Assembly (NCBI GenBank): GCA_937900285.1
Contig: CALCEM010000027.1
Span: 861-64,860 of the forward strand
Length of the DNA: 64,000 nt
Origin: an uncultured Fretibacterium sp.
GTDB taxonomy: Bacteria; Synergistota; Synergistia; Synergistales; Aminobacteriaceae
Direction: 5' to 3'
Both the position numbers and the translations under genes were made by a program. Under the pieces are notes generated by a model, which ran no database searches, had not been told where the DNA came from, and saw only the letters and a program-made list of their open reading frames with translations. How positions within the stretch are numbered: position 1 is the first letter of the stretch; every line of letters starts with the position of its first letter. Shown piece after piece: positions 1 to 64,000 of this stretch.

Positions 1-170
1 AAATAAAACTTCCTGAACGTTATCGTGATCACCAATTAGCAGGCGAGTTCAAAAATTACAGAGATTGTCATATTAAAGGCGATTGGGTATTAATTTACCG
101 TGTGCTCGAAGATGAAGGCGTTTTACAGCTCGTTCGCACCGGGACTCATGACGATTTGGGAATTGATTAA
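1..170 (+). CDS. yafQ: YafQ-family type II toxin (RelE/ParE-fold mRNA interferase), C-terminal part; the 5' end lies outside the window
   Basis: Frame-3 translation KLPERYRDHQLAGEFKNYRDCHIKGDWVLIYRVLEDEGVLQLVRTGTHDDLGID* matches the conserved C-terminal half of E. coli YafQ (YKDHPLQG.WKGYRDAHVEPDWILIYK...RTGTHAALF). TAA at 168-170. Confidence 0.8.
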   Translation, partial: IKLPERYRDHQLAGEFKNYRDCHIKGDWVLIYRVLEDEGVLQLVRTGTHDDLGID

Positions 171-2059
171 TTTTTAAATAGCAGCGCAACAACTTTTATT
201 ATATCCGCTCCCAAATTTGATGGGCTTTTGCGTGCCTCTTCAGGACTCGGATCAGTATCTTCACGAACTCCTAAAACTGAACAGGTACGCTCCTTTAAAT
301 CATCATTTTCCTTTAATTCCGGCATAAAACTCATAACGTTTAATAAAAAATTTTTAAGCTGTATCTTCTCTTTATCCGAAAGCCACACGCCTATAAATTC
401 CCCGTAATATTCCGGCTCGTGTTCCGTTGGAAGATTTAAAGCCCGTTGCGCCTCAAGCCTCAAATTATCATCGTCACTCAATTTAAAATAATCGTTTAAA
501 CGCTGTCTCAATGGCTCAAATAATCTCTCCTCACGAGCAAACGTCAACGCGCAAATAAATTCCAGAACAAACGAAGCAATACGATACTCAGCAGATAATT
601 TTGCACCTTGCTCCAACGGAATAAATAAAATTTTTTCATCCCATAAATATTCACGTCCAGAGATTCCCAAATCAGGATATATCTGCCAGCCTTCAACTTG
701 AGCAGAGTCCACCATAATTTTACGTTCGCGGCCTTTTATTTTTCGTTCGGAATTTAATTCAGTCTTAATCTGCAATAACTCTCCAAGCTCCCCAAATGTC
801 GAAATTAACGGGTCATCTTCTTTTTCATTTTTTGCGCGAATGTCATCAATAAATTTTTCAAAATCCGGACGATCTTCTGTTACTATCTCGTTCACAATTC
901 TTTCTTCGTAACTTTCCTCAAGTCCAGACAAAAATACGTGCCACGCATCTTTTAACGGCTGAAACGGCTCTAAATTATCAAAAAAATTTAATATCTCAAT
1001 CGTCGAAGATTTTTTATCAGGCTCAATCGTCGGATTGCTCGGAACATATGAAATTGTCATCGTATTTTTAGGCTTGCTCAAAATTATTCCGCCGGAACAT
1101 AACTCTTTATAAATCGGCGTAAATTTCTGTAATAATTCATCTGAATACGGAATTTTTTTCTCACCAGGTTCGTGCAGCTTTTCACTCGTCCTCATTAAAG
1201 TAAATGCTGTCGCTGAAGGTAATGGCAATTTTGAATTTGCGTAAGAACTCAACATTATACATAACATGCCTTCCGGAACAGTGTTCATTCTTTTACACAA
1301 CGCTAATAAATCATCGTCGGGCAACCAAATTTTTACGGCCAGCCATGTTATAAAACGTATTAAATTATCGCGCATGGCCTCCCATCGCATCAAATGCAAT
1401 AATTTAAATGCGTCCGCTATACATATCCCCAAATCTAATTTATCGACAATGGCACGCCGTTCTATTCCGCATAACCATATTAACGGGTAACAAACATGAT
1501 CAGGCACTCTGATTCTTCCGCCTGCTAACCATGTTAAATAAATTCCTCGCTGTAACGGGTCCATTTCTGCATATGAAGCGACTTCATTTTTTGGAATTTC
1601 ATCGCCCTCGCTGGGAAATGCTACGGGTAAAGTTATGTCTATGCATGATGGTTCAGGAGTTGAGCTTTCACCGTTCGACCAATATGTTACGGGAGCTTGA
1701 ACAACAAAATTATTTACTTGAATAAATCCTGTTCGTCCGCACCATCTTAATAAATTTGAAACTGCTTTTTTCTTTTCGGACTTATCACTATAACCGTAAG
1801 GCGATTCGTCTCCGGCAGGTGCAGCCGATGAATAAGTCGCTCCGGAAGCTTTGGCGGCATCAGTAACAGGTTTTGCAGTGAGCACAATTTTTTTATTTTC
1901 GTCATCATCATTATTATTTTTACCGTTATCATTTTGGGCATTGCCATTTAAATTTTGTTCGGCCGAATCACCAGAATTATTATTATTATTATTATTTTGC
2001 TGGCGTAAAAATATCCCCACTGCTACTGCAACAAATAAACCTATTACGAGATAAAGCAT
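167..2059 (-). CDS. Membrane-anchored TerB-N domain protein with an N/D-rich linker
   Basis: N-terminal TM helix (LYLVIGLFVAVAVGIFL) followed by an N7/D-rich linker. Block EPSCIDITLPVAF...YAEMDPLQRGIYLTWLAGGRIRVPDHVCYPLIWLCGIERRAIVD matches the TerB_N signature (EPSLID.LPV...Y..LsP.QRaaYL.WLa.GR....igYvFLYFYGLERR). The C-terminal half was not recognised. Confidence 0.55.
   Translation of the reverse strand: MLYLVIGLFVAVAVGIFLRQQNNNNNNNSGDSAEQNLNGNAQNDNGKNNNDDDENKKIVLTAKPVTDAAKASGATYSSAAPAGDESPYGYSDKSEKKKAVSNLLRWCGRTGFIQVNNFVVQAPVTYWSNGESSTPEPSCIDITLPVAFPSEGDEIPKNEVASYAEMDPLQRGIYLTWLAGGRIRVPDHVCYPLIWLCGIERRAIVDKLDLGICIADAFKLLHLMRWEAMRDNLIRFITWLAVKIWLPDDDLLALCKRMNTVPEGMLCIMLSSYANSKLPLPSATAFTLMRTSEKLHEPGEKKIPYSDELLQKFTPIYKELCSGGIILSKPKNTMTISYVPSNPTIEPDKKSSTIEILNFFDNLEPFQPLKDAWHVFLSGLEESYEERIVNEIVTEDRPDFEKFIDDIRAKNEKEDDPLISTFGELGELLQIKTELNSERKIKGRERKIMVDSAQVEGWQIYPDLGISGREYLWDEKILFIPLEQGAKLSAEYRIASFVLEFICALTFAREERLFEPLRQRLNDYFKLSDDDNLRLEAQRALNLPTEHEPEYYGEFIGVWLSDKEKIQLKNFLLNVMSFMPELKENDDLKERTCSVLGVREDTDPSPEEARKSPSNLGADIIKVVALLFKN
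1976..1996 (-). repeat. (AAT)7 trinucleotide microsatellite encoding Asn7
   Basis: Plus strand reads att x7. It encodes QQNNNNNNNSG in the TerB-N protein. Confidence 0.9.
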
Positions 2060-2091
2060 TTAAAAATTTTTCTCCAGTCCTAATTTAAATT

Positions 2092-2973
2092 TTATAAAAT
2101 CTCAACAGTATATTTTTTTAGCATCTTAACAGGATTATATGAAATTTTTGCCTCGCGCAATCCTGCTTCTCCTAAATCTTCTTCACGATTTGCATATTTA
2201 TATTTCGCGCAGGAATTTCTCAGAAATAAATTATTTATCGCCTGATAACTCCCAGCATATTCCGAAAAAGCTTTTTCAAATTTTATATTTATATTTTCGT
2301 CATCTAATTCTTCGGCTATAGTGTAAGCAATAATTTTATTTTCAATTTTTATTATTCCCCCTGAAAATTTAAACTCGTTCCATTTTTCGAGAGCTGTTTT
2401 TATTGCGTTATCCTCATCCAAAAGTGAAGCAACTTCATCAGAATTTAAATTTAAATCTCTATGCTCGCGCCACACCTCCTGAAAATTAATCAGCTCATCA
2501 AAATATTCAGGCGTTAAATTATAATAATCCCATTCGTAACCATCCAAAAATGTACGCACTCTGTTACGTTTATGAGCGAATTTTTTACCCTTTAAATTTA
2601 TCAGCTCATCAACTAAATAAATATATTCGTCCTGATCGGGTTCAGAAATTAATTTAAATTTGTCGTTATTCTGAAGTTTTTCCGCGTAAAATTCCGGCAT
2701 ATCGTAAATAAAATTTATATTTTCAGATTTGAAATATTTCGGATTAAAAATTTTTTCGCAATTTCCAACAGGCCCGCACATTCCCGAATATTCATCGCTA
2801 AATCTCAACCAGCATAAATTATTAATTTCGTCATAAGCTATTTTTACAGGGTATGCTTTTTGCCACAACCATAAAGCAGAAAAACTATATTCAGCGTAAT
2901 GCACAGGTGAAGAATTATAAAATTTATCGTATTTGTTTTTGTCGTCCCAACTTAAATTTTTAAATTCCAACAT
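2092..2973 (-). CDS. DUF2156 (lysyl-PG synthase C-terminal-like, GNAT-fold) protein
   Basis: 293 aa. The N-terminal pattern LEFKNLSWDDKNKYDKFY...AEYSFSALWLWQKAY...IAYDEINNLCWLRF is typical of stand-alone DUF2156 proteins. Confidence 0.55.
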   Translation of the reverse strand: MLEFKNLSWDDKNKYDKFYNSSPVHYAEYSFSALWLWQKAYPVKIAYDEINNLCWLRFSDEYSGMCGPVGNCEKIFNPKYFKSENINFIYDMPEFYAEKLQNNDKFKLISEPDQDEYIYLVDELINLKGKKFAHKRNRVRTFLDGYEWDYYNLTPEYFDELINFQEVWREHRDLNLNSDEVASLLDEDNAIKTALEKWNEFKFSGGIIKIENKIIAYTIAEELDDENINIKFEKAFSEYAGSYQAINNLFLRNSCAKYKYANREEDLGEAGLREAKISYNPVKMLKKYTVEIL

Positions 2974-3141
2974 GATTAAAAAAAATTATTTCTCCTTGAA
3001 AATTTTATTTTTATATTTTACACGTAAGCATATTATTTAAATTTTTAATTACAGGCATAACGCAAATAAAAAATAACGATCCTCAAATTAAAATTTTTAA
3101 AATGAGAACCGTCACATAATTTTAAATTAAAATCCCCGAAA

Positions 3142-3417
3142 TTATAATACTTTGTCTTTAAGCTCTTTGCCGGGACGAAATACAGGGACTTTTTTAGCTG
3201 GAATGTGTACAACTTTCGTCGGGTCTTGAGGGTTACGGCCTTCACGGGCTGCGCGCTCACGAACTTCAAAAACTCCAAATCCTACAAATGTGCACTTATC
3301 TCCTTTTGAGAGAGCATCCTCAATCGTCTTAAATACTTCATCAACAACTGGAGCAACATCTTTTTTTCTCATTTCAAGTTTAGCTGTAATACTGTCAATT
3401 AATTCTGCCTTTGTCAA
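3142..3417 (-). CDS. hup: DNA-binding protein HU
   Basis: 91 aa: MTKAELIDSI...FVGFGVFEVRERAAREGRNPQDPTKVVHIPAKKVPVFRPGKELKDKV, a canonical HU/IHF fold sequence. TTG start 10 nt after AGGAGG. Confidence 0.93.
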   Translation of the reverse strand: MTKAELIDSITAKLEMRKKDVAPVVDEVFKTIEDALSKGDKCTFVGFGVFEVRERAAREGRNPQDPTKVVHIPAKKVPVFRPGKELKDKVL

Positions 3418-3448
3418 GCAAAATACACCTCCTGTTTAAATTTTCTGC

Positions 3449-3476
3449 ATTTTATCAGCTTTTATTAATAACGCAA
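3449..3476 (-). promoter_or_regulatory. Sigma70-type promoter for hup (TTGCGT-16-TAAAAT)
   Basis: Minus strand reads TTGCGT (3476-3471), a 16-nt spacer, then TAAAAT (3454-3449), about 30 nt upstream of the hup RBS. Confidence 0.45.
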
Positions 3477-3503
3477 TATTTTACGGGGTTTATAAATTTT
3501 CAT

Positions 3504-3532
3504 TTGACAATATTTTATTTGTGTTCTAAAAT
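3504..3532 (+). promoter_or_regulatory. Near-consensus sigma70 promoter for tRNA-Asn (TTGACA-17-TAAAAT)
   Basis: TTGACA at 3504-3509, 17-nt spacer, TAAAAT at 3527-3532, about 38 nt upstream of the tRNA. Confidence 0.6.
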
Positions 3533-3570
3533 TTCCCCTGTTGTTGCGAGACAATAATTTAATTTAAAGT

Positions 3571-3646
3571 TCCATGATAGCTCAATCGGCAGAGCGGGTG
3601 ACTGTTAATCACTAGGTTCCAGGTTCGAGTCCTGGTCGTGGAGCCA
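3571..3646 (+). tRNA. tRNA-Asn (anticodon GTT)
   Basis: 76 nt. Acceptor stem TCCATGA/TCGTGGA (one G-U pair), anticodon loop CTGTTAA, T-arm GGTTCGAGTCC, encoded CCA end. Confidence 0.9.
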
Positions 3647-3717
3647 TTTTTTTTATTTATGTGCTTCTCGTGAAAATTTTTCATTTATGCATGTCGAGAA
3701 AAATATTAAAATATTTC

Positions 3718-5073
3718 ATGAACAAAAATAAAAATATTAAAAATATTCCAGGCGTAATAATTTCAGCTCCGTCCAGCCATTCCGGAAAAACTGTAATAAC
3801 TTGCGCGTTGATCTCAAAATTTATTCAGATGGGTTTAAAAATTTCTGCTTACAAAATCGGCCCGGATTATATCGATCCTGGATTTTTAAAATTTGCGAGC
3901 AATTCAGACGTTTATAATTTAGACAGCTGGCTAATGAACAAAAATAATTTATGTGAACTGTTTTATAACACGTCCCAAAATTCTGATCTCGCAATTATTG
4001 AAGGTGTTATGGGATTATTTGACGGCGGAGAAAATTCTACGGCAGAGATCGCAAAATTATTAAATATTCCCGTAATTCTCGTAATTGATTCAAAATCAGC
4101 AGGTGAAAGCGTTGCGGCGTTGGCTTTTGGGTTTAAAAATTATGATCCTTGTTTGAATTTCGCAGGAGTAATTTTAAATAATATCGGCTCGGAAAATCAC
4201 GAAAAAATTATTTTTAACGCACTCAATAAAATTAATATTAATATTAAAATTCTCGGAACAGTTTACCGCGATAAAAATTTAATTCTGCCGGAACGCCATA
4301 TGGGTTTAACTCAAGCTCAGGAAATTAATTTAAATAATTTAAATCTCAACCTGCAAAATATAAAAAATATAAATTACGATGAAATATTAAAAATTTCGCA
4401 TGAGACCAAACAAATTAAATTTACACGCTCGAAAATTATTACGCATCATAAAAATATTAAAATCGCTGTTGCTTTAGATGAAGCATTCTCATTTTATTAC
4501 GCTGAAAGTTTAAGCACACTCGAAAAATTCGGAGCAGAATTAATTTATTTTAGTCCGTTGCGTGATAAAAATTTACCGGCCGGAATTAACGCTATTATTT
4601 TAGGCGGAGGCTACCCGGAATTACACGCAAAATATTTATTTGAAAATTTCTCAATGCGAAAAAATATTTTTAATTGCGGGCTTCCAATTTATGCAGAGTG
4701 CGGAGGATTTATGTATTTATGCGAAAGTTTAACGGATTTTGATAATAATAAATTTGAAATGGCCGGATTAATAAATTTTGATTGCGTCATGAATAAACGC
4801 CCTGTTATTGGTTATGTCGAGTGCGAAGCCCTGAATAATAATTTAATTTGTAACGCCGGCAAAAAAATACGCGGACATGAATTTCATTTTTCTTCGATGT
4901 CCACGCATGTAAATATAAATAAGGACAGATATACCGCATTTAAGATTTTACGCCGTAACAGCGAAATTTCATATTATGGAGGCTACTCAAATAATAATAT
5001 TTTGGCTTCATATGTTCATATAAATTTTTTCGGAAATTATGATTTAGCTGAAACTTTCATAAATCGTTTATAA
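3718..5073 (+). CDS. cbiA: Cobyrinate a,c-diamide synthase (CbiA/CobB family)
   Basis: P-loop APSSHSGKT, YKIGPDYIDPGF, and a C-terminal GATase part with YAECGGFMYL and GHEFHFS. The ATG at 3718 is preferred over the ORF-track GTG at 3661, which lies 15 nt downstream of the tRNA end. Confidence 0.85.
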   Translation: MNKNKNIKNIPGVIISAPSSHSGKTVITCALISKFIQMGLKISAYKIGPDYIDPGFLKFASNSDVYNLDSWLMNKNNLCELFYNTSQNSDLAIIEGVMGLFDGGENSTAEIAKLLNIPVILVIDSKSAGESVAALAFGFKNYDPCLNFAGVILNNIGSENHEKIIFNALNKININIKILGTVYRDKNLILPERHMGLTQAQEINLNNLNLNLQNIKNINYDEILKISHETKQIKFTRSKIITHHKNIKIAVALDEAFSFYYAESLSTLEKFGAELIYFSPLRDKNLPAGINAIILGGGYPELHAKYLFENFSMRKNIFNCGLPIYAECGGFMYLCESLTDFDNNKFEMAGLINFDCVMNKRPVIGYVECEALNNNLICNAGKKIRGHEFHFSSMSTHVNINKDRYTAFKILRRNSEISYYGGYSNNNILASYVHINFFGNYDLAETFINRL

Positions 5074-6125
5074 ATTTCAATCGTTTTATTTGCTGAAATT
5101 TCCGGCGCAAAATTATTTTTTACAACTTCGAGAGCGTTATTAATTAAATTTTCACGTTCAGAATTATTCATGTTTAAAATTTTTTCGATGTTTTCCGCAA
5201 AATTATTCACGTCATCAACTTTTGAAATTAGGCCGTTATATTCATGTTTTATAAATTCCGTAAATGGCCCGATGTCCGAAACTATTACGGGTAAACCTGA
5301 TGAAAGAGCTTCAAGTAATGCAATGCTGAAACCTTCTGAACGAGACGGCATCACAAAAACATCACTTGCCCATAAATACGGCTTTACATCTTTCACAAAT
5401 TCATCAGGCAAAATTATTTTTATTCCTAAATCTTCAGCGAGTTTTAAATATTCTTCCCGTTTACCTTTTTCACCGTCGCCGCCGATCAAAGCGAGTTTAA
5501 TATTTTTATGAGATTTGTAAACTTGTGCGAAAGCTTTTATTAAAACGTCGAAGCCTTTACGATAAATATATATTCCCATTCCGGAAATTAATATTTCGTC
5601 GTCGCTAACATTTAATTTTTTCCGCAAATTTTTACGGGTTAAATCATCGCGCTTAAATTTATTTGCATCGACCGGATTATAAACGACCGAAATTTTTTCA
5701 GGGTTAATATTTTGATTCTGCACCATGTAATTTTTAACCCATTCGGAGCAGGCTATACAGTGAACGGAATTTTTATAATATTTTGCTTTGGCCGGCTTAT
5801 CGAAAGTTGAAATAACCGGGACATTTAAATTTTTGCTCCAAAATCCCGCGATCATTGCTGCCGAAGATAATCGAGTGTGAATAATGTCGGGCTTAAAATT
5901 TTTTACAACGCTTTTGAATCCCGGTGAAAATATTGGCACACTTGCAATTAACGGCTTGAAGGTTAAAGTTTTTATTTTGAAGTCTTCAGCAGTCCGTTCA
6001 ACATAACCGCCTGGACGACATAACAAAGCAGATTCAACGCCAAAATTTTCGAGTAATTTTATATGTTCGAGATAAGGCACGAGCCACGATAAAGTATTAC
6101 AGTCTATATAATGAAGTACACGCAT
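5037..6125 (-). CDS. Glycosyltransferase, GT4 (GT-B fold) family
   Basis: 362 aa. C-terminal motif VFVMPSRSEGFSIALLEALSSGLPVIVSDIGPFTEFI is the E-x7-E region of GT4 enzymes. Confidence 0.85.
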   Translation of the reverse strand: MRVLHYIDCNTLSWLVPYLEHIKLLENFGVESALLCRPGGYVERTAEDFKIKTLTFKPLIASVPIFSPGFKSVVKNFKPDIIHTRLSSAAMIAGFWSKNLNVPVISTFDKPAKAKYYKNSVHCIACSEWVKNYMVQNQNINPEKISVVYNPVDANKFKRDDLTRKNLRKKLNVSDDEILISGMGIYIYRKGFDVLIKAFAQVYKSHKNIKLALIGGDGEKGKREEYLKLAEDLGIKIILPDEFVKDVKPYLWASDVFVMPSRSEGFSIALLEALSSGLPVIVSDIGPFTEFIKHEYNGLISKVDDVNNFAENIEKILNMNNSERENLINNALEVVKNNFAPEISANKTIEIYKRFMKVSAKS

Positions 6126-6145
6126 TTTAAATTTTGATTATTATA

Positions 6146-6484
6146 TTAAATATTTACGCCGGAATTTTTAAATTTTTTAATTACATCGTTCATCGACATA
6201 AATCCAATTTCGCGGGCGATTTCTTTGCCGTCAGAATTTTTAAAAATCAAAACCGGAACATAACGAATATTATATTTTTTCACTAAATCCTGATTATCTT
6301 CCAGATATAAATGCGAAGTCTTCAAGCTCTGATAATTTTTGTTAAGCTCTTTAAATACTTTTAACATTTGAGCGCAGGCCGGACAATCTTTTGTTGAGAG
6401 CATCATTAATTCCGGTTTGGAATCTGCGAAACAAACGCCGGCAGAAATTAATAAAAACGAGCAGATTAAAAATATTTTACGCAT
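6146..6484 (-). CDS. Exported thioredoxin-fold protein (CxxC)
   Basis: Signal peptide MRKIFLICSFLLISAGVCFA and active site DCPACAQM, followed by VPVLIF. The start at 6484 (AAGGAG upstream) is preferred over the ORF-track start at 6535. Confidence 0.75.
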   Translation of the reverse strand: MRKIFLICSFLLISAGVCFADSKPELMMLSTKDCPACAQMLKVFKELNKNYQSLKTSHLYLEDNQDLVKKYNIRYVPVLIFKNSDGKEIAREIGFMSMNDVIKKFKNSGVNI

Positions 6485-6613
6485 GATTTTATTACGCTCC
6501 TTTATAAATTTATAAATTCCTGAAAATTGTAACATTACAAAATGAATTTTATCAGAATGAATTAAATTTTATAATTTGTTTAAATACGGCGTGCAACAGG
6601 AGGTTTTTATTTT

Positions 6614-7156
6614 ATGATCTGGAGATTATATTATCAATTTTTAAAATTCGGTTGCTTCACATTCGGCGGAGGCTGGAGCATTGTCGCTCAAATGAAAGAA
6701 ATTTACGTCGACAAACAAAAAATTATTACTGACGAGGAGTTATTGGACATTACGAGCATCGGCAGAAGTTTACCCGGAACAATGATCGGAAATATTGCGA
6801 TGATGTTCGGTTACAGAATGGCCGGAATTTTAGGCGGATTGGCTTGCGTGTTCGGAATGATTACAGCTCCGTTTATAGTATTGATTTTGATCACAAGTTT
6901 TTACGCTGCATTCCAAAATAATTTAATTGTAGCTTCGGCCATGAAAGGTTTGCGCTGTGCAGTTGCTCCGATAATTATAGCGGCATTGTTCGGAATGATA
7001 AAAGGTGCATTTAAATTGCCTGCGTGCTATTTGGTGGCGTTAATCTCATTTGGATTATTTTTTTATGTTAGCTGTGTGTGGCTTGTAGTAATTGGAGCGG
7101 TTTGCGGTTTTATAATTTGCGAATATTACGAGAAAACAAATAAAATTAATGCTTAA
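6614..7156 (+). CDS. Chromate transporter (CHR family), short-chain half 1
   Basis: 180 aa. FLKFGCFTFGGGWSIVAQM matches the CHR motif (F..fG..sFGGg...i). Confidence 0.8.
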   Translation: MIWRLYYQFLKFGCFTFGGGWSIVAQMKEIYVDKQKIITDEELLDITSIGRSLPGTMIGNIAMMFGYRMAGILGGLACVFGMITAPFIVLILITSFYAAFQNNLIVASAMKGLRCAVAPIIIAALFGMIKGAFKLPACYLVALISFGLFFYVSCVWLVVIGAVCGFIICEYYEKTNKINA

Positions 7157-7211
7157 CGTTACGAACGTTCCGCCCAGAAACTATTAACTATTAGGGGATG
7201 AAATTTAAAAA

Positions 7212-7739
7212 ATGTTATATATAAAATTATTTTGGAGTTTTGTAAAAATTGGCTTTACGAGTTTTGGGGGGCTTTCAATGATCCCGTTAATTTCCAGCGA
7301 AATGATTTCACATAATTGGATGACAGCTCATGAAGTTTCCGACATAGTAGCAATTGCAGAAATGACACCCGGCCCGCTTGGATTAAATTGCGCTACGTTC
7401 GCAGGAATGAAAGCAGGGGGATTGCTCGGAGCATTTTTCGCGAACATGGGAGCATTATCGCCGACATTTATTTTAAGCACATTGGCAGCGATGTTTTTCG
7501 CGCATTTCAAGGACAGCAAATATTTAAATAAAATTATGATCGGAGTACGTCCTGCATGTATTGGAATGGTGGGCGGAGTTTTATTGCAATTATCCGGCGC
7601 AAATTTTACGGATATTGTTACGGGAATTTTGGGGATTGCGGATTTAATTTTGTTAATTAAGTTTAAATTTTCAATTCCGAAAGTATTATTATTAAACGCA
7701 ATAGCAGGAATAATTTTATTTAGAGTATTTGAATTTTGA
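7212..7739 (+). CDS. Chromate transporter (CHR family), short-chain half 2
   Basis: 175 aa. FVKIGFTSFGGLSMIPLI...MTPGPLGLN. Paired with the preceding half, as in other two-gene short-chain CHR systems. Confidence 0.8.
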   Translation: MLYIKLFWSFVKIGFTSFGGLSMIPLISSEMISHNWMTAHEVSDIVAIAEMTPGPLGLNCATFAGMKAGGLLGAFFANMGALSPTFILSTLAAMFFAHFKDSKYLNKIMIGVRPACIGMVGGVLLQLSGANFTDIVTGILGIADLILLIKFKFSIPKVLLLNAIAGIILFRVFEF

Positions 7740-7748
7740 TGAAGATCA

Positions 7749-7790
7749 AAAAAAATCCCGGAGATAAATAATTAAATCCGGGAAAATAAT
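7749..7790 (-). terminator. Rho-independent terminator after rbr, in the convergent gap with chrA
   Basis: Stem TCCCGGA (7756-7762) / TCCGGGA (7777-7783). A U8 run follows on the minus strand. Confidence 0.6.
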
Positions 7791-7822
7791 TTTAATTTTA
7801 ACTTTAATCTTAATTCAAAATA

Positions 7823-8329
7823 TTAACGCGCTGGATTCTTTAAAAATTTTGCACCCGGCACGTTACAGATCGGACATTTATCAGGAGCACTGCCCTCGTG
7901 AACATATCCGCATACAGGACACACATACCAGTCTGTATCCTTGCCTTTGAGTGAGTCGAGATTCTCAAGAGTTTTTTTGTATAATGCTCCGTGTGCTTTT
8001 TCGGCTTCGTTCGCTAAATTAAAACTCGTTTTAGCCTTTGCATTTCCTTCGGTTTCGGCATCCTTTATAAATTCCGGGTACATCGTTGTAAATTCGTAAG
8101 TTTCACCGTCAAGAGCTGCTTTTAAATTTTCTGCTGTAGAATTAATTCCGCCCATAGTTTTAAAATGTGATGTGGCGTGTAAAGTTTCAGCCGAAGCAAT
8201 AGCCCTGAACATTTTTGCGACTCCTGGAAAGCCATCTTTTTCAGCTTGATCGGCAAATGCTAAATATTTCCTGTTAGCTTGTGATTCTCCTGCGAAAGCG
8301 TTGGCCAAATCCTGCATTACTTTGCTCAT
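7823..8329 (-). CDS. rbr: Rubrerythrin
   Basis: 168 aa. Ferritin-like di-iron domain (GESQANRKYLAFA...EAEKAH) plus a C-terminal rubredoxin motif CPVCGYV...CPICNVP. Confidence 0.92.
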   Translation of the reverse strand: MSKVMQDLANAFAGESQANRKYLAFADQAEKDGFPGVAKMFRAIASAETLHATSHFKTMGGINSTAENLKAALDGETYEFTTMYPEFIKDAETEGNAKAKTSFNLANEAEKAHGALYKKTLENLDSLKGKDTDWYVCPVCGYVHEGSAPDKCPICNVPGAKFLKNPAR

Positions 8330-8455
8330 AATTTTTCCCCCCGTAAAAATTTAATCTGGATATTATACCAGCCTTTGCGAATATCTTTTAAAAAATTAAA
8401 TTTCTGATATTATTTTGAAAATTCTAAATCTAAACAGGAGGGAATTAATTTAATT

Positions 8456-9202
8456 ATGTACGAAATAGTTTTAATACGTCACGGCGAAAGCGCATGGAAC
8501 AAAGAAAACAGATTTACCGGCTGGACTGATGTTCCTCTCTCAGAAAAAGGAATCAACGAAGCAAGAGAAGCAGGAAAATTATTAAAATCCGAAAATTTTA
8601 AATTTGATTACGCTTTTACTTCCGTTTTGAAACGCGCTATTAAAACTTTATGGCTCGTCCTCGAAGAAATGGATTTAATGTGGATTCCCGTTGAGCATTC
8701 ATGGAAATTAAACGAGCGTCATTACGGAGCATTGCAGGGATTAAATAAAGCGGATACAGCCGCAAAATATGGAGACGATCAAGTAAAAATTTGGAGACGC
8801 AGTTATGATATTCAACCGCCGAAGCTCGAAATTTCAGATGAAAGATTTCCCGGAAATGATCCAAAATATTCAGGCTTGAATAAATATGAACTGCCTTTTA
8901 CTGAATGTTTAGCCGATACAGTTTCGAGGGTTGTGCCGTTCTGGATTGACAAAATTGTCCCGGTTGTTAAGTCCGGCAAAAAAATTATTATCGCAGCTCA
9001 CGGAAATAGTTTGAGAGCACTCGTTAAATATCTTGATAACGTTTCGGAAAAAGAAATTACAGAATTAAATATCCCGACTGGTGTGCCGCTGGTTTATGAG
9101 CTTGATGAAAATTTAAAACCGATTTCGCACAAATATCTCGGAGATGCTGAAGCGATCGCTAAAGCTCAGGCAGCCGTCGCCAATCAGGGTAAAGCGAAAT
9201 AA
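8456..9202 (+). CDS. gpmA: 2,3-bisphosphoglycerate-dependent phosphoglycerate mutase
   Basis: [24 protein letters not shown] with the catalytic RHGE motif, plus ERHYGALQG and [10 protein letters not shown]. Confidence 0.95.
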
Positions 9203-9256
9203 TTTAATTTAATATTTAATATAATATTTATGTTGTTGGAGGAATAATTTTTTATT

Positions 9257-10450
9257 ATGCATTTTTCAGACAGAATCCAGGCGTTAAAAATTTCACCTAT
9301 AAGGCGTTTAATTCCTTATGCCGATGCAGCTGTCGCAAAAGGAAAAAAAGTTTATCGCTTAAATATTGGGCAGCCTGATATAAAAACTCCTCAAGAATAT
9401 TTTGACGCTATAAAAAAATTTCATCCTGAAGTTGTAGCTTATTCAGTTTCGCAAGGTATTCCGGAATTACGCGAGGCCATCAGCAATTATTATAAATCTT
9501 GGAATATCCCGTATGATCCTAGCGATATTTATATAACCAGTGGCGGGAGTGAAGCATTATCATTTGCAGTAATGATTTTATGTGATCCAGGTGATGAGAT
9601 TTTAGTGCCTGAACCTTTTTACGCGAATTATAATACTTTTGCAAAATTGGCACTTGCAAATTTAAAACCGATTCCGACGAAAGCAGAAACGGGATTTCAT
9701 TTGCCGTCCGAAGAAGTTATTGAAGGTTTAATAAATTCGAGAACTCGCGCAATTTGGATGTCTCATCCCTGCAATCCTACCGGAGCAATTTACACGCCTG
9801 ATGAAATTAATATGTTGACTAGAATTGCGAAGAAGCACGATATTTTTATTATTGCCGATGAAGTTTATCGCGAATTTGTTTACGAAGCTGGGGAATTTAT
9901 GAGCTTCGGCCATGTTAAAGATGCTTTAGACCGGGTGATAATGGTTGATTCGCTTTCAAAACGTTACAGCGTTTGCGGTGCTAGAGTTGGGAGCATTGCG
10001 ATCAAGAATAAAGAATTTTTAGCGGAAGTCATGAAATTATGTCAGGGCAGGTTATGTGTTTCAGCTGTTGAACAATTTGCAGCGGTGAATTTGTACAACA
10101 CTCCAAAAAATTATTTACAGGAAGTCAACAAAGAATATAAAGCGCGTCGAGATGTTTTATATAATGACCTGAAAAAAATTAACGGAGTCGTCTGCCACGA
10201 ACCTAAAGGGGCATTTTATGCAATGGCAAAATTTCCGGTTGACAGTTCGGAAAAATTTATAATTTGGATGCTTGAAAATTTTGATGTAAACGGCGAAACG
10301 ATGATGGCATCTCCCGGAAATGGTTTTTACGCTGATCCCAACGATGGAATTAACGAAATGAGAATGGCCTATATTTTAAAATCTGAAGACCTCGAAAAGG
10401 CATTAAATATTTTAAAGCAGGCTATTGAAGCATATCCCGGCAGAATTTAA
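9257..10450 (+). CDS. PLP-dependent class I/II aminotransferase (aspartate aminotransferase-like)
   Basis: 397 aa. NIGQPD, NPCNPTGA, and DSLSKRYSVCGARVG, which carries the PLP-binding lysine motif. Confidence 0.85.
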   Translation: MHFSDRIQALKISPIRRLIPYADAAVAKGKKVYRLNIGQPDIKTPQEYFDAIKKFHPEVVAYSVSQGIPELREAISNYYKSWNIPYDPSDIYITSGGSEALSFAVMILCDPGDEILVPEPFYANYNTFAKLALANLKPIPTKAETGFHLPSEEVIEGLINSRTRAIWMSHPCNPTGAIYTPDEINMLTRIAKKHDIFIIADEVYREFVYEAGEFMSFGHVKDALDRVIMVDSLSKRYSVCGARVGSIAIKNKEFLAEVMKLCQGRLCVSAVEQFAAVNLYNTPKNYLQEVNKEYKARRDVLYNDLKKINGVVCHEPKGAFYAMAKFPVDSSEKFIIWMLENFDVNGETMMASPGNGFYADPNDGINEMRMAYILKSEDLEKALNILKQAIEAYPGRI

Positions 10451-10460
10451 AATTTAAATT

Positions 10461-11159
10461 ATGAGTTTATTCAGTTCTATTCCGGCAGGAGGAACGGTTT
10501 TTAATTTCCTGGCAGTTTTAATCGGCAGTTTTATCGGACTTACTGTCGGGAAATTTTTTCCGGAAAAGTTGCAGCGCGAAATTTTTAACTGTTTGGGATT
10601 ATTTACGATTTACGTCGGGATCAGCATGGCTCTTAAAATGCAAAATTCAAACGCTGTATTATTGAGTTTAGTTTTGGGTACGATAACGGGTAATTTTTTG
10701 GGGATCGAAAATGAATTAAATTCCTTAGGCGACAAAATAAAAAATAAATTACATGCGAAAGAATCAAAATTTACAGAGGGTTTTGTGACGGCGACATTAT
10801 TATTTTGTGTTGGTTCAATGGCAATACTCGGAGCATTTGAGGACGGTTTAAAACATAATCCTTCAATTTTGATCACAAAAGGTGTAATGGATGGCATAGC
10901 ATCAATATTATTTTCGAGTGCGTTAGGTCTTGGCGTAATGTTTTCTGTTTTCCCGTTAATAATTTATCAGGGCGGATTAACTTTTTTAGCTTCGCTTTTA
11001 GCACCGTTCATAACGCAAAATATTTACGCTGATATATCTGGCATCGGTGGCTTGATGATAATCGGAATAGGCACGAATTTACTGGGCGTAACAAAATTAA
11101 AATTATCTGATATGTTGCCGGGATTAATTTATATAGTTTTGCTATCAAGAATTTTTTAA
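10461..11159 (+). CDS. DUF554 family membrane protein
   Basis: 232 aa polytopic protein. GGTVFNFLAVLIGSFIGL...CLGLFTIYVGISMAL matches the DUF554 (YqgA/YdfK-like) N-terminus. Confidence 0.7.
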   Translation: MSLFSSIPAGGTVFNFLAVLIGSFIGLTVGKFFPEKLQREIFNCLGLFTIYVGISMALKMQNSNAVLLSLVLGTITGNFLGIENELNSLGDKIKNKLHAKESKFTEGFVTATLLFCVGSMAILGAFEDGLKHNPSILITKGVMDGIASILFSSALGLGVMFSVFPLIIYQGGLTFLASLLAPFITQNIYADISGIGGLMIIGIGTNLLGVTKLKLSDMLPGLIYIVLLSRIF

Positions 11160-11188
11160 AATTTAAAATTGGGGGTTGACAAAATAAA

Positions 11189-12250
11189 ATGACTGCGCTT
11201 AAATCATCACATCACATCACATCACCTATTAATGTCCCTGAAGTAAATCATGATCTTGATGAAATTCATGTAACTTTGGGAGTTTACGATCCTACCGGGA
11301 AATATTCGCAACATGCCGGGGTCGTGATGACTTCGATTTTTGAAAACACTCATAACCCGGTGACCGTTCATATTTTGCACGATGAAACTTTGACGGAAGA
11401 CAACAAAAATAAGTTTATACGAACTGCCGAAAAATATAATCAAAAAATAGATTTAATAGACGTTAGAGAACGTGTAAAGAAGCTTCCTAAGCATGTAATA
11501 AATTTTTTTAGAGAACAATATTCTTCGCTTGGGACGTTTTATAGGTTTTTTATATTTGATTTACTGAAATTTGACAAAATAATATATTTGGATTGCGATA
11601 TTGTTGTGAATCTTGATATAAAAGAATTATGGCAGATCGATATAAAAAATTATTGTTTAGCTGCAATATTAGATAAACCGCTTCAAAGTACTCCAAAATT
11701 TTCGCAATACGCAATAGGTTTCAAAATGTATAACATGGACATCGCATCATATTTTAATGCTGGGGTTATAGTATTTAACTTGTCTGAAATACGTAAACTC
11801 AATTTAAACATTATTGAAGAAGCTACAAAATATTTCAAGCGCTATTCTCATATATTATCATTCAGTGATCAAGATTTTTTAAACGCGTTTTTTCACGATT
11901 CGGTTAAGCTCATTGATGAAAAGTTTAATAAATTTAATAGATTTTTGCCGGTCACAGATGAAGAAGCTCAAAATATCATTATGCACACTACTCCATACGA
12001 GTTCAGAGGCTGGGCAATGCACGGAAAAATTTATCAAAAATATTATTGGCTGAATTATTTAAAATCTGCATGGGGTGAAAATAAATCTCCGGCCGAAATG
12101 GTAGAAATATTAACTGAAGCCGCAAATATTCCGCAAAAAATCCAGTATTCAAAATTCATGAGCATTTACACAAGAAGCATAAAACATATAAAAGGCATAT
12201 TCAAATTATTAACGGCAGAATTAAAATACAGAATTACTCATAAGAATTAA
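11189..12250 (+). CDS. Glycosyltransferase family 8 (LPS/LOS-type retaining glycosyltransferase) with a 5' ATCAC repeat tract
   Basis: IHVTLGVYDPTGKYSQHAGVVMTSI, the DxD motif YLDCDIVV, and NAGVIVFNL. The tract encodes SSHHITS after codon 5. Confidence 0.85.
   Translation: MTALKSSHHITSPINVPEVNHDLDEIHVTLGVYDPTGKYSQHAGVVMTSIFENTHNPVTVHILHDETLTEDNKNKFIRTAEKYNQKIDLIDVRERVKKLPKHVINFFREQYSSLGTFYRFFIFDLLKFDKIIYLDCDIVVNLDIKELWQIDIKNYCLAAILDKPLQSTPKFSQYAIGFKMYNMDIASYFNAGVIVFNLSEIRKLNLNIIEEATKYFKRYSHILSFSDQDFLNAFFHDSVKLIDEKFNKFNRFLPVTDEEAQNIIMHTTPYEFRGWAMHGKIYQKYYWLNYLKSAWGENKSPAEMVEILTEAANIPQKIQYSKFMSIYTRSIKHIKGIFKLLTAELKYRITHKN
11203..11225 (+). repeat. Pentanucleotide tract atc(ATCAC)4 inside the 5' end of the GT8 gene
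   Basis: Read directly: aaATCATCACATCACATCACATCACct. The unit length is not a multiple of 3. Confidence 0.95.
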
Positions 12251-12319
12251 AAATTTAACAGCCTGTGATAATATTTGCAAGTAAATTATACAAATTATCA
12301 GGAGGCAAAAATTTTTTAA

Positions 12320-15133
12320 ATGGATCAAAAAGATTATAAAGATACTTTAAATTTGCCCGTCACAAATTTTCCGATGCGCGCTAATTTGGCAAAACGCGAA
12401 CCGGGATTTTTGGAATTTTGGCACGATAATGATATTTATCATAAAGCCCTCGAAGCTCGTCATAATTCAAAAGAGCATTTTATTCTGCATGATGGTCCGC
12501 CCTATGCTAACGGAGATATTCATATCGGGACGGCGTTCAATAAAATTTTAAAAGATTTCATCCCGAAATTTAAAACAATGTCCGGGATTTATGCTCCGTA
12601 TGTTCCCGGCTGGGATACTCATGGCCTGCCTATCGAATTAAGATCGCTCAAAGATGGTGGCTTCTCAAAATTAGGAGCCGGAATCGATCCCGTTGAACTT
12701 CGGAAACGCTGCAAAGAAACTGCATTACACTATTTAAATATTCAGCGCGAAGAATTTAAACGGCTCGGAGTTTTAGGCGAATGGGATCACCCATATATTA
12801 CGCTTGATCCGAATTATGAATATTTAGAATTAAATGCATTTGCCGAAATGGTCGAGAAAAATTTAATTTATCGCGGATTAAAGCCCGTATACTGGTGCAC
12901 AGATTGTCAAACAGCTTTGGCCGCCGGTGAAATTGAATATTGGGACGAATCTTCACCATCGGTTTATGTTGCTTATCCGATTCCAGAAATTAAAAATAAA
13001 TTCCCGGAGTTTTCGGACAGAGAAATTTATATTGTGATCTGGACCACAACCCCCTGGACATTGCCTTCAAGTGCCGGCGTTGCGTTGCATCCAAATTATA
13101 ATTACGGATTTTATGAGCATGACAATAAAATTTATATATTCGCCGAAGGTTTAAAAAATTCCGTGAGCGAGAACACTGGAATTAATTTCGGTGATGCCTT
13201 GAAAATTGTAAAGGGTGCAGACCTCGAAAAATTAAAAGCCGTTCACCCGTTTTACGACGATAAAGAAATTTTAATTGTGTTGGCCGATTATGTAGAACTC
13301 GAAACTGGCACGGGTTGCGTACATACTTCACCAGGACACGGCGTTGAAGATTATGAAACGGGCGTGCGTTACGGCTTAAAAGTTTACAGCTCCGTAGATC
13401 ATTCCGGACATTTTGAAAAAAATATGCAGATTGTCGGAGGTATGTCGCTCGAAGAAGGCGGAAATAAAGCGATCGAATTAATTAAATCTCGTGGCAGATT
13501 GTTGGGACTTGGGAAAATTTTGCACAGTTATCCGCACTGCTGGAGATGCAAAAAGCCCGTAATATTCCGCGCAACTGATCAATGGTTTATAAATGTTTCG
13601 GAATTTAAGGAGCAAGCATTAAATTTAATCGACAACGAAATAAAATGGATTCCAGACTGGGGACGCGACAGAATTTTTAACATGGTAAGTTCTCGTTCTG
13701 ACTGGTGCATATCTCGTCAAAGAGTTTGGGGGATTCCAGTCCCTGCAATTCGCTGCAAAGATTGCGGAGCTTTCACGCTTACACCCGACAGAATAAAATT
13801 GCTCGCTGAAAAAGTAAAAACATCTGAGGACGGTACATCAATTTGGTGGCGCGAAGATTTAAAAAATTTATTCGGCGATCTTGCTAAATGTGATCACTGC
13901 GGCTCTGAAAATGTTGAAAAAGATTCTAATATTTTAGATGTCTGGTTTGATTCTGGAGTGTCACATATTTCAGTTTTAAATGAAAAATTTGGATTGTCAT
14001 GGCCGTGCGATATGTATTTAGAGGGCAGCGACCAGCATCGCGGGTGGTTTCAATCTTCGTTATTAACTGCTACAGCGATCAAGGGACATGCACCATATAA
14101 ACAAGTTTTAACGCACGGTTTTACGCTTGATGGAGAAGGCCGTAAAATGTCCAAATCAATTGGCAATACAGTAGCTCCCGGAGATGTAATAAAGGAATTT
14201 GGCGCGGATATTTTGAGGTTATGGGTTGCATCGAGTGATTACAGAAACGATGTAAGAATTTCGAAGACAATTTTAAAAACTTTGTCCGAAACTTATAGGC
14301 GTATTCGTAACACGTCCAGATTTTTGCTGGGGAATTTACATGATTTTAAGCCGGCCGAAAATAAAATTAATTACGAGAATTTATTACAAATTGATAAATG
14401 GATTCTCGACAGGTTGCAGCATATTATAAGCAAATCTCAAACGGCTTACGAAAATTATGAATTTCATATCCCTGTTAATTTAATTCATTCGTTCTGCGTA
14501 AATGAGTTGAGTGCGTTTCATTTGGATATAAGCAAAGATCGTTTATATGTTGAAGATAAAAATTCTTTAACCAGGCGTAGCGCACAGACTGTAATGTGGG
14601 AAATTTTAACGGCCATGACGAAAATTTTAGCGCCGATTTTGAGTTTTACGGCAGAAGAGATTTGGCAGGAAATGAAAAATATTGATCCGAATTTACAGGA
14701 GAGTATATTTTTATCAGATTTCCCGAAATGCGACGAATCAAAAATTAACGATGAATTAAATAATTTATTTGACGAAGCTCAAAAATTAAAAGGTGCTGTT
14801 AGCCGTTGTCTTGAAATTATGCGAGCCGATAAAATAATAGGGACATCACTTGAAGCAGCTGTACAAGTTAAAAAATCTGACGAGCTTAAAATTTTAATTG
14901 ATTCGTTCACGCCCGAAGAATTAGCGGACATAGTGATCGTTTCAAAATTTGAATGGGTCGGCGAAAATAATAATTTAAATCTCGCGAAAAATTTCCATGA
15001 TGATTTAACGGGAATTGATCTCGCTGCAGGTTTCACGGCTGGGACGAAATGCCCGCGCTGTTGGAAATATTCAGATAAGCCCAATAAAAATAATTTATGT
15101 CCGAGATGTGCGCATGTTCTGCACGAGGATTAA
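12320..15133 (+). CDS. ileS: Isoleucine--tRNA ligase
   Basis: 937 aa. HIGH-type motif PYANGDIHIGT, KMSKS, and C-terminal Zn-binding CPRCW...CPRC. Confidence 0.97.
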   Translation: MDQKDYKDTLNLPVTNFPMRANLAKREPGFLEFWHDNDIYHKALEARHNSKEHFILHDGPPYANGDIHIGTAFNKILKDFIPKFKTMSGIYAPYVPGWDTHGLPIELRSLKDGGFSKLGAGIDPVELRKRCKETALHYLNIQREEFKRLGVLGEWDHPYITLDPNYEYLELNAFAEMVEKNLIYRGLKPVYWCTDCQTALAAGEIEYWDESSPSVYVAYPIPEIKNKFPEFSDREIYIVIWTTTPWTLPSSAGVALHPNYNYGFYEHDNKIYIFAEGLKNSVSENTGINFGDALKIVKGADLEKLKAVHPFYDDKEILIVLADYVELETGTGCVHTSPGHGVEDYETGVRYGLKVYSSVDHSGHFEKNMQIVGGMSLEEGGNKAIELIKSRGRLLGLGKILHSYPHCWRCKKPVIFRATDQWFINVSEFKEQALNLIDNEIKWIPDWGRDRIFNMVSSRSDWCISRQRVWGIPVPAIRCKDCGAFTLTPDRIKLLAEKVKTSEDGTSIWWREDLKNLFGDLAKCDHCGSENVEKDSNILDVWFDSGVSHISVLNEKFGLSWPCDMYLEGSDQHRGWFQSSLLTATAIKGHAPYKQVLTHGFTLDGEGRKMSKSIGNTVAPGDVIKEFGADILRLWVASSDYRNDVRISKTILKTLSETYRRIRNTSRFLLGNLHDFKPAENKINYENLLQIDKWILDRLQHIISKSQTAYENYEFHIPVNLIHSFCVNELSAFHLDISKDRLYVEDKNSLTRRSAQTVMWEILTAMTKILAPILSFTAEEIWQEMKNIDPNLQESIFLSDFPKCDESKINDELNNLFDEAQKLKGAVSRCLEIMRADKIIGTSLEAAVQVKKSDELKILIDSFTPEELADIVIVSKFEWVGENNNLNLAKNFHDDLTGIDLAAGFTAGTKCPRCWKYSDKPNKNNLCPRCAHVLHED

Positions 15134-15154
15134 TTAATAATTAAATTTTAAATT

Positions 15155-15185
15155 AGCTTCCTGAAAATATCGGGGAGCTTTTTTT
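15155..15185 (+). terminator. Rho-independent terminator after ileS
   Basis: Stem AGCTTCC / GGGGAGCT (7 bp, one G-U pair), a 10-11 nt loop, then a U7 run. Confidence 0.6.
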
Positions 15186-15275
15186 ATTAATAATAATGAT
15201 TTGCAATAAAAATTTACTGGTGATATGCTCTCACGGGAATTTTATTAAATATTAAATTTAGAAGGCAGGAATTTC

Positions 15276-17180
15276 ATGTTTAAAATTTCAAATGGTGAAA
15301 AAACTTGCGAATTTGAAAGCGGAGTAAAAATTTATGATGTTCTTAAATCTTTGGGACTCGATAATAAAAAATTAATCGCAGGAAAATTAAACGGTAAATT
15401 ATTAGATTTGTCGCGCGAAATATCCGAAGGCGGAGAAATTGAAGCAGTTAATACAGATTCTCCCGAAGGTTTAGAAATTTTAAGACATTCGACAGCGCAT
15501 TTAATGGCCGAAGCTATAGAAAAATTATATCCCGGTACAAAATTCGGAATAGGTCCGGCAATTAAGGACGGATTTTATTATGATCTCGATATAGCTGGAG
15601 ATATTACTATTACTGAACAGGATTTCTCAGCGATTGAAGCCGAAATGAGAAAATTATCAGGTGCAGCCGAAAAAATTACGCGCGAAGATTTGCCAAAAGA
15701 CGAAGCGTTAAAATTTTTTGAGTCACGCAACGACAATTATAAAACTGAATTAATTAACGAGATCGATGCGCCTACAGTTTCGATTTATAAACAAGGAAAT
15801 TACGCAGATTTATGCAGAGGTCCTCATGTTCCAGATACATCGAAAGTAAGAAATTTTAAATTATTATCAGTGGCGGGAGCTTATTGGCGCGGCAGCGAAA
15901 AAAATAAAATGCTTACAAGAATTTACGGTACAGCCTTCGCAAATCCTGACGAATTAAAAGAATATTTAAAACGAATGGAAGAAGCTAAATTACGCGACCA
16001 TAGAAAACTGGGCAAAGATTTGGATTTGTTCAGCCTGCACGAAGAGGGGCCGGGCTTTCCGTTCTTTCATCCTAAAGGCGTGACGATAATGAACACTTTA
16101 ATAGATTTTTGGAGGCGCGAACATCTTAAGCGCGGTTATCTTGAAATTAAAACGCCTCAAATTTTGGATCGTGATTTATGGATCAGGTCTGGTCATTGGG
16201 ATCATTATCGCGAAAATATGTATTTAACGGAAATTGATGGGAAACCTTATGCGATAAAACCGATGAATTGTCCGGGCAGCATTCTGGTTTATAAAACGCA
16301 GTTAAGAAGTTACAGAGATTTGCCGTTGAGGCTTGCGGAGCTTGGAATTGTTCACCGTCATGAACGCAGCGGAGTTTTACACGGATTAATGCGCGTTAGA
16401 TGTTTTACGCAGGACGATGCACACACGTATATTGAACACGCAAAAATAAAAGAAGAAGTAACGGAAATTATGAACCTCGATAAATATGTTTATAATGACG
16501 TATTTGGTTTTAAATATTCCGTTGAGCTTTCGACTCGTCCAGAAGATTCAATGGGAACTGACGAACAATGGGAGACGGCAGAAAATGCTTTACGCGAAGC
16601 ACTTGAGAGCACAAATACCCCATATACTATTAATCCTGGCGACGGAGCATTTTACGGTCCTAAAATTGATTTTCATCTCGAAGATTGTCTCGGCAGGACT
16701 TGGCAATGCGGTACGATTCAATTAGATTTTCAATTACCCGGACGTTTTGAAGTTACGTATATAGGTGAAGACGGTGCTGAACATACGCCGGTATTGCTTC
16801 ATAGGGTAGTGTTCGGGAGCGTTGAAAGATTTTTGGGGATTTTAATTGAACATTATGCCGGAGCTTTTCCGTTTTGGCTTGCACCTGTTCAGATTGAATT
16901 AATTACGGTTTCGGAAAATCATTTGAAGTACGCTGAAGATTTGAAAAATAAATTAATTGATTCCGGTTTCAGAGTTGATATTGATAAGCGTAACGAAAAA
17001 TTAGGGCGTAAAATTCGAGATGCTCAATTACAAAAAGTCCCGTATATGTTGATAATCGGCGATAAGGAATGCGAAAATAATTTAATGTCTGTTCGTGAAC
17101 GTTCAAAAGGCGATCTTGGCAGTATGAATTTTGAAGAGTTTAAAAATTTGTTGAATCAGGAGTTTAACCCAATTCACTAA
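15276..17180 (+). CDS. thrS: Threonine--tRNA ligase
   Basis: 634 aa. TGS domain N-terminus, editing-domain motif HSTAHLMA, class II core with FTQDDAH, and a C-terminal anticodon-binding domain. Confidence 0.97.
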   Translation: MFKISNGEKTCEFESGVKIYDVLKSLGLDNKKLIAGKLNGKLLDLSREISEGGEIEAVNTDSPEGLEILRHSTAHLMAEAIEKLYPGTKFGIGPAIKDGFYYDLDIAGDITITEQDFSAIEAEMRKLSGAAEKITREDLPKDEALKFFESRNDNYKTELINEIDAPTVSIYKQGNYADLCRGPHVPDTSKVRNFKLLSVAGAYWRGSEKNKMLTRIYGTAFANPDELKEYLKRMEEAKLRDHRKLGKDLDLFSLHEEGPGFPFFHPKGVTIMNTLIDFWRREHLKRGYLEIKTPQILDRDLWIRSGHWDHYRENMYLTEIDGKPYAIKPMNCPGSILVYKTQLRSYRDLPLRLAELGIVHRHERSGVLHGLMRVRCFTQDDAHTYIEHAKIKEEVTEIMNLDKYVYNDVFGFKYSVELSTRPEDSMGTDEQWETAENALREALESTNTPYTINPGDGAFYGPKIDFHLEDCLGRTWQCGTIQLDFQLPGRFEVTYIGEDGAEHTPVLLHRVVFGSVERFLGILIEHYAGAFPFWLAPVQIELITVSENHLKYAEDLKNKLIDSGFRVDIDKRNEKLGRKIRDAQLQKVPYMLIIGDKECENNLMSVRERSKGDLGSMNFEEFKNLLNQEFNPIH

Positions 17181-17200
17181 AATATAAAAATATAAAAAAT

Positions 17201-17233
17201 AAAAAGTCCCGGCGAAATTTTACCGGGATTTTA
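17201..17233. terminator. Bidirectional terminator hairpin between thrS and lpxB
   Basis: Stem GTCCCGG (17206-17212) / CCGGGAT (17223-17229), flanked by A5 on the left and T4 on the right. Confidence 0.55.
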
Positions 17234-17235
17234 AT

Positions 17236-18360
17236 TCAGAGATTTTTTACGCATTCCGCCCAAAACTCTGCAGCATTTGAATTTCCCATTAAATTTTTTG
17301 CGCTCGTCAATCTTGAATCTATTTCATTTTTAAAATTTTCGTCTGTTAAATATTTTTCCAGCTCATTTACAATTTTTTCGGGCTGAGCATCACCGCAAAT
17401 TAATTCCGGGTATATCGGTTTTACACTTAAATAATTCGGGATCGAAATTTTTTTTACGTGAACCAGTTTTTTTAATAGCCAATGTGTAAATTTTTTCATG
17501 TTGTAAATTACTACCATGAATTTATTTAATAACATCGCTTCAACTGCTACAGTTCCGGACACTCCTGCTACTGCCAAAGCTCCCGACATTAATTCGCGTC
17601 CTTCATGTTCCCAAATGTCATATTTATATTTTGAAACTTTTTCACGCAGAATCTGAGCTAAATCATCCGACAATCCCCGCGCAACCGAAAATACCGGCCT
17701 GTAATTTTTTTCTCGTAATATTTCAGCCGTCTTTAATAATATTTCCAAATGAAATTTTATGTCATATGCTCTGCTGCCGGGCATTAAAGCGATTACGGGA
17801 TCATTTTTAAATCTGGTCGTAAATTTTTCGGTGAGCTTGTAATTTTTTAAGTCATGTACTAACGGGTGGGCAGTCCAATAAGATTTTGCACCGTGAGAAA
17901 TTAAATACTCGTGCTCGAAATAAAATAAAGGCAGGCAGAAATCATAATCACGAATTAAATTTTTAACCCTTCCACTGCGCCACGCCCATACAGTTGGAGG
18001 CACTAAAGAAATTATTTTCCCGGAATATCCGCAACGCCTTAAATTTTTGGCAAGCATTAAATGGAAGTCGGGACTATCAATTAAAATTACTGCTACAGGA
18101 TTTTTTTTTAAAATTTCGCGGGTCATGTCTTTTTTTAATTTAAATATTCTCGGTAATGCTGGAATAATTTCTATAAACCCCATTAATTTTAATTCGTCAT
18201 AACTCCATGTAACAGTTCCGCCTGATTTTTCCCCGTTAATTCCCATCATTCCCCATATTTCTAAATCTGGAATTAATTTTAATATTTCCCGTATAAAATC
18301 ACCCGCATAAATATCTCCGCTAACTTCTCCGCAACTTACAAAAATATTTTTATTATTCAT
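17236..18360 (-). CDS. lpxB: Lipid-A-disaccharide synthase
   Basis: 374 aa. N-terminus IFVSCGEVSGDIYAG is the LpxB signature (GE.SGD). Sits directly downstream of lpxI. Confidence 0.9.
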   Translation of the reverse strand: MNNKNIFVSCGEVSGDIYAGDFIREILKLIPDLEIWGMMGINGEKSGGTVTWSYDELKLMGFIEIIPALPRIFKLKKDMTREILKKNPVAVILIDSPDFHLMLAKNLRRCGYSGKIISLVPPTVWAWRSGRVKNLIRDYDFCLPLFYFEHEYLISHGAKSYWTAHPLVHDLKNYKLTEKFTTRFKNDPVIALMPGSRAYDIKFHLEILLKTAEILREKNYRPVFSVARGLSDDLAQILREKVSKYKYDIWEHEGRELMSGALAVAGVSGTVAVEAMLLNKFMVVIYNMKKFTHWLLKKLVHVKKISIPNYLSVKPIYPELICGDAQPEKIVNELEKYLTDENFKNEIDSRLTSAKNLMGNSNAAEFWAECVKNL

Positions 18361-18369
18361 GATTTATAT

Positions 18370-19179
18370 TTATATCCCGAACACTGCAATTTTATATTTG
18401 TCTGCAAGATTAAAAAATTTTTCCGGCTCAAGTATTAAAGTGCGCCCGGATTCAACAGCTAAACATGTTAAACCAGCTTCGTGCATTCCGTTAAGAGTTA
18501 CAGGCCCAACGGTCGGCAAATCGTAACGTAAATCCTGATCTTCTCGCATCATTTTTATTAAAACCCCGTGATGTATCAAACTCCCAGCGCGCTTTATCAT
18601 CATGTCAGTCCCTTCCATCGCTTCGACTGCAACAACCGCACCATCAGCAATTATTACACCCTGCCCAAATGAACACGGCAAAGTTATTTTTAAAATATTT
18701 TTTCCGCATTCAATGTCTTTAAATTCTTGTTCGTTCGGTTTTCGTAAACTTAATTTCCCGGCTGAAGCTAAAAATTCCGGTAAAATCTGCCAATATGGAA
18801 TAACTTTTAATCCTTCGCGCTCAAAAATTTCAACAACTGCACCCAGTAATGAATGATCATCTCTTAAACTGTTTTTTATAACTTGACGGGATAATTTATC
18901 AAACAATAACGGCAGTAAATATAATACCTTTTTTGAAATTCCTCCGGCCATTATTAAGGTATCAGCTCCCCATGATTTTATTTCCCGTAGACTTCTGCTT
19001 ATTAATGGAGCTTTGAAACTTATTAATTTATCCGCATAAGGTCTCAAAATTTCCGGGTCATCTCTTATCGCAAGTATTAACGGCTTCGAGCCTTCGTTTT
19101 CAAATAATTTTTTTGCGATCTCTACTGGTAATAATCCATTCCCGGCGATTAATGCAATTTTCATTTTAAATTCTGTCAA
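18370..19179 (-). CDS. lpxI: UDP-2,3-diacylglucosamine pyrophosphatase LpxI (DUF1009)
   Basis: 269 aa. KIALIAGNGLLPVEIAK...DTLIMAGGISK...DLPTVGPVT, with the conserved position next to lpxB. Confidence 0.75.
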   Translation of the reverse strand: MTEFKMKIALIAGNGLLPVEIAKKLFENEGSKPLILAIRDDPEILRPYADKLISFKAPLISRSLREIKSWGADTLIMAGGISKKVLYLLPLLFDKLSRQVIKNSLRDDHSLLGAVVEIFEREGLKVIPYWQILPEFLASAGKLSLRKPNEQEFKDIECGKNILKITLPCSFGQGVIIADGAVVAVEAMEGTDMMIKRAGSLIHHGVLIKMMREDQDLRYDLPTVGPVTLNGMHEAGLTCLAVESGRTLILEPEKFFNLADKYKIAVFGI

Positions 19180-20269
19180 CCCTCAAAGAAAAATATACTG
19201 CTAAAACAGCAAATACTATATTTGGACACCAGCCAGCTACAAACGGCGGAATATTCCCGGATTCCCCAAACGCCCGGCATAACGACATAACTACATAATA
19301 CGCAAATACAATAACGACACTTATACCAAATCCAACACCACCGCCCGAACGTCCCCGCCTCGAAGCTCCAAACCCAGCACCTAAAACCGCCATTATTACG
19401 CACGCCCAAGGCACAGCAAGTTTTAAATGAAACATCACCCATAATTTTGATAAATCAGCACCGCCAATCCCGTCAGCATTTTTAATATATGTCCATAATT
19501 CATGCGCACTCATATCCGAAGGCTTCCGCGTGCTTCTCTCAAGTTGTGCCGGCGATAATCCTAAAGCTAATTTTTGCCGCTCAAATCTCAATAATAATTT
19601 TACTTCGCCTTCATCGTTCATCGTGTAAATTCTTCCGTCCTCGATCCACCATTGCATATCTTTATATATTCCGCTCTTCGCTGTTATAGTGTTCGATAAT
19701 ATTCCATCTTCAAAGTCATTTAAAATTATTCCGCTCATTATGCCTTTATTAGTGTCGAGCTGATCTATATAGAGAACCCGTTTTAATTCTCCGCCATGCT
19801 CCTCGCGTAAAAATACTTTTTCTTGAACAGCTGAAGCCTGATTTTTCATGATTTCATATTTCATTAATTTATCTGCCGCAATTGAAGCCATTGGGACAAA
19901 AGTTTCATTTAAAAATAATGCTGTCACCGCTATTAAAACCGAAACCAAAAACACAGGGCGCAAAATTCTCATGAATGGAATGCCTAAAGATTTTAAAGCT
20001 ATTAACTCACTCGAAGAATTTAAAGATGACATCCCCAACAATGTCGCCAATAATGAAGCCATCGGAATCGTTAATAAAATTACTTCAGGCAGTCTGTAAA
20101 AAAATAAACGCGTCACTACACTTAACGGAATCCCCTGCTGTATTATTAATTTAGCAGCTTGAAATAATAAATCTCCCGCAACAAATATTAATACAAAAAT
20201 TAATACGCCAAAACAAAAAGGCCCGGCAGCTGAACCAATTATTAATTTATCCAGTAATCTCGATCTCAT
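19166..20269 (-). CDS. LPS export permease, LptF/LptG (YjgP/YjgQ) family
   Basis: 367 aa. N-terminus LLDKLIIGSAAGPFCFGVLIFVLIF, six predicted TM segments and a periplasmic beta-jellyroll-like middle domain. Confidence 0.85.
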   Translation of the reverse strand: MRSRLLDKLIIGSAAGPFCFGVLIFVLIFVAGDLLFQAAKLIIQQGIPLSVVTRLFFYRLPEVILLTIPMASLLATLLGMSSLNSSSELIALKSLGIPFMRILRPVFLVSVLIAVTALFLNETFVPMASIAADKLMKYEIMKNQASAVQEKVFLREEHGGELKRVLYIDQLDTNKGIMSGIILNDFEDGILSNTITAKSGIYKDMQWWIEDGRIYTMNDEGEVKLLLRFERQKLALGLSPAQLERSTRKPSDMSAHELWTYIKNADGIGGADLSKLWVMFHLKLAVPWACVIMAVLGAGFGASRRGRSGGGVGFGISVVIVFAYYVVMSLCRAFGESGNIPPFVAGWCPNIVFAVLAVYFSLRVDRI

Positions 20270-20296
20270 AATTTATATTTTTATTTATATTTATAC

Positions 20297-21502
20297 TTAT
20301 ACTTCTCCGCTAAGTGCTTGAGCCGAATATTTACGGGTCATTGCTTCGCGTAAAGTCTCCACGAATTCCCGTGCAGTCGGCATCGTATCGCTCATTTCTC
20401 CATCAACTGAATTTGTGACGTGCATTATTGTTGCGTGTAAAAGTGATTCATAATTTGAAGCCAATGCGTTTATAAGTGACAGATGTCTCTCTACAACAGT
20501 TTCGGCCATTGTCGGCGAACATTCGGACAAAATTATTAACACTTGCATATCATCAAATTCAAAAATTGTATCTGAAATTCTTATGTCCTTTTTTATTAAT
20601 CTGCAGTATGCTATAAACGCTTCATGATATGGAGTCATATCTTCATCCGGTAATAAATTCGGAAATACTACACGGATCAAAACTCCAGTTAATTCACGCT
20701 TATAACGTCCAGCCCTGTATAAATCTTCATCGAGCCGTATCAAACCGTAATTATATGTATGTAAACCTGTTTCAGGATCACGTAACATCATGGCCGAAGC
20801 ATCGAGCTGTCCATTTTCTTCCGTTTCGTCTGCATCGTCACTGCTAGTCGGCAGAGCTTTATCCTTAAATTCAAAATAATATCTTTTGCCGTCATCGAGT
20901 TCTTTTCGTGAAATGTCCCAAAATTTTTCGTTTATTTCAACTGAACGACCTACGGGGCTGAAAAAATCTGACACTGGTTTATTTAAAATATTTTCTCGCT
21001 GAACATCTAAAACTTCCGCCATCTCTTCAGAAATATTTAAAATTATTCCTGCTGAATCAGTTATTACAAATTTTACGGGAATTTTTTTTACATCGTTCTC
21101 GATTCCGCTGCCAGCTTCCGAAGCGACGTGCGATGATTGATTATAAATTACAACGAGAGCGATCGCACCGCATACAGATAAAACTACTCCGAGCCATTCA
21201 AACATACGCGTCCCATATGATAAAGCCATCGGACATAAAATAATGCCTTGCGCTAATGCCTGTAACGGTATTAAACCCCCTGTTAATCCATTCATGTTAA
21301 ACAAGCCGTATAAAACAGACATAACTATAAATAACATCCAGACCATTGCCCAAATTGACAGGTCTATATCTCCACCAGGAAAGCCCCCGCCTAAAAGTCT
21401 AGCGAGAGCCACCGTTAAAATTGCCATAACTGGAGGAATTGTGAACCAGCCCAAAATATTCGAGCCGGTTTTTTTTATATTGCTAGCGTTTAAATTATTC
21501 AT
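20297..21502 (-). CDS. Membrane protein with a PAS-like domain and a degenerate GGDEF domain (active site replaced, RxxD I-site retained)
   Basis: About 4 N-terminal TM helices. The C-terminal domain starts GLHTYNYGLIRLDEDLYRAGRYKREL. At the GG(D/E)EF position it reads RISDTIFEFDDMQVLIIL, that is RxxD plus 5 residues and then DDMQV instead of GGDEF. Confidence 0.6.
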   Translation of the reverse strand: MNNLNASNIKKTGSNILGWFTIPPVMAILTVALARLLGGGFPGGDIDLSIWAMVWMLFIVMSVLYGLFNMNGLTGGLIPLQALAQGIILCPMALSYGTRMFEWLGVVLSVCGAIALVVIYNQSSHVASEAGSGIENDVKKIPVKFVITDSAGIILNISEEMAEVLDVQRENILNKPVSDFFSPVGRSVEINEKFWDISRKELDDGKRYYFEFKDKALPTSSDDADETEENGQLDASAMMLRDPETGLHTYNYGLIRLDEDLYRAGRYKRELTGVLIRVVFPNLLPDEDMTPYHEAFIAYCRLIKKDIRISDTIFEFDDMQVLIILSECSPTMAETVVERHLSLINALASNYESLLHATIMHVTNSVDGEMSDTMPTAREFVETLREAMTRKYSAQALSGEV

Positions 21503-21520
21503 GACAGTATAAAATTAAAA

Positions 21521-23128
21521 TTATCTGTATCCGAGTTCTTCGCCTTGAGGATAGGTCAGCGCAAAATCTACAATTATCTCGGAACTTTTACCAGCCGGAA
21601 TTTCTAACTCCCAAGTTAATATTTTTTGGGCGCTTAATTCTTTTTGTGCTGGAGTAATTTTTTTAATTTCAAGTTTAATTTTTTCATCAGTCGGAATCGG
21701 TAAACGATCTTTAACAATTATTTTTCTGGTTGAATCCGTGCCGTTGTTGATTATTAATTTATATCCTGAAGTTAAAACTCCGCTGAACCATGATGTACCA
21801 GTTTTTTCGATTATAGGTTCTTTCTTAATTGTAATTTGATCTATATAGCCAAATTCTATTTTATGTTGGGCCTGTTTGGATTCAGTTAAATTAATTTTTC
21901 CAGCTGGACGGCCGTCAATAAATAATTCTGTCATGGCCGGTATTAAACGTTTTGAAGCCGGATCGAGTTCTGCAATTATCCAAGCATCCCGCCTCAATTC
22001 CGGGATTAATAAAATTTTTGCTTCGCTCTTAAAATTGCTGGCTTCATAGAGTTCTATTTCAAGATTTAATTTATTTCCGTCACCCGTAATATTTGCTTCC
22101 GCCTCAATAACCCAGTCCGATAAAGATTGCGAAACGGTTGGAGCTGATCTCACGGATGACTCTTCAACAGCATACTCATCAATTCCTGAATCCATCGCGC
22201 TTTTTCTGTAAAGTGCCCTTGAGGAATTTCTCTCACTTCTTTCAACCTCTTCCCTGCGCCTTGAAGCTGCTGGCGGTACATTTTTGGGTTTAATGAAAAC
22301 TCTCACGGGTCTCAAATCCGGCGTTGTAATTTTTCCGTACGGGTCTTTTGTGTGTAAAATTATTTCTCCCTCATAATTTAAACCAGTTTTCTGAAAAATT
22401 TCCGTATACATATGATTTTCAATTTCGCCAGTTTCAGAATTTAAATACATAAAATATTTTGGAGTCCAGCCGGCAAAAGTCGTAAACGTCTCAAGCGTTA
22501 CAGTATCTTCAGCTTTACCGGTCACAACGAGTGAATATTTTGCGCGCCCCGGTTTTTTTGGATTATATTCGGATTCGAGAGCCTCTAAAATTTCGCGCTC
22601 GTTCTTTAAATCTTCCTGCAGGTCTCTTAAATCGCTTTCAGTTCTGTAACGTAATTTTTGAGCAGCCGGAATATATTCGAGCATATTTTTAGGGTCAGCC
22701 TTTTCCGGGTCATAATCGTTTAAAATTTTTATGGTCTGTTCGAGTGAATTTTTACGCGCTTCTAAATCTTCAACGGTTTTTATTTGGTCATCGAGTTTGC
22801 TTTTTAACTCTTCCAAAAATTCCGGAGTCCATTCCGCGCGGGTTTTTGTAAAAATTTGTACTCCTGCACCGTTGCCACTCGTTATAATAGTTTTGTCTTC
22901 GAGAAATGCGCCAGGTAATTCGGTATTAATTTCTCCGTCGGAATTTGGATAAACTTCAAATGTGAATTTTGCCCCGGACGGATAAAAATCAATTTTAGTG
23001 ATCTTAAACGGTTCATCAGGTTCGGTAATATCTTCAACAGTTATACTCTGAATAACCGCACCATATGAAGCAATTGAAAAAATAAAAATTGAAGTTAATA
23101 TAAAAATTGCAGTTAGGAAATTTCGCAT
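21521..23128 (-). CDS. Exported DUF4139/DUF4140-like (TIGR02231-type) protein with a coiled coil
   Basis: 535 aa. Signal peptide MRNFLTAIFILTSIFIFSIASYGA, a central coiled coil, and a beta-rich C-terminus. The family call comes from overall architecture only. Confidence 0.45.
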   Translation of the reverse strand: MRNFLTAIFILTSIFIFSIASYGAVIQSITVEDITEPDEPFKITKIDFYPSGAKFTFEVYPNSDGEINTELPGAFLEDKTIITSGNGAGVQIFTKTRAEWTPEFLEELKSKLDDQIKTVEDLEARKNSLEQTIKILNDYDPEKADPKNMLEYIPAAQKLRYRTESDLRDLQEDLKNEREILEALESEYNPKKPGRAKYSLVVTGKAEDTVTLETFTTFAGWTPKYFMYLNSETGEIENHMYTEIFQKTGLNYEGEIILHTKDPYGKITTPDLRPVRVFIKPKNVPPAASRRREEVERSERNSSRALYRKSAMDSGIDEYAVEESSVRSAPTVSQSLSDWVIEAEANITGDGNKLNLEIELYEASNFKSEAKILLIPELRRDAWIIAELDPASKRLIPAMTELFIDGRPAGKINLTESKQAQHKIEFGYIDQITIKKEPIIEKTGTSWFSGVLTSGYKLIINNGTDSTRKIIVKDRLPIPTDEKIKLEIKKITPAQKELSAQKILTWELEIPAGKSSEIIVDFALTYPQGEELGYR

Positions 23129-23402
23129 AAAAAAATTACACGCTCCTTTTAAAAAATTAAATATGTTTATTATAATGTATAAAATAAAAAAATAATTTAC
23201 GCCCTGTTATAAAATCTCATTTGGTGTAAAATCTAATCTGTTTAAAAATTTTTTTTGACGGTGTATATTTTTTTGTGTTAATCTGAATCGCTGAAAAATT
23301 TTAAATTTTTAAATTTGAATTTGAATTTATAAAGCATATCGGAATATAAAATAAATAATTTAGTAAATAAAAATATCTGGATGGGAGGCATTTTTTTTAC
23401 AA

Positions 23403-23741
23403 ATGGATAGCAGCCTATTAATAGATTTCAATGGCACTTACGGTCAGTTTAATGTTAGAAGGGTATACGGTGATGATTATCATAGCTCCATCCAGCTACA
23501 ACAAACAGGCGAAGCCCCGCAGTTGTCATTTGAAAATATTTTGGAGCAGTCATTTAAACAAGTTAATAAATTACAGCTTGAAGCAGATAAAAAAGTACGA
23601 GACCTCGCAATCGGTGACGTAAATGATATTTCAGAAGTCGTCCTCGCAACTTCCAGAGCTGATACAGCATTAAGATTATTAATGGAATGCCGCAATAAAT
23701 TTCTTGACGCATATCAAGCTTTATCACGAATTACAGGCTAA
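23403..23741 (+). CDS. fliE: Flagellar hook-basal body complex protein FliE
   Basis: 112 aa. FENILEQSFKQVNKLQLEADKKVRDLAIGDVNDISEVVLATSRADTALRLLMECRNKFLDAYQALSRI is the FliE signature. Confidence 0.9.
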   Translation: MDSSLLIDFNGTYGQFNVRRVYGDDYHSSIQLQQTGEAPQLSFENILEQSFKQVNKLQLEADKKVRDLAIGDVNDISEVVLATSRADTALRLLMECRNKFLDAYQALSRITG

Positions 23742-23754
23742 TAAATAAAATATC

Positions 23755-25329
23755 ATGGAGAATTTAAAACGCTGGTGGAGTTCGTTTTTAACATTATGGT
23801 CATCGTTAAAAGTTTGGCAGAGGATTTCGCTAGTTTTGGCCATAATTTTAATTTTTGCAGTTTTAGGAGGCTTAATATTTTTTTCAAGCCGTACAGATTT
23901 CGAGCCTTTATTTGCTGGTTTGAGCGTTGAAGATCAGGCGGCTATCGTTGATTATTTACGCGAGAATAATATTCAGTATAAAGTCGATCCCGGTGCAAAT
24001 GCAATTTTAACGCCAGCTAAATCAGTTTACGAAACTCGTTTAACCCTCGCGCAAATGGGACTGCCTAAGGGTGGCAGCACTGGTTTTGAAATTTTCGACG
24101 ATTCAAAAATGGGCATGAGCGAATTTCAGCAAAGAATCTCATATATAAGAGCCATCGAGGGAGAATTATCCAGAACGATCACTCAAATGGCTCAAATTGA
24201 AGCCGCGCGAGTTAGTGTAGTAATTCCTGAACAGCGGTTATTTTTGGAACAGCAGAAACCATCAACAGCTTCAGTGTTATTACATTTGAAGAACGGTGCG
24301 AATTTAGGACAAAACCAAGTAAAAGCAATAATACATTTGGTGGCGCATAGTGTAGACGGTTTGAACCCTTCTGAAGTAACTGTCGTTGATACGACCGGGA
24401 GAATTTTATCTGATATGGTTTCGGACAGCATGATTTTATATTCAAATGACGGCAAAAATTCTATTACTAGCGTTCAGCGTGAACTCGAAAGACAATACGA
24501 GAATGAACTTGAACATAAAATTAAAGTGATGCTCGAACATGTTTACGGACCAGGCAGCGCAGTCGTTAGAGTTAAAGCGGATTTGGATTTTGATAAGAAA
24601 ACTACATCATTTATTGAATATACTCCGAATCCTGACACCGGCACAGGCGTTCCCCGCAGCAATGAACGAATGGAAGAAAGTTATACAGGACAAAGCCAGC
24701 CAACTGATGGAACTCCGGGAACTACGACAAATATACCAGGTTACGCGATAAATCAATCAACAGCCGAAAGCGAATACAGCAAAACAACTGCCACAACAAA
24801 TTACGAAATTACAACCAGAAAAGGCGATCAAACTATAACACCAGGAGGAATTAAAAGGCTGTCAGCTTCTGTTTTAATTGATGATCCAAAAGGCGATATT
24901 GATAATTTAAGGCTCGAAGAATTGCGTGAAATAATTTCTTCTGCATTGGGTTTAAATACTCAGCGCGGAGACAGTTTAGTTGTTCGGGCTTTGAAATTTT
25001 CTACAGCATTTGCCGACAGCATGGCCGAAGAATTACGGCGCGATCGTATGCAGAGAATAATTTCTGTTGCGGTCGGAATGGTAACAATAATTTTATTTGC
25101 TCTCGGTATGCTTTACTGGTACATAAGAAGAAAACGCGCAAAACTCGCTGTACAGGAAATAGAAGCAGAAGCAAAGAAAGTCCCGACCATTCAAGAAATG
25201 TTAACATCGCCGGATTTGTTAGCGTTTCAGGGTGAAATGGCTGTGTTAGAAGAACAGTTAAAAGCTTATGCGAGAAATCATCCTGAAGAAATTGCAAATC
25301 TCGTTAATGAATGGCTGTCAGCAGATTAA
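23755..25329 (+). CDS. fliF: Flagellar M-ring protein FliF
   Basis: 524 aa. N-terminal TM helix, YscJ/FliF domain (LFAGLSVEDQAAIVDYLRENNIQYKV), second TM helix, and a C-terminal FliG-binding tail. Confidence 0.95.
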   Translation: MENLKRWWSSFLTLWSSLKVWQRISLVLAIILIFAVLGGLIFFSSRTDFEPLFAGLSVEDQAAIVDYLRENNIQYKVDPGANAILTPAKSVYETRLTLAQMGLPKGGSTGFEIFDDSKMGMSEFQQRISYIRAIEGELSRTITQMAQIEAARVSVVIPEQRLFLEQQKPSTASVLLHLKNGANLGQNQVKAIIHLVAHSVDGLNPSEVTVVDTTGRILSDMVSDSMILYSNDGKNSITSVQRELERQYENELEHKIKVMLEHVYGPGSAVVRVKADLDFDKKTTSFIEYTPNPDTGTGVPRSNERMEESYTGQSQPTDGTPGTTTNIPGYAINQSTAESEYSKTTATTNYEITTRKGDQTITPGGIKRLSASVLIDDPKGDIDNLRLEELREIISSALGLNTQRGDSLVVRALKFSTAFADSMAEELRRDRMQRIISVAVGMVTIILFALGMLYWYIRRKRAKLAVQEIEAEAKKVPTIQEMLTSPDLLAFQGEMAVLEEQLKAYARNHPEEIANLVNEWLSAD

Positions 25330-25353
25330 AATTTAAAAAGGGAGGTGCGTTAA

Positions 25354-26370
25354 ATGGCAGTCGCAAAAGATAAAGAATTATCGGGCCGCGAAAAAGCTGC
25401 GATATTATTAGTTTCACTCGGCAGTGATGTAGCTCCGGAAGTTTATAAGAAATTGGACGATGCTACGATCGAAATGATCACGCTCGAAATTGCAAATTTA
25501 AAAAAAGTTCCGCCCGACGTTAAATTAAAAGTTTTGAAAGAAGCTCAGGAAATTTTAATGGCACGCGAGTTCATGGCACGCGGAGGAGTTGATTACGCCC
25601 GTGATGTTTTGGAACGAGCACTCGGCCCGGAACGCGCACAAAGTTTACTGGACAGAATTACTGCAAGCTTACAGGTCAGGCCGTTCGATTTCATGAGACA
25701 TACTGACGCAGCTCAAATTTTAGGATTTATTCAGAACGAACATCCGCAGACAATTGCGTTAATTTTGTCATATCTCGAACCGCAGCAGGCAGCTATGATA
25801 TTAAGCGGATTGAGTCCGATAATGCAGGCCGATGTAACAAAACGTATCGCAAATATGGACAGAATTACACCGGAAGTTTTAAGAGAGGTCGAGAGAGTGC
25901 TTGAACGTAAATTAAGTAGCGTAATGGGTCAAGACTTTACGGTCGCCGGAGGTATTGATGCGGTCGTCGCGATCGTGAACAGCACTGACAGAGCTACGGA
26001 ACGGAATATTATGGAGTATCTCGAAGAAAATGATCCGGAACTCGCTGAAGAGATTAAAAAGAGATTATTTGTATTTGAGGATGCTATGAGACTCGATGAC
26101 AGATCGTTACAGAGAGTTTTACGCGAAGTCGATTTAAAAGAATTGAGCCTGGCTTTAAAAGGTGCGAGCGAAGATTTAAAAGCGAAATTTTTCAAAAATA
26201 TGTCCAAACGTGCCGCAGAAATGTTGCAGGAAGATATGGATTTTATGGGGCCTGTACGCGTTAAGGATGTTGAAGAGGCTCAACAAAAAGTCGTAAACGT
26301 TATAAGGAGTCTGGAAGAACAGGGCGAGATCGTTATTGCAACTGGCGGAGGAGACGAACTGGTTGTCTAA
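25354..26370 (+). CDS. fliG: Flagellar motor switch protein FliG
   Basis: 338 aa. LSGREKAAILLVSLG, EHPQTIALILSYL, and the C-terminal motif MSKRAAEMLQEDM. Confidence 0.96.
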   Translation: MAVAKDKELSGREKAAILLVSLGSDVAPEVYKKLDDATIEMITLEIANLKKVPPDVKLKVLKEAQEILMAREFMARGGVDYARDVLERALGPERAQSLLDRITASLQVRPFDFMRHTDAAQILGFIQNEHPQTIALILSYLEPQQAAMILSGLSPIMQADVTKRIANMDRITPEVLREVERVLERKLSSVMGQDFTVAGGIDAVVAIVNSTDRATERNIMEYLEENDPELAEEIKKRLFVFEDAMRLDDRSLQRVLREVDLKELSLALKGASEDLKAKFFKNMSKRAAEMLQEDMDFMGPVRVKDVEEAQQKVVNVIRSLEEQGEIVIATGGGDELVV

Positions 26371-27331
26371 TCATAGAGTTTTCAGGACTGTAAGACTTCT
26401 GGATCAGACCGTTAAAATTGGAATTCTCGAAAAGGAGATCGAAAACGAAAGCGCAAATAATAATAATAATAATAAATCTCCTGAACGTGATTCAGTTAAG
26501 GCTGAAAATTTTAAAAGTTCTCAGAGCAATAACGATATTAAAAAAAGCGATTCCGATGGGATTAAGCCGAAAATAAAAATTCAGACTGATCCCGAAATTT
26601 TAAAACAAATTGAATTATTACAGGATAAATTAGCAGATGAAGAATTAAAAAACGTTGAATTAACCGAAGCCAAAAATAAATTGGAATCCGAAATTAACGG
26701 CGTGAAATTAGATTACGAAGGCAGAAAACGCGAACTCGAAAACAACGCCGCAGCTAACGCGAAAAAAATCGCTGACGAAGCTAAAAATAAAGGTTACGAT
26801 GACGGATTTAAAAAAGGCCATAAAGAAGGAATCGATAAAGCACGCAAAGAAATTGAAAAGGAATATTTAAATAAATTCGCCGACCTAATGAAAATTATTG
26901 ACAACGTCGGGGATAATTTGAACGAAAAATTTACAGAACTTGTAAAATTAAATCAGCCTAGATTAATTCGCGTTTGGACCGAAATGTTACGCAAAATGTT
27001 AAACAGACAGGTCGAATTAAATCCCGATACTATAGACGATGTTTTAACGGAATTATTGACGAGGTTAAGCGATAAAAATCAAATTATTATTTACGTTTCA
27101 CCCGATGACGCTAAACATTTAGAGGCCGAGATCGATACGAAATTTCAGGAAGTTTTACGCGGAGTTAAGCGACTGGAAATTAAATCAGATAAAAGCGTCG
27201 ACCCCGGCAGTTGCATCGTTGAGACTGGACTCGGAGTATATGACGCAAGATGGAAAACTCAAATGTCTCAAGTTGAAAGCGTCGTAAATAATATTTTTCA
27301 ACAGATGATAAAAGATGAAAAAGACAACTGA
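26363..27331 (+). CDS. fliH: Flagellar assembly protein FliH
   Basis: The C-terminal FliH domain (LNRQVELNPDTIDDVL...CIVETGLGVYDARWKTQ) sits between fliG and fliI. The start is uncertain. The TTG at 26363 lies 9 nt after GGAGGAG; the ORF track uses the TTG at 26336. Confidence 0.8.
   Translation: MSNHRVFRTVRLLDQTVKIGILEKEIENESANNNNNNKSPERDSVKAENFKSSQSNNDIKKSDSDGIKPKIKIQTDPEILKQIELLQDKLADEELKNVELTEAKNKLESEINGVKLDYEGRKRELENNAAANAKKIADEAKNKGYDDGFKKGHKEGIDKARKEIEKEYLNKFADLMKIIDNVGDNLNEKFTELVKLNQPRLIRVWTEMLRKMLNRQVELNPDTIDDVLTELLTRLSDKNQIIIYVSPDDAKHLEAEIDTKFQEVLRGVKRLEIKSDKSVDPGSCIVETGLGVYDARWKTQMSQVESVVNNIFQQMIKDEKDN
26456..26473 (+). repeat. (AAT)6 microsatellite encoding Asn6 in FliH
   Basis: aataataataataataat read directly. 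It encodes SANNNNNNKSP. Confidence 0.9.
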
Positions 27332-28754
27332 AAAAAAACAGGAAAAACAGGAAAAAAATATTAAACCGCCGAAAAATTCAAAGCCAGATAAAAATAAAAA
27401 TCAAGTTCACGAAATAGAAATTGACGAGCCTAATTTATTCCAAATGTTTGCGGTTGATTTATTGCAGGTTCCTCTTGTGAAAATCAACGGGAAAATTGTT
27501 CAGGTCGTTGGTTTGGTTGCAGAATCTCAAGGCCCGGATGTAAAAATCGGTGATTTATGTCATATACAATTCAGAGATGGCTCGCACGAATTAGATGCGG
27601 AGGTCGTAGGATTTCGCGAGGATAGAGTTTTATTAATGCCGCTCGGAGCTTTAAACGAAGTCGGGCCGGGCTGTGATGTAATTTCAACAAATAGACCGCT
27701 TGAAGTTCCTGTCGGTAATGCATTGCTCGGAAGAGTTCTCGACGGTTTAGGGAATCCGATCGATGATAAAGGCCCAATTATTGCCGAAGATTTTTATCCG
27801 TTATATGCAACACCTCCGCACCCTTTGCGCCGTAAAATGGTCGACACTCCTTTATCTGTTGGGGTTCGAGTTGTTGACGGAATGTTGACGCTCGGAAAAG
27901 GTCAGCGAATTGGAATTTTTGCAGGTTCGGGCGTTGGGAAAAGTACACTGCTCGGAATGATGGCGCGTTATACAACAGCAGATGTAAATGTAATTTCTCT
28001 GGTTGGTGAACGTGGACGCGAAGTCCGGGAATTTATTGAGCGAGATCTCGGCCCTGAAGGTTTAAAACGTTCGGTGTTAGTTATAGCGACTTCGGATCAG
28101 CCTGCTTTAATTCGTTTGAAATCGGCCATGACTGCGACAGCTATAGCAGAATATTTCAGAGATCAGGGAAAAGATGTTTTATTAATGATGGACACTGTTA
28201 CGAGGGTTGCACGCGCTCAACGTGAAATCGGTCTGGCAATTGGTGAGCCTCCTGCTACTAGAGGTTACACGCCTTCAGTTTTTGAGATGCTGCCGAGATT
28301 GTTGGAACGCGCTGGAGCTGGAGAAACCGGGAGCATAACCGGAATTTATACGGTTTTAGTCGATGGCGATGACATGAACGAACCTGTAGCGGATAATGTT
28401 CGGGGAATTTTGGACGGTCATATTGTTTTGTCGCGTAAAATTGCGGCGAGGAATTTTTATCCGGCGGTGAGCGTTTTGGATAGTGTCAGCCGTGTAATGC
28501 CGGTTTTAGTTTCGCGTGAACATTTGGATGCAGCCGGGCGCGTTAGGGATTTATTAGCGACTTATGCGGAGTCCGAAGATTTAATAAATATTGGTGCTTA
28601 TAAATCCGGCTCAAATCCTCGCGTTGACTGGGCGTTAGAAAATATGTCGGATGTCAGAAATTTTTTATCTCAGCGCGTTGAAGATCACACAACTTTTGAA
28701 GAGACTGACAACAGATTATTAAATATTGCGAAATATCCGGAAAATATAAATTAA
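27315..28754 (+). CDS. fliI: Flagellum-specific ATPase FliI
   Basis: Walker A GSGVGKST, Walker B-type LLMMDTVTR, and the F1/T3SS ATPase fold throughout. The K/E/N-rich N-terminal extension makes the exact start uncertain. Confidence 0.95.
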   Translation: MKKTTEKKQEKQEKNIKPPKNSKPDKNKNQVHEIEIDEPNLFQMFAVDLLQVPLVKINGKIVQVVGLVAESQGPDVKIGDLCHIQFRDGSHELDAEVVGFREDRVLLMPLGALNEVGPGCDVISTNRPLEVPVGNALLGRVLDGLGNPIDDKGPIIAEDFYPLYATPPHPLRRKMVDTPLSVGVRVVDGMLTLGKGQRIGIFAGSGVGKSTLLGMMARYTTADVNVISLVGERGREVREFIERDLGPEGLKRSVLVIATSDQPALIRLKSAMTATAIAEYFRDQGKDVLLMMDTVTRVARAQREIGLAIGEPPATRGYTPSVFEMLPRLLERAGAGETGSITGIYTVLVDGDDMNEPVADNVRGILDGHIVLSRKIAARNFYPAVSVLDSVSRVMPVLVSREHLDAAGRVRDLLATYAESEDLINIGAYKSGSNPRVDWALENMSDVRNFLSQRVEDHTTFEETDNRLLNIAKYPENIN

Positions 28755-28917
28755 TATAAATATAGATTAATAAATTTTTATCTGTAATAAAATCATTTCG
28801 GAATGTAAAATTTTATTCAGGGGTTCACGATATTTATTATAAATTTATAAATTAATTTGATCCTCACGAATATTTTTATTATTTTTGTCACGCAAATTTT
28901 AAAAGGAGGCTAATTAA

Positions 28918-29379
28918 TTGCAGGAAAGAATTTCAAGATTCAACAGAATTTTAAAGATCCGCGAAGATTACAGACGGGACGAGCAGGCCGTTTTAGCTTC
29001 TGAACGCAACGAGGAACGACTTGTATTAAATCAGCTGGACGTGTTAGCAAACGAAAAAGCTAAAGCAATAAAAGATTTTAGCAGGACCGGCGAGAAAGTT
29101 TTATCAAGTAATGAATTATGGTTTCAGCGTCAATTTATTTCTGCGATTGATTCTGACATCTCAAAGAGCAATGACTCATTAAAAGATGTGCGCACCAGAA
29201 TAGCAGGGACTGAAGCGAGACTTGTAGAACGTCATAAGGACGTGAAAATTATGGAGACATATATTGATCATTTGAAACAGAATGATTTTCAGGAAAATTT
29301 ATTACTCGAACAAAACGAACTCGATGACGTTGCTACGATGCAATATTCAAGAATAAGATTAACGAACAGGAGAAATTAA
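28918..29379 (+). CDS. fliJ: Flagellar export chaperone FliJ
   Basis: 153 aa all-helical protein: RFNRILKIREDYRRDEQAVLASE...RLVERHKDVKIMETYIDHLK. Position is right after fliI. TTG start 8 nt after AAGGAGG. Confidence 0.75.
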   Translation: MQERISRFNRILKIREDYRRDEQAVLASERNEERLVLNQLDVLANEKAKAIKDFSRTGEKVLSSNELWFQRQFISAIDSDISKSNDSLKDVRTRIAGTEARLVERHKDVKIMETYIDHLKQNDFQENLLLEQNELDDVATMQYSRIRLTNRRN

Positions 29380-29384
29380 AAAAA

Positions 29385-29954
29385 ATGCCCGGTGCAGATT
29401 TATCAGGAATGCAAAGAGTTTTAGGACGCATCGAAGAAATAAAAACTCAAACTACAGCGGCTTTCAGAAATGCTCAAACAATTAACGGCGATCCAGGAAA
29501 AAATAAATTTATTGATGTCCTGAACAAGGCAAAAAACTCAGTTAAACAAGTTGCTTTATCAAATAAAACGAGTTACGAAGAATTAAAAGAAGTTATAGAC
29601 AAATACGCCGATAAATATAACATGGATCAGGAATTAATTCGCGCGATGATTCAAGTTGAGTCCGGCTGGAACACTGATGCAGTTTCAAATAAAGGCGCAC
29701 TCGGTTTAATGCAGTTAATGCCGAAAACTGCCGCAATGTTAGGCGTGAATCCAAATGACCCAATACAAAATTTAGAGGGCGGAATAAGATACATTTCAGA
29801 TTTAACCGATAAATATAGAGGCGACATTGAAAAAGCTTTGGCAGCTTATAACGCTGGTCCGGCTCGTGTTGATTCGGGACAAATTCCTGAAGTGTCAAAA
29901 CGTTATGTAAAAAATATCATGTCGATATATAACAAATTAAGGAGTGCCAGTTAA
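29385..29954 (+). CDS. Lytic transglycosylase (SLT domain) embedded in the flagellar operon
   Basis: ELIRAMIQVESGWNTDAVSNKGALGLMQLMPKTA...AYNAGPARV, which contains the catalytic Glu in the ES motif and the AYNAG motif. Confidence 0.88.
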   Translation: MPGADLSGMQRVLGRIEEIKTQTTAAFRNAQTINGDPGKNKFIDVLNKAKNSVKQVALSNKTSYEELKEVIDKYADKYNMDQELIRAMIQVESGWNTDAVSNKGALGLMQLMPKTAAMLGVNPNDPIQNLEGGIRYISDLTDKYRGDIEKALAAYNAGPARVDSGQIPEVSKRYVKNIMSIYNKLRSAS

Positions 29955-29958
29955 AAAA

Positions 29959-30648
29959 ATGGCTGATGAACGTAATGATGATTCTTTACAGGAAATAGCC
30001 GCAGCTACATCATCGAGACGAAATAATAATAAAAAAAAGCAGCATGGGAAATTAACATTATTTTTCTGGCTTGTATTATTGGCTTTGGGAGCTGCTACGG
30101 GGCTGCATTTAAGCGGAATTTGGGATGGCCGTCCATTATTCTGGAGCATTATTCCGAGAATTCCTTATGTTGGCGGCAGGTTAGCGAAATTTTTCCAAGT
30201 TCCAGAACGTTACGCAATGACAATTAATGCGAGGCGTGCGCTTGAGCTTGAGGAATGGCAGAGGAGGCTCGATGAACAGGAACGCAAAATAGCAGAAGAC
30301 GATGCCGGACGAGAAGAACAATATGAAGCGATGCAAAAATCTATTACGACATATTCGAGGGATTTGTTATTGCGCGAGAGAAAAATAAGGGAGCGCGAGG
30401 CAGTTCTTAATGCAGAAAACGGCGGAGGACCTACAGCAAGTGAACAGGAAATGATGAACCAGGTCGCTCGAACTTATCAGGATATGTCTGCCCGCAGTGC
30501 TGCTTCAATTGTGAACCAGTTGCGCGATAATTTGGCCGTTGAACTTTTGATGAAATTACCGAATGATGTAAGGGCTTCAATTATGAGCAAGATCAGACCG
30601 CAAAAGGCTTCCAGATTAACCGAGCTTATGTCGCACCCAAGACGTTAA
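29959..30648 (+). CDS. MotE/YlxF-like flagellar protein (MgtE_N-type C-terminal domain)
   Basis: One TM helix, a coiled coil, and a C-terminus MSARSAASIVNQLRDNLAVELLMKLPNDVRASIMSKIRPQKASRLTELM. Occupies the ylxF position between fliJ and fliK. ATG at 29959 is preferred because the ORF-track GTG at 29944 overlaps the RBS. Confidence 0.65.
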   Translation: MADERNDDSLQEIAAATSSRRNNNKKKQHGKLTLFFWLVLLALGAATGLHLSGIWDGRPLFWSIIPRIPYVGGRLAKFFQVPERYAMTINARRALELEEWQRRLDEQERKIAEDDAGREEQYEAMQKSITTYSRDLLLRERKIREREAVLNAENGGGPTASEQEMMNQVARTYQDMSARSAASIVNQLRDNLAVELLMKLPNDVRASIMSKIRPQKASRLTELMSHPRR

Positions 30649-30671
30649 ATTGAATTGAGGATGATTTTAAA

Positions 30672-32330
30672 ATGGCTCTAGATGTTTCCATATTTTTACA
30701 GCTTCAGTCTAATAATAAAATTAATAGTTCGCAGGAAAATAATAATTTAAATTCTCAGAACGGGAATAATAATTCATTTGAGAGTTTGTTCTCAAAAATT
30801 AATAATAATAATAATAAAATTCCTGATGAAAATATTAATAATGTCCGCGAAAATAATAATAATTTGAATTTGATCCGGAGCAATAGTAATAATAATTTAA
30901 TTTCCGGTTCGGTTCTTGATGCCATAATCCCGGACGAAAATAATATTAATGATGCTTCAGACTTAACACAAGAAAATAACGAGCAGAATATTAATTTTAA
31001 TTTCAAAAATAATTTATTGGGTTCGATTAAAAAATTTTTGTCTGATTCCGGGAAATCTCAGGACGAAATTAATAACATCGAGGATCAAATTAATAATTTA
31101 ATTGACGAATTTATTAAAGACCCCGAACATGACGCGGAAATTTTAAAAAGTAACTTCGCCGAAGTTCTAAATAAAAATAATTTGAGTGAGCAGGACGAAT
31201 TAAATTTAAATTTGCCGGATGAAATAAAAAATATTATTGACGAGTTTAATTTTAATTTTGATTTTGCCGGCCATGAAGTTAAGAGCGGCGATGAAAATAA
31301 AAACAAGCTCGAAGCGAAAAATAATAATGACGATGAAAATTTAAATGATGATCCAGACGAAAATTTAAATAATTTAAATGCGAATAATAATTTAATTTCG
31401 GGATTGGTTCAGCAGGAAAATTCAAAAATTAATGCCGAAAATAATGACGAAAAAAATTTAAAAATTTCGCACGAAAAATCCGCAAAAAATTCAGTTGTTG
31501 AGCTTGATGATGAATCTGAAAATGTGCCTGTAAATGTGCCTGTAAAAAATGAGGATTCCAACGATGATCCGGAAGCGTTTAGAAAAATTTTGACAAGGGA
31601 GAATAATAACTCAAATAATAATAATGTCAACAATGAAAACGAGAACGATGACGAAAATAATAATTTTGGAAATGATTTTTTAAGGCTGAACGAAAATAAT
31701 AATAATAATAAAAATTCCCGCTCGCAAAATAATAATAATGATTCGCGCAAAAATAATAATTTAAAAAATAATAACGTTTCAAGTTACGATTATAATAAAA
31801 ATTACCGCGCAGAAAATTCCCGGAATGATTTTCAAACATTTTTCGAAGGGGTTTTAAATAATCGCCGCACGGTTTCACAAGAAATTTCAGCACCTTTAAA
31901 TTTGAGGAGTAATTTTAATTTTAATCAGGCTGAAACATTGCGTGAAGGTTTTGTAAACGTCGTGAGATTTATACGGGCTGACGGACTTCAAAAAGCAAAT
32001 ATGATAATTGATCCGCCGGCTTTGGGCAGAATTTCGGTTGAATTGACCTCTACAACTTCGGGAGTGGAAGCAGCGTTAAAAGTTTCGAGCGAGCAGGTTA
32101 GAATTTTAGTGCAGAGCCAGATCACTCAAATACGCATGAATTTATCTCAGCAGGGCGTACAAGTTACGGAATTTTCGGTAGATGTTCAGCAGGATAATTC
32201 TCAGAATAATAATAATAATTCTGGTCAACAAAATGATCGCGGACAATATTTTAATTTTAATCAAGATGATGATGAATCCGAAGAATTTAGAATTGATCTT
32301 GAAGAGGGGTTATTATATTGGCTTGCGTGA
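30672..32330 (+). CDS. fliK: Flagellar hook-length control protein FliK, extremely Asn-rich
   Basis: C-terminal Flg_hook domain: ANMIIDPPALGRISVELTSTTSGVEAALKVSSEQVRILVQSQITQIRMNLSQQGVQVTEFSV. Position is just before flgD. The N-terminal ~400 aa are low complexity (N/D/E). Confidence 0.85.
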   Translation: MALDVSIFLQLQSNNKINSSQENNNLNSQNGNNNSFESLFSKINNNNNKIPDENINNVRENNNNLNLIRSNSNNNLISGSVLDAIIPDENNINDASDLTQENNEQNINFNFKNNLLGSIKKFLSDSGKSQDEINNIEDQINNLIDEFIKDPEHDAEILKSNFAEVLNKNNLSEQDELNLNLPDEIKNIIDEFNFNFDFAGHEVKSGDENKNKLEAKNNNDDENLNDDPDENLNNLNANNNLISGLVQQENSKINAENNDEKNLKISHEKSAKNSVVELDDESENVPVNVPVKNEDSNDDPEAFRKILTRENNNSNNNNVNNENENDDENNNFGNDFLRLNENNNNNKNSRSQNNNNDSRKNNNLKNNNVSSYDYNKNYRAENSRNDFQTFFEGVLNNRRTVSQEISAPLNLRSNFNFNQAETLREGFVNVVRFIRADGLQKANMIIDPPALGRISVELTSTTSGVEAALKVSSEQVRILVQSQITQIRMNLSQQGVQVTEFSVDVQQDNSQNNNNNSGQQNDRGQYFNFNQDDDESEEFRIDLEEGLLYWLA

Positions 32331-32365
32331 TATAAAAAAAATTTTAGAACGGGAGGAATTTTAAA

Positions 32366-32800
32366 ATGTCAGTTACAAATGTAGGCGCAACATATTCGGC
32401 GGCTTCGAGTACATCAAATTCAAGTGCTGTAACTACGGCAGCTAATAATGAACTCGGTAAAGATGCATTTTTAAAATTATTAATTGCAGAGCTTCAAAAC
32501 CAGGACCCAACTAACCCAATGGAAGACCGTGAATTTATTTCACAAATGGCGACGTTTTCAAGTTTGGAGCAAATGCAAAATATTAATAGCACTTTGCAGT
32601 CAATGGCTGAAGCTAATAAATTTAGTGCAGTAAGTTATATCGGCAAAGCTGTAGCATTTACGACGGGCGAGGGCGAAGATGCAAAACAGGTTGCGGCGAT
32701 CGTAAATTCTGTATGGTTTGATCCTGATCAGGGTGCGATACTTGACACGACTGAAGGAGAAATCCCATTGAGTCAAGTAGAAGGAGTTTCAGAAGTTTAA
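32366..32800 (+). CDS. flgD: Flagellar hook capping protein FlgD
   Basis: LGKDAFLKLLIAELQNQDPTNPMEDREFISQMATFSSLEQM is the FlgD signature. Confidence 0.93.
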   Translation: MSVTNVGATYSAASSTSNSSAVTTAANNELGKDAFLKLLIAELQNQDPTNPMEDREFISQMATFSSLEQMQNINSTLQSMAEANKFSAVSYIGKAVAFTTGEGEDAKQVAAIVNSVWFDPDQGAILDTTEGEIPLSQVEGVSEV

Positions 32801-32872
32801 ATTATGCCGGAAATTTTACGATAATGAAATTAAAATAATTAAATAAAATTTTCAAGGGGGCATAAATAAAAT

Positions 32873-35071
32873 ATGATTAGATCATTAATGACGGCAGTTA
32901 CAGGAGTTCGAGCGCACCAGACGATGCTTGATGTAACTGGGAACAATATCGCAAATGTAAACACTGTTGGATTTAAAAAGGATTATACAATTTTTTCGGA
33001 CTTGATGTATCAGACGCAGAAAAGTGCTTCAGGTGCAGGCGATGAACTTGGAGGAATTGATCCGGCTCAGGTTGGACTTGGAGTAAATGTTACGGCGATT
33101 GAAACAATTTTCACGCAAGGTTCAGCGTCATATACTGGGAGTGCTTCGGATATGATGATACAGGGTTCAGGGTTTTTTGTTTACAAGAGTGGCACCTCAG
33201 AAGTTTACAGCAGGTCGGGCGCAACAGTCCGCGATGAGAATTCGGATTTAGTTTTATCTGGTTCAGGATATTATTTGCAGGGCTATGAAATAACAGAAGA
33301 CCCATTAAACACCGGCGAATACGTTCGAAGTAGCGAGTTAAGTAATATAAATGTTCCAGTCGGGAAAAAAATTGAGCCTAGAGCAACAACAGAAGTTCAA
33401 TATCAATGTAATTTAGATTCTCGGACCGATGCATATTTGCCGTATGGATTTATGGATTTGCCGTTAAATGCTTATACAGGTTGGACGGGCAATGATTCCG
33501 GAACAGCAAAAGTTTCAATAGATGGATTTGACTGCGATATACGATATAAATCACTTTCAGATCTTCCGTCAGGTAATTCGGCTGGCGATGACGGCTCGAA
33601 TTATCTTGAAATATATATTGACGATGGAATTGAAGCGGGAGACAAACAAAAAAGTATAATTTTTGACATGAGAGATATTGACAGCGGAACGGGCCGCCCA
33701 AGTCTTTCATGCAGAACTGAATTTATAAACGTTGGATCAGCTTCTGAGGGTGGAGACATGCCGCAGTTATCAGTTGTATATGATGATGATACCGGGACTT
33801 TAAAATTATTTAACGAAGATTCGGAAGTAGTATTTGAAACGAATTTAGCTGAACGCATGAATTATAAATCATTCGTATTAACTGACAGGTCGACCAATCC
33901 GAGCACGACATATCCGGTTATAGCAGAATTTGATGAGAGCGTTGTAAATAGAGAATTTTCCGGCGGAAATGCTTCGGACATGTCAAAAACTTTAACGACT
34001 TTAACGATGTGGTATCCAAATCCTGAAGCGGACGGAGAAGAAGGCGGAGGAGTCGTGAAAATGACGGCGCAGGTTTATTTGAATCCTGATGGAACTTTTA
34101 CGGTTCCTGCTTTGCCTGAGAATACTGACGCTAATGGAGATTTATATATACCGATCGAGGGAACTTTACCCGGAGCATTTAACGAAAATCAGGGCATAAG
34201 ATTAAAAGTTTCAGATGATGGGACTTATTTGGATTTTCAGCAGGCTTTGGACCCGGCCAACCCGGTAAAATTTGAGAGCGTTGCGCAAATTAATATTGGT
34301 GGTTATCACTCCGTCAAAAAAACTATTTATGATGACAATGGAAATGAACACACTCTCGAAGTAAATTTTAAAAAGCTGACGACAAACCGCTGGCGCTGGG
34401 AGGCTTATATAGTTGAGACTGATTCAGATGGGAATGAATCGTACAGCAATATAATTCCCGATCCGCATGCTGGAGAAATTGAATTTAACGGGGCAGGTCT
34501 TATTCAAAACGCAGTGACCAGCGATAACACCAGACACGGAAATAATGATGAATCAAATGCCCGCGTAGAAATTGATATCCCATTCAGTTTAAACGGTCAA
34601 AGCAACTCGACAGTAACTTTAAATTTTGGTGGCAGCGGAGAGGCTTTAATGGGTATAACTCAATTTGCTTCAACGACGACAACAAAAGCAATTTATCAGG
34701 ACGGTTACACGATGGGAATTCTTGAAAAATTTTCGATTGGTGTTGATGGGACTGTGACCGGGACGTATTCAAACGGCAAAAATATTCCGATGTACAGAGT
34801 TGCGCTGGCCATGTTTGCAAATGAACAAGGTCTCGAAAAAATTGGTGATAGTTTGTTCAGTGCTTCTGTTAATTCCGGTGTAGCGAATATTGACCCGGCA
34901 AACTCAAACGGAAAAGGCTCGATCATGTCTCAAAATTTAGAAATGTCGAACGTCGATTTAACGGAAGAGTTTACGCATTTAATTATTGCTCAGAGGGGAT
35001 TTCAGGCGAACGCCAGAACGATTACAACGAGCGATCAAGTTTTGGAAGAGGTTGTAAATTTGAAGAGATAA
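32873..35071 (+). CDS. flgE: Flagellar hook protein FlgE, long form with a large central insertion
   Basis: N-terminus MIRSLMTAVTGVRAHQTMLDVTGNNIANVNTVGFK and C-terminus SNVDLTEEFTHLIIAQRGFQANARTITTSDQVLEEVVNL are canonical. Total length is 732 aa. Confidence 0.93.
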   Translation: MIRSLMTAVTGVRAHQTMLDVTGNNIANVNTVGFKKDYTIFSDLMYQTQKSASGAGDELGGIDPAQVGLGVNVTAIETIFTQGSASYTGSASDMMIQGSGFFVYKSGTSEVYSRSGATVRDENSDLVLSGSGYYLQGYEITEDPLNTGEYVRSSELSNINVPVGKKIEPRATTEVQYQCNLDSRTDAYLPYGFMDLPLNAYTGWTGNDSGTAKVSIDGFDCDIRYKSLSDLPSGNSAGDDGSNYLEIYIDDGIEAGDKQKSIIFDMRDIDSGTGRPSLSCRTEFINVGSASEGGDMPQLSVVYDDDTGTLKLFNEDSEVVFETNLAERMNYKSFVLTDRSTNPSTTYPVIAEFDESVVNREFSGGNASDMSKTLTTLTMWYPNPEADGEEGGGVVKMTAQVYLNPDGTFTVPALPENTDANGDLYIPIEGTLPGAFNENQGIRLKVSDDGTYLDFQQALDPANPVKFESVAQINIGGYHSVKKTIYDDNGNEHTLEVNFKKLTTNRWRWEAYIVETDSDGNESYSNIIPDPHAGEIEFNGAGLIQNAVTSDNTRHGNNDESNARVEIDIPFSLNGQSNSTVTLNFGGSGEALMGITQFASTTTTKAIYQDGYTMGILEKFSIGVDGTVTGTYSNGKNIPMYRVALAMFANEQGLEKIGDSLFSASVNSGVANIDPANSNGKGSIMSQNLEMSNVDLTEEFTHLIIAQRGFQANARTITTSDQVLEEVVNLKR

Positions 35072-35091
35072 TAATTTTTTATAAATATAAT

Positions 35092-35151
35092 TTTTCCTCT
35101 GGAATTTTAATTTTAATTTTTATTTTTATTTTTCTGGAGGAAAATTTTTTT
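35092..35151 (+). terminator. Rho-independent terminator ending the flagellar operon
   Basis: 13-bp stem TTTTCCTCTGGAA / TTCTGGAGGAAAA (two G-U pairs), an AT-rich loop, then T7. Confidence 0.55.
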
Positions 35152-35212
35152 ATGTGTATTTATAATTTATGCACAGTAAAAATTTTTTAATTCAGGGAGT
35201 TTTTTTATATTT

Positions 35213-36163
35213 ATGGACATTCAATATTTATTATTTTTGCAGGATTTCAGAAACGGAATCGATAACGCTTTAACGCCTTTTATGGAATGGGTTTCACTTT
35301 TTGGAATTACGTATATAATGCTCCTTCCGGTTTTTGTATATTGGTGTTTGGATAAACGTAAAGGTTTATTAATTTTTTCGGCGTTGAAAATTAGTCACAC
35401 TTTAAATTCAATCGTAAAATTAACGGCGTGCGTATATCGTCCTTGGATTCGGGATGCGAGAATTATTCCGGCAGGTGATGCGATCAGAACTGCGACAGGT
35501 TATTCATTTCCAAGCGGACACACTATGATGGCAACGCCTATATATGGCGGTCTTGCGTTGTGCAGTCAAAAAAAATATATTAAATTATTTTGGATTTTGG
35601 CAATTTTAGTAACTGGATTTTCTCGGAATTATTTGGGCGTACATACTCCGCAAGATGTTTTAGTTGGCTTATTGCTTGGAACTATATCAATATATATAGC
35701 GAACTGGGTTTTAAATTATATCGAGAATAGCGACAAAAAATTTTTTGCTGTAATGTTAATTTGTGCATTAGCCGGAGCTTTAACGCTTGTTTATGTAACT
35801 TATAAAAATTATCCGATGGATTATGTTGACGGTAAATTATTGGTCGACCCTGTTAAAATGACTCGTGATGCTTGGGGAGATGCAGGGGGTTTTATAGCAT
35901 TTGCATTAATGTGGTGCATCGAAAAAAAATATATTAAATTCTCATCAACAGGTTTTAATTTAAAAGGGATTTTAATTAATTTAATTGGAATGTTGCCATT
36001 AATTTGGATGATCGGAAATCTAGAGGACATAACAACTGATATTTTTGGTTCACATCATGGCCGTTTGGCGTATCAGTTTATATTTTATTTTTACATAATG
36101 GTAATTTGGCCGCTGGTTATAAAAATTTTGACTGGCAATAAGAATAATAAAAATAAAGTTTAA
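35213..36163 (+). CDS. PAP2-family membrane phosphatase
   Basis: PAP2 motifs YSFPSGHTMMA and SRNYLGVHTPQDVLVG. Polytopic, 316 aa. Confidence 0.85.
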   Translation: MDIQYLLFLQDFRNGIDNALTPFMEWVSLFGITYIMLLPVFVYWCLDKRKGLLIFSALKISHTLNSIVKLTACVYRPWIRDARIIPAGDAIRTATGYSFPSGHTMMATPIYGGLALCSQKKYIKLFWILAILVTGFSRNYLGVHTPQDVLVGLLLGTISIYIANWVLNYIENSDKKFFAVMLICALAGALTLVYVTYKNYPMDYVDGKLLVDPVKMTRDAWGDAGGFIAFALMWCIEKKYIKFSSTGFNLKGILINLIGMLPLIWMIGNLEDITTDIFGSHHGRLAYQFIFYFYIMVIWPLVIKILTGNKNNKNKV

Positions 36164-36180
36164 TTTTGTAAATTTCATAA

Positions 36181-36231
36181 AAAATCCCGGATTTTAAATT
36201 TTATTTCTTGATCTCCGGGAAAATTTTTTTA
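36181..36231. terminator. Bidirectional terminator between the PAP2 gene and ldh
   Basis: Perfect 7-bp stem TCCCGGA (36185-36191) / TCCGGGA (36214-36220). T7 lies to the right and A4 to the left. Confidence 0.55.
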
Positions 36232-36232
36232 T

Positions 36233-37174
36233 TTATAACACATCGTTCAGAACGCTTTTTAATATTTCTGCTGAAGACCGCAATTTTTTATTTTCTTCCG
36301 CGCTTAATCTTATCGGGATCAAATCTTCCACGCCATCTTTACCGACTATAGCAGGCATACTCAAACATACATCATTAATCCCATATGTGTCACGCATTAA
36401 ACTTGAAATGGGCATCACGGATTTTTCATCGCGTATGATCGATTCAGCAATTTTTTTAATTGACATCGCTATCCCGTAATATGTCGCGTTCTTGCGTTTT
36501 ATAATTTCGTATGCGCTGTTTCTTACGCTGTTTTCAATTTCTCTCATCGCTTCAACGTGATTAAAATGCCCGCGCATGTTACAAAAATCACTCAACGGAA
36601 CTCCCGAAATATTTGCACTGCTCCACGTCGCAAACTCGCTGTCACCATGTTCACCAATTATAAAAGCGTGAATACTCCGGCTGTCAACTTTTAAATGTTC
36701 GCCCAATAAATATTTTAATCTCGCAGTATCAAGAACAGTCCCCGAACCTATAACATGATTTTCAGGCATACCGCTGAACTTTAAAGCCGTGTAAGTCAAA
36801 ATATCCACCGGGTTAGCAACAACCAACATAACACCTTCGCAATGTCTTTTTGAAATTTCCGGCATGATGCTTTTAAATATCGCGACATTTTTTTTAACGA
36901 GATCCAAACGAGTTTCTCCGGGTTTTTGATTTGCTCCGGCTGTTACGACTATTACGGCAGCATCCGTCAAATCATCATAATTTCCGGCGTAAATTTGCAT
37001 TGGCTTTGCTAACGGCATACCGTGCCCAATGTCTAGAGCTTCACCTTCCGCGCGGTCTTTATTCGCATCGAGCAAAACCATTTCCGAAAATAATCCGGAC
37101 TGCATCAAAGCAAAAGCACCGGCCGAACCTACGAAGCCGCATCCTATTATTGCAATTTTTCTCAAATTCACCAT
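36233..37174 (-). CDS. ldh: L-lactate dehydrogenase
   Basis: KIAIIGCGFVGSAGAFAL (Rossmann fold), ITAGANQKPGETRLDL, and GEHGDSEFATWS. Confidence 0.95.
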   Translation of the reverse strand: MVNLRKIAIIGCGFVGSAGAFALMQSGLFSEMVLLDANKDRAEGEALDIGHGMPLAKPMQIYAGNYDDLTDAAVIVVTAGANQKPGETRLDLVKKNVAIFKSIMPEISKRHCEGVMLVVANPVDILTYTALKFSGMPENHVIGSGTVLDTARLKYLLGEHLKVDSRSIHAFIIGEHGDSEFATWSSANISGVPLSDFCNMRGHFNHVEAMREIENSVRNSAYEIIKRKNATYYGIAMSIKKIAESIIRDEKSVMPISSLMRDTYGINDVCLSMPAIVGKDGVEDLIPIRLSAEENKKLRSSAEILKSVLNDVL

Positions 37175-37176
37175 TT

Positions 37177-38637
37177 TTACAAGTTCATAATATATTCAAG
37201 ACATGTCCGAACACCGAACGCGCTCGCACCTTTTGAATAAATTCCATATTCTTTTTCATAAAAATCTGTCCCGGCTATATCCATGTGAGCATATTTAATT
37301 TTTGGGTCGACGAAATTCGATAAAAATAACGCCGCGAAAATTGCTCCGCCGTATCTTTGCCCGGAGTTAGTTAAATCCGCGAAATTTGATTTTAAACTCT
37401 CTGAGATATGTTCATCTTCATGAGGCATTCTCCAAAATCTTTCGCCTGAAATTTCTGAAGCATTTAAAATTTTTTCGGCGAGTTCATCATCCTTCACAAA
37501 TAACCCAGCGCACCATTTTCCTAAAGCTACCGCACAAGCTCCCGTTAATGTCGCCATGTCAATTATTGCATCCGGTTTTAATTCGCTCGCTAAACTCAAA
37601 GCATCAGCCAAAACGAGACGGCCTTCAGCATCAGTATTATTTATTTCGACAGTTTTACCGTTGCGTATCCTGATAATATCATCAGGTTTATAAGCGCTTC
37701 CGGACGGCATATTTTCGGCACATGACAAAATTCCGTGTACTTCGATGTCTGGTTTTAATTCTGAAACTCCGCGCATTATTCCGAGAACGTTGCACGCCCC
37801 AGTCTTATCGCCTTTCATCGTCAACATGTAATTATCTGGTTTAATATTTAATCCGCCACTGTCAAAAGTTATGCCTTTGCCAACGAAAATAATTTTTTTA
37901 CGTGCTTTACGAGGCTTATAAATTAAATGTATTAATCTCGGTGGATTTTCCGAACCGCTTCCAACAGCTAAAATTCCGCCCATATTCTCGGATTTTAATT
38001 TTTTTTCGTCCCAAATTTCGCAGGTTAAATTTTTCTCGTCTGCTAATTTCTTAGCTATTTCGGCGAGCTTAACAGGATTAATTTCGCAGCCTGGTTCGTT
38101 GGCTAATTCGCGGGAATAAATTTGAGATTTCGCGTAAACTTTTCCGTGTTCAATATCGGACTCGACTGAACTCAATAAAATTATTTCCTCAAGTGAGAAC
38201 GGCTCATAATCTTCGGGTTTAGTTTTATATTTATCAAATTCGTAGCTTGATAACTCGGAAATTTCACCGAAAATTTTATTTAAGCCTGTATATTTTAAAT
38301 GTCCCGTTAATAATAATACTTTTTTATTATGCTGCCTTCCGACCGTTCGCAATCCCCACGCTAAAGAATCACGCACCAAATTTGAATTTACGTTCTCAGC
38401 TTTTCCCAAGCCTATTAAATATAAATTATTTACGCTTTCATTATCATAAATTGGGACTCGCAATAAACTTCCTTTTTTGCCTGTAAAATCTTTTCTGGAG
38501 CGTATATCTTTTAAAATGCTGTTCAAATTCCCCAGCTCTATATTTTCCGGGAGAACATCGCCGTCTCCTTCGCGCATTGGAATTAAAACGGCAATATTCT
38601 TTAACTTAGCATTTTTTTTAAGCCTGCTGACCCGCAT
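37177..38637 (-). CDS. pepA: Leucyl aminopeptidase (M17)
   Basis: VGKGITFDSGGLNIKP and the M17 signature NTDAEGRLVLADAL. Overlaps the rpmB 3' end by 20 nt. Confidence 0.95.
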   Translation of the reverse strand: MRVSRLKKNAKLKNIAVLIPMREGDGDVLPENIELGNLNSILKDIRSRKDFTGKKGSLLRVPIYDNESVNNLYLIGLGKAENVNSNLVRDSLAWGLRTVGRQHNKKVLLLTGHLKYTGLNKIFGEISELSSYEFDKYKTKPEDYEPFSLEEIILLSSVESDIEHGKVYAKSQIYSRELANEPGCEINPVKLAEIAKKLADEKNLTCEIWDEKKLKSENMGGILAVGSGSENPPRLIHLIYKPRKARKKIIFVGKGITFDSGGLNIKPDNYMLTMKGDKTGACNVLGIMRGVSELKPDIEVHGILSCAENMPSGSAYKPDDIIRIRNGKTVEINNTDAEGRLVLADALSLASELKPDAIIDMATLTGACAVALGKWCAGLFVKDDELAEKILNASEISGERFWRMPHEDEHISESLKSNFADLTNSGQRYGGAIFAALFLSNFVDPKIKYAHMDIAGTDFYEKEYGIYSKGASAFGVRTCLEYIMNL

Positions 38638-38833
38638 TAAATGAAGCCCTCTTCACAAATCCTGAGCGTAAACATCTGGTGCAGACTTTCATTTTTATAT
38701 AACTTCCGTCGCCTGCATCGACCTTTACATTTTGTAAATTAATGAGCCAGCGTCTTCTAGTATGACGATTTGAATGGCTCACAGCATTTCCGGTAACTGG
38801 ACCGCGTCCGCAACAATCGCAAAATTTTGCCAT
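38618..38833 (-). CDS. rpmB: 50S ribosomal protein L28
   Basis: MAKFCDCCGRGPVTGNAVSHSNRHTRRRWLINLQNVKV, 71 aa. Confidence 0.93.
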   Translation of the reverse strand: MAKFCDCCGRGPVTGNAVSHSNRHTRRRWLINLQNVKVDAGDGSYIKMKVCTRCLRSGFVKRASFNAGQQA

Positions 38834-38898
38834 GATATAAAATTCCTCCTGATAAATATTAAATTTTTCACGGTCAAGAATTATACTCTAAAATTAAG

Positions 38899-41508
38899 CT
38901 AATTTATTATTTTTGCTACAGATTTAAAATCAAGCTCGTTATTTTTAACGTCAATTTTTATCTCTGATTTATCACGAATGCCTCCGGAAATTAAAGCGCG
39001 CGCAAGTTTAGTCTCGACATTATGCGTAATATAACGTTTTAAAGGTCTCGCGCCGTAAACTGAATCATATCCGGACGTAGCAATAAAATTAATTGCTTCA
39101 TCGCTGAAATTTAAATTAATTTGCCGGTCGCTTAATCTTTCGTTCAGCCTCGATAATAAAATTTTCACGATCTTTTTAACTTCGTCCATGCTCAACGGCT
39201 TGAAAAATATAATGTCATCGATCCTGTTTAAAAATTCCGGCCTGAAAGAATTTCTCAAACTTGACATAACTTCCTCACGGGCACTCAATGACACAGCTCC
39301 ATCTGATGTAATTCCGTTCAACAAAAATTCAGAGCCGATATTACTCGTCATGATAATAACCGTATTTTTAAAATCTATTAACCGGCCATGACTGTCAGTA
39401 ATTCTGCCATCGTCCAAAACCTGCAACAAAATATTAAATACATCTGCGTGAGCTTTTTCGATCTCGTCAAATAAAATTACGCTGTACGGTTTCCGCCTGA
39501 CTGCTTCGGTTAATTGTCCGCCTTCATCATAGCCAACATATCCGGGAGGTGCTCCGACCAATCTTGAAACTGAATGTTTTTCCATATATTCGGACATGTC
39601 TATGCGTATTAAATTTTCTTCGCTGTCAAATAATGCTTCAGCTAAAGTTCTAGCGAGTTCAGTTTTTCCCACGCCGGTCGGACCTAAAAATATAAATGAT
39701 CCGATCGGTTTATTTGGGTCTTTAATTCCGCTTCTGGCACGTAAAACAGCATCAGCAACTAATTTAACAGCTTCATCCTGACCGACGACGCGTTTATGTA
39801 AAATTTCATCGAGCTTTAATAATTTTTCGCGTTCACCTTCTATCAATCTGGTTACAGGGATTCCAGTCCAACGGCTTACAATGTCGGCGATCTCATCTTC
39901 CGTAACTTCTTCGCGTAATAATTTTTTGGAGCTTGAATTTTGTGATTTTAAATTCTCTGCTTCATGTAAATTATTTTCGAGTTCGCGTAATTTTCCGTAA
40001 CGTAATTCTGCAGCTTTATTTAAATCGTAATCGCGTTCGGCCTTTTCGATTTGGGATTTAACGTTCTCGATCTGCTTACGAATTTCGCGTATTCCGGAAA
40101 TAGATTTTTTTTCAGCTTCATATTGAGCGCGGAGGGTATCGGCTTCGGTTTTAGCGTCCTGTAATTCCCTCTGTAAATTTTTCAATCTTTCACGTGAGAT
40201 TTCATCATCTTCGCGTTTTAAAGCTGTCTCCTCAATTTCGAGCTGCATGACTTTACGTGAAATATTATCTAATTCTGAAGGCTGTGAATCAATTTCAGTT
40301 CTTATCATTGCGCAGGCTTCGTCAACTAAATCGATGGCTTTATCCGGTAAAAATCTGTCAGTAATATATCTATTTGAAAGAACTGCAGCCGACACTAGAG
40401 CATTATCGCGAATTACGACACCGTGATGAACCTGTAATTTTTCGCGGATGCCTCTTAAAATTGAAATTGTATCCTCAACAGAAGGCTGATCGACATCGAC
40501 CGGCTGGAATCTTCTGGCGAGTGCAGCATCTTTTTCAATATATTTTCTATATTCGTCGACTGTTGTTGCTCCTATGCAATGTAATTCACCGCGCGCGAGC
40601 ATTGGTTTTAACATATTGCCGGCATCAACAGCACCTTCAGCGGCTCCAGCTCCAACTATCGTATGTAATTCATCGATAAATAATAAAATTCTTCCGTCAC
40701 TGTTTTTTACTTCGTTTAGGACTGCTTTTAATCTTTCCTCAAATTCCCCGCGAAATTTAGCACCGGCGATCAGCGATCCCATATCGAGAGCGAAAATGCT
40801 TTTATCTTTTAAACCTTCTGGAACATCTCCGCGCACGATTCTTTGAGCGAGTCCTTCGACAATTGCGGTTTTTCCGACACCTGGATCGCCGATTAAGACG
40901 GGGTTATTTTTAGTTTTACGCGACAAAATTCTTATAACTCTTCTGATCTCATCATCGCGACCGATAACGGGATCTAATTTATTATTTTTTGCAGCCTGAA
41001 CGAGGTCGCGCCCGTATTTTTCGAGAGCCTGATAACTTGCTTCGGGGTCTGCACTTTGAACTCGTTGTGAGCCTCTTATTTCGTTGAGGGCTTTTAAAAA
41101 TTTATCTTCAGTTATTCCGGCATTTTCTAAAATTTTATTTCTATCGTCCGTAATAATCGACAAAAATAAATGTTCAACTGAGATATATTCATCCTTTAAA
41201 TTTTTTGCGCGTTCTTCAGCAGAATTTAAAACCCGGTTTAATCTTTGAGATATATAAATTTTCCCTTGTTCCACTCCGCTCCCGGTAACTCTTGGTAATT
41301 TTTCGAGAGCTTCAGTAATTTTTTCGTTGAGACTATTTATATTAATTCCGATTTTATTCAACAATTGAATTATTAAGCCATCGCGGTCACTCAACAAAGC
41401 TGATAATAAATGCTCTACATCGACCTGTTGATGATTATAACTTGATGCAATATTCTGAGCTTGTGCGAGAGCTTCCTGACTTTTTCGCGTTAATTTATTT
41501 ATATCCAT
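38899..41508 (-). CDS. clpB: Chaperone disaggregase ClpB
   Basis: N-terminus [14 protein letters not shown], two AAA+ modules (GDPGVGKT and GPTGVGKT), and a long middle coiled coil. The ATG at 41508 is preferred over the GTG at 41517. Confidence 0.96.
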
Positions 41509-41532
41509 AATGATCACTTCCAGTTAATTTAT

Positions 41533-41549
41533 ATTGACTAATTGTGACC
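41533..41549 (-). promoter_or_regulatory. CtsR-like operator (direct heptad repeat) just downstream of the clpB -10 box
   Basis: Minus strand reads GGTCACA-ATT-AGTCAAT, against the CtsR consensus (A/G)GTCAAA-NAN-(A/G)GTCAAA. Each heptad matches 6 of 7. Confidence 0.35.
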
Positions 41550-41551
41550 AA

Positions 41552-41580
41552 ATTTTATTAACTGGAAATAATTTTGTCAA
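41552..41580 (-). promoter_or_regulatory. Near-consensus sigma70 promoter of clpB (TTGACA-17-TAAAAT)
   Basis: Minus strand has TTGACA at 41580-41575, a 17-nt spacer, and TAAAAT at 41557-41552. Confidence 0.6.
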
Positions 41581-41604
41581 GTTTAGTTTAAATTATTATT
41601 TTAT

Positions 41605-44600
41605 TTATACTTTAAATTCTTCCGGCCTTTTGCCATAACGAATTTTTCTCGGCAAATTATCATCGTATAAAAAATATTTATTCATTTGGGCGATGTGCTT
41701 TATAAAATTAATTTTCATTTCATCGGTCATTTTATTTTCAAGAGCATTTTTTATAACGGCCTCCAAACTTTCAAAATTAAAAGCCTCGTAGCAACAGCCT
41801 TTACCCCTTAATGACGTATATCCGAGCATTATTAAAGGTTTTTCTCGAATTAATGCTATATAACCTGTTGAGCTTAAAATCGTTATAGTTAAATCCGCAT
41901 AATCAACCAGGTCATTAATATTACATGCTTTCACAATGTGAACGGATTTAGGCATCTCAGGAATTTCACAACCAAACATAAGAGGATGTATTTTATAAAT
42001 TATTTCCCAATTATTTTTTAATGCGAGTTCACCTAAAATTTTAGCTGCTTCATTACTTGATTTTATGAAAGGAGATTCAAAATTTTTCACAACATCATCA
42101 TATGGAAAAAGTCCGGCCTCGTAATCAAGTTCACCTGTATATAAAATTACGGGATGTTTAGGATTAAGATTCATTTTAAAATTATTTATCACATTATTTT
42201 CAGGTTGCTTATATCTGTTCAGCTTGCTTGATTGTAAAAATTTATAAACTTCCTGAGCATTTTTTATTTCATCCTGAGTAATTTCCAGCTTTAAAAATTC
42301 TTCGTAATTCTTTGCCGGGAAACTTTTACCCGTTTGGCCTCCAGCTGTAACAAAAAATGTGCCGGGAATTTGACCAGTTTCCATATAATTTACAGTCATG
42401 TTAAGTTCTTTTGCGACACAATTGACAATTCTGTGTAACCCTTGATATTCATTCCATGTAATAATTAACTTTGGTTTTAATATTTTAAATACTTGGGTTA
42501 AATATTCGTATGATTTAAGCACAAAATATTCTATAAAACTCCTTTTGACATTGGGTAAATACTTTATTAACATCTCAACATCACCATTTAAAAGAGGGCT
42601 AGAATAAATTAATTTTTTCTGATCATCAGTTACTTTTATATCAAGCTCAGGAATATATTTATTACGTTCAAAAAATTCCGGCAAAATATGTACCGGCATA
42701 TGAACATTTTTAATAACCTGCTCAAATGACGTATATTCAGACATAAATAACCAGTCATAATTTATATTAACTCCGGCAAGATCATTCAAAAATGCGCATA
42801 TTCCTCTACCATATCCGGCAACCCCACCGATAAAAATAATTTTGTCCCGTTTAAAGTATCTTGCATAATTTTTAATTTCATCAATAGAATTTTTTATGTC
42901 AATTTCAGTACTTTTTACAAATTCTTCGGCTGATACTTTAAATTTATTGGGATTCAATTTATTAAGCCTTCTGATTATCCCTTTTACGTGGAGTTTTTTC
43001 GCGATGTCTTTTAAATAAAATTTTTCCGCAACGCCTTTTAATAATTTTTTGATTTTGCTCCCTTCACGCTCATCAGAATAAGGCACGAAATAATTATAAA
43101 TTTTCTTAGCTCCGAGAAATTTCAGGAATTTTTTAAGCATAAATTTATTACGGTTTTTAAATTTGCCGTCAAACCACGCCTCAAAATAATTTGCTGTGCT
43201 ACCTCCCATAAATTCGGCTTCGGAATGGCTTAAGGCTCTTAAAATTTTCGCATCGGTTTTTGTCGGATTAATTAAGATTTCTGCAACAATCCAAAATAAA
43301 TTATGCGGATCAAATCTCATAAATTTAATATTTTCTCCGAAACGTTCGGCCATGATCCTGCAAAATAAAATTATATTTTCCTGAATTATATTTACGTTGT
43401 CGTGCGGAATATTTATTTTCCCGTCTTGTTTTATAAATTTTCCGTCGCGCTTAATAATTTCCGTTATGCCAGGTTCGGAACTGCTTAAAATTCTTTCCAT
43501 GAGAGCATGTAATAAACCAGCTTTACCAGTAACATTTTTTCCGCAGTTAATGCATGATTTTAAATTTACTTTTGGCAAATATTCAGAACAAAGCCAGGAC
43601 CATTTTAAAAGCTGATAGCCCGTAACTCTTAATCCGCTGGAAATTTCGGCCATAAAATTAGCTACAGCTCCGCGATAACCAATATCAAATATTGCGACAT
43701 GTTCATAATTTTTAATTTTGTCCCGGCAATATTCGCGAATAATTTTTATTTTCTCAGTTCCATTTTTGCGTAAATATTTTTCTAATTCGCTCGTCAGTCT
43801 GTAAATTCTGTGAACGTCCTGAATTTCTTCGTCCGGATTTAAATAACCGCTCTTGCCTAAAATTCTTAACACTTCTTCAAATTCTTTTTCGTCATCAATT
43901 AATAATCTGTATTTTATAAAATTTCTGACGGTCATTTTTTCGGGAATCGTATAACATAAATGCGTTAATGGGTGTTCATGTTCCGCGCAAATGGGATAAC
44001 GTACACTGCGATTTAAATAAATTGGTTCTGCTGAAATTTCAGGATCGTAAAAATTTTTAAGTAATTTTATAATTTCAAGCGGTAAATAACCATCCCGCCA
44101 GGCCAGAAATAATTTTTTTATCCCGTTATGTTCCATATCATCGAGAATCCATTTTGAAAAAGCCAACATAAACGGAGCAATTACAAAGCCTAAATTTTCA
44201 GGGGAATTATTAGCGATGCCGTCATATTTTATAAACGGGTCGTCAAATAATAAATTTGCCAAAGTTCCAATTAAAAAAACATTATCGTTTGAATTTTCCG
44301 CGATTTCCCGTAATTGATTATGCGAGTTAAAAACATCGATTGCCTTAGGAAATAAAAACGCGTTTAACCCTGCTTCACGGGCTTTTACAAAATCAGAATA
44401 ATAATTATCTCCAATATGTAAAATTTCATTGGGCTTAATATTTTCCCGTTCAAAATCCTTTATGATGCGTTTAAATAATTTGCCTGTAGATTTTGTTTCT
44501 TTGTATTCGGACGACAAATAAATTTTTTTGTAACCAGTGAAATTATTTTTATTCAGAACTTTTTCAATAAAATTAACTGGTAAATACATATCTGACGTAA

Positions 44601-45063
44601 TTATAATTATTTTGCCGGAATTTAGAGCACTTTCAAAAACTTCTTTTATGCTTTCTCTCGAATATAATAATTTTTCTTCCGTATCAAGCTCAAAATTTTT
44701 TATATCTTCTACCTGTTCGTGTGAAAATCCAAAACATTTTTCAAGCTGTAAATAAATTTCATTCAGCGTAATTTCATCATGATCATTTAACTTACAATTT
44801 CTGGCTTCCTGTTCTGCTTCAGTTCGCATTCTAGTAAATTGATGTTCAGCAAACTGACCTTGATTTAAATAAAATTTATTTCCGATTATCCTGAAAATAT
44901 CCGATGGCTTCGAGGCCGGGCGAAATAATAACGTGTCAAAAATATCAAAACTTATTACTTTAAATTTATTGGAACATACTTTATTTATTAAAGAACATAA
45001 TTTACGTGATGTGATGTGATGTGATGTGATGTGAATTATACAAATTTTCTGACATCTTGTCAA
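41605..45063 (-). CDS. Large fusion protein: N-terminal HAD-family hydrolase (COG5610-like) plus a C-terminal capsule polysaccharide synthesis (KpsC/KpsS-like, PF05159-type) domain. The 5' ATCAC tract means it may be phase-OFF as assembled.
   Basis: HAD motif I VISFDIFDTLLFRP and motif IV HIGDNYYSDFVKAREAG. C-terminal block KPKLIITWNEYQGLHRIVNCVAKELNMTVNYMETGQIPGTFFV resembles Capsule_synth. The long frame has only a TTG start 1 nt after AAGGAG. Both upstream ATGs are in another frame (see findings). Confidence 0.6.
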   Translation of the reverse strand: MTRCQKICIIHITSHHITSRKLCSLINKVCSNKFKVISFDIFDTLLFRPASKPSDIFRIIGNKFYLNQGQFAEHQFTRMRTEAEQEARNCKLNDHDEITLNEIYLQLEKCFGFSHEQVEDIKNFELDTEEKLLYSRESIKEVFESALNSGKIIIITSDMYLPVNFIEKVLNKNNFTGYKKIYLSSEYKETKSTGKLFKRIIKDFERENIKPNEILHIGDNYYSDFVKAREAGLNAFLFPKAIDVFNSHNQLREIAENSNDNVFLIGTLANLLFDDPFIKYDGIANNSPENLGFVIAPFMLAFSKWILDDMEHNGIKKLFLAWRDGYLPLEIIKLLKNFYDPEISAEPIYLNRSVRYPICAEHEHPLTHLCYTIPEKMTVRNFIKYRLLIDDEKEFEEVLRILGKSGYLNPDEEIQDVHRIYRLTSELEKYLRKNGTEKIKIIREYCRDKIKNYEHVAIFDIGYRGAVANFMAEISSGLRVTGYQLLKWSWLCSEYLPKVNLKSCINCGKNVTGKAGLLHALMERILSSSEPGITEIIKRDGKFIKQDGKINIPHDNVNIIQENIILFCRIMAERFGENIKFMRFDPHNLFWIVAEILINPTKTDAKILRALSHSEAEFMGGSTANYFEAWFDGKFKNRNKFMLKKFLKFLGAKKIYNYFVPYSDEREGSKIKKLLKGVAEKFYLKDIAKKLHVKGIIRRLNKLNPNKFKVSAEEFVKSTEIDIKNSIDEIKNYARYFKRDKIIFIGGVAGYGRGICAFLNDLAGVNINYDWLFMSEYTSFEQVIKNVHMPVHILPEFFERNKYIPELDIKVTDDQKKLIYSSPLLNGDVEMLIKYLPNVKRSFIEYFVLKSYEYLTQVFKILKPKLIITWNEYQGLHRIVNCVAKELNMTVNYMETGQIPGTFFVTAGGQTGKSFPAKNYEEFLKLEITQDEIKNAQEVYKFLQSSKLNRYKQPENNVINNFKMNLNPKHPVILYTGELDYEAGLFPYDDVVKNFESPFIKSSNEAAKILGELALKNNWEIIYKIHPLMFGCEIPEMPKSVHIVKACNINDLVDYADLTITILSSTGYIALIREKPLIMLGYTSLRGKGCCYEAFNFESLEAVIKNALENKMTDEMKINFIKHIAQMNKYFLYDDNLPRKIRYGKRPEEFKV
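45006..45034 (-). repeat. Pentanucleotide tract tcac(ATCAC)5 at the 5' end of the HAD/capsule gene
   Basis: Plus strand reads (gtgat)5gtga. It encodes HITSHHITS in the long frame. Confidence 0.95.
45035..45063 (-). promoter_or_regulatory. Perfect sigma70 consensus (TTGACA-17-TATAAT) abutting the ATCAC tract; function unresolved
   Basis: Minus strand has TTGACA at 45063-45058, a 17-nt spacer, and TATAAT at 45040-45035. The predicted +1 falls inside the repeat tract. Confidence 0.4.
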
Positions 45064-45144
45064 GCTCCTTCATTTTTTTTTATAACTTATTTTAACCGGG
45101 AAGCACGTGCTGGCCTCCCGTAAATTTTATTTTAATTTAAATTT

Positions 45145-45846
45145 TTATTTCGAGTTTAAAACAGCTTCGTTGCGCAAGTTTAAAGCATTCTTAACAAGCT
45201 CGCAAGCAGTCAAAATATTTTCTGGTGCTGCGCTTTCAAGTTTATTTATTGCGTCGTCGAGATCATTTTCATATTTTGAACCCGCAGGAGTCGGATCAGA
45301 ATATTTTATTGATTCGGACAATTTTTCGAGAGCATCAAAATTTATATTTATTCCCGAAGCTTTTAACGAGCTTATTAAATTTTTTACACGCATTGATCTT
45401 AAACTCATGTTTTGCCGGCCTTCCTGTTGAGCGCGCGTTGTCGAGTTGCTTAATTTCAACATGGCCATATTCATAAGGAGCATGGGAATTAAAAATATTG
45501 CAAGTGTCAAAATGTGAATTAAAAAATATTTTACGACCGAAAAATTATAAAACGCATTCCAAACCGAAATTAAAATTACTGCAATAAAATATATCGTCCC
45601 TAATATGAACATCGCAAAATTTCCGGGTATATTCCTGCCTTTGTTCGAACGCAACGCAATCCCAGATGCCAATAACGTCTCAAGAATTAACGCAAATCCC
45701 AAAAATCCTACAGAAATCCAAAATGTTGTGCCCCTGTTCGCCGGATCAGTACGAAAATATATAAATACTGCTGAAACGGCCACAATTAAAAGCATGATCA
45801 AAAAAATATTAAATACTTGACGCAGCTTGTCAAAAAATTTTCCCAT
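45145..45846 (-). CDS. Hypothetical polytopic membrane protein with a helical cytoplasmic tail
   Basis: 233 aa. 4-5 hydrophobic segments, then a hydrophilic helical C-terminus. No family recognised. Lies 26 nt downstream of the SPFH gene. Confidence 0.5.
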   Translation of the reverse strand: MGKFFDKLRQVFNIFLIMLLIVAVSAVFIYFRTDPANRGTTFWISVGFLGFALILETLLASGIALRSNKGRNIPGNFAMFILGTIYFIAVILISVWNAFYNFSVVKYFLIHILTLAIFLIPMLLMNMAMLKLSNSTTRAQQEGRQNMSLRSMRVKNLISSLKASGININFDALEKLSESIKYSDPTPAGSKYENDLDDAINKLESAAPENILTACELVKNALNLRNEAVLNSK

Positions 45847-45872
45847 GTTAAATTATTTCACTCCTTTTAAAT

Positions 45873-46985
45873 TTAAATTTGTTTGCCACAATTAGCGCAG
45901 AATTTCGCACCGGGTATTAAATTAGCTCCGCAGTCCGGACAGGTTAAACGAGTTCCGCAAAATGCACAGAATAATGCTCCGGGTGTTAAAGGCTGGTTAC
46001 ATTTTGGACATAATGCAACGTTATTATTATTATTATTTTGTTGCGGTTGAACTTGAGAATTATTATTATTATTTATATTTGCGTTTACGTTCTGCCCGAT
46101 TTGCGAGGCCATTTGCCCAAAAGCTCCGCCCATTCCGAAGCCAGCCCCTAAACCCATGCCGGCCGAAATCATTCCAGCTCCTGCGCCTTCGTTTTTTGCT
46201 GCACTTTCCATGACATCAAATGATCTCTTTTGTTGATAATTAAATCCGATTATGTCCATACTAGCGCGATCGCTCAAAGCCTGTTTTAATTTCTTTATGC
46301 CCTCGTCATCATCGTTAATGTTCACTGAATTAAAATAAAAATTCACGCATTCGATCCCATAATCTTCAAACGCTGGTTTTAATTTTTCGACTGCTTCGTC
46401 TGACATATCTTCCAAATACGCATTAATTTCAAATATCGTAATTTTTTTATGCGCAATATATGTCGCAAGCATGTCGCTCATTCTGCTTAATAATAATCCT
46501 CTGAAATTATTTTCTAAATCTTCGCGAGTAATTTTATTTTTATTTCCTGCTAGTTTTAAAACAAATTGCCGGCTGTTGTTTACGCGTATTCCGAATTGTC
46601 CGTAAGCTCTGACATAAACAGGAATTTTATAATCAGGATCGCGCAATAATAACGGCGAAGGAGTTCCCCATTTTATATCCAGCACGTTAATTTTATTTAC
46701 GAACCATAGGCCGGCCTTTGAAGCACTCTCGCCACCCGTTGGAATTGTCATTATATATCTCAAGACCGGAATAATATCCGTTGACAAACTATGACGACCG
46801 GAACCATATAAATCTAACGCCTGCCCATCGCGTATAAAAATAGCTTCCTGATTTTCTTCTACAATTAGCTGGGTCCAGTTTCCGATCTCATTACTACGAG
46901 CGGGATTTTTTTTATTTACGTAACGCCATGCAAAAACGTCATTTGAATTTTCATCGTCCCATTTTATAACTTGTAATAATGCCAT
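45873..46985 (-). CDS. SPFH/band-7 domain protein with a C-terminal double zinc ribbon (COG4260, YdjI-like)
   Basis: N-terminus ALLQVIKWDDENSNDVFAWRY...QLIVEENQEAIFIRDGQALDLYGSGRHSL, a G/A/M-rich linker, poly-N runs, then CPKCNQPL...CAFCG...CPDCGANL...CANCG. Confidence 0.75.
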   Translation of the reverse strand: MALLQVIKWDDENSNDVFAWRYVNKKNPARSNEIGNWTQLIVEENQEAIFIRDGQALDLYGSGRHSLSTDIIPVLRYIMTIPTGGESASKAGLWFVNKINVLDIKWGTPSPLLLRDPDYKIPVYVRAYGQFGIRVNNSRQFVLKLAGNKNKITREDLENNFRGLLLSRMSDMLATYIAHKKITIFEINAYLEDMSDEAVEKLKPAFEDYGIECVNFYFNSVNINDDDEGIKKLKQALSDRASMDIIGFNYQQKRSFDVMESAAKNEGAGAGMISAGMGLGAGFGMGGAFGQMASQIGQNVNANINNNNNSQVQPQQNNNNNNVALCPKCNQPLTPGALFCAFCGTRLTCPDCGANLIPGAKFCANCGKQI

Positions 46986-47444
46986 TTATCTCGCCCTCAT
47001 GTAAACTGTATCAGTGTCGCCAGCATATTCTGTATAAGTGTCATTAGCTTTTTTTAAGAGGCTTGAAGATTTTGCACGGCCTTTTAATCTTTTCTTTAAC
47101 TCGTCTTTATCTGGGTCTGAGCTGAAATCATATTTAACGTACCATTTTTTATCAGTGGTAATTTCAAAACTATATCCGCTAAAGCTGTCGGGATTATCAA
47201 CATATTCTTTTAAAATTCCTGTATCACCGTTTAAAGTAGTAGCATCCGTAACACTCTCCGCAGTGTCTATATTATCAAGGTAATACATCGCTGCAGCTTC
47301 CTTCAAAATTCTTAAATTATTGATCACGTTCATTCCTTTAGCTGTAGTGCTTGCCGAACGGCTCGAAAGCATCATCGTTGCACCTAATACGCCAATAATT
47401 GAAATTACAACTAATAACTCTACCATAGTAAAACCTTTACGCAT
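46986..47444 (-). CDS. Prepilin-type (type IV pilin / pseudopilin) protein
   Basis: Class III signal MRKGFTMVELLVVISIIGVLGA (G|FTMVE cleavage/methylation motif). 152 aa. Confidence 0.88.
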   Translation of the reverse strand: MRKGFTMVELLVVISIIGVLGATMMLSSRSASTTAKGMNVINNLRILKEAAAMYYLDNIDTAESVTDATTLNGDTGILKEYVDNPDSFSGYSFEITTDKKWYVKYDFSSDPDKDELKKRLKGRAKSSSLLKKANDTYTEYAGDTDTVYMRAR

Positions 47445-47480
47445 AATAAATAAAATTCCTCCTTAAAATTAAAAAATTTT

Positions 47481-48695
47481 TTACATAATTTGAGACATTG
47501 CGGAAGTTACAGGCCCAAAAATTGAAAGCGCAATAACCCCGACAATTAAGCCTACGAAAATTATCATGACAGGTTCAAGAAGCGAAACAGTATTTTTAAT
47601 TTGTGTATCAACTTCCTGATCGTACCAAGAAGCTACGCGCTCAAGCATGTTGTCAAGATGTCCAGTTTCTTCACCTATTCGCATCATTTGAGAAATTAAA
47701 ACCGGGAAAATTCCTGCCTGCTTTGAAGCATCTCCCAATGAAACTCCGCGTGAAGCTCCGTGTCTTAACTCTTCGAAACCTTCACGAATTACAATATTTT
47801 CAGCAGTATTTTCTGCCATTTCGAGACTGCGTATAACTGGAACTCCAGCAGAAATTAACGCCGATAAAATTCGAGTTGCGCGAGCCATTGAAGATTTAAA
47901 AATTAAATTTTTGAGCACGGGAATTTTTAATTTAAATCTGTCCATAAAATTTTTTGCGAATTTGCCGGAAAATAATATCCAGATCAAAAAAATTATTCCT
48001 AAACCTGAAATTAAAATCAATTTATAATTATTTATGACGTATTCGCCAAAATTAAATAAATTTGCTGTCATGGCCGGTAATTCTATATTCATGGATTCGA
48101 AGACGCTTTTAAATTTCGGAACGAGATACATAAAAAATACTCCTGCTACAACGAGCGCAAAAATTATTACAAATGTCGGGTAAAATAATGCGTTATGAAT
48201 TTTATTTTTTAAATTTTCCTGTTTTTCCAGAAGTGTAGCGACCTGCTCCAGAGCTGTGTCAAGTAATCCGCCTTCCTCTCCAGCTTCAACCAATGAAATT
48301 ATTAAAGCATTAAATTCATTATGCTGGCTCATGGCTTGACTCAAACTTACTCCGCGTTCCAACATATTTTTTATATTGAGCAGAGAATTTTTGAAGGATT
48401 TATTTTTCTCCTGAGCGCAAATTATTTCAAAAGCTGACGAAATATTTAAACCTGCCTGAACCATTGTGGCTAATTGCCGAAAAAATATCATTAAATTTTT
48501 TGTGGGAATTTTAGCGTGAGTTATTCGGTTTATGACGGATTTAACTGGAATTTTATCGGGCTTATTGGAATTTAAATTTATAACTATCATGCCGCGCGAT
48601 CTTAAAGAGTTCAAAGCGTTTTTTTGAGAATCTGCTTCAATATATCCTTCCGTAATTTCTCCGTCCGAAGTTCTTGCGCGATATTTGAAATTCAA
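47481..48695 (-). CDS. Type II secretion / type IV pilus platform protein (GspF/PilC family)
   Basis: 404 aa with two T2SSF repeats (LATMVQAGLNISSAFE and LSALISAGVPVIRSLE) and three TM segments. Confidence 0.9.
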   Translation of the reverse strand: MNFKYRARTSDGEITEGYIEADSQKNALNSLRSRGMIVINLNSNKPDKIPVKSVINRITHAKIPTKNLMIFFRQLATMVQAGLNISSAFEIICAQEKNKSFKNSLLNIKNMLERGVSLSQAMSQHNEFNALIISLVEAGEEGGLLDTALEQVATLLEKQENLKNKIHNALFYPTFVIIFALVVAGVFFMYLVPKFKSVFESMNIELPAMTANLFNFGEYVINNYKLILISGLGIIFLIWILFSGKFAKNFMDRFKLKIPVLKNLIFKSSMARATRILSALISAGVPVIRSLEMAENTAENIVIREGFEELRHGASRGVSLGDASKQAGIFPVLISQMMRIGEETGHLDNMLERVASWYDQEVDTQIKNTVSLLEPVMIIFVGLIVGVIALSIFGPVTSAMSQIM

Positions 48696-48776
48696 AATTT
48701 AAACACCTCCCGAATTGGGAGATATTATAAAAAAATCATCATAATTTGTGAAATTGAAAATTTATTTTTTTAATCA

Positions 48777-48790
48777 TGGTGGAGATAAGG
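48777..48790 (-). repeat. 14-bp copy of the tRNA-Ala 3' end (putative distal att site)
   Basis: TGGTGGAGATAAGG is identical to 51242-51255, in the same orientation. Confidence 0.85.
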
Positions 48791-48839
48791 CGTAAGGAAA
48801 CAAAACCGCGACTAAAACCTACTTGCACTTTGCAGATTT

Positions 48840-49760
48840 TTATTTTGCGCCGGCTCTTGTTAGAAGCCGTATGCATTCGTTCCAATCACGTATCAAGTCA
48901 TTACTGCCATTGTGTTGCCTGACGTATTCCAACATAACTTTGGCATATTGCAGAGCGGACACAGGCATCCCTAAAAAGCACATTCCTTTGTTGACATCAG
49001 CACCGGCCTTTATCAAATATTCGATTGCTTCAAGGTTGGGTCGTACTGATAATTCGTCGCCTTGTACAGCTAAACTTAAAGCCGTGCTATTTCCTGATAC
49101 AGCATTTATGTATGTGCCAGCTTCGATCAAGGCTTTTAACGCTGGTATATTATTACATCCAGCCGCATACATTAGAGCATTCATCCCATAACTGTCAAAT
49201 TTATCTTCCATACCTGCGTCGATGAGAGCCTCTATAACTTTAGGGTCTTTATTGAGTTTTGCTGCTTGAAAAAGAGGGTTGCTTCCGGCACCAATTCCCA
49301 GCTCTATGAACTTTTTTACGACTTGCGCATTATTATAACCTGCAGTCGCATTAAAAAGCATAGACAGCTGGTAGTCTTCAAGCCCTCCAGGATGTCCAAG
49401 ATAAATTAAAGCTGCAATAACGTCCGGGTCTGGATTGTATTTTGCGACAAGTTCATACATATGGTAGTACTCAATGTCAAAATTCAGTCCGGCATCAAAT
49501 AGAGCCTTAACCACGCTGAAATTGTGCTTCTTGAGGATATACTCTGCAGCCGAGTTTCCCGCTTGGTCTCGGGCGTTCGGGTTTGCTCCGTTTTTCAGAG
49601 CTTTGATAATTTCCTGGCCTGAGCCTTGTGCGCAAAGTTCCAGAAATTCATAGTCTGGCTGCGCTTTGTCAGCGTTTTTGAATCTAGCTGCCTCTGAAGC
49701 CTGAGCTGCTATAACCACAAATAGCAACACAAAAATTATTACTTTTGAAAAACTTTTCAT
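48840..49760 (-). CDS. Exported ankyrin-repeat protein
   Basis: Signal peptide MKSFSKVIIFVLLFVVIAAQASEA. Several ANK units, for example GANPNARDQAGNSAAEYIL, NALMYAAGCNNIPALKALIEAGTYINA, and IEYLIKAGADVNK. Confidence 0.85.
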   Translation of the reverse strand: MKSFSKVIIFVLLFVVIAAQASEAARFKNADKAQPDYEFLELCAQGSGQEIIKALKNGANPNARDQAGNSAAEYILKKHNFSVVKALFDAGLNFDIEYYHMYELVAKYNPDPDVIAALIYLGHPGGLEDYQLSMLFNATAGYNNAQVVKKFIELGIGAGSNPLFQAAKLNKDPKVIEALIDAGMEDKFDSYGMNALMYAAGCNNIPALKALIEAGTYINAVSGNSTALSLAVQGDELSVRPNLEAIEYLIKAGADVNKGMCFLGMPVSALQYAKVMLEYVRQHNGSNDLIRDWNECIRLLTRAGAK

Positions 49761-50155
49761 ATGCTACCTCTTAATGTTTTCACCATCTCTAATTGTTCGT
49801 AAGCTCCCTGATGTCCCAGTTGAGCCGCCTGTAACCAGTATTTAACAGCATCTTCTCTGGCTCGCATTTGACGTGCCTTTTCATCAGCTTCCTTTCTTCT
49901 AATGGTGTTCATATCATCATTTTGGGATATGTTTGGACTCCGAGGTCTTGACCAAGACCATTCCTTATTACCCAATTCATAATAGCCTTGGGCAGCCTGC
50001 GCTCTCTCTGCCGGATCTGATGAACTTGCGAGTGACTGTAATTTTGCTAAATGCTTCTGGCGTTTCTCATTCCACTTTGCATCAATTACTCGCCCTATGA
50101 CAAATAGTGCTACGCCTACTACTGCAACTACTATTATTGACCATTCCTTTTCCAT
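49757..50155 (-). CDS. Membrane-anchored protein with Sel1/TPR-like repeats
   Basis: The ATG at 50155 lies 8 nt after AAGGAGG. TM helix WSIIVVAVVGVALFVIG, then AQGYYELGN and VKYWLQAAQLGHQGAYEQL (Sel1-like). Its stop overlaps the ankyrin gene start (ATGA). Confidence 0.6.
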   Translation of the reverse strand: MEKEWSIIVVAVVGVALFVIGRVIDAKWNEKRQKHLAKLQSLASSSDPAERAQAAQGYYELGNKEWSWSRPRSPNISQNDDMNTIRRKEADEKARQMRAREDAVKYWLQAAQLGHQGAYEQLEMVKTLRGSI

Positions 50156-50168
50156 AATACTAACCTCC

Positions 50169-50438
50169 TTAAGAATCAAACTTCAATCTTCCGAGAGAAT
50201 CAAAAAATTCCTTCTCATACTTTGAACGAATCTTCCAATGAGAGCCTTTCAGCTTCAACCTTTTGCTTATCTCAGGATAAACACGCTCGTCATCTCGATC
50301 AAACGTGAAAACATTTTCAACACTCAAGCAATGTCTGCCATCTGTCTGGCCTTCTGGTAAATCTTTCTGGAAAAAGTACGTGCCGACAACTCTGCCGATC
50401 GTGACCTTGCTTGAGCCACCAAAAACATATACAATCAC
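50169..50438 (-). CDS. Small hypothetical protein (about 89 aa)
   Basis: Open frame with no internal ATG. Candidate GTG start at 50438 lies 9 nt after GAGGA; the ORF track uses the TTG at 50447. No family recognised. Confidence 0.35.
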   Translation of the reverse strand: MIVYVFGGSSKVTIGRVVGTYFFQKDLPEGQTDGRHCLSVENVFTFDRDDERVYPEISKRLKLKGSHWKIRSKYEKEFFDSLGRLKFDS

Positions 50439-50443
50439 AATTA

Positions 50444-51016
50444 TCAATCCTCATTTTTTGTTTTTATGGTTAATCTTTTATTTTTATCTATTTTTTTAGA
50501 TAGCTTAACTTTATCAAACACTTTTGCTTTTTTGGACATAATGCTTACAGCTTCTTTCATTACCGAATCATTATGTGTTTCGTGGAACTTTTTTGATGAT
50601 TCGTCAACACTGTAACTGTAAATCAAAGGACCACTAACAGCACTAAGAGAACTAGACAGGTTCTCATAAAAACGGGCATGTGCCAAAGCATATTTTTCAC
50701 CGTCAGAAGTAAATTCATAGTAATACTCAGCATGGTTAATGATTGAAGCTTCTTCCCGTGATAAGCCGTAAGAAGATACAAGATAATCTATAAATTTCCT
50801 TCTAACGCTGGTGTGAGGATGATATATATCCACAGGAGCAATGACAGCAAATGGTAGATCATTTTCATCTATGCCGTAATCCAATAAACCAAACCTCTCT
50901 GACAACTGTTCGTACTTCTCTAAAATATCATACGTCCCGGTATAAAAATCTGCGTTGCAAAGAGAAGCGGACAACATGACAAAACACAAAACTAACCCAG
51001 ATAAAAATTTGTTCAT
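50444..51016 (-). CDS. Secreted hypothetical protein
   Basis: 190 aa. Signal peptide MNKFLSGLVLCFVMLSASLCNA and a lysine-rich tail. RBS GGAGAA upstream. No family recognised. Confidence 0.6.
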   Translation of the reverse strand: MNKFLSGLVLCFVMLSASLCNADFYTGTYDILEKYEQLSERFGLLDYGIDENDLPFAVIAPVDIYHPHTSVRRKFIDYLVSSYGLSREEASIINHAEYYYEFTSDGEKYALAHARFYENLSSSLSAVSGPLIYSYSVDESSKKFHETHNDSVMKEAVSIMSKKAKVFDKVKLSKKIDKNKRLTIKTKNED

Positions 51017-51074
51017 AGCAATAAATTCTCCTATGTTTCAGAAATAGCTTGATTGTGAATTGTAGCGTATGGTA

Positions 51075-51090
51075 TTTTTTTTTTTTTTTT
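51075..51090. repeat. Homopolymer T16 (A16 on the minus strand) in the leader/promoter region of the islet operon
   Basis: Read directly. On the minus strand A16 is followed by taccatacgc and then TACAAT (51064-51059). Confidence 0.9.
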
Positions 51091-51241
51091 AAGAGTAATA
51101 TTACTTATTTTTGTTCAGGCATGTTAAATTATTTTGATTGAGATTGAAAAACAAAAAGCTACCCCCCTGAAACTGAGAGAAGCAACCTTAACTTTCTTTC
51201 TATGCTTATACGACTCGTGATATTTAAACTGCGGTTTTATC

Positions 51242-51318
<77 letters not shown>

Positions 51319-51336
51319 GAAATCTAAAACGCGTGA

Positions 51337-51365
51337 ATTATATTTTAAATTATTATTATTTGCAA
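51337..51365 (-). promoter_or_regulatory. Sigma70 promoter for tRNA-Ala (TTGCAA-17-TATAAT)
   Basis: Minus strand has TTGCAA at 51365-51360, a 17-nt spacer, and TATAAT at 51342-51337, about 20 nt upstream of the tRNA 5' end. Confidence 0.55.
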
Positions 51366-51444
51366 GCTTAAAAATATTTTTATTTTAATTATGAAAATTA
51401 TTTAATAACGAAATTATTTTTTATATGTTATCATTCTGCGCATC

Positions 51445-52305
51445 ATGAATATTTTAATCACTGGTTTAAATTCTTATTTGGGAAATTCGTTTAAAAATTA
51501 TTTGGCTTCATGGCCGAATGTCTATAACACAAAAATTATTGATCTGAGAAAAAATTTAAACGATTATAATTTCAATGGCTTCGATGTAATTTTTCACTGC
51601 GCAGGAATCGCTCACGATGATACAAAAAACGCCGACAAAAATTTATATTACAGATTTAACACTGATTTAACCGCTAAAACCGCACAAAAAGCTAAAGCCG
51701 AAGGAATTAAACAATTTATTTATATGAGTTCGTCAATCGTTTACGGAAAATCCGCCCCAATCGGTGAAAACAAAATTATTAATTTAAATTCACCAGTCAA
51801 TCCCGCAAGCTTTTACGGCGAAAGCAAAATTTTAGCTGAAAATGAATTACGAAAATTAAAGGACGATAATTTTAAAATTTGTATTATTCGCGCTCCAATG
51901 ATTTACGGAAAAAACTCAAAAGGTAATTATAAAATTTTATCGAGCATCGCCCAAAAAGTACCGGCATTCCCAAAAATTAATAATTTGAGATCTATGCTCT
52001 ATATTGGGAATTTTGTCGAGTTCGTTAAATTGTTGATCGATAATAAAGAATCTGGAACTTTTTGGCCCCAAAATAACGAATACTCAAACACTTCACAATT
52101 AATTAAATTAATCGCAGAAGCTCATAACAAAAAAATTTTATTGTTACCGGGGTTTAAATTGCCGTTAAAAATTCTCGCATGCTTCTCAAATAAAATTAAT
52201 AAAGCTTTCGGAAATTTGGTTTACGATCAAAATTTAAGCGAATATAAATTTAATTACCGTTTATATAATTTGAAACAGAGCATAAATCTTACAGAAAATT
52301 TTTAA
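51445..52305 (+). CDS. NAD-dependent sugar epimerase/dehydratase (SDR family)
   Basis: MNILITGLNSYLGNSF (GxxGxxG-type motif) and the catalytic YGESK (YxxxK). 286 aa. Confidence 0.85.
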   Translation: MNILITGLNSYLGNSFKNYLASWPNVYNTKIIDLRKNLNDYNFNGFDVIFHCAGIAHDDTKNADKNLYYRFNTDLTAKTAQKAKAEGIKQFIYMSSSIVYGKSAPIGENKIINLNSPVNPASFYGESKILAENELRKLKDDNFKICIIRAPMIYGKNSKGNYKILSSIAQKVPAFPKINNLRSMLYIGNFVEFVKLLIDNKESGTFWPQNNEYSNTSQLIKLIAEAHNKKILLLPGFKLPLKILACFSNKINKAFGNLVYDQNLSEYKFNYRLYNLKQSINLTENF

Positions 52306-53419
52306 ATAATTCATCGAAGTCATGCATAAAATATTTTTTATATACCAGCTTGCAATTCCGGCTCATGTTAATTAAATCTTCACGCGTCAATTTTAAAATT
52401 TTATTTATAACTTCATCCGGAGCATCATAATTTATTCCGATCTTGAAATTTTCAACGATCTCGCGCATATCTCCAAGCGAATTATTTACAAAGGGCAGAC
52501 CGCATTTTATATATTCAGCAGCTTTTAACGGCATCGCAGAATTTATAATAACTTTCGGAACGCATAAACCTAAATCGCTCGAATTATATATTTTTATTTT
52601 TTCGGCCATGTCAAAAATTACACCGTGCTGAATTACTTGAATATTATTTTTTTCGAGATCATCAACAAATTTTTTTAAGCCCAGTCCAGAACCAATTAAA
52701 TTTATTTTCACGCGTTTATATTTGGCAAGTCCGCACAAAATTTTTAAAGCTAGTTCTGTGTCAACAATATGATTTATATTTCCAAGATGACAGAATGTTA
52801 TTTCATTTTCGGGATTATCAATATTAAATTTTCGTTCTGGAATTTCAAAATTATTTTTGTCTTCATCATAAATTGACGGGTATAAAATTTTAGTGTTTAA
52901 ATCAGCATGAATATTTTTTAAAAATTCTTCCGTAAATTTCGACACGCAAATTATTAAATCAGCTTCATTTATATATTTATCCCGCAAGTTCCGCCATAAA
53001 TTAAACGGTATTTTAAAAATTTTATTGTTCAAAACGGGCATACTCTCCGGCCATAAATCATATACATCAAAAATTACGTGGCATTTAAATTTATTTTTAT
53101 ATTTTATAATTTCCCTCGTTAAAAAATTCGGCGGCAACATACAGTAAATTATATCCGGCTGAAATTTAATTAATTCATCGTAAACACCTTTTGAAAATTT
53201 ATAATGCGAATATATTCTATTGAGCGAAATATTTTTATAATATGCCGGAACATGTATAAGACGAGTATTTTTAAATTGTATTTTAGATTTCTCCTGACTG
53301 AAATGATTAAAATCCGGGATTATGTATTCAACCTGAAAATTTTTGCCCTCAAAATATTCCAAAATCTCGCGCGTCCTAACGTTATAATAATCGAAACAGC
53401 TTATACATACAAATTTCAT
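52289..53419 (-). CDS. Glycosyltransferase (GT-B fold, GT4-like)
   Basis: 376 aa. C-terminal region LGLCVPKVIINSAMPLKAAEYIKCGLPFVNNSLGDMREIV resembles the GT4 nucleotide-sugar binding half. Context is a glycan locus. Confidence 0.65.
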   Translation of the reverse strand: MKFVCISCFDYYNVRTREILEYFEGKNFQVEYIIPDFNHFSQEKSKIQFKNTRLIHVPAYYKNISLNRIYSHYKFSKGVYDELIKFQPDIIYCMLPPNFLTREIIKYKNKFKCHVIFDVYDLWPESMPVLNNKIFKIPFNLWRNLRDKYINEADLIICVSKFTEEFLKNIHADLNTKILYPSIYDEDKNNFEIPERKFNIDNPENEITFCHLGNINHIVDTELALKILCGLAKYKRVKINLIGSGLGLKKFVDDLEKNNIQVIQHGVIFDMAEKIKIYNSSDLGLCVPKVIINSAMPLKAAEYIKCGLPFVNNSLGDMREIVENFKIGINYDAPDEVINKILKLTREDLINMSRNCKLVYKKYFMHDFDELFKNFL

Positions 53420-53429
53420 TTTAAATATT

Positions 53430-54611
53430 TTATTCTCCCTTAAAATTTAAAGCATAGTCACGATATTTCATATAAAATTCTCTTCGCTTAGAATCTAATT
53501 TACTGGCCTCAAAATTTTTTGCCCTCTTAAAATTATATTCAGCATGTTTAATTAAATCGCTGTTTATAAAATTTTTTACGACATTCACGAGGCTTTTAAT
53601 ATTTCCGCGCTCAAAAATTGCTGCACTCTCCAATAATTCAGGATTTCCGCCGGTGCTTGAAGCTATTGCCGGACATGCTCTGCTCATTGCTTCGATTAAT
53701 GCTCGTGATAAACCTTCCTGCATACTCGGCTGTATATAAATATCTATTTCGTCAAGCCATTTAAAAATCTCATCGTGAGTTAATTCGCCTTTAAAAATTA
53801 TTTTGTCACTTAAATTATATTTTTCCGCCTGAGATCTCAAAAATAAATTATTTCCTCCGCCAACAAGCTCATATTTAATATTAATGTTAAATTCATCCCG
53901 TAAAATCTTCATGGCCTGTATAAAATAATGTTGTCCTTTAGCTTTATTATTAATTCCGCCGATCGTCCCGAATATAATATTTTTATTTTGGGGATTATTA
54001 ATTTTATTTATGCGCCCGTTTAAAATATTTTCGTCCGGATCATTTAAAATTACATCCGAAGCATAATCAGTATAACCATTTGAAGGATAAATTTTCTGTA
54101 AATATTTTTCCGTTACGTAAAATGCAAAATCCGCGTTTAAAGCCGTTTTTTTTGCCCACGCCTCCATAAAAGGAGCTAAAATTTTACCGAGCAGGCTATA
54201 ATTATAATACTCATCAAATACACAGCTGAACACTTCGGATAAATAAGGCTTTTTTAATTTTCTCGCGATGTCTGCGGCCATGAAGGCAATTAAACCGCTC
54301 CGAACGATTATTAAATTTTTATCGCGCATGTTTTCGGCCAATAAATTTTTATATTTGTGATATGAGCTTAAAAATATTTTTGGGTTATTTAAATTAGGGA
54401 ATTCTAGAATTTTTAAATTGTTTAAATTAATTTTCTCGTGATGTAAATTTTTATAATCATCATCAATTTTATAAACTCTCGTTGCAATCGTAAGCTCATC
54501 GCAAATTTCCAAATATCTATTAAATAAATTATTCGTCATCGTCGTGCTGGAATAATTATTATTAATGTCCTTATAAATCGGCAGATAATGGCAAAAAATT
54601 CCGCGTATCAA
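53430..54611 (-). CDS. Glycosyltransferase family 4
   Basis: IYIQPSMQEGLSRALIEAMSRACPAIASSTGGNPELL is the E-x7-E motif. TTG start 12 nt after AGGAGG. Confidence 0.85.
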   Translation of the reverse strand: MIRGIFCHYLPIYKDINNNYSSTTMTNNLFNRYLEICDELTIATRVYKIDDDYKNLHHEKINLNNLKILEFPNLNNPKIFLSSYHKYKNLLAENMRDKNLIIVRSGLIAFMAADIARKLKKPYLSEVFSCVFDEYYNYSLLGKILAPFMEAWAKKTALNADFAFYVTEKYLQKIYPSNGYTDYASDVILNDPDENILNGRINKINNPQNKNIIFGTIGGINNKAKGQHYFIQAMKILRDEFNINIKYELVGGGNNLFLRSQAEKYNLSDKIIFKGELTHDEIFKWLDEIDIYIQPSMQEGLSRALIEAMSRACPAIASSTGGNPELLESAAIFERGNIKSLVNVVKNFINSDLIKHAEYNFKRAKNFEASKLDSKRREFYMKYRDYALNFKGE

Positions 54612-54613
54612 TT

Positions 54614-55204
54614 TTATTTTATGCCTCCTTCGTGTACGCCGTCATGTTTTACAACTTTTATAAACGTCCTGAATATGCAATATAAATCAAATAAAAAACT
54701 TTCACGTTTAATATATTCGCCATCGTATTTAGCTTTTATATTAATTTCAAGTTCATCGCGTCCGTTTACTTGCGCCCAACCTGTTAAGCCTGGTTTAATA
54801 TTATTTGCGTTGTATTTGTCGCGCTCTGAGATTAAATCATCTTGATTCCATAAAGCAGGACGAGGCCCAACGATCGACATATCTCCAATTAAAATATTAA
54901 ATAATTGCGGAAGTTCATCGAGTGAAAATTTTCGCATCCATTTTCCGGATTTTAAAATATATTTTTCCGGGTTCTTTAATAAATGCGTCGGAACATCATG
55001 CGGAGTATTTAATTTCATTGAGCGGAATTTATACATATTAAAAATTTTTTTGTTTATGCCAATTCGTTTTTGCGTAAAAAATATATTGCCCCTATCCTCA
55101 AAATAAATTATTAATCCCAAAATTAACATTGGAATAAATAAAATTATCAGCGCGACCAAACTCAAAATTATATCCAGAAATCTTTTTATAAAATTTTTAT
55201 ACAA
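54614..55204 (-). CDS. Undecaprenyl-phosphate sugar phosphotransferase (bacterial sugar transferase, PglC/WbaP C-terminal type)
   Basis: 196 aa. One re-entrant N-terminal helix, then KFRSM...DELPQLFNILIGDMSIVGPRP, the family signature. Confidence 0.92.
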   Translation of the reverse strand: MYKNFIKRFLDIILSLVALIILFIPMLILGLIIYFEDRGNIFFTQKRIGINKKIFNMYKFRSMKLNTPHDVPTHLLKNPEKYILKSGKWMRKFSLDELPQLFNILIGDMSIVGPRPALWNQDDLISERDKYNANNIKPGLTGWAQVNGRDELEINIKAKYDGEYIKRESFLFDLYCIFRTFIKVVKHDGVHEGGIK

Positions 55205-55326
55205 GTTTATACTGCTCCTTTAAATTTTTTCAAGTTTAGCACGCATAAATAAAAATAAAAAAAATCCTCCCGGACTAAAATAATTTTAATTCAAGAGGAA
55301 AATTTAATTTTTATATTTTATATTTC

Positions 55327-57798
55327 TTAATTCAATCCGTAACGCTTTAATAACTGCTGATATTTTTTGTCTACTTCTCTGGCTTCTGATTCTCTCGGCG
55401 GAGTAGGAACATTTTGAGACGGCACATTTACTTTTGGTGATGGAACGTTTACATGATGTGCAGACGGCTGAATTTCTGGAGTTTGCGCAACTGCTTCGCC
55501 AGCCTGCTCAGATAAACTTTCGGAATATGAAGCGCTCGACTTTGATCCCGAACTTGAACCACTTCCAGAACTTGAACCAGATGAGTTTTCTAATTTAGCG
55601 TAATAGCTCTCATCCTGATCAATTAAAAATAATCTCGGCCCCCTTGGATCATTATTCGCAGCCGTGTAACTCCCGCCATGAACAGGACATGATGTTGTCG
55701 GCGTTTTACCTTTCGGGAAATATAACGGAACTGCAGGACAACCAGACCGCGCCAAATATCCCGATGATCTGCAAATTGAAACTTTTGTGACTTCTACATG
55801 ACTGGCAGGAGCTGTGAAATTTTCCGGAGTATTTTCAATTTCAACTGCATAAGACATGAATTTTTTCCAAACCGGTGCCGCCATCGTTCCGCCGAAACCT
55901 CTGCGCCCCATTGATTTATGATCATCACGTCCAGCATACACAACGCTCGTTAAACCCGGTACACCTCCGCAAAACCATGCGTCTATAAAATCATTTGAAG
56001 TTCCAGTTTTTCCGAACGTGTTAATTTTTGGAATTTGCGCCGGCTTTCCTGTTCCTGCTCTTACAGCGTCCTGCAACATTGAACGAATTGTATAAGCTGT
56101 TTCGGGTCTTAATCCTAAACTTGAAGCAGGCTGACGATTTTCTAAAACATGGCCGTCACGATCTTTTATTTCGCGGATCATTAATGGTATTACTCGCTGG
56201 CCTGCATTGTTGAAACAATTAAACGCGACACACATTTCAAGAGGCGTTAAACTTGCTGTGCCGAGTGCCACTGATAAATCATCAGGCAAATATTTAGTTT
56301 CAATTCCCATATTGCGCGCCATTTTTAAAATTAAATCAGTTCCGATATATGCGGCCATTCTCACGGCTACGGTGTTTAAAGAATTTACGATGGCTCGTTG
56401 TAACGTAACTTCACCGGCGTAACCTTTGCTCGAATTTTTGGGCGACCAGTCTTTACCCTTACCGCCTTTATTTTTAAAAGTTATCGGAGCATCCAAAAAA
56501 TGATCGCTCGGCATAATATCTTCTTCGATTGCTGTAGCATAAACGATCGGTTTAAAACTTGAGCCGGGCTGCCTCATCGCTTGAGTTGCTCTGTTAAATT
56601 TGCTGACGTTAAAATCTTTTCCGCCGACGAGCGCTAAAATTTCGCCTGTTTCAGATTTCATGCATACGAGTGCGCCGCTTATTTCTTTCGGAAGCGTGTT
56701 AATTGCTTCGCGGGCTTTATCCTGTAAACGAATATCGAGCGTTGTATAAATATGCATTCCTCCGCTATAAACTTCATCTTTACCGTATTTCGGAAGCAGG
56801 TCATTAAATAATAAATGCGAAACAAAATAAGGAGCGCGATTAAATTCTTCGACGCGGTTAACATTTTTTTGAAATTCTAATTTTTCGTTGTAAGCTGCTT
56901 GACGTTGAGAGGCTGTGATCCATCCTAAAGTTTCCATGCGGCCTAAAACGTAATTTTGTCGTGCTTTAGCGTTTGCGATGCTGCTCGATGGATTATAACG
57001 GCTTGGGTTTGCGATTAGACCGGCGATTATTGCGGATTGTGCTAAATCTAATTTGCTCGCTGATTTTCCGAAATATGTGCGCGCTGCCGTCTCAACTCCC
57101 CAAGCTCCTCGACCGAAATTTATCGTGTTCAAATATAATTCTAAAATTTTATCCTTTGAAAATAATTTTTCCATTCTCATGGCGATAATAACTTCTTTAG
57201 CTTTACGGGTTATGCTTTTTTCGTGCGATAAAAATAAATTACGTGCTAACTGTTGAGTTATCGTGCTTGCGCCCTGAACTTTTTTGCGCTCAACAACATC
57301 GGTCCATAAAGCGCGCAAAATTGATCCTATTCTTATCCCGCCGTGTTCATAAAACGCAGAATCTTCAGCGGCCATGACAGCACGAATAAGCCAGGGAGAA
57401 ACCTGATGTAATTCCAGCGGTGTACGATTTTCAATAAATAATCTCGCTATAACTTCGCCGTTTCTATCATAAATAATTGACGGCAAAGAATTACGAGGGT
57501 TAGCGAGTTCCATCATACTGGGTAGATCTTCAGATAATTTAACAACGTACCAGGCAACTCCGGCACTAACGGCAGCGGTCGCGAGCAGAAAAATTAATAA
57601 TAAAGTCATTAAAAAAATTTTCATGATCGAAATTCTTTTTTTAGGCTTTTTAACTTTCTGTTTTAATTTTTTATTTATTCGTTTAAATTTCCTTTGTCTG
57701 AATAATATTTCATCAGCATCTAAAGGTCTTTTATAATTTTCAGGATCATAATCATTATTTGGGTTAAATTTTTGAAAATAATTATTTTTTCCAGCCAT
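55327..57798 (-). CDS. Bifunctional class A penicillin-binding protein (PBP1A type)
   Basis: GT51 motifs EDSAFYEHGGI and GASTITQQL. Transpeptidase motifs SSFKP, SLN and KTGT. Ser/Gly-rich and NVP-repeat C-terminal tail. Confidence 0.95.
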   Translation of the reverse strand: MAGKNNYFQKFNPNNDYDPENYKRPLDADEILFRQRKFKRINKKLKQKVKKPKKRISIMKIFLMTLLLIFLLATAAVSAGVAWYVVKLSEDLPSMMELANPRNSLPSIIYDRNGEVIARLFIENRTPLELHQVSPWLIRAVMAAEDSAFYEHGGIRIGSILRALWTDVVERKKVQGASTITQQLARNLFLSHEKSITRKAKEVIIAMRMEKLFSKDKILELYLNTINFGRGAWGVETAARTYFGKSASKLDLAQSAIIAGLIANPSRYNPSSSIANAKARQNYVLGRMETLGWITASQRQAAYNEKLEFQKNVNRVEEFNRAPYFVSHLLFNDLLPKYGKDEVYSGGMHIYTTLDIRLQDKAREAINTLPKEISGALVCMKSETGEILALVGGKDFNVSKFNRATQAMRQPGSSFKPIVYATAIEEDIMPSDHFLDAPITFKNKGGKGKDWSPKNSSKGYAGEVTLQRAIVNSLNTVAVRMAAYIGTDLILKMARNMGIETKYLPDDLSVALGTASLTPLEMCVAFNCFNNAGQRVIPLMIREIKDRDGHVLENRQPASSLGLRPETAYTIRSMLQDAVRAGTGKPAQIPKINTFGKTGTSNDFIDAWFCGGVPGLTSVVYAGRDDHKSMGRRGFGGTMAAPVWKKFMSYAVEIENTPENFTAPASHVEVTKVSICRSSGYLARSGCPAVPLYFPKGKTPTTSCPVHGGSYTAANNDPRGPRLFLIDQDESYYAKLENSSGSSSGSGSSSGSKSSASYSESLSEQAGEAVAQTPEIQPSAHHVNVPSPKVNVPSQNVPTPPRESEAREVDKKYQQLLKRYGLN

Positions 57799-57824
57799 TT
57801 AAAATTATTCACACTCCTTAAATT

Positions 57825-58448
57825 TTAAATTTTATTATTATCGCACGTGTTAAAAATTTTTATGATTCCACCTTTACGAGTTTGTCCGGAGTCCCATAAT
57901 TCTTTTAAGCTCACCCATAATTCTTCGCCATAGGTGACAGTCTGTACTTTTAAATCATCGTCCAAAATTTCATAGCCGGATAAATTAAACCAATGCCATT
58001 CAAAATCCTCAAATTCCGGGTTCTCGTGGCGCAATAATAAAAATGGTACTGGTATACCTGAATTAATTTGAGAAATAATATATTTTTCAGCCAGTTTATA
58101 ATTTACAGTTCCCGCCAGTCCTTGAATTTTAAGCGAAGTATTATTTACGCTCTTAAGATAATCCGAAAAGCCGTTAATATAAATTTCAAGCAGATCGATC
58201 CCATGATAACGAGGAGTTAAAAAAGGTTTCATAACGTTCGTAAATTTTATAAAATCTTCGCGCGATAAATTATTTAAATCGAACGGATACAACTCAGGGA
58301 AATATTTTGCTAAATTTATGCATACATCACAAGCAGTAACAGCACCGCATCCGCCTTTATTCATATCCCAATCCGGTAACCAGTCTTGATTACCACCGGG
58401 AGCATTATCGATTTTAAAATAATTCAAAACTTTTTTTTGCATCAACAA
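57825..58448 (-). CDS. Hypothetical protein, possible papain/C39-like cysteine peptidase fold
   Basis: 207 aa. Candidate nucleophile in NKGGCGAVTACDVCI and candidate His in FEWHWFNLSGYE. This is a motif-level guess only. Confidence 0.3.
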   Translation of the reverse strand: MLMQKKVLNYFKIDNAPGGNQDWLPDWDMNKGGCGAVTACDVCINLAKYFPELYPFDLNNLSREDFIKFTNVMKPFLTPRYHGIDLLEIYINGFSDYLKSVNNTSLKIQGLAGTVNYKLAEKYIISQINSGIPVPFLLLRHENPEFEDFEWHWFNLSGYEILDDDLKVQTVTYGEELWVSLKELWDSGQTRKGGIIKIFNTCDNNKI

Positions 58449-58633
58449 TTTTCACCTTCAACGAAATATTAATTAATTTAATTGGTTTATTTTAAATCTT
58501 GTGTTAAATTTAATCGACAATCATTAAAATTTACGTTTCATAATCTTTTGCACATCAATAAATTAATTTACATATGCTAAAATATCCAGCGTTTTAAATT
58601 TGAACAAATAAATTTTATGAGCAGGTGAAAATT

Positions 58634-58783
58634 ATGGCCGATATAATTGGTTTAACATGCACTCAATGCAAACGCAGAAATTACACGACTACCGTAAACA
58701 AAAAAAAGCAGTCCAAAAAACTTGAGCTTAAAAAATATTGCAAATGGTGTAAAGGTTCAACGCTCCATAAAGAAAGCAAATAA
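58634..58783 (+). CDS. rpmG: 50S ribosomal protein L33
   Basis: Not in the ORF track because it is under 60 aa. Translation is [60 protein letters not shown] upstream. Confidence 0.9.
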
Positions 58784-58794
58784 TTTAAAAAAAG

Positions 58795-58823
58795 TTGCAT
58801 AGAATTTAAAGCTGTTGTACAAT
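58795..58823 (+). promoter_or_regulatory. Sigma70 promoter for tRNA-Trp/secE/nusG (TTGCAT-17-TACAAT)
   Basis: TTGCAT at 58795-58800, 17-nt spacer, TACAAT at 58818-58823. Confidence 0.5.
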
Positions 58824-58843
58824 CTCCGCGTAATTTTGGACGC

Positions 58844-58919
58844 AGGTCCGTGGCTCAATTGGCAGAGCACTGGTCTCCAAAACCGGGGGCTGCAGGTTCG
58901 AGTCCTGCCGGGCCTGCCA
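58844..58919 (+). tRNA. tRNA-Trp (anticodon CCA)
   Basis: AGGTCCGTGGCTCAATTGGCAGAGCACTGGTCTCCAAAACCGGGGGCTGCAGGTTCGAGTCCTGCCGGGCCTGCCA. Anticodon loop CTCCAAA. Classic position before secE. Confidence 0.92.
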
Positions 58920-58945
58920 TTTTTATGATCGGGAGCAGTATTTTA

Positions 58946-59161
58946 ATGGCAAAAACAACTGCGGGAAGTACTACAAAATTTAGTTCGTTGATGAATTTTA
59001 TACGTGAAGCTCGTGCCGAATTAAAAAAAGTTACATGGCCGGGACGTAAACAAATATGGTATTGGACTTTAGTAGTTATAGTTTTTACTTTATCTGTTTC
59101 GTTATATTTGGGGCTTGTAGATTTTTTACTGGCATGGTTGTTTTCTGCGCTTTTGGGCTAA
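58946..59161 (+). CDS. secE: Preprotein translocase subunit SecE
   Basis: MAKTT...FIREARAELKKVTWPGRKQIWYWTLVVIVFTLSVSLYLGLVDFLL. The ORF-track start at 58850 runs through the tRNA-Trp gene and is rejected. Confidence 0.9.
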   Translation: MAKTTAGSTTKFSSLMNFIREARAELKKVTWPGRKQIWYWTLVVIVFTLSVSLYLGLVDFLLAWLFSALLG

Positions 59162-59176
59162 AGGGTTAAAAATATT

Positions 59177-59713
59177 ATGCCTGGCGAACGCGGATGGTAT
59201 GTAGTTCAGACTTATTCAAGTTATGAGCAGCATGTTGCGGATGATATAAGTCGCAGAATTGTCGCGATGGATATGTCTGGAAAAATTTTCGGGACAGCTA
59301 TTCCTATGGAGACCCGTGTTGAGATCCGTAACGGAAAGCCTCGAACGGTTAAACGCAAATTATATCCTGGTTATGTTTTTGTTGATATGATCATGGAGGA
59401 GCAAGCTTGGTACACTGTCAGGCAGACTTCAGGCGTAACAGGTTTTATCGGAGCAGGTAACCACCCTCGCCCGTTATCTCCTGAGGAAGTCAAAAGGTTA
59501 AGGCTCGATGAAAATCCGGATGAAATTAACGAAAATGTAAAACTCGATATAGATTTAAAACCGGGTGATTTGATTCGCGTAAATATTGAAAATCTCGAAG
59601 ACCGTCCAGCTTCAGTTATAAAAGTAAATCCTAAAAAAGGTACGGTTAAATTTCGTATCGAAGGTTTTAGCGGAGAAATGGAAACAGATTATAAGTCTGT
59701 CGAAAAATTATAA
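59177..59713 (+). CDS. nusG: Transcription termination/antitermination factor NusG
   Basis: WYVVQTYSSYEQHV (NGN domain), YPGYVFVDM, and a C-terminal KOW domain. Confidence 0.95.
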   Translation: MPGERGWYVVQTYSSYEQHVADDISRRIVAMDMSGKIFGTAIPMETRVEIRNGKPRTVKRKLYPGYVFVDMIMEEQAWYTVRQTSGVTGFIGAGNHPRPLSPEEVKRLRLDENPDEINENVKLDIDLKPGDLIRVNIENLEDRPASVIKVNPKKGTVKFRIEGFSGEMETDYKSVEKL

Positions 59714-59785
59714 ATTATAAAAAATATTTATTTGAATTATTTAAATTATTTAAATTTGAAATTAAGCACGAAAGGAAAATTTTAA

Positions 59786-60211
59786 ATGGCTAAGAAAGTT
59801 GTGGGACAGGTAAAATTACAGCTCCCTGCAGGAAAAGCTACACCAGCACCCCCCGTAGGCCCTGCACTCGGACAGCACGGCGTTAATATTATGGAATTTT
59901 GCAAGCAGTTTAACGCAAAAACTTCGGATCAAGCCGGTTTAATAATCCCTGCGGTTATTACTGTTTATGCTGATAGAAGTTTTACGTTTGAATTGAAGAC
60001 TCCGCCGGCAGCAGTATTATTAAAAAAGGCCGTTGGAATTGAATCAGGTTCAGGCGTTCCGAATAAAACAAAAGTCGGGAAAATCGCCCGCGCTAAAGTT
60101 CGCGAAATTGCAGAATTAAAACGCAAAGATTTAAACGCTAACGACATAGAAGCCGCCATGAGAATGATTGAAGGTACTGCTCGTTCAATGGGGCTTGAAG
60201 TAGTAAATTAA
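59786..60211 (+). CDS. rplK: 50S ribosomal protein L11
   Basis: [35 protein letters not shown]. Confidence 0.97.
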
Positions 60212-60300
60212 TTTGTAATTTAATTTGTGGGAGAGTTTTTAATTTAATTTAATTAATTAATTAATTTATCTCGCGAATACCACTGGAGGAATTTTTAAAA

Positions 60301-61005
60301 ATGAAACATAGCAAACGTTACCGCGAAGCAGCCGAAAAAGTTGAAGCCGGAAAATTATACGGACTCCGCGAAGCAGTAGAATTATTTAAACAGGTTGCCA
60401 CAGCAAAATTTAATGAGAGCATAGAAGTTCACGTAAAACTCGGAATCGATCCGAGACATGCAGACCAGCAAGTTAGAAGCACCGTTTCTCTTCCTCATGG
60501 GACTGGCGTAACAAAAAAAGTTTTGGTAATTACTCAAGGCGAAAAAATTAAAGAAGCTCAAGATGCCGGCGCTGATTTAGTTGGCGGTGAAGATATGGTT
60601 CAACAAATTCAAGGCGGGTTTATGGATTTTGATGCGGTCATCGCTACTCCTGACATGATGAAATCTGTGGGCCGTCTCGGTAAAGTTTTAGGACCGCGCG
60701 GTTTAATGCCTAGTGCCAAAGCTGGTACAGTTACGTTTGAACTTGAGAGCGCAGTAAAAGAAATTAAAGCCGGTCGAGTCGAGTTCAGAGCCAATAAAGC
60801 AGGAATCACTCATAATTCAGCAGGAAAAAGGGATTTTACAGCCGATCAACTTTATGAAAATGTAAAAGCTTTATTACAGGCTATTTATAAAGTGCGTCCG
60901 GCTTCGGTTAAAGGCACTTACGTCAAGAGCATAGCAATTGCTCCAACAATGGGGCCGGGAATCGCAATCGATCCAAGCCAAGTACAAAAGGAACTCGCGC
61001 TATAA
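60301..61005 (+). CDS. rplA: 50S ribosomal protein L1
   Basis: [11 protein letters not shown]...[33 protein letters not shown]...LGPRGLMP. Confidence 0.97.
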
Positions 61006-61029
61006 AATAATTTAATTAATTAAAATTTT

Positions 61030-61176
61030 AAATTCCGTAGACAACAGGAGCGTTAAAGCTTAAAAATTAATTTAAAAATAAAAAATAAAATCCTGTCGAG
61101 GAGATAAAGTGAAAAATTTTAAAAAATTCATGGCTTCTCCTTAAATGTTATAATTCGAGAGGCCGTTTTTTTTTTG
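61030..61176 (+). promoter_or_regulatory. rplJ (L10) leader with an intrinsic attenuator terminator
   Basis: 204-nt untranslated gap. Upstream helix ACAGGA/TCCTGT. Hairpin GGCTTCTC (61132-61139) / GAGAGGCC (61157-61164) is followed after one G by T10 (61166-61175), 35 nt before the rplJ ATG. Confidence 0.5.
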
Positions 61177-61209
61177 CGTTATTTATAAACAGGAGGTGAA
61201 ATAAAAAAA

Positions 61210-61752
61210 ATGCCTGCAAATATTAAATATGATTTAGTTGCCGGAATTAAAGAAAAACTCGCGAAAACTAAAGCCGTTTACGTCGGAGAATATCGCGGGA
61301 TGACCGTTGCTCAGAGTACAGCACTGCGCGCAAAAGTTAGAGAGGCCGGCGGAGAATTAAAGATCGCGAAAAATACTTTATTTGAGATCGCATTAAAGGA
61401 AGCTGGATTTAACGCACTCGATGAAAAATTAATGTCAGGTCCGAATATTTTCGCACTATGTTACGATGATCCCGTAAGCGTTGCAAAAGTTTTAAAGGAA
61501 TATGCTTCGGATAAAACTCAAAAGGCATTTATATTAAAAGGCGGACAGCTCGAAGGACAAAATTTAACGCTCGAACAGTTAAACGCCCTTGCAGATTTGC
61601 CGTCAAAAGATGTCATGCGCGCTCAAGTCGTCAGAACTATTGCCGCACCGATTTCGGGTTTTGTCAATGTTTTGGCTGGAACTATACGCGGGTTCGTTAC
61701 ATGTTTGGATCAGATTCGCGACAAAAAGGAAAAAGAAAATCCAGCAGCGTAA
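61210..61752 (+). CDS. rplJ: 50S ribosomal protein L10
   Basis: YVGEYRGMTVAQSTALRAKVREAGGELKIAKNTL. Confidence 0.96.
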   Translation: MPANIKYDLVAGIKEKLAKTKAVYVGEYRGMTVAQSTALRAKVREAGGELKIAKNTLFEIALKEAGFNALDEKLMSGPNIFALCYDDPVSVAKVLKEYASDKTQKAFILKGGQLEGQNLTLEQLNALADLPSKDVMRAQVVRTIAAPISGFVNVLAGTIRGFVTCLDQIRDKKEKENPAA

Positions 61753-61827
61753 TTTATTTTGTAAGTAATTTGAATTTGTGAAATTAATTTTTATTTTTTA
61801 TTTATTTTGTTTGGAGGAAAATTTTAA

Positions 61828-62205
61828 ATGTCAAAAGAAGAACTTATTCAAGCTATTGAATCAATGTCAGTATTAGAGCTTTCAGAATTAGTAAAGGCTC
61901 TCGAAGAAAAATTTGGTGTATCCGCTTCAGCTGCTCCCGTTGCAATGATGGCCATGCCTGGTGCTGGTGCTGCGGCTGCTCCTGCTGAAGAAAAAACAGA
62001 ATTTGATGTAGTCTACAAAGCTCCCGGCGCAAATAAAATCGCAGTCATTAAAGCAGTACGCGAAATTACAAGCTTAGGACTTAAAGAAGCAAAAGAACTC
62101 GTAGACAACCCGCCGAAGAATATTAAAGAAGGCGTATCAAAAGAGGAAGCCGAAGAAATTAAAAAGAAATTGGCTGAAGCCGGTGCAGAAGTCGAAGTTA
62201 AGTAA
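61828..62205 (+). CDS. rplL: 50S ribosomal protein L7/L12
   Basis: [24 protein letters not shown], an Ala-rich hinge, and [10 protein letters not shown]...[19 protein letters not shown]. Confidence 0.97.
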
Positions 62206-62221
62206 AAAAAATGATTTATTA

Positions 62222-62259
62222 ACGGCCCTTTTTAGTAATATAGGAGGGGTCGTTTTTTT
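62222..62259 (+). terminator. Rho-independent terminator after rplL
   Basis: Stem ACGGCCC / GGGTCGT (one G-U pair) followed by T7. Confidence 0.55.
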
Positions 62260-62287
62260 ATAACTAGTAGAAGGAGAAAAATTTAAA

Positions 62288-62647
62288 ATGGCTGAGAAAA
62301 AAACTGATAAGAAAAAATTATTTATAATCGGAGTAATTTGCGCTATAATTCTTTTAAATATCGTGTGGACGGTTTTGCAAAATAAGTTTACGCAGAAATT
62401 AGATGTCGTAATCTCCAGCATGACGAAACTTGAACAGAGAGTAATGAAGCTCGAACAGGGCGGACTTCCTGATGTTGCAGATTTAAAACAGGATTTCGGA
62501 GCCTTAAAAGAGATCGCAGAACAGTACGCCGGACAGTTAAATAATTCGATTAGTGTTGAAGAAGGAAAATTAAAGGCTCTTGAAGCAGAACTCGAAGCGC
62601 AGAAGTCACGTGTCGAAGCAATGAAAAAATTAGTTCCGGCGAAATAA
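62288..62647 (+). CDS. Hypothetical membrane-anchored coiled-coil protein
   Basis: 119 aa. TM helix LFIIGVICAIILLNIVWTV, then heptad-like helical sequence. RBS GGAGAA upstream. Confidence 0.5.
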   Translation: MAEKKTDKKKLFIIGVICAIILLNIVWTVLQNKFTQKLDVVISSMTKLEQRVMKLEQGGLPDVADLKQDFGALKEIAEQYAGQLNNSISVEEGKLKALEAELEAQKSRVEAMKKLVPAK

Positions 62648-62686
62648 GATCACTTCACGAAAAGTATTTTACGCAATAATGCTTAT

Positions 62687-62722
62687 AACCCTGGCTTATA
62701 AATTGGATGCTGGGGTTTTTTA
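62687..62722 (+). terminator. Rho-independent terminator
   Basis: Stem AACCCTGGC / GCTGGGGTT (two G-U pairs) followed by T6. Confidence 0.5.
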
Positions 62723-62737
62723 ATTTAAAAATTTAAT

Positions 62738-63868
62738 ATGAACATGAACGAAAAAATTTATATTCTGAAACAAGATAATTATAATTATGACGAAATTTTT
62801 AAGGCTGTCGAAAAAATGTTTAATTTTTATGGCGGTGTAGGAAATTTTGTAAAGCCCGGCGAAACAGTTTTATTAAAAACGAATTTGGTGGCCTGTCACG
62901 ATATAGAACGGCGCGTAACAACTGATCCCAATGTCGTTAAAGCAGTCGCAGAAATTTTAATTAATCATGGCGCAAAACCTTTTATAGCTGACAGTCCGGG
63001 AATTGATAATTTTAACAGGGCCGCTCAAAAGGCAGGAATTAAAAAAATTGCTGATGAATTAAATATTAATTGCGTCGAATTAGTTGACCCGGTAAATTTA
63101 AATATTACGAGTTCGAACGCAGATTATAAAAATATTCAGGTCAGCAGATCAGTAATTGAAGCAGATAAAATTATCAGCCTCGCAAAAATGAAAACTCACG
63201 GCCAAATGCTTTTAACGCTCGGAGTAAAAAATTTATTTGGTTGCGTTCCAGGCAGATTAAAATCCGGCTGGCATTATAACGTAGGATTAAACCGTGAACG
63301 TTTCGCGGCTTTGTTGCTCGATATATATTTAAACGTTAAACCAGTTTTTACGATCGTTGACGGCGTTATCGGAATGGATGGAGACGGCCCGACAAGTGGC
63401 GATCCATATAATTTTAATATTTTGGCTGGAGCTTGTGACGCTTTAAAATTAGATTTCTGGTTGTGTAAATTTATGGGCGCAAAATTTGAGGAATATCCGT
63501 TATATAATGCAGCCCTCAAAAAAAATTTACCTGAATGCAATTTAAATCCTGAAGATTTAGCGGGCGATCTCGATCAAAATTTCAAATTTGAAAATGTAAA
63601 TATCCCGGAAACCCGTTCAATGCGTTTATTGCCGAAAATTCCATTTATTGAAAAATTGATGACTTCAAAGCCTGTTCACATTCCAGAAAAATGCATCGGT
63701 TGCGGTCGGTGTGAAGAAATGTGCGCCGCTGGAGCTTTGAAACATCACAATAAAAAATTAACGTTCGATTATTCCAAATGCATACGCTGTTATTGTTGTC
63801 ATGAGATGTGCCCGGTTAAGGCTATAGAATTTAAACAGAGCTGGCTTGTAAAATTATTGTCGAGATAA
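62738..63868 (+). CDS. DUF362 domain protein with a C-terminal 2x[4Fe-4S] ferredoxin domain
   Basis: VLLKTNLV...DPNVVKAV..., then MKTHGQMLLTLGVKNLFGCVPG (DUF362), then CIGCGRCEEMCP-type and CIRCYCCHEMCP clusters. Confidence 0.8.
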   Translation: MNMNEKIYILKQDNYNYDEIFKAVEKMFNFYGGVGNFVKPGETVLLKTNLVACHDIERRVTTDPNVVKAVAEILINHGAKPFIADSPGIDNFNRAAQKAGIKKIADELNINCVELVDPVNLNITSSNADYKNIQVSRSVIEADKIISLAKMKTHGQMLLTLGVKNLFGCVPGRLKSGWHYNVGLNRERFAALLLDIYLNVKPVFTIVDGVIGMDGDGPTSGDPYNFNILAGACDALKLDFWLCKFMGAKFEEYPLYNAALKKNLPECNLNPEDLAGDLDQNFKFENVNIPETRSMRLLPKIPFIEKLMTSKPVHIPEKCIGCGRCEEMCAAGALKHHNKKLTFDYSKCIRCYCCHEMCPVKAIEFKQSWLVKLLSR

Positions 63869-63957
63869 ATTTTAATTTTAAAAATTACCAGAATATTTAA
63901 ATTAATCGTGTAATCGTGATAATATTTTTATAAATCAAATTGGAGGTTTTAAATTCA

Positions 63958-64000
63958 ATGGGAAATAAAAATTTATTTGGAGTAAATCAGCTCGAAAATT
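63958..64000 (+). CDS. 5' end of an unidentified ORF (MGNKNLFGVNQLEN...), truncated by the window edge
   Basis: ATG lies 11 nt after TGGAGG. Only 14 codons are visible. Confidence 0.3.
   Translation, partial: MGNKNLFGVNQLEN

Follow-up and report, generated by a model that had tools for sequence, protein, structure and literature searches.

Whether a short run of the pentanucleotide ATCAC, found a few codons inside the gene of a family GT8 glycosyltransferase, is a genetic switch is the question raised by the locus described here. The window, that is, the whole stretch of 64,000 nucleotides that was analysed, lies on contig C27 of a MAG of an uncultured Fretibacterium (82 contigs, 1.78 Mb, 36% GC). 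As developed below, (ATCAC)4 quite probably serves as the variable part of a phase-variation switch that acts on an accessory GT8 gene by translational frameshift, this switch being one member of a genome-wide and genus-wide cassette family.

Regarding the host, its IleS is 83% identical to that of rumen MAGs labelled 'uncultured Synergistales' and 69% identical to that of Fretibacterium fastidiosum, and the relatives within the genus are largely ruminant-gut MAGs. By look-ups of three genes, the exact GT8 gene and both its neighbours were found only in the bioreactor metagenome ERR1278105. The GT8 gene is accessory; among 54 relatives, a distant GT8 gene (33% identity) stands immediately upstream of ileS in one and DUF554 is directly there in one. 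Several contigs of the MAG end in (GGGGATT)n; ciliate telomere contamination as their source was considered and dropped, their GC content being normal (0.34-0.39).

The features of the two repeat-bearing loci of the window are collected in Table 1. In the assembled GT8 allele, which is currently ON, five leader codons (MTALK) separate the start from the repeat and the product begins MTALKSSHHITSPINVPEVNHDLDEIHVTLGVYD, the sequence directly 3' of the tract being CTATTAATGTCC. The earlier note had placed the tract in frame after codon 5, with HHITS as its translation, which stands; its count of 4.6 units has to be lowered to 4.2, as the perfect period-5 run detected by Tandem Repeats Finder spans 21 bp and the preceding 'atc' is out of register. 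Reading of the sequence also bears out its statement that the stretch from the tract to the GT8 N-terminus IHVTLGVYD is devoid of in-frame ATG, GTG and TTG codons, the first one being the TTG for L30 inside IHVTL. The ATG is the sole start codon from the hexamer to the tract, is in frame with the 353-aa ORF and stands 13 nt from the Shine-Dalgarno (SD)-like element, a long distance. When tract lengths were simulated, the gene was ON at n = 1, 4 and 7 and all remaining lengths gave peptides of 12-25 aa, as anticipated in the earlier note, for which any one-unit change would truncate the enzyme. Since the GT8 body lacks its own start, the enzyme would be made only from 1, 4, 7... units. The locus thus has the sequence features expected of a contingency locus, with a perfect repeat whose unit is not divisible by three, located in the 5' coding region past the sole start, and, in simulation, a product that is lost by a one-unit change and restored at each third length. 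It is neither a promoter-spacer or upstream repeat switch (hif, nadA, hmw type), the tract lying 3' of both hexamers and inside the ORF, nor a separate-leader-ORF switch (pil1 type), there being no in-frame start from the tract to the GT8 core. The sequence ATCACATCACATCAC occurs five times in the window, always inside the GT8 and capsule-type tracts, and never in 100 shuffles.

Table 1. Features of the GT8 and capsule-type loci (positions in the window)
Feature	Position	Strand	Basis
GGGGG, SD-like purine-rich element	11171-11175	+	Read from sequence
TTGACA, -35-like hexamer between SD and start codon	11176-11181	+	Read from sequence
ATG start of GT8 gene, within the 17-nt spacer separating the two hexamers	11189-11191	+	
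TTAAAT, weak -10-like hexamer 17 nt past TTGACA, adjoining the tract	11199-11204	+	
(ATCAC)4 tract, predicted slippage-prone element, encodes HHITS	11206-11225 (periodic run 11205-11225)	+	Tandem Repeats Finder
GT8 glycosyltransferase ORF, 353 aa, assembled allele in frame (ON)	11189-12250	+	Pfam PF01501
AAGGAG, SD of capsule-type cassette	45065-45070	-	
Perfect TTGACA-17-TATAAT enclosing ATG (45055-45053), adjoining the tract	45035-45063	-	Promoter scan, 12 of 12
(ATCAC)5 tract	45006-45030 (periodic run 45006-45034, 5.8 units)	-	5' end of capsule-type gene
HAD + Capsule_synth gene, ~1130 aa, intact though out of frame with ATG	41605-45055	-	PF05159, PF00702

The assignment of the enzyme is firm at the family level (E 2e-37, 129.5 bits vs a cut-off of 24.3), and the DxD motif YLDCDIVV is present in the translation. 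LgtC (1g9r) is the closest solved structure and top PDB match (E 6e-13, residues 110-248), and an NCBIfam model for LPS 3-alpha-galactosyltransferases matches below its threshold. In the second locus, the cassette reads AAGGAG-C-TTGACA-AG-ATG followed by (ATCAC)5; the capsule-type gene is OFF from its ATG and is predicted by simulation to be ON at n = 3, 6 or 9. An in-frame TTG located 1 nt past its SD is too near to it for a credible start.

Additional regulatory elements were sought around these genes. An Rfam search of both cassettes returned no known RNA family. An attenuator at 11317-11335 was rejected, the hairpin being weak (-7 to -8 kcal/mol) and its T-run not conserved in homologues, and the terminator-like hairpin is explained by the conserved HAGVVMTS codons. 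Masking of the SD by the conserved post-tract motif (AATTATGTCC / TCCTTT) was rejected as a general feature since the motif-SD duplex energies are those of control genes (-4.7 vs -4.8 kcal/mol, P = 0.47).

The two loci of the window proved to be part of a far larger set. A census of GC-containing tracts (5-nt units repeated at least four times, 7-nt units at least three times) returned 60 tracts in the 1.78-Mb MAG vs none in shuffled genomes, besides 21 poly-G/C runs of at least 10. Of the 60 tracts, 43 sit 25-44 nt 3' of a purine-rich element immediately followed by a TTGACA-like hexamer; most of the others are cut off at contig ends. In this cassette, SD-like purines come first, followed by a TTGACA-like hexamer and a start codon, in many cases by a -10-like hexamer at a spacing of 16-18 nt, and finally by the tract. 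GGGGG, AAGGAG or AGGCGG stands immediately 5' of the hexamer at 43 of 43 loci, as the search demanded, and TTGACA is found in the SD-to-start window of just 0.6% of 1036 control genes. At the GT8 locus the repeat begins 29 nt after the start of the hexamer, within the 25-32 nt of the family. The TAnAAT that adjoins the tract 16-18 nt past TTGACA in 18 other loci is replaced there by TTAAAT, which lacks A at position 2 and therefore was not called by the promoter scan; sister cassettes hold TATAAT, TACAAT or TAAAAT at this place.

The search for further copies suggested in the earlier note was hence fruitful: the core leader TTGACA[AG]A[AG]TAAAATG is followed by a repeat in all 14 of its genomic copies. 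The common, portable phase-variation cassette that it proposed is even larger than was supposed, with 43 loci in this MAG, about 38 gene families and 26 of 36 genomes of the genus. The 5' module said to be shared by the GT8 and capsule-type genes is real as far as the cassette core goes, which is all that the two leaders have in common, but they are not each other's closest relatives. Indeed, the GT8 leader is 83-87% identical to leaders of a TCATC class, whose ATCTC unit is one base from ATCAC and whose members all have the weaker -10-like hexamer, and the capsule leader is 88% identical to that of a GT8 paralogue on contig C3, a gene whose protein is 51% identical to the GT8 gene's and which carries (GCCCAAA)4.4. 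From these relationships it follows that leaders, units and genes have been shuffled relative to one another.

The 47 genes behind tracts fall into about 38 unrelated clusters and, by Pfam, nearly all encode surface-glycan enzymes. The list comprises GT1/GT4, GT2, GT8, GT10, GT11, GtrII, three Acyl_transf_3 and two MBOAT proteins; further products are two polysaccharide pyruvyl transferases, two FkbM methyltransferases, two radical SAM proteins, a DUF4422 protein, a cytidylyltransferase, a TupA ATP-grasp protein, an LRR protein and an Ig-domain protein. Such cargo is of the classic type for phase-variable gene sets.

If these tracts are switches of translation, the reading frame across them has to matter, and several lines of evidence concur. 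As 5- and 7-nt units run through all three frames, translation requires that no rotation of a unit contain a stop. None of the 23 distinct sense units has a stop codon in any rotation vs 12 of their 23 reverse complements (Fisher 7e-5), an outcome with a chance of 0.006 for letter-shuffled units and of 5e-5 for random units. In 22 loci the tract is fused to the gene, 11 in frame and 11 out of frame with the cassette start, and all 11 out-of-frame genes retain ORFs of 242-1132 aa, so that, judged by their coding potential, the OFF states look reversible. Another 15 loci have their tract in a short leader ORF that precedes the main gene, which starts at a codon of its own 40-172 nt further on. 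In eight of these, exactly one of the three frames is open beyond the tract, and its stop codon overlaps the start of the main gene as ATGA/GTGA (P = 0.002, given a rate of 0.18 in controls); in three more, the open frame stops within 7 nt of the main start. The remaining two frames stop 1-31 nt past the tract. This geometry, also found in other species, points to frame-dependent translational coupling, in which the frame would decide whether translation reaches the main start. At the level of predicted reading frames, the stop-free sense units and the one-frame ATGA coupling together show that the tracts are translated from an upstream start.

Beyond this MAG, the cassette (GGNGN-TTGACA-N16-18-TAnAAT) was found in 26 of 36 genomes of the genus, with up to 11 copies per genome; a reversed-pattern control had no match in 60 of 61 genomes and a single one in a genome outside the genus. 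The out-of-genus matches to the cassette pattern that were readable are few, and precede tRNA genes or have no repeat. Fretibacterium fastidiosum SGP1 has no match to the stringent pattern, and the cultured type species is therefore not an obvious model.

About 17 other species of the genus have GT8 homologues (39-50% identity), and 15 of them share the cassette architecture, with 3.3-13.6 units, mostly of CGCCCAA but also of GGAATCA, ATCGCAC or CGACCAA. Counting the present gene, 8 of these 16 are ON and 8 OFF, and the OFF alleles all keep 190-346 aa intact. Comparison of tract lengths across strains, as called for in the earlier note, succeeded at such homologous loci. An identical 301-aa GT8 body, with identical leaders and flanks, was recovered from different samples with 5.6 units (four contigs), 8.6 units (two contigs) and 9.6 units (one contig), hence tract length varies among near-identical strains within the cassette family. 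Moreover, where ON alleles share a 90%-identity cluster, the difference between them is exactly +7 or +14 residues of NAQRPTP, equal to 3 or 6 units. For one GT8, the gene start was called at an internal Met in 18 contigs' worth of sequence, as expected for OFF alleles. Clusters P0149 and P0150 were set aside: they belong to a high-GC lineage without cassettes, and their length differences are contig truncations and alternative start calls.

This polymorphism is that of homologous loci and not of the GT8 tract itself, the gene being held by one sample, and no second strain with a variant GT8 tract was met in the collections searched. An exact-flank pattern scan of metagenome contigs for the GT8 locus gave no match, a protein-guided metagenome scan gave one relative (40% identical), and a search of 5.8 billion proteins gave nothing above 54% identity save the gene itself. 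Reads of the region are present in part in three runs, all as low-depth Logan contigs that break at tracts, and a search for RNA runs gave none; in the one spanning contig, from a strain about 95% identical, the tract length is unchanged.

This constancy opens the way to another reading, in which the tract has shrunk to four units and become stable, leaving a constitutive GT8 gene with a harmless HHITS extension. Besides the related-strain contig, it can draw on the fact that the GT8 tract, at 21 bp, is the second shortest of the 46 internal tracts and was assembled without a break. By comparison, 14 of the 164 contig ends of the MAG stop in a tract and these end tracts average 48 bp vs 36 bp for internal ones, which fits within-population length heterogeneity of the longer tracts. 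Degenerate cassettes do exist as well: a collapsed allele of less than two units is identical in 10 samples from the genus, and a third ATCAC tract, that of contig C82, is broken up by a point mutation. Yet the four GT8 units are perfect and free of any such substitution, GT8 homologues with 4.1-4.6 units form part of series that do vary (P0034 and P0192 differ by 3 units), and a (GACGA)4 tract of Haemophilus influenzae phase-varies at high rate (PMC2651432). We hence regard a locked relic as rather unlikely. The tract is better seen as a genuine family member but, being second shortest, as probably a slow switcher: with four units it would rank among the slower of the rates at which the family switches.

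A distinct question is what the hexamers are for. Genome-wide, 46 TTGACA-N16-18-TAnAAT sites were counted vs about 13 in shuffles; 18 are repeat cassettes and, of the others, which look like ordinary strong promoters, several visibly precede tRNA genes. In the cassettes, the hexamers persist at 16-18 nt spacing even though the sequence between them varies, as does the codon phase of the -10-like hexamer, which argues for conservation at the DNA level. This conservation, together with the perfect match of the capsule cassette to a promoter, could speak for transcriptional control, TTGACA-17-TTAAAT being then a promoter with its start inside the tract, whose length would tune the mRNA 5' end. 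We find this highly improbable for the GT8 gene, since a transcript starting past the embedded -10, within the tract, would be devoid of the gene's sole SD and start codon. Furthermore, stop-free sense units and one-frame ATGA coupling argue for translation from the upstream start, the -10-like hexamer of the GT8 cassette is the weak one, lacking A2, that the scan passed over, and a separate promoter of the extended -10 type (TGnTATAAT) is present in relatives, 20-27 nt 5' of the SD.

Candidate roles for the hexamers are tandem-promoter interference, a sigma-dependent pause coupling the first ribosome and a cis-acting opener of repeat DNA. A possible, if tentative, extension of the frameshift model is that the cassette is a dedicated portable module for both hypermutation and expression, in which an embedded near-consensus sigma-70 promoter acts in cis. 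This promoter would wrap the start codon, and its transcription bubble would fall in the first repeat units. Repeated opening of the repeat DNA might then raise the slippage of short tracts, by analogy with the Neisseria pilE G4 site, for which a cis-acting sRNA promoter is needed. Alternatively, a sigma-dependent pause or roadblock might couple RNA polymerase to the first ribosome and keep OFF frames tightly silenced. If true, this module and the frame-dependent ATGA coupling would represent a new modular way to build contingency loci.

Finally, a chance coincidence of a short repeat and an AT-rich leader in two unrelated genes, to which the alignment of the GT8 and capsule leaders proposed in the earlier note lends some color (its identity, in a crude global alignment, did not exceed that of controls), has a vanishingly small probability given a cassette common to 43 loci, repeats that shuffling never produces and a reversed pattern virtually without matches.

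By its sequence, the cassette supplies the SD-like element, the start codon and five leader codons, and the tract is read in frame as part of the protein. Under the frameshift model, slipped-strand mispairing during replication would add or remove 5-nt units, so that descendants would flip between GT8-ON and GT8-OFF, the latter making only short peptides. As the GT8 gene would flip independently of about 45-60 other such switches, the surface glycans of a population would be decorated in many different combinations. Selection is likely to come from phages and from further enemies that recognise the cell surface, in the digester or rumen community.

The scale of this system, with about 60 tracts and 21 poly-G/C runs in a 1.78-Mb genome, rivals or exceeds that of classic phase-variable sets, and one reusable cassette, employed as a standard part on about 38 unrelated families in many species of one genus, has two predicted outputs, an in-frame fusion or leader-ORF translational coupling. 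It suggests that, in anaerobic gut and digester communities, stochastic switching of surface glycans is a strategy of major importance, plausibly directed against phages. The cassette is also compact and transplantable. A warning for annotation ensues: many calls of 'frameshifted' or N-terminally truncated glycosyltransferases in Synergistaceae MAGs would be OFF-phase alleles and not pseudogenes. In the literature searched, no paper joins Fretibacterium with phase variation, none of the papers on SSR-based phase variation deals with Synergistetes, and none reports phase variation in any Synergistota. Likewise, this literature contained no single conserved and portable cassette placed before dozens of unrelated genes throughout a genus, no dual output (fusion or leader-ORF ATGA coupling) from such a cassette and no conserved promoter-like pair around its start codon.

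Textbooks treat simple-sequence contingency loci as a feature of a few host-adapted pathogens, and the mechanism predicted from the GT8 sequence is the classical one of neuO, opa, lgtC and hsdM, a frameshift switch through a repeat in the 5' coding region. In neuO (PMC13001214), carried by the Escherichia coli K1 prophage CUS-3, heptanucleotide repeats occupy the 5' coding region of a capsule O-acetyltransferase gene. The likeness is close, with a unit that is not a multiple of three, a gene in frame at each third length, repeats translated as an N-terminal extension and a glycan-modifying enzyme. However, neuO is a single prophage gene, whereas in Fretibacterium more than 40 genes of many families share one cassette, the units are of 5 nt as well as of 7 nt, and two promoter-like hexamers flank the start codon. 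The lgtC gene of Neisseria and Haemophilus encodes a GT8 LOS galactosyltransferase that is phase-variable by a 5' coding repeat, and hence shares both enzyme family and type of switch with the present gene, as the earlier note rightly stated; lic2A, which it cited alongside as a GT8 gene, belongs to family GT25. The repeats of lgtC are poly-G or GACA instead of ATCAC, they come without a shared cassette, and the relatedness of the two enzymes is at the family level only (E 6e-13).

The closest precedent for the tract itself is the (GACGA)4 of H. influenzae hsdM, a pentanucleotide coding tract of four units, like (ATCAC)4, with high-rate phase variation (PMC2651432). There, however, the switched gene is one of restriction-modification, and such loci are few in a species where tetranucleotide tracts dominate. 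For the 15 leader loci, the nearest published analogue is pil1 of Streptococcus gallolyticus, in which GCAGA repeats stand in a leader peptide and the frame or length of the leader sets downstream expression (PMC3894217). Both have a pentanucleotide repeat in a short upstream leader ORF, but pil1 acts via a transcription terminator, whereas the Fretibacterium leader loci have the stop/start ATGA overlap; the GT8 gene is of the fused and not of the leader type. Regarding the system as a whole, the best comparison is with the phasomes of Campylobacter jejuni, Helicobacter pylori and Neisseria, which comprise dozens of SSR switches in capsule, LOS and glycosylation genes (PMC8437040, PMC5380846). 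Many independent SSR switches are concentrated in surface-glycan genes in both cases. The phasomes rely mostly on homopolymeric G/C tracts, have no common leader and are those of host-adapted pathogens; in contrast, the putative switches described here belong to an uncultured Synergistota from a bioreactor and set 5- and 7-nt units behind one cassette.

Regarding the glycosyltransferase (GT8) gene, it stands alone between the gene for a DUF554 membrane protein, from which 29 nt separate it, and ileS (see the table for coordinates). In nearly all relatives the GT8 gene is missing from between these two neighbours, and it thus looks like an accessory single-gene insertion that brought its own cassette, i.e., the Shine–Dalgarno (SD)-like purines, TTGACA-like hexamer, start codon and repeat tract. 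The terminator-like hairpin inside its coding region has little strength, and homologues do not conserve its T-run, so that the hairpin is probably a by-product of the codons for HAGVVMTS.

In another Fretibacterium-like species, a GT8 cassette (loci L175-L184) retains an intact TTGACA-17-TATAAT arrangement with a tract shrunk to fewer than two units, GAC(C/T)AACGACC. Except for the one C/T base, the sequence is identical across 10 samples; this collapsed form thus appears to represent a natural, locked-ON allele with its hexamers retained.

Many tracts, in this genome and in relatives, are followed on unrelated genes by the motif AATTAT(G/T)(T/C)CC(T)TT, which is the reverse complement of GGACATAAT, the sequence standing 5' of class-B tracts. 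Pairing of this motif with the SD was tested and found no support.

Features discussed in this part (C-numbers are contigs of the same assembly; all other positions are those of the window)
Feature	Position	Strand	Remark
Terminator-like hairpin with T-run	11317-11335		within the GT8 coding region, ~90 nt 3' of the tract
GT8 gene neighbourhood	10461-12320		DUF554 membrane protein gene, GT8, ileS
Post-tract motif, CTATTAATGTCCCTG	11226-11240		after the GT8-gene tract
Post-tract motif, GTAAATTATGTTCTTT	45005-44990	minus	after the second ATCAC tract
Third ATCAC tract, (ATCAC)4-ATTAC-(ATCAC)2	C82:10883-10904	minus	on an Acyl_transf_3 O-acyltransferase gene
Third cassette class, TTTAC(A/G)-N-GGAG/GGCAGG-cgTTA(A/G)AATT-(GTCCA/GTCAA/GTCAG)n	C6:3247, C12:30535, C48:3676		
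(GGGGATT)n tracts	C21:1-46, C77:28626-28657, C79:24675-24720, also C79 start		at contig ends; cassette absent
Leader-ORF loci, examples	C7:4582, C19:3290, C20:15121, C20:20923, C29:11447, C66:25005, C76:3504		outside the window

Elsewhere in the genome, the third ATCAC tract is preceded by a different leader (class B, with a TTG start) and is broken by one C-to-T change, an interruption that may stabilise it. A third cassette class places the SD between the hexamer-like elements, its TTG start abutting the first repeat unit, and its cargo comprises a GT4 gene, a gene that matches no Pfam family, and one for a pyruvyl transferase. In two further metagenomes (runs X2 and X3), pure (ATCAC)n 31-mers (window 45006-45035) reach a summed depth of ~80-140 versus 3-4 for the flanks, so that long ATCAC tracts must be common in those communities, whether at different loci or in different organisms.

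The (GGGGATT)n tracts at contig ends are devoid of a cassette and flanked by very AT-rich DNA, and two such arrays meet head-to-head at the end of C79 (GGGGATTGGG|CCCAATCC). That the contigs bearing them represent contamination is unlikely because their GC content is normal. Poly-G/C runs of at least 10 bases, of which there are 21 in the whole genome (36% GC), several of them at contig ends, probably constitute a second class of contingency tracts. A 16-nt T run is present in the window at 51075-51090.

Finally, in 15 cassette loci on contigs outside the window, the tract lies inside a short leader ORF, and in 8 of these a single frame reaches an ATGA/GTGA overlap with the start codon of the main gene. 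Such loci look like phase switches operating via translational coupling and not via truncation of the enzyme.

Follow-up and report, generated by a model that had tools for sequence, protein, structure and literature searches.

The window, which is the whole 64,000-nucleotide stretch of DNA analysed here, contains two ATCAC tandem repeat tracts situated 34 kb apart, each of which lies at the 5' end of a gene for a predicted glycan enzyme (Table 1). The sequence ATCACATCAC occurs seven times in the window, always inside these two tracts, as against 0.04 occurrences expected from dinucleotide shuffles of the window. Read along the minus strand from 45073 to 45002, the first of these loci is ATGAAGGAGCTTGACAAGATGTCAGAAAATTTGTATAATtcac(ATCAC)5GTAA, and its tract is a perfect tandem repeat of a 5-nt unit, i.e. 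a unit that is not a multiple of 3.

Table 1. Coordinates of the features at the two repeat loci, in window positions
Feature	Position	Strand	Remarks
Pentanucleotide tract tcac(ATCAC)5, putative hypermutable element	45006..45034	-	Tandem Repeats Finder: 5.8 perfect copies
TAA closing the 17-codon OFF-phase ORF, 1 nt past the tract	45002..45004	-	
ATG within the promoter spacer, candidate start codon (MSENL...)	45053..45055	-	
Second ATG, upstream, sharing the frame of ATG 45055	45071..45073	-	
Shine-Dalgarno-like AAGGAG, 9 nt 5' of ATG 45055	45065..45070	-	Local form of the cassette motif GAAAGGA/AAGGAG
Embedded sigma-70 promoter (P2), TTGACA-17 nt-TATAAT, 12/12 consensus	45035..45063	-	Conserved in every cassette found
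G+C-rich hairpin cgggaggccagcacgtgcttcccgg, 3' of the upstream 233-aa ORF, without a T-run	45096..45120	-	No terminator found
Body of the intact 1,150-aa multi-domain glycan enzyme	41605..45005	-	HAD phosphatase (CrpP-like), CriT-like region, C-terminal KpsC-like Capsule_synth
Degenerate cassette copy	11171..11204	+	GGGGG, TTGACA (11176-11181), 17-nt spacer with ATG 11189, TTAAAT (11199-11204)
Second ATCAC tract, (ATCAC)4, 4.2 units	11205..11225	+	In frame in the GT8 ORF
GT8 glycosyltransferase ORF, 353 aa	11189..12250	+	ON phase

The frame opened by ATG 45055 reads MSENLYNSHHITSHHIT and is ended by the TAA at 45004-45002; such a stop immediately past the repeat in one frame is seen again in related cassettes (see below). 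The long ORF at 41605-45063(-), which comprises 1,152 codons counted from a TTG and holds the motif VISFDIFDTLL, lies in a different frame. When the locus was rebuilt in silico with n=1-10 ATCAC units, ATG 45055 and ATG 45073 yielded 17 and 23 aa, respectively, at n=5, and a full-length product (1,146-1,162 aa) was reached from either ATG only at n=3, 6 and 9; TTG 45063 joined the frame of the long ORF at n=2, 5 and 8. A preliminary description of the locus had reported the tract, the spacing between AAGGAG and ATG, the OFF frame and a long frame accessible from the TTG alone, and all of these were recovered on re-reading the sequence and by repeat and ORF detection. Its calculation that a gain of one unit or a loss of two would restore the frame is also correct, as n=6 and n=3 fuse the ATG to the long ORF. 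The AAGGAG that it named as the ribosome-binding site and the TTG are also parts of a conserved cassette that includes a sigma-70 consensus promoter; neither this cassette nor the second tract figures in that description.

The Bcs3-like and GT8 genes behind the tracts

The best solved relative of the protein encoded behind the 45-kb tract is Bcs3, the capsule polymerase of Haemophilus influenzae type b (PDB 8a0c/9h50; E=7e-17), with residues 36-466 aligning to Bcs3 383-827 in phmmer searches. [quoted passage not shown] The window protein shares the CrpP-like HAD phosphatase domain with its DxD nucleophile motif (FDIFDT), which is recognized by both the Pfam Hydrolase and the NCBIfam HAD-IA models and aligns with Bcs3 383-591, and the similarity continues to Bcs3 827, thereby including about the first half of CriT. 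The two proteins differ in their remaining parts: the TagF-like CroT ribitol-phosphate transferase domain of Bcs3 was not found in the window enzyme, nor was any match to Bcs3 1-373, and the enzyme instead carries a C-terminal part with a weak match to Capsule_synth/KpsC. The predicted enzyme probably adds a phospho-sugar, possibly ribofuranose, which it then dephosphorylates, and carries a further transferase. Its gene is flanked by a 233-aa membrane ORF and ClpB, and is a single gene amid housekeeping genes; the 233-aa ORF, which lies upstream, shows no real similarity to sugar transferases. As the hairpin that follows this ORF has no T-run, read-through from upstream is possible.

The N-terminus of the enzyme is informative with respect to the position of the tract. 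All 16 orthologues (31-42% identity) begin with M-S-(E/D/K)-(K/G)-L, followed about 12 residues on by IKVVSFDIFDTLL, and this start is placed about 17 residues before KVVSFDIFDTLL in 16/16 of them. In a MAFFT alignment the window protein can be followed without gaps up to the tract, where the MSEKL of the orthologues stands opposite TSRKL, the first two codons of which are the end of the tract. The ancestral N-terminus thus coincides exactly with the edge of the tract. Between the tract and residue 79, which is already past the catalytic DxD motif, no ATG, GTG or TTG is in frame, so translation must begin upstream and read the tract as (HHITS)n. The 1,152 codons show no other stop or frameshift.

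The second tract begins sixteen bases past ATG 11189, within the 5' end of an ORF whose product matches Pfam Glyco_transf_8 with 129.5 bits (cut-off 24.3) and is closest to the LPS alpha-galactosyltransferases. The rebuilt unit series places this ORF in frame at n=0, 3 or 6, and no other in-frame canonical start is found ahead of the first strand of the GT8 domain. Like the Bcs3-like gene, it is a single gene amid housekeeping genes, here between a DUF554 protein and IleRS. Other genes of the window belong to flagellar and type IV pilus/T2SS systems.

Two assembled contigs match the window, one of 46 kb in ENA (bioreactor metagenome ERR1278105, PRJEB12797) and one of 67 kb in an NCBI MAG; the 45-kb tract is identical in the two, and both assemblies derive from one run. 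The best named relatives of the IleRS are Synergistaceae MAG proteins of 75-80% identity, whereas ClpB was uninformative as to taxonomy, matching many phyla at 55-72%. Searches for close relatives of the two tract-bearing proteins returned none above 42% identity, and their 90% clusters are singletons. Likewise, neither the HAD/capsule nor the GT8 protein had a match in the pattern scans of species-representative genomes, and the 233-aa neighbour, used to look for contigs that end at the tract, led only to the known contig. Around IleRS, synteny is not conserved in relatives of 79-83% identity, and no tracts lie in that region.

A repeat-bearing cassette shared by Synergistales glycan loci

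When species-representative genomes were scanned for (ATCAC)4, loci were recovered from many phyla; five of them belong to four Synergistales MAGs. A rough survey covered 80 ATCAC loci from other phyla. All five Synergistales loci and both window tracts have a common architecture directly 5' of the repeat, of about 50 nt in total, which consists of GAAAGGA/AAGGAG, TTGACA, a spacer of 17-18 nt, TATAAT/TATGAT/TAAAAT, and 0-5 nt leading to the repeat. Scanning with this architecture as a pattern returned 26 stretches, 9 of them from Synergistales, including one from a Fretibacterium-labelled MAG of the same bioreactor run. In all, 15 cassettes were found, in nine Synergistales MAGs and the window. 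A search for a promoter directly followed by any repeat gave matches, among the loci examined, in the Synergistales loci and the window only. A metagenome scan for the cassette found the contig of locus L215 again and no other, and a synthetic (HHITS)n protein query, aimed at a census of in-frame tracts, returned nothing.

The genes behind all 15 cassettes are either glycan-related or of unknown function within glycan loci. They include WbaP-like sugar transferases (Bac_transf), a polysaccharide pyruvyl transferase, a GT8 enzyme, methyltransferases and the Bcs3-like enzyme, along with an operon in which the gene of a nitroreductase-like protein precedes that of an acyltransferase-3. Across 11 aligned cassettes TTGA-A and T---AT are invariant and the spacers are unrelated. 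In the window copy at 45 kb, the -10 box ends 1 nt before the tract and TTG 45063 is formed by the first three bases of the -35 hexamer; AAGGNNYTTGAYA has exactly one copy in the window, and the tRNA promoters of the window are without the upstream cassette motif. In all 11 ATCAC cassettes examined, the spacer contains a start codon open into the repeat (ATG in 9, TTG in 2), for a chance estimate of about 0.25 ATG per spacer. The distance between the Shine-Dalgarno-like motif and the ATG ranges from 9 to 15 nt among cassettes and is long in several. Eight cassettes of the relatives additionally have an extended -10 box (TGnTATAAT) located 25-55 nt 5' of the Shine-Dalgarno-like motif, which could supply transcripts containing the spacer start codon; the window copy has only a weak TATAAA at this place.

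Heptanucleotide versions of the cassette also exist, namely (GCTCACA)8 fused in frame to a sugar transferase (L003), (CGCTTAT)6 and (CGTTCGT)4 ahead of two paralogous 323-aa genes (L215), and (CGGTTAT)4.6 ahead of a methyltransferase (L204-L206). The unit sequences thus differ, but the unit length is always 5 or 7 nt and never a multiple of 3, which argues for a role in frame shifting rather than for a sequence-specific protein-binding array. An array for a sequence-specific RNA- or DNA-binding factor (TRAP-like sites, CRP half-sites or a Rho site) was accordingly set aside, as the same cassette occurs with unrelated 7-nt units.

Differences in unit number were observed in the relatives. In the 90% cluster of the L004 pyruvyl transferase, each of the three members comes from a different assembly; their DNA has identical flanks and 8, 9 and 10 units, respectively. 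At 8 units the gene is in frame with the first spacer ATG (MNVYDFTSHH...). At 9 units no start codon shares its frame, and the gene caller chose an internal TTG. At 10 units it is in frame with another ATG, located within the TATGAT box (MISHHITS...). The second case is a sugar-transferase leader, which has 4 units in L051 and 7 in the near-identical L227 contig from another sample, a contig that ends 6 nt before the tract. The two sets of contigs (L004/L225/L226 and L051/L227) stem from rumen samples of reindeer, red deer and goat. Hence, as judged from the assembled sequences, whole-unit polymorphism is demonstrated at two homologous cassette loci in relatives. The fused cassettes are found in both states, with the window GT8 gene, L004, L226 and the L003 heptamer in ON phase, and the window HAD gene, L225 and L216 in OFF phase.

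In a second arrangement the repeat lies outside the coding region. In these leader-type cassettes (L003, L051, L070 and L215), which comprise four orthologous sugar-transferase loci and two L215 paralogues, it is located 76-109 nt 5' of a gene that has its own Shine-Dalgarno sequence and ATG. The leader RNA of the sugar transferases is predicted to form an intrinsic terminator as well as a hairpin in which the Shine-Dalgarno sequence is paired with codons 4-6, leaving the repeat unpaired. In 6/6 leaders one post-repeat frame runs for 25-33 codons before its stop, which falls at a position from -18 to +1 relative to the main ATG, with an ATGA overlap at the main start in two; the other frames stop early, often right after the repeat. 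In three leaders (L070, via TTG@19 only, and two in L215) the spacer start codon belongs to the long frame; in the other three (L003, L051 and one in L215) it belongs to a short one. This arrangement is suggestive, and only suggestive, of an upstream ORF that, depending on its phase, couples to the main gene or relieves its attenuation, given that shuffled leaders show the pattern of a frame open to the main ATG at 0.16-0.56 each and that four of the six leaders are orthologous.

Proposed phase switching and alternative readings

Taken together, these observations suggest that the ATCAC tract is probably a slipped-strand ON/OFF switch acting on the Bcs3-like gene and that the gene was assembled in its OFF state, as the preliminary description had proposed. 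The support for a contingency locus in OFF phase is mainly comparative, and comes from the N-termini of the orthologues, the intactness of the gene, the second tract and the polymorphism in relatives. The tract would lie in the first codons of the gene for an intact Bcs3-like surface-polysaccharide enzyme. Initiation would occur at ATG 45055, directed by the Shine-Dalgarno-like AAGGAG, and the ribosome would read through the repeat as (HHITS)n and reach the enzyme only with 3, 6 or 9 units. In the assembled majority allele of 5 units, the frame of this ATG would halt at the TAA and the enzyme would be absent, or made at most weakly via TTG 45063; replication slippage that adds one unit or removes two would turn the gene ON. 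The anatomy, the frames, the cassette family and the unit-number polymorphism at two homologous loci are shown, whereas we infer the use of ATG 45055, the switching at the 45-kb locus and any consequent phenotype. More generally, the cassette would gate glycan genes in two ways: through direct fusion, or by acting in a leader placed some 100 nt ahead of the start codon proper of the gene. The candidate targets of direct fusion are the Bcs3-like gene and the GT8 gene at 11189 in the window, and a pyruvyl transferase, a sugar transferase and likely an acetyltransferase in the relatives.

Several features stand against a frame switch. A transcript from P2 would begin inside the tract and lack ATG 45055; translation from this ATG needs an upstream promoter or read-through, yet the window copy has only the weak TATAAA upstream. 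The long distance from the Shine-Dalgarno-like motif to the ATG in several cassettes also counts against it. The tract could alternatively be viewed as a promoter-proximal leader element, in which case P2 drives a transcript that starts with (AUCAC)n and the number of repeats tunes transcription, promoter escape, RNA stability or Rho loading instead of the frame. The perfect promoter consensus, its retention in all 15 cassettes despite the diverged spacers and the closeness of the -10 box to the repeat (0-5 nt) all agree with such a role. Further, at least nine cassettes have the repeat in a leader 70-110 nt ahead of a gene with its own Shine-Dalgarno sequence and ATG, the four orthologous sugar-transferase leaders contain the terminator and the Shine-Dalgarno-sequestering hairpin, and the tract contains no G and should, by prediction, stay unpaired. 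However, a P2 transcript would offer no in-frame canonical start to the Bcs3-like gene, the GT8 gene, the pyruvyl transferase or L216, the spacers are enriched in start codons, the conservation of unit length over unit sequence points to the frame, and Rfam searches with nine cassette loci gave no match. As the explanation of the 45-kb tract we consider the promoter-leader model rather unlikely, though it may operate alongside the frame switch. Possible roles of the embedded promoter are those of a second promoter, of a sigma-dependent pause that keeps ribosome and polymerase in step, or of a site where promoter melting favours slippage.

It is also conceivable, albeit with a very low probability, that the enzyme is expressed constitutively from TTG 45063, as annotated by the gene caller, and that the tract merely encodes an N-terminal peptide of variable length. 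The frame of this TTG is indeed open into the ORF at n=5, and several cassettes of the relatives have the TTG of TTGACA in the same frame as the start codon downstream. Nevertheless, AAGGAG ends 1 nt before TTG 45063, a gap too close for Shine-Dalgarno-directed initiation, any change in the number of 5-nt units shifts the frame, and the homologous locus with 9 units has no in-frame start. The least probable explanation is that the frame break reflects a decaying pseudogene or a miscount in assembly: the sole start with a plausible Shine-Dalgarno sequence is out of frame and the metagenome data come from a single sample, but the 29-nt tract is shorter than a read and is the same in the ENA and NCBI MAG contigs, the 1,152 codons are otherwise undisturbed, and the architecture is common to intact, in-frame genes.

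A slipped-strand frame switch remains the favoured reading of the 45-kb tract. As a tentative generalization, which we rank well short of probable, the extended -10 box, the Shine-Dalgarno sequence, the sigma-70 promoter with its spacer start and the 5- or 7-nt repeat might constitute a portable Synergistaceae cassette for the stochastic control of unrelated glycan genes. It would exert this control by fusion, or else by an upstream ORF that reads through the terminator and the Shine-Dalgarno hairpin to stop at the main start, with the promoter mechanistically tied to the repeat. The data suggest that one reusable 5' cassette randomises the glycan coat across a whole lineage, probably under pressure from phages or predators. 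There are also practical consequences. Gene callers mis-annotate cassette genes, giving them TTG starts or ORFs that are truncated or split, assemblies are interrupted at the tracts, and a single consensus MAG hides functionally distinct subpopulations. The cassette motif itself makes it possible to search for such loci genome-wide.

Comparison with known systems

Repeat-driven phase variation of surface sugars is textbook knowledge for a few host-adapted pathogens, but to our knowledge it is barely documented in free-living, gut or bioreactor anaerobes. In agreement with the remark in the preliminary description that no account of this in such organisms was known, literature searches on phase variation or simple repeats in Synergistetes/Synergistota, on pentanucleotide repeats in glycosyltransferase genes and on ATCAC revealed no description of this system.

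The closest parallel is provided by the lipooligosaccharide loci of Haemophilus influenzae (lic1A, lic2A, lgtC and lex2), where perfect tetranucleotide, and hence non-triplet, repeats likewise lie in the first codons of surface-glycan enzymes. The similarity extends to the inclusion of a GT8 enzyme (LgtC), to the scattering of the genes singly amid housekeeping genes, and to alternative ATGs in different frames that provide more than one ON phase, as at L004 and L226. The Synergistales loci differ in their 5- or 7-nt unit, in their phylum (Synergistota) and bioreactor or rumen habitat, in sharing a cassette of about 50 nt with a consensus promoter, and in that some copies act from a leader. 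The opa genes of Neisseria, with CTCTT repeats in the region encoding the signal peptide, offer a second parallel, namely a pentanucleotide in a translated 5' region that is conserved across many loci. However, the opa genes are paralogues of one adhesin family, whereas the genes described here encode unrelated enzymes and share only their 5' cassette.

In Moraxella catarrhalis uspA2 (AGAT) and the H. influenzae hmw genes (7-bp), repeats located between promoter and start alter expression rather than frame. The leader-type cassettes of L003, L051, L070 and L215 resemble these, but differ from them in having a short upstream ORF that starts before the repeat and one post-repeat frame that reaches the main start. 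This layout is more in keeping with translational coupling or anti-termination than with graded transcription. Thus, the class of mechanism proposed here is a known one; its novelty would lie in the repeat unit, in its occurrence in this phylum and habitat, in a common cassette that embeds a promoter, and in the apparent use of the same element from a leader.

Tandem and homopolymeric repeats in the window

Besides the tract at the 5' end of the capsule-synthesis gene, a second ATCAC tract (11205-11225, plus strand) lies in frame within a GT8 glycosyltransferase gene, where it is preceded by a degenerate copy of the cassette (a Shine-Dalgarno-like motif and TTGACA-N17-TAnAAT with the start codon in the spacer, followed by a 5- or 7-nt repeat). 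The candidate contingency genes in the window, which gain or loss of repeat units would switch, therefore number two. Two other simple repeats were observed. At 51075-51090 the plus strand carries a T16 run (A16 on the minus strand). With respect to the minus-strand ORF 50444-51016, this run precedes ATG 51016 by about 60-75 nt and has a TACAAT box just downstream of it; the homopolymer may thus lie within the spacer or the -35 region of a promoter. The other, at 60238-60268 in the gap between the ORFs 59786-60211 and 60301-61005, is an imperfect (TTTAA/TTAA)n run.

Cassettes and frame differences in relatives

Among Synergistales relatives, the heptanucleotide repeats GCTCACA, CGCTTAT, CGTTCGT and CGGTTAT follow the same promoter cassette as in the window, and a single polysaccharide locus in L215 holds three cassettes inside 4 kb.

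Cassette-associated repeats in the window and in relatives
Feature	Locus	Position	Strand
GT8 glycosyltransferase with degenerate cassette and ATCAC tract	Window	11171-12250	+
Heptanucleotide-repeat cassette	L003	5288-5382	
Heptanucleotide-repeat cassette	L215	about 500-580	
Heptanucleotide-repeat cassette	L215	about 1707-1770	
Heptanucleotide-repeat cassette	L204	about 20942-20874	-

L204, L205 and L206 are three assemblies of one related Synergistaceae species, whose IleRS shows 79% identity. In L204, a C15 run at 21676-21690 adjoins the start of a Methyltransf_21 gene. As the second assembly has an N run at this position and the third contig stops there, the C15 run appears to be a heterogeneous homopolymer tract. 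A 797-aa ORF of unknown function, whole in L204 and L206 (13229-15622), is divided into 509 and 288 aa in L205 (13229-14758 and 14755-15621), i.e. in one of the three assemblies.

In one relative (L225), the product of the pyruvyl-transferase gene has 663 aa and two domains in tandem. In L004 (about 2040-2300, minus strand) and L226 the gene is interrupted, giving 560 aa and a second ORF; there is therefore an additional frame difference, outside the tract.

ATCAC tracts in alphaproteobacteria

ATCAC tracts of 2, 6, 3 and 2 units were also observed in freshwater alphaproteobacterial MAGs (L209, L213, L219 and L221, respectively). These share common flanks, TTGACA...CAT before the tract and ATCGCATTTATAGTGTGGGGG after it, and constitute a separate, unrelated family of variable tracts.

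Follow-up and report, generated by a model that had tools for sequence, protein, structure and literature searches.

The interval 48777-51255 of the window (by which we mean the whole stretch of 64,000 nucleotides of DNA analysed) is probably an integrase-less, CIME-like element at the 3' end of a tRNA-Ala(GGC) gene, moved by a co-resident integrase and stranded at its present position. This islet is 2.45 kb long, and its four minus-strand ORFs fill the interval between two copies of a 14-mer.

Both borders of the islet coincide with a copy of the tRNA-Ala(GGC) 3' end

The original prediction had described a direct repeat of the tRNA-Ala 3' end enclosing the islet, and this description held. 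The 14-mer TGGTGGAGATAAGG is present at 48777-48790 and at 51242-51255, on the plus strand in both cases, the latter copy being the 3' end, including CCA, of a complete tRNA-Ala(GGC) gene recognised by ARAGORN, whose sequence is 100% identical in many congeners. The suggested search for further copies returned only these two in the 1,775,994 bases (about 1.78 Mb) of the genome holding the window (G000), and a search of the window, for which shuffles gave an expectation of 0.01, found no third copy even when one mismatch was allowed. Sequence identity between the two copies ends exactly at 14 nt on each side, and both borders of the islet coincide with this 14-nt core, the 3' part of the tRNA gene constituting the attL side. 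The features of the region are listed below, together with their counterparts in a congener, the Synergistales MAG G097, and in the ENA contigs L094, L095 and L051.

48696-48776, minus strand: native flank (pilC leader), containing a promoter-like site plus a hairpin; G097, L094 and L051 have unrelated flanks
48777-48790, plus strand: distal 14-nt core (attR core), displaced tRNA 3' end; homology to G097 and L094 stops exactly at its outer edge
48791-48822, plus strand: right arm (P arm), 32-nt inner terminus; also core-adjacent in G097, L094, L095 and L051
48840-49760, minus strand: Ank, 306-aa ankyrin-repeat protein with a signal-peptide-like N-terminus (Pfam Ank_2, 2.1e-23)
49757-50179, minus strand: C140, membrane-anchored small protein of 140 aa (gene callers start at 50155, giving 132 aa)
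50169-50447, minus strand: B92, 92 aa, in-frame internal-deletion derivative (~72 aa missing) of a 160-161-aa family
50444-51016, minus strand: A190, 190 aa, with a signal-peptide-like N-terminal segment
51017-51152, minus strand: left arm part 2, cassette promoter and leader, with an A16 tract at 51075-51090
51153-51241, minus strand: left arm (P') part 1, tRNA-trailer-like hairpin and intrinsic terminator, travelling with the islet
51242-51255, plus strand: proximal 14-nt core (attL core), last 14 nt of the tRNA
51242-51317, minus strand: tRNA-Ala(GGC), complete, with encoded CCA (Rfam RF00005, 70.1 bits)

Beyond the distal core, the pilC-leader flank contains a promoter-like TTCACA-17-TATAAT at 48752-48724 and a terminator-like hairpin at 48726-48702, and the segment 48696-48776 is probably the original tRNA trailer of the G000 lineage.

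The islet terminus recurs in other genomes with other flanks

The 46 nt at 48777-48822, that is, the 14-mer and the 32 bases inside it, recur in G097, L094, L095, L051 and Logan contigs, the homology to the window beginning exactly at the 14-mer and the outer flanks being different in each case. As the 14-mer and its inner 32 bases are found elsewhere next to other outer flanks, these comparisons indicate that the distal copy is a real attR-type junction, in agreement with the scar originally proposed. Contig C134 of G097 carries C140 and Ank with 88% DNA identity over window positions 48777-50056, and is flanked on the outside by a tRNA trailer and an acetyltransferase gene, with no pilC. L094 harbours A190-B92-C140/Ank-P arm-core with 82-87% identity, followed by another outer flank. 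In L095, a trailer-promoter-A190 block (78-80% identical) lies behind another element ending in P arm and 14-nt core, not behind a tRNA. L051 and Logan contigs from three runs join unrelated interiors to the 46-nt terminus, the contigs of X1-X3 matching only 48777-48812 or 48777-48822 before diverging, while one X1 contig joins the pilC-leader flank and the core to a different interior. At least four further sequence contexts contain the islet unit. Apart from G097, none of the 107 genomes of the family had a copy of the P arm, and G000 contained no further copy of the P arm or of the islet termini. The G097 and L094 copies run off their contigs on the left, where an integrase is possible.

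Comparison of G000 and G097 points to horizontal spread of the islet, since it is 88% identical between both genomes whereas the tRNA-Trp/secE/nusG/ribosomal-protein cluster shows only 66-71% identity and pilC 70%. A viral origin was considered and rejected, because the junction pattern is absent from IMG/VR and no phage genes are present in the islet. The neighbourhoods of tRNA-Ala(GGC) in 12 congeners had no flanking genes in common with the window, and no empty site, in which the pilC leader would immediately adjoin tRNA-Ala, was found for the species of G000. The sole other contig encoding the exact PilC protein was identical to the window, and no other record of the window's epimerase was found. 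Neither the joint from 48790 to 51256 nor an excision junction was seen in the Logan contigs, which, being assembled, drop rare forms.

The left arm and the composition of the islet

The comparisons define the unit as core / trailer-promoter-A190-B92-C140-Ank-P arm / core. Its left edge is fixed by L095, in which a partial core, with no tRNA, precedes the trailer-like hairpin, the terminator, the promoter and A190. Hence the first ~90 nt after the tRNA, native-looking at first, belong to the element. An alternative reading takes this trailer as native and the islet as lacking a left border, on the grounds that the trailer is found behind tRNA-Ala in about 12 congeners and behind the displaced cores of G097 and G011; we rejected it because L094 and L095 show the unit running from trailer and promoter through A190 to Ank and P arm between two cores.

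Part 1 of the left arm, with a terminator-like site at 51189-51155, is homologous to the tRNA-Ala trailer of the congener genome G021 (z=10) and to the trailer behind the distal core in G097 (z=5), and its sequence is also present behind the partial core in L095 and at the start of contig L096. Part 2 contains a promoter-like TTAACA-18-TAATAT at 51127-51098, shows 78-80% identity in L095 and L096, and is homologous to a region of G011 (C28) located behind an attR and a terminator (z=14); the length of its A-tract differs between islet copies. Rfam searches of the arms returned the tRNA and a sub-threshold tmRNA_permuted match, and no other non-coding RNA. Given that the left arm resembles chromosomal tRNA trailers and the G011 region behind attR, part of the unit may be captured host DNA. 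Imprecise excision gives rise to specialised-transducing-type derivatives such as lambda dgal and dbio. The islet is similar to this type in that its left arm looks like the host DNA normally placed behind attR (trailer and promoter), and differs from it in having no phage context. Capture of attR-side DNA combined with loss of the integrase side would yield such a left arm, which we infer only as regards its origin.

The deviant composition that had been expected was confirmed for part of the islet. The Ank-C140-B92 part has a GC content of 0.422, within the top 2.9% of the genome, whereas the islet as a whole (0.393, against 0.360 for the genome) is equalled or exceeded by 11% of the genome windows of the same size, which makes its overall deviation non-significant.

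Cargo genes

The four genes, which code for exported or membrane proteins, are indeed tightly packed and all on the minus strand, in the order A190-B92-C140-Ank. Searches of the four proteins with Pfam, NCBIfam and PADLOC recognised ankyrin repeats only, and no integrase, excisionase or transfer genes. A190 had no match in Pfam or NCBIfam and only 4 relatives in 5.8 billion clusters; two secreted paralogues are encoded in G000, on contigs C60 and C82, and its AlphaFold model (pLDDT 42) was unusable. For the 161-aa form of the B92 family the AlphaFold model reached a pLDDT of 60, and a Foldseek search of the PDB yielded nothing at E<=0.001, a YTH domain (TM 0.31) being the best-shaped hit. Part of C140, which shows 69% identity in G097, matches a motif repeated 13 times in a protein of 1641 aa. 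The G097 copy of Ank is frameshifted and shows 84-88% identity; that of L094, which is fused to C140, shows 83%. The cargo is predicted to be expressed as one operon from the element's own promoter. Its site of action is probably the cell envelope or the cell exterior, where it would engage in protein-protein interactions, as the ankyrin repeats and the repeat-motif anchor protein suggest.

tRNA-Ala(GGC) as an integration hot spot

As originally noted, no integrase, excisionase or transposase is encoded inside the islet, none of whose four ORFs is a recombinase. The genome-wide search for tyrosine integrases that had been proposed was run and was equally negative: the PF00589 profile detected no tyrosine recombinase in G000, and tblastn with five tRNA-Ala-site integrases and seven Xer-like proteins gave no match. 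The only serine recombinase of this genome is a prophage gene on another contig, interrupted by an in-frame stop.

In congeners, tRNA-Ala(GGC), in full or as partial copies, is directly followed by members of a family of P4-like tyrosine integrases (Arm-DNA-bind_3, Phage_int_M and Phage_integrase domains; 45-65% aa identity between members), often arranged in tandem. In G003, G011, G015, G022 and G101, the distance from the full tRNA or a partial core to the start of the integrase gene is 0.1-0.3 kb, and decayed members are present in G005 and L051. Partial cores measure 14, 15, 17, 24 or 52 nt and all end at CCA. This distribution marks tRNA-Ala(GGC) as a hot spot at which one tyrosine-integrase family integrates in the genus. 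Furthermore, in L051 and in X1 contigs the islet-type P arm and core lie directly before such an integrase or its arm, an adjacency in arrays that would link the islet to the P4-like family; no intact single element with both an islet-type P arm and an integrase was found. Fourteen nucleotides also make a short identity block for such integrases. This counts against the CIME-like reading, as do the missing empty site and excision junction, the truncated left ends of the G097 and L094 copies, the lack of an intact element with both P arm and integrase, the resemblance of the left arm to host DNA and the overall GC content.

Origin of the islet and alternative explanations

The reading that we favour, a CIME-like element, involves several steps. 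A P4-like tyrosine integrase, of the family occupying tRNA-Ala(GGC) in congeners, would have acted in trans to bring the islet in, recombining a P arm-core-P' site with the tRNA 3' end in a site-specific manner. The islet may have travelled as a free circle, but more probably did so in cis, within a tandem array that included an integrase-bearing element. The integrase-bearing partner would later have been excised or lost, leaving the islet stranded in its present host, with the original chromosomal flank, the pilC leader, beyond the displaced 14-nt core. Cores at both ends (attL and attR), the homology breaks in G097, L094 and L095, and the lack of integrase, excisionase or transfer genes by all the above searches are what is found in a CIME. 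The P arm is common to elements of other content (L051, L095), and tandem arrangements were seen in L095, L051 and X1 contigs. As to descent from an ICE or IME, the islet contains no remnants of conjugation, relaxase or integrase genes, and no intact parent was found. The original proposal of an island at the tRNA 3' end, devoid of integrase and either decayed or mobilised in trans, is thus supported by the conserved terminus, the high interspecies identity, the hot spot and the absence of a tyrosine recombinase in the host.

The decayed alternative, in which the islet is just the right-hand end of a once complete integrase-bearing island, immobile since the integrase was lost, we regard as unlikely. 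Copies elsewhere would then go back to transfers of a still complete ancestral island that decayed in a similar way, or to later insertions of other elements at the tRNA that pushed the islet away. The lack of an integrase in islet and genome agrees with this, and so do the signs of ongoing decay (the internal deletion in B92, the Ank frameshift in G097 and the C140-Ank fusion in L094); a newcomer inserting at the tRNA would generate the L095 arrangement with no movement of the islet, and arrays of degenerated elements and partial tRNAs are known in Prochlorococcus (bioRxiv 10.1101/2020.12.28.424599). However, G000, L095 and L096 have the same left end, in which trailer, promoter and A190 follow a core or the contig start with no integrase between them, so that the integrase was lost before they split. 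A dead remnant is also hard to reconcile with at least three different outer flanks (the pilC leader; a trailer with an acetyltransferase; a trailer with DNA resembling a serine-recombinase remnant) and with the excess of islet identity over that of the ribosomal-protein genes.

It is quite unlikely that the islet is one of a class of small integrase-less cassettes, consisting of terminator and promoter, a few genes and a P arm of ~32 nt, that resident integrases or serine recombinases would actively move into and out of tRNA-Ala arrays. This would be the counterpart of integron cassettes for tRNA islands. It would include cassette exchange behind the same chromosomal flank, as hinted at by the X1 contig in which the pilC flank adjoins another interior.

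It seems distinctly improbable that the helper of the same mobile unit is a large serine recombinase instead of a tyrosine integrase. The att site would then comprise ~50 bp (P arm, core and start of the trailer) with inverted half-sites GTCGYGGTTTT / AAAACCRCGAC about 29 nt apart. The L095 core is in fact flanked by an 11-nt inverted repeat, 91% complementary and with 29 nt between the arms, the half-site motifs are visible in the P arm of G000 and in the trailers of G000 and G021, and the tRNA-Ala trailer of G089 and G092 is immediately followed by large serine recombinase genes, which are frameshifted. Nevertheless, the inverted repeat is short (an estimated ~0.07 expected by chance per junction) and is absent from L094 and G097 at the same threshold; the serine-recombinase DNA of G089 and G021 starts past the trailer terminator and not at the tRNA end; and partial cores of variable length that all end at CCA are typical of tyrosine-integrase islands. 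Neither end of the islet carries a recombinase gene, and no element combining a large serine recombinase with the P arm was found.

Finally, a chance 14-nt repeat next to four ordinary chromosomal genes downstream of a tRNA has almost no probability, and in our reading the comparisons with G097 and L094/L095 already refute it: the first ~230 nt behind the tRNA do resemble what lies behind tRNA-Ala, or behind its displaced copy, in G021 and G011, other loci of G000 encode A190 paralogues and the GC content is not clearly deviant, but the two copies far exceed the number expected from shuffles, the 14-mer with its 32 inner bases occurs in five further sets of sequences, where homology breaks off at the 14-mer, and no relative has the islet genes at the tRNA by synteny.

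Comparison with known elements

CIMEs, defined together with the accretion model in PMC5704250, are known from the ICESt1/ICESt3-related islands of Streptococcus thermophilus and the tRNA-Lys arrays of S. agalactiae (PMC5704250). Like the islet, they are bounded by attL and attR, have no integration or transfer genes, and are arranged in tandem at the 3' end of a tRNA gene, next to elements that bear an integrase or have decayed; their spread without an integrase of their own is accounted for by accretion and subsequent mobilisation of the composite. The islet differs from them in its uncultured Synergistales host, its very small size, its lack of conjugation or relaxase remnants as a mark of ICE/IME descent, and its left arm made up of a tRNA-trailer-like terminator and a promoter, and its mobilisation is putative.

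According to the displaced-tRNA-fragment rule used by Islander (PMC4383910), islands in tRNA genes regenerate the gene and leave a displaced direct 3' fragment at the far end. The islet likewise has an intact tRNA and such a fragment, of only 14 nt, and it lacks the internal tyrosine integrase that Islander requires. Prochlorococcus tycheposon arrays (bioRxiv 10.1101/2020.12.28.424599) resemble the present case in their successive integrations at one tRNA, partial tRNA copies between elements, cargo-only remnants and fragmented integrases; the islet differs in phylum and integrase family, and in being one integrase-less unit with conserved termini in several hosts. Transposons, IS elements and MITEs do not fit, as the islet ends in direct repeats of a tRNA end and encodes no transposase.

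The islet is therefore a known kind of element, an integrase-less mobile island, in a little-studied bacterial group, and it leaves the concepts of island biology unchanged. It represents a precisely bounded, very small, att-flanked and recombinase-free element that crossed species borders in uncultured Synergistales, a phylum in which mobile elements have hardly been described. It also explains assembly breaks at tRNA-Ala(GGC) in these organisms, and defined att sequences are now at hand for tests of integrase specificity. For the genus, tRNA-Ala(GGC) is defined as an integration hot spot and the family of the likely helper integrase is named.

Borders of the islet and its spread between species

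The 14-nt core TGGTGGAGATAAGG is present twice in the window, in the same orientation as originally noted; no third copy was found there, even at one mismatch, and dinucleotide-preserving shuffles gave 0.01 copies expected by chance. These are also the only two copies in the whole-genome assembly (G000; 1.78 Mb, 82 contigs, 97.5% complete). Since ARAGORN and Rfam both placed a tRNA-Ala(GGC) gene at 51242-51317, the proximal core corresponds to its last 14 nt including CCA, as had been proposed. The match between the cores stops at exactly 14 nt on either side, and the predicted four same-strand genes lie between them. The islet is bordered by a pilC-pilin-SPFH operon and, at its opposite end, by a cluster of epimerase and glycosyltransferase genes.

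Features of the islet, from the tRNA towards pilC
51242-51317, minus strand: tRNA-Ala(GGC), ARAGORN and Rfam
51242-51255, plus strand: proximal core TGGTGGAGATAAGG, sequence match
51153-51241, the ca. 90 nt behind the tRNA: trailer-like hairpin and intrinsic terminator (left arm)
Next ca. 140 nt past the trailer: promoter, A16 tract and leader (left arm)
Minus strand: A190, 190 aa, signal-peptide-like N-terminus
50169-50447, minus strand: B92, ORF of 92 aa
Minus strand: C140, 140 aa, one membrane helix
Minus strand: Ank, 306 aa, ankyrin repeats, signal-peptide-like N-terminus
48777-48790, plus strand: distal core TGGTGGAGATAAGG, sequence match

Beyond the distal core, 48696-48776 contains a terminator-like hairpin at the distance usual for a trailer, and is probably the original tRNA trailer of this lineage, today the pilC leader. 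Within this leader (48702-48752), a near-consensus promoter-like site (TTCACA-17-TATAAT) is immediately followed by a hairpin that takes in the pilC Shine-Dalgarno sequence; this hairpin may once have been the terminator of the tRNA and now serve as a leader structure. The tRNA-Ala(GGC) adjoins the ffh-rpsP-trmD-rplS cluster, downstream of it, in G003, G005, G012 and G081 (L016, L020, L019 and L093), whereas in G000 it comes after the glycan-synthesis cluster; its neighbourhood has thus been rearranged within the genus.

When the distal junction (the 14-mer plus 17 inner bases) was searched against 107 genomes of the family, one further genome matched, the Synergistales MAG G097. Its contig C134 is 88% identical in DNA to 48777-50056 and encodes homologues of Ank (84-88% aa identity, frameshifted) and C140 (69%). 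The homology begins precisely at the 14-mer, outside which G097 carries sequence unlike the window and then an acetyltransferase gene. Since pilC (70%) and the tRNA-Trp/secE/nusG/ribosomal-protein cluster (66-71%) are much less alike in the two genomes, the islet must be far younger than the species split, which argues that it was transferred horizontally between species. An ENA contig, L094, has A190 (74% aa identity), B92 (95%), a C140/Ank fusion (83%), the inner 32 nt (P arm) and the 14-mer at 82-87% DNA identity, followed by an outer flank of a third kind. Moreover, the 46 nt at 48777-48822 recur beside unrelated interiors in contig L051, whose small ORFs (70, 109 and 207 aa) are not related to the islet, and in short Logan contigs from three metagenome runs, which matched only 48777-48812/48822. 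In one of these, from run X1, the pilC flank and core of the window itself lead into another interior past 48812, which hints at alternative occupants of one site in a close relative. Taken together, these comparisons indicate that the distal repeat is a genuine element junction, in line with the attR-type scar initially suspected.

The left arm

The stretch 51153-51241 is similar to tRNA-Ala(GGC) trailers of about 12 congeners, and also to what follows the displaced core in G097. These similarities, together with the homology of the promoter-leader to G011:C28 (below), suggested that the tRNA-proximal part was native and that the islet had no left junction, an option dropped on the evidence of L095 and L094. 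In L095, a trailer-promoter-A190 block (78-80% identical) has no tRNA in front and is preceded by the interior of another element, a P arm and the 14-nt core; in L094, a second trailer stands behind the block running from A190 to Ank, P arm and core. These layouts define the unit as core / trailer-like terminator - promoter - A190 - B92 - C140 - Ank - P arm / core, so that the unit carries a tRNA trailer copy of its own as left arm. Contig L096 starts at the first base past the core and runs on through the same left arm. Imprecise excision capturing attR-side host DNA would be a plausible origin.

In G011:C28, the region behind a displaced tRNA fragment of 52 nt is homologous to the ca. 140-nt promoter-leader (z = 14). 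Past that fragment and promoter region, G011:C28 (L052) encodes at 3812-7616 two secreted proteins with Sel1 repeats and a membrane protein of 473 aa; in this other species the same position is taken by different exported repeat proteins. The leader A-tract varies between copies (A16 in the window at 51075-51090, A11 in G011:C28, A10 in L096 and A6 in L095; a run X2 contig has it shortened by 7 nt), and its length may set promoter strength.

Cargo genes and composition

The islet genes abut or overlap behind a single promoter. Just four relatives of A190 exist among 5.8 billion protein clusters, and G000 itself encodes two paralogues of it, both secreted; B92 is an in-frame internal-deletion derivative, with about 72 residues gone, of a 160-161-aa family (P0006-P0008). 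C140 has few relatives, one portion of it matching a motif present 13 times in a 1641-aa protein, and Ank is a plain ankyrin-repeat protein. Structure models of the cargo proteins were of poor quality and the fold search with them returned no significant match; a role in envelope or extracellular protein interaction is a tentative guess. C140 and Ank are fused in L094, L097 carries B161-Ank without C140, and Ank is frameshifted in G097; this differing gene content speaks for weak or changing selection on the cargo.

The deviant G+C content originally attributed to the islet held only in part: the Ank-C140-B92 portion (0.422) falls within the top 2.9% and is the sole unusual part, whereas the whole islet has 0.393 versus 0.360 for the genome, and 11% of genome windows of its size are as high. 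The case for a deviant composition is weak.

An integration hot spot in a genome devoid of tyrosine recombinases

No tyrosine recombinase was found in G000, and tblastn with five hot-spot integrases and seven Xer-like proteins gave no match. G001, G002, G012, G013 and G014 likewise have none, XerC/D-like proteins included, despite the completeness of G000 (97.5%) and G012 (100%); all other families of the order gave Xer-like matches at 1e-40 to 1e-51. The sole serine recombinase of G000 is large and prophage-borne (contig C57, about 24.8-26.3 kb), and its gene is interrupted by an in-frame TAA following roughly 43 residues.

The search for integrases next to tRNA-Ala copies was productive in congeners, where a single family (45-65% identity among members) starts 0.1-0.3 kb behind full tRNA-Ala(GGC) genes or partial 3'-end copies. 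Its domains (Arm-DNA-bind_3, Phage_int_M, Phage_integrase) are P4-like, and members are intact in G003, G011, G015, G022 and G101 and decayed in G005 and L051. Every partial copy (14, 15, 17, 24 and 52 nt) ends at the CCA; several genomes have two or three copies, and G011, G022 and G101 show clear tandem arrays. In L051 and X1 contigs, the islet-type P arm and core stand immediately before a P4-like integrase or its proximal arm.

In many congeners (G079, G080, G009, G016, G096, G098, G020, G006, G095 and G084) the tRNA-Ala(GGC) lies a few hundred bases from a contig end (loci L055-L077): assemblies break at this hot spot. Frameshifted large serine recombinase genes pointing towards the tRNA are found just behind its trailer in G089:C62 (L083) and G092:C25 (L086), and are remnants of a second kind of element at this locus.

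Discussion

In the established model of tRNA islands (PMC4383910), the split tRNA is restored by the island, and its displaced fragment lies at the far end as a marker. Cis-mobilizable elements (CIMEs) spread via accretion with an incoming element followed by mobilisation of the composite (PMC5704250). Like CIMEs, the islet shows both structural features, flanking att-type sites and the lack of integration or transfer genes of its own, and its tandem arrangement and interspecies spread would fit the third, mobilisation. On these grounds we consider it likely that the islet is CIME-like, has the P4-like integrase family of tRNA-Ala(GGC) sites as helper and is stranded in G000. The main alternative, a remnant immobile since it lost its integrase, is rather unlikely: G000, L095 and L096 have a common integrase-less left end, yet the islet copies have differing outer flanks, and their identity between species is high. 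That a large serine recombinase acted as helper is less probable still; a statistically weak inverted repeat of 11 nt flanking the L095 core and the recombinase genes of G089 and G092 would agree with it, but the recombinase DNA in those two genomes starts past the terminator, not at the tRNA end. The original observation is confirmed, and the comparative data support the earlier view of an integrase-less island, decayed or mobilised in trans. The kind of element is already known from Streptococcus CIMEs and tRNA-island arrays; its occurrence in this taxon, its small size and a left arm made of a trailer and a promoter are new.
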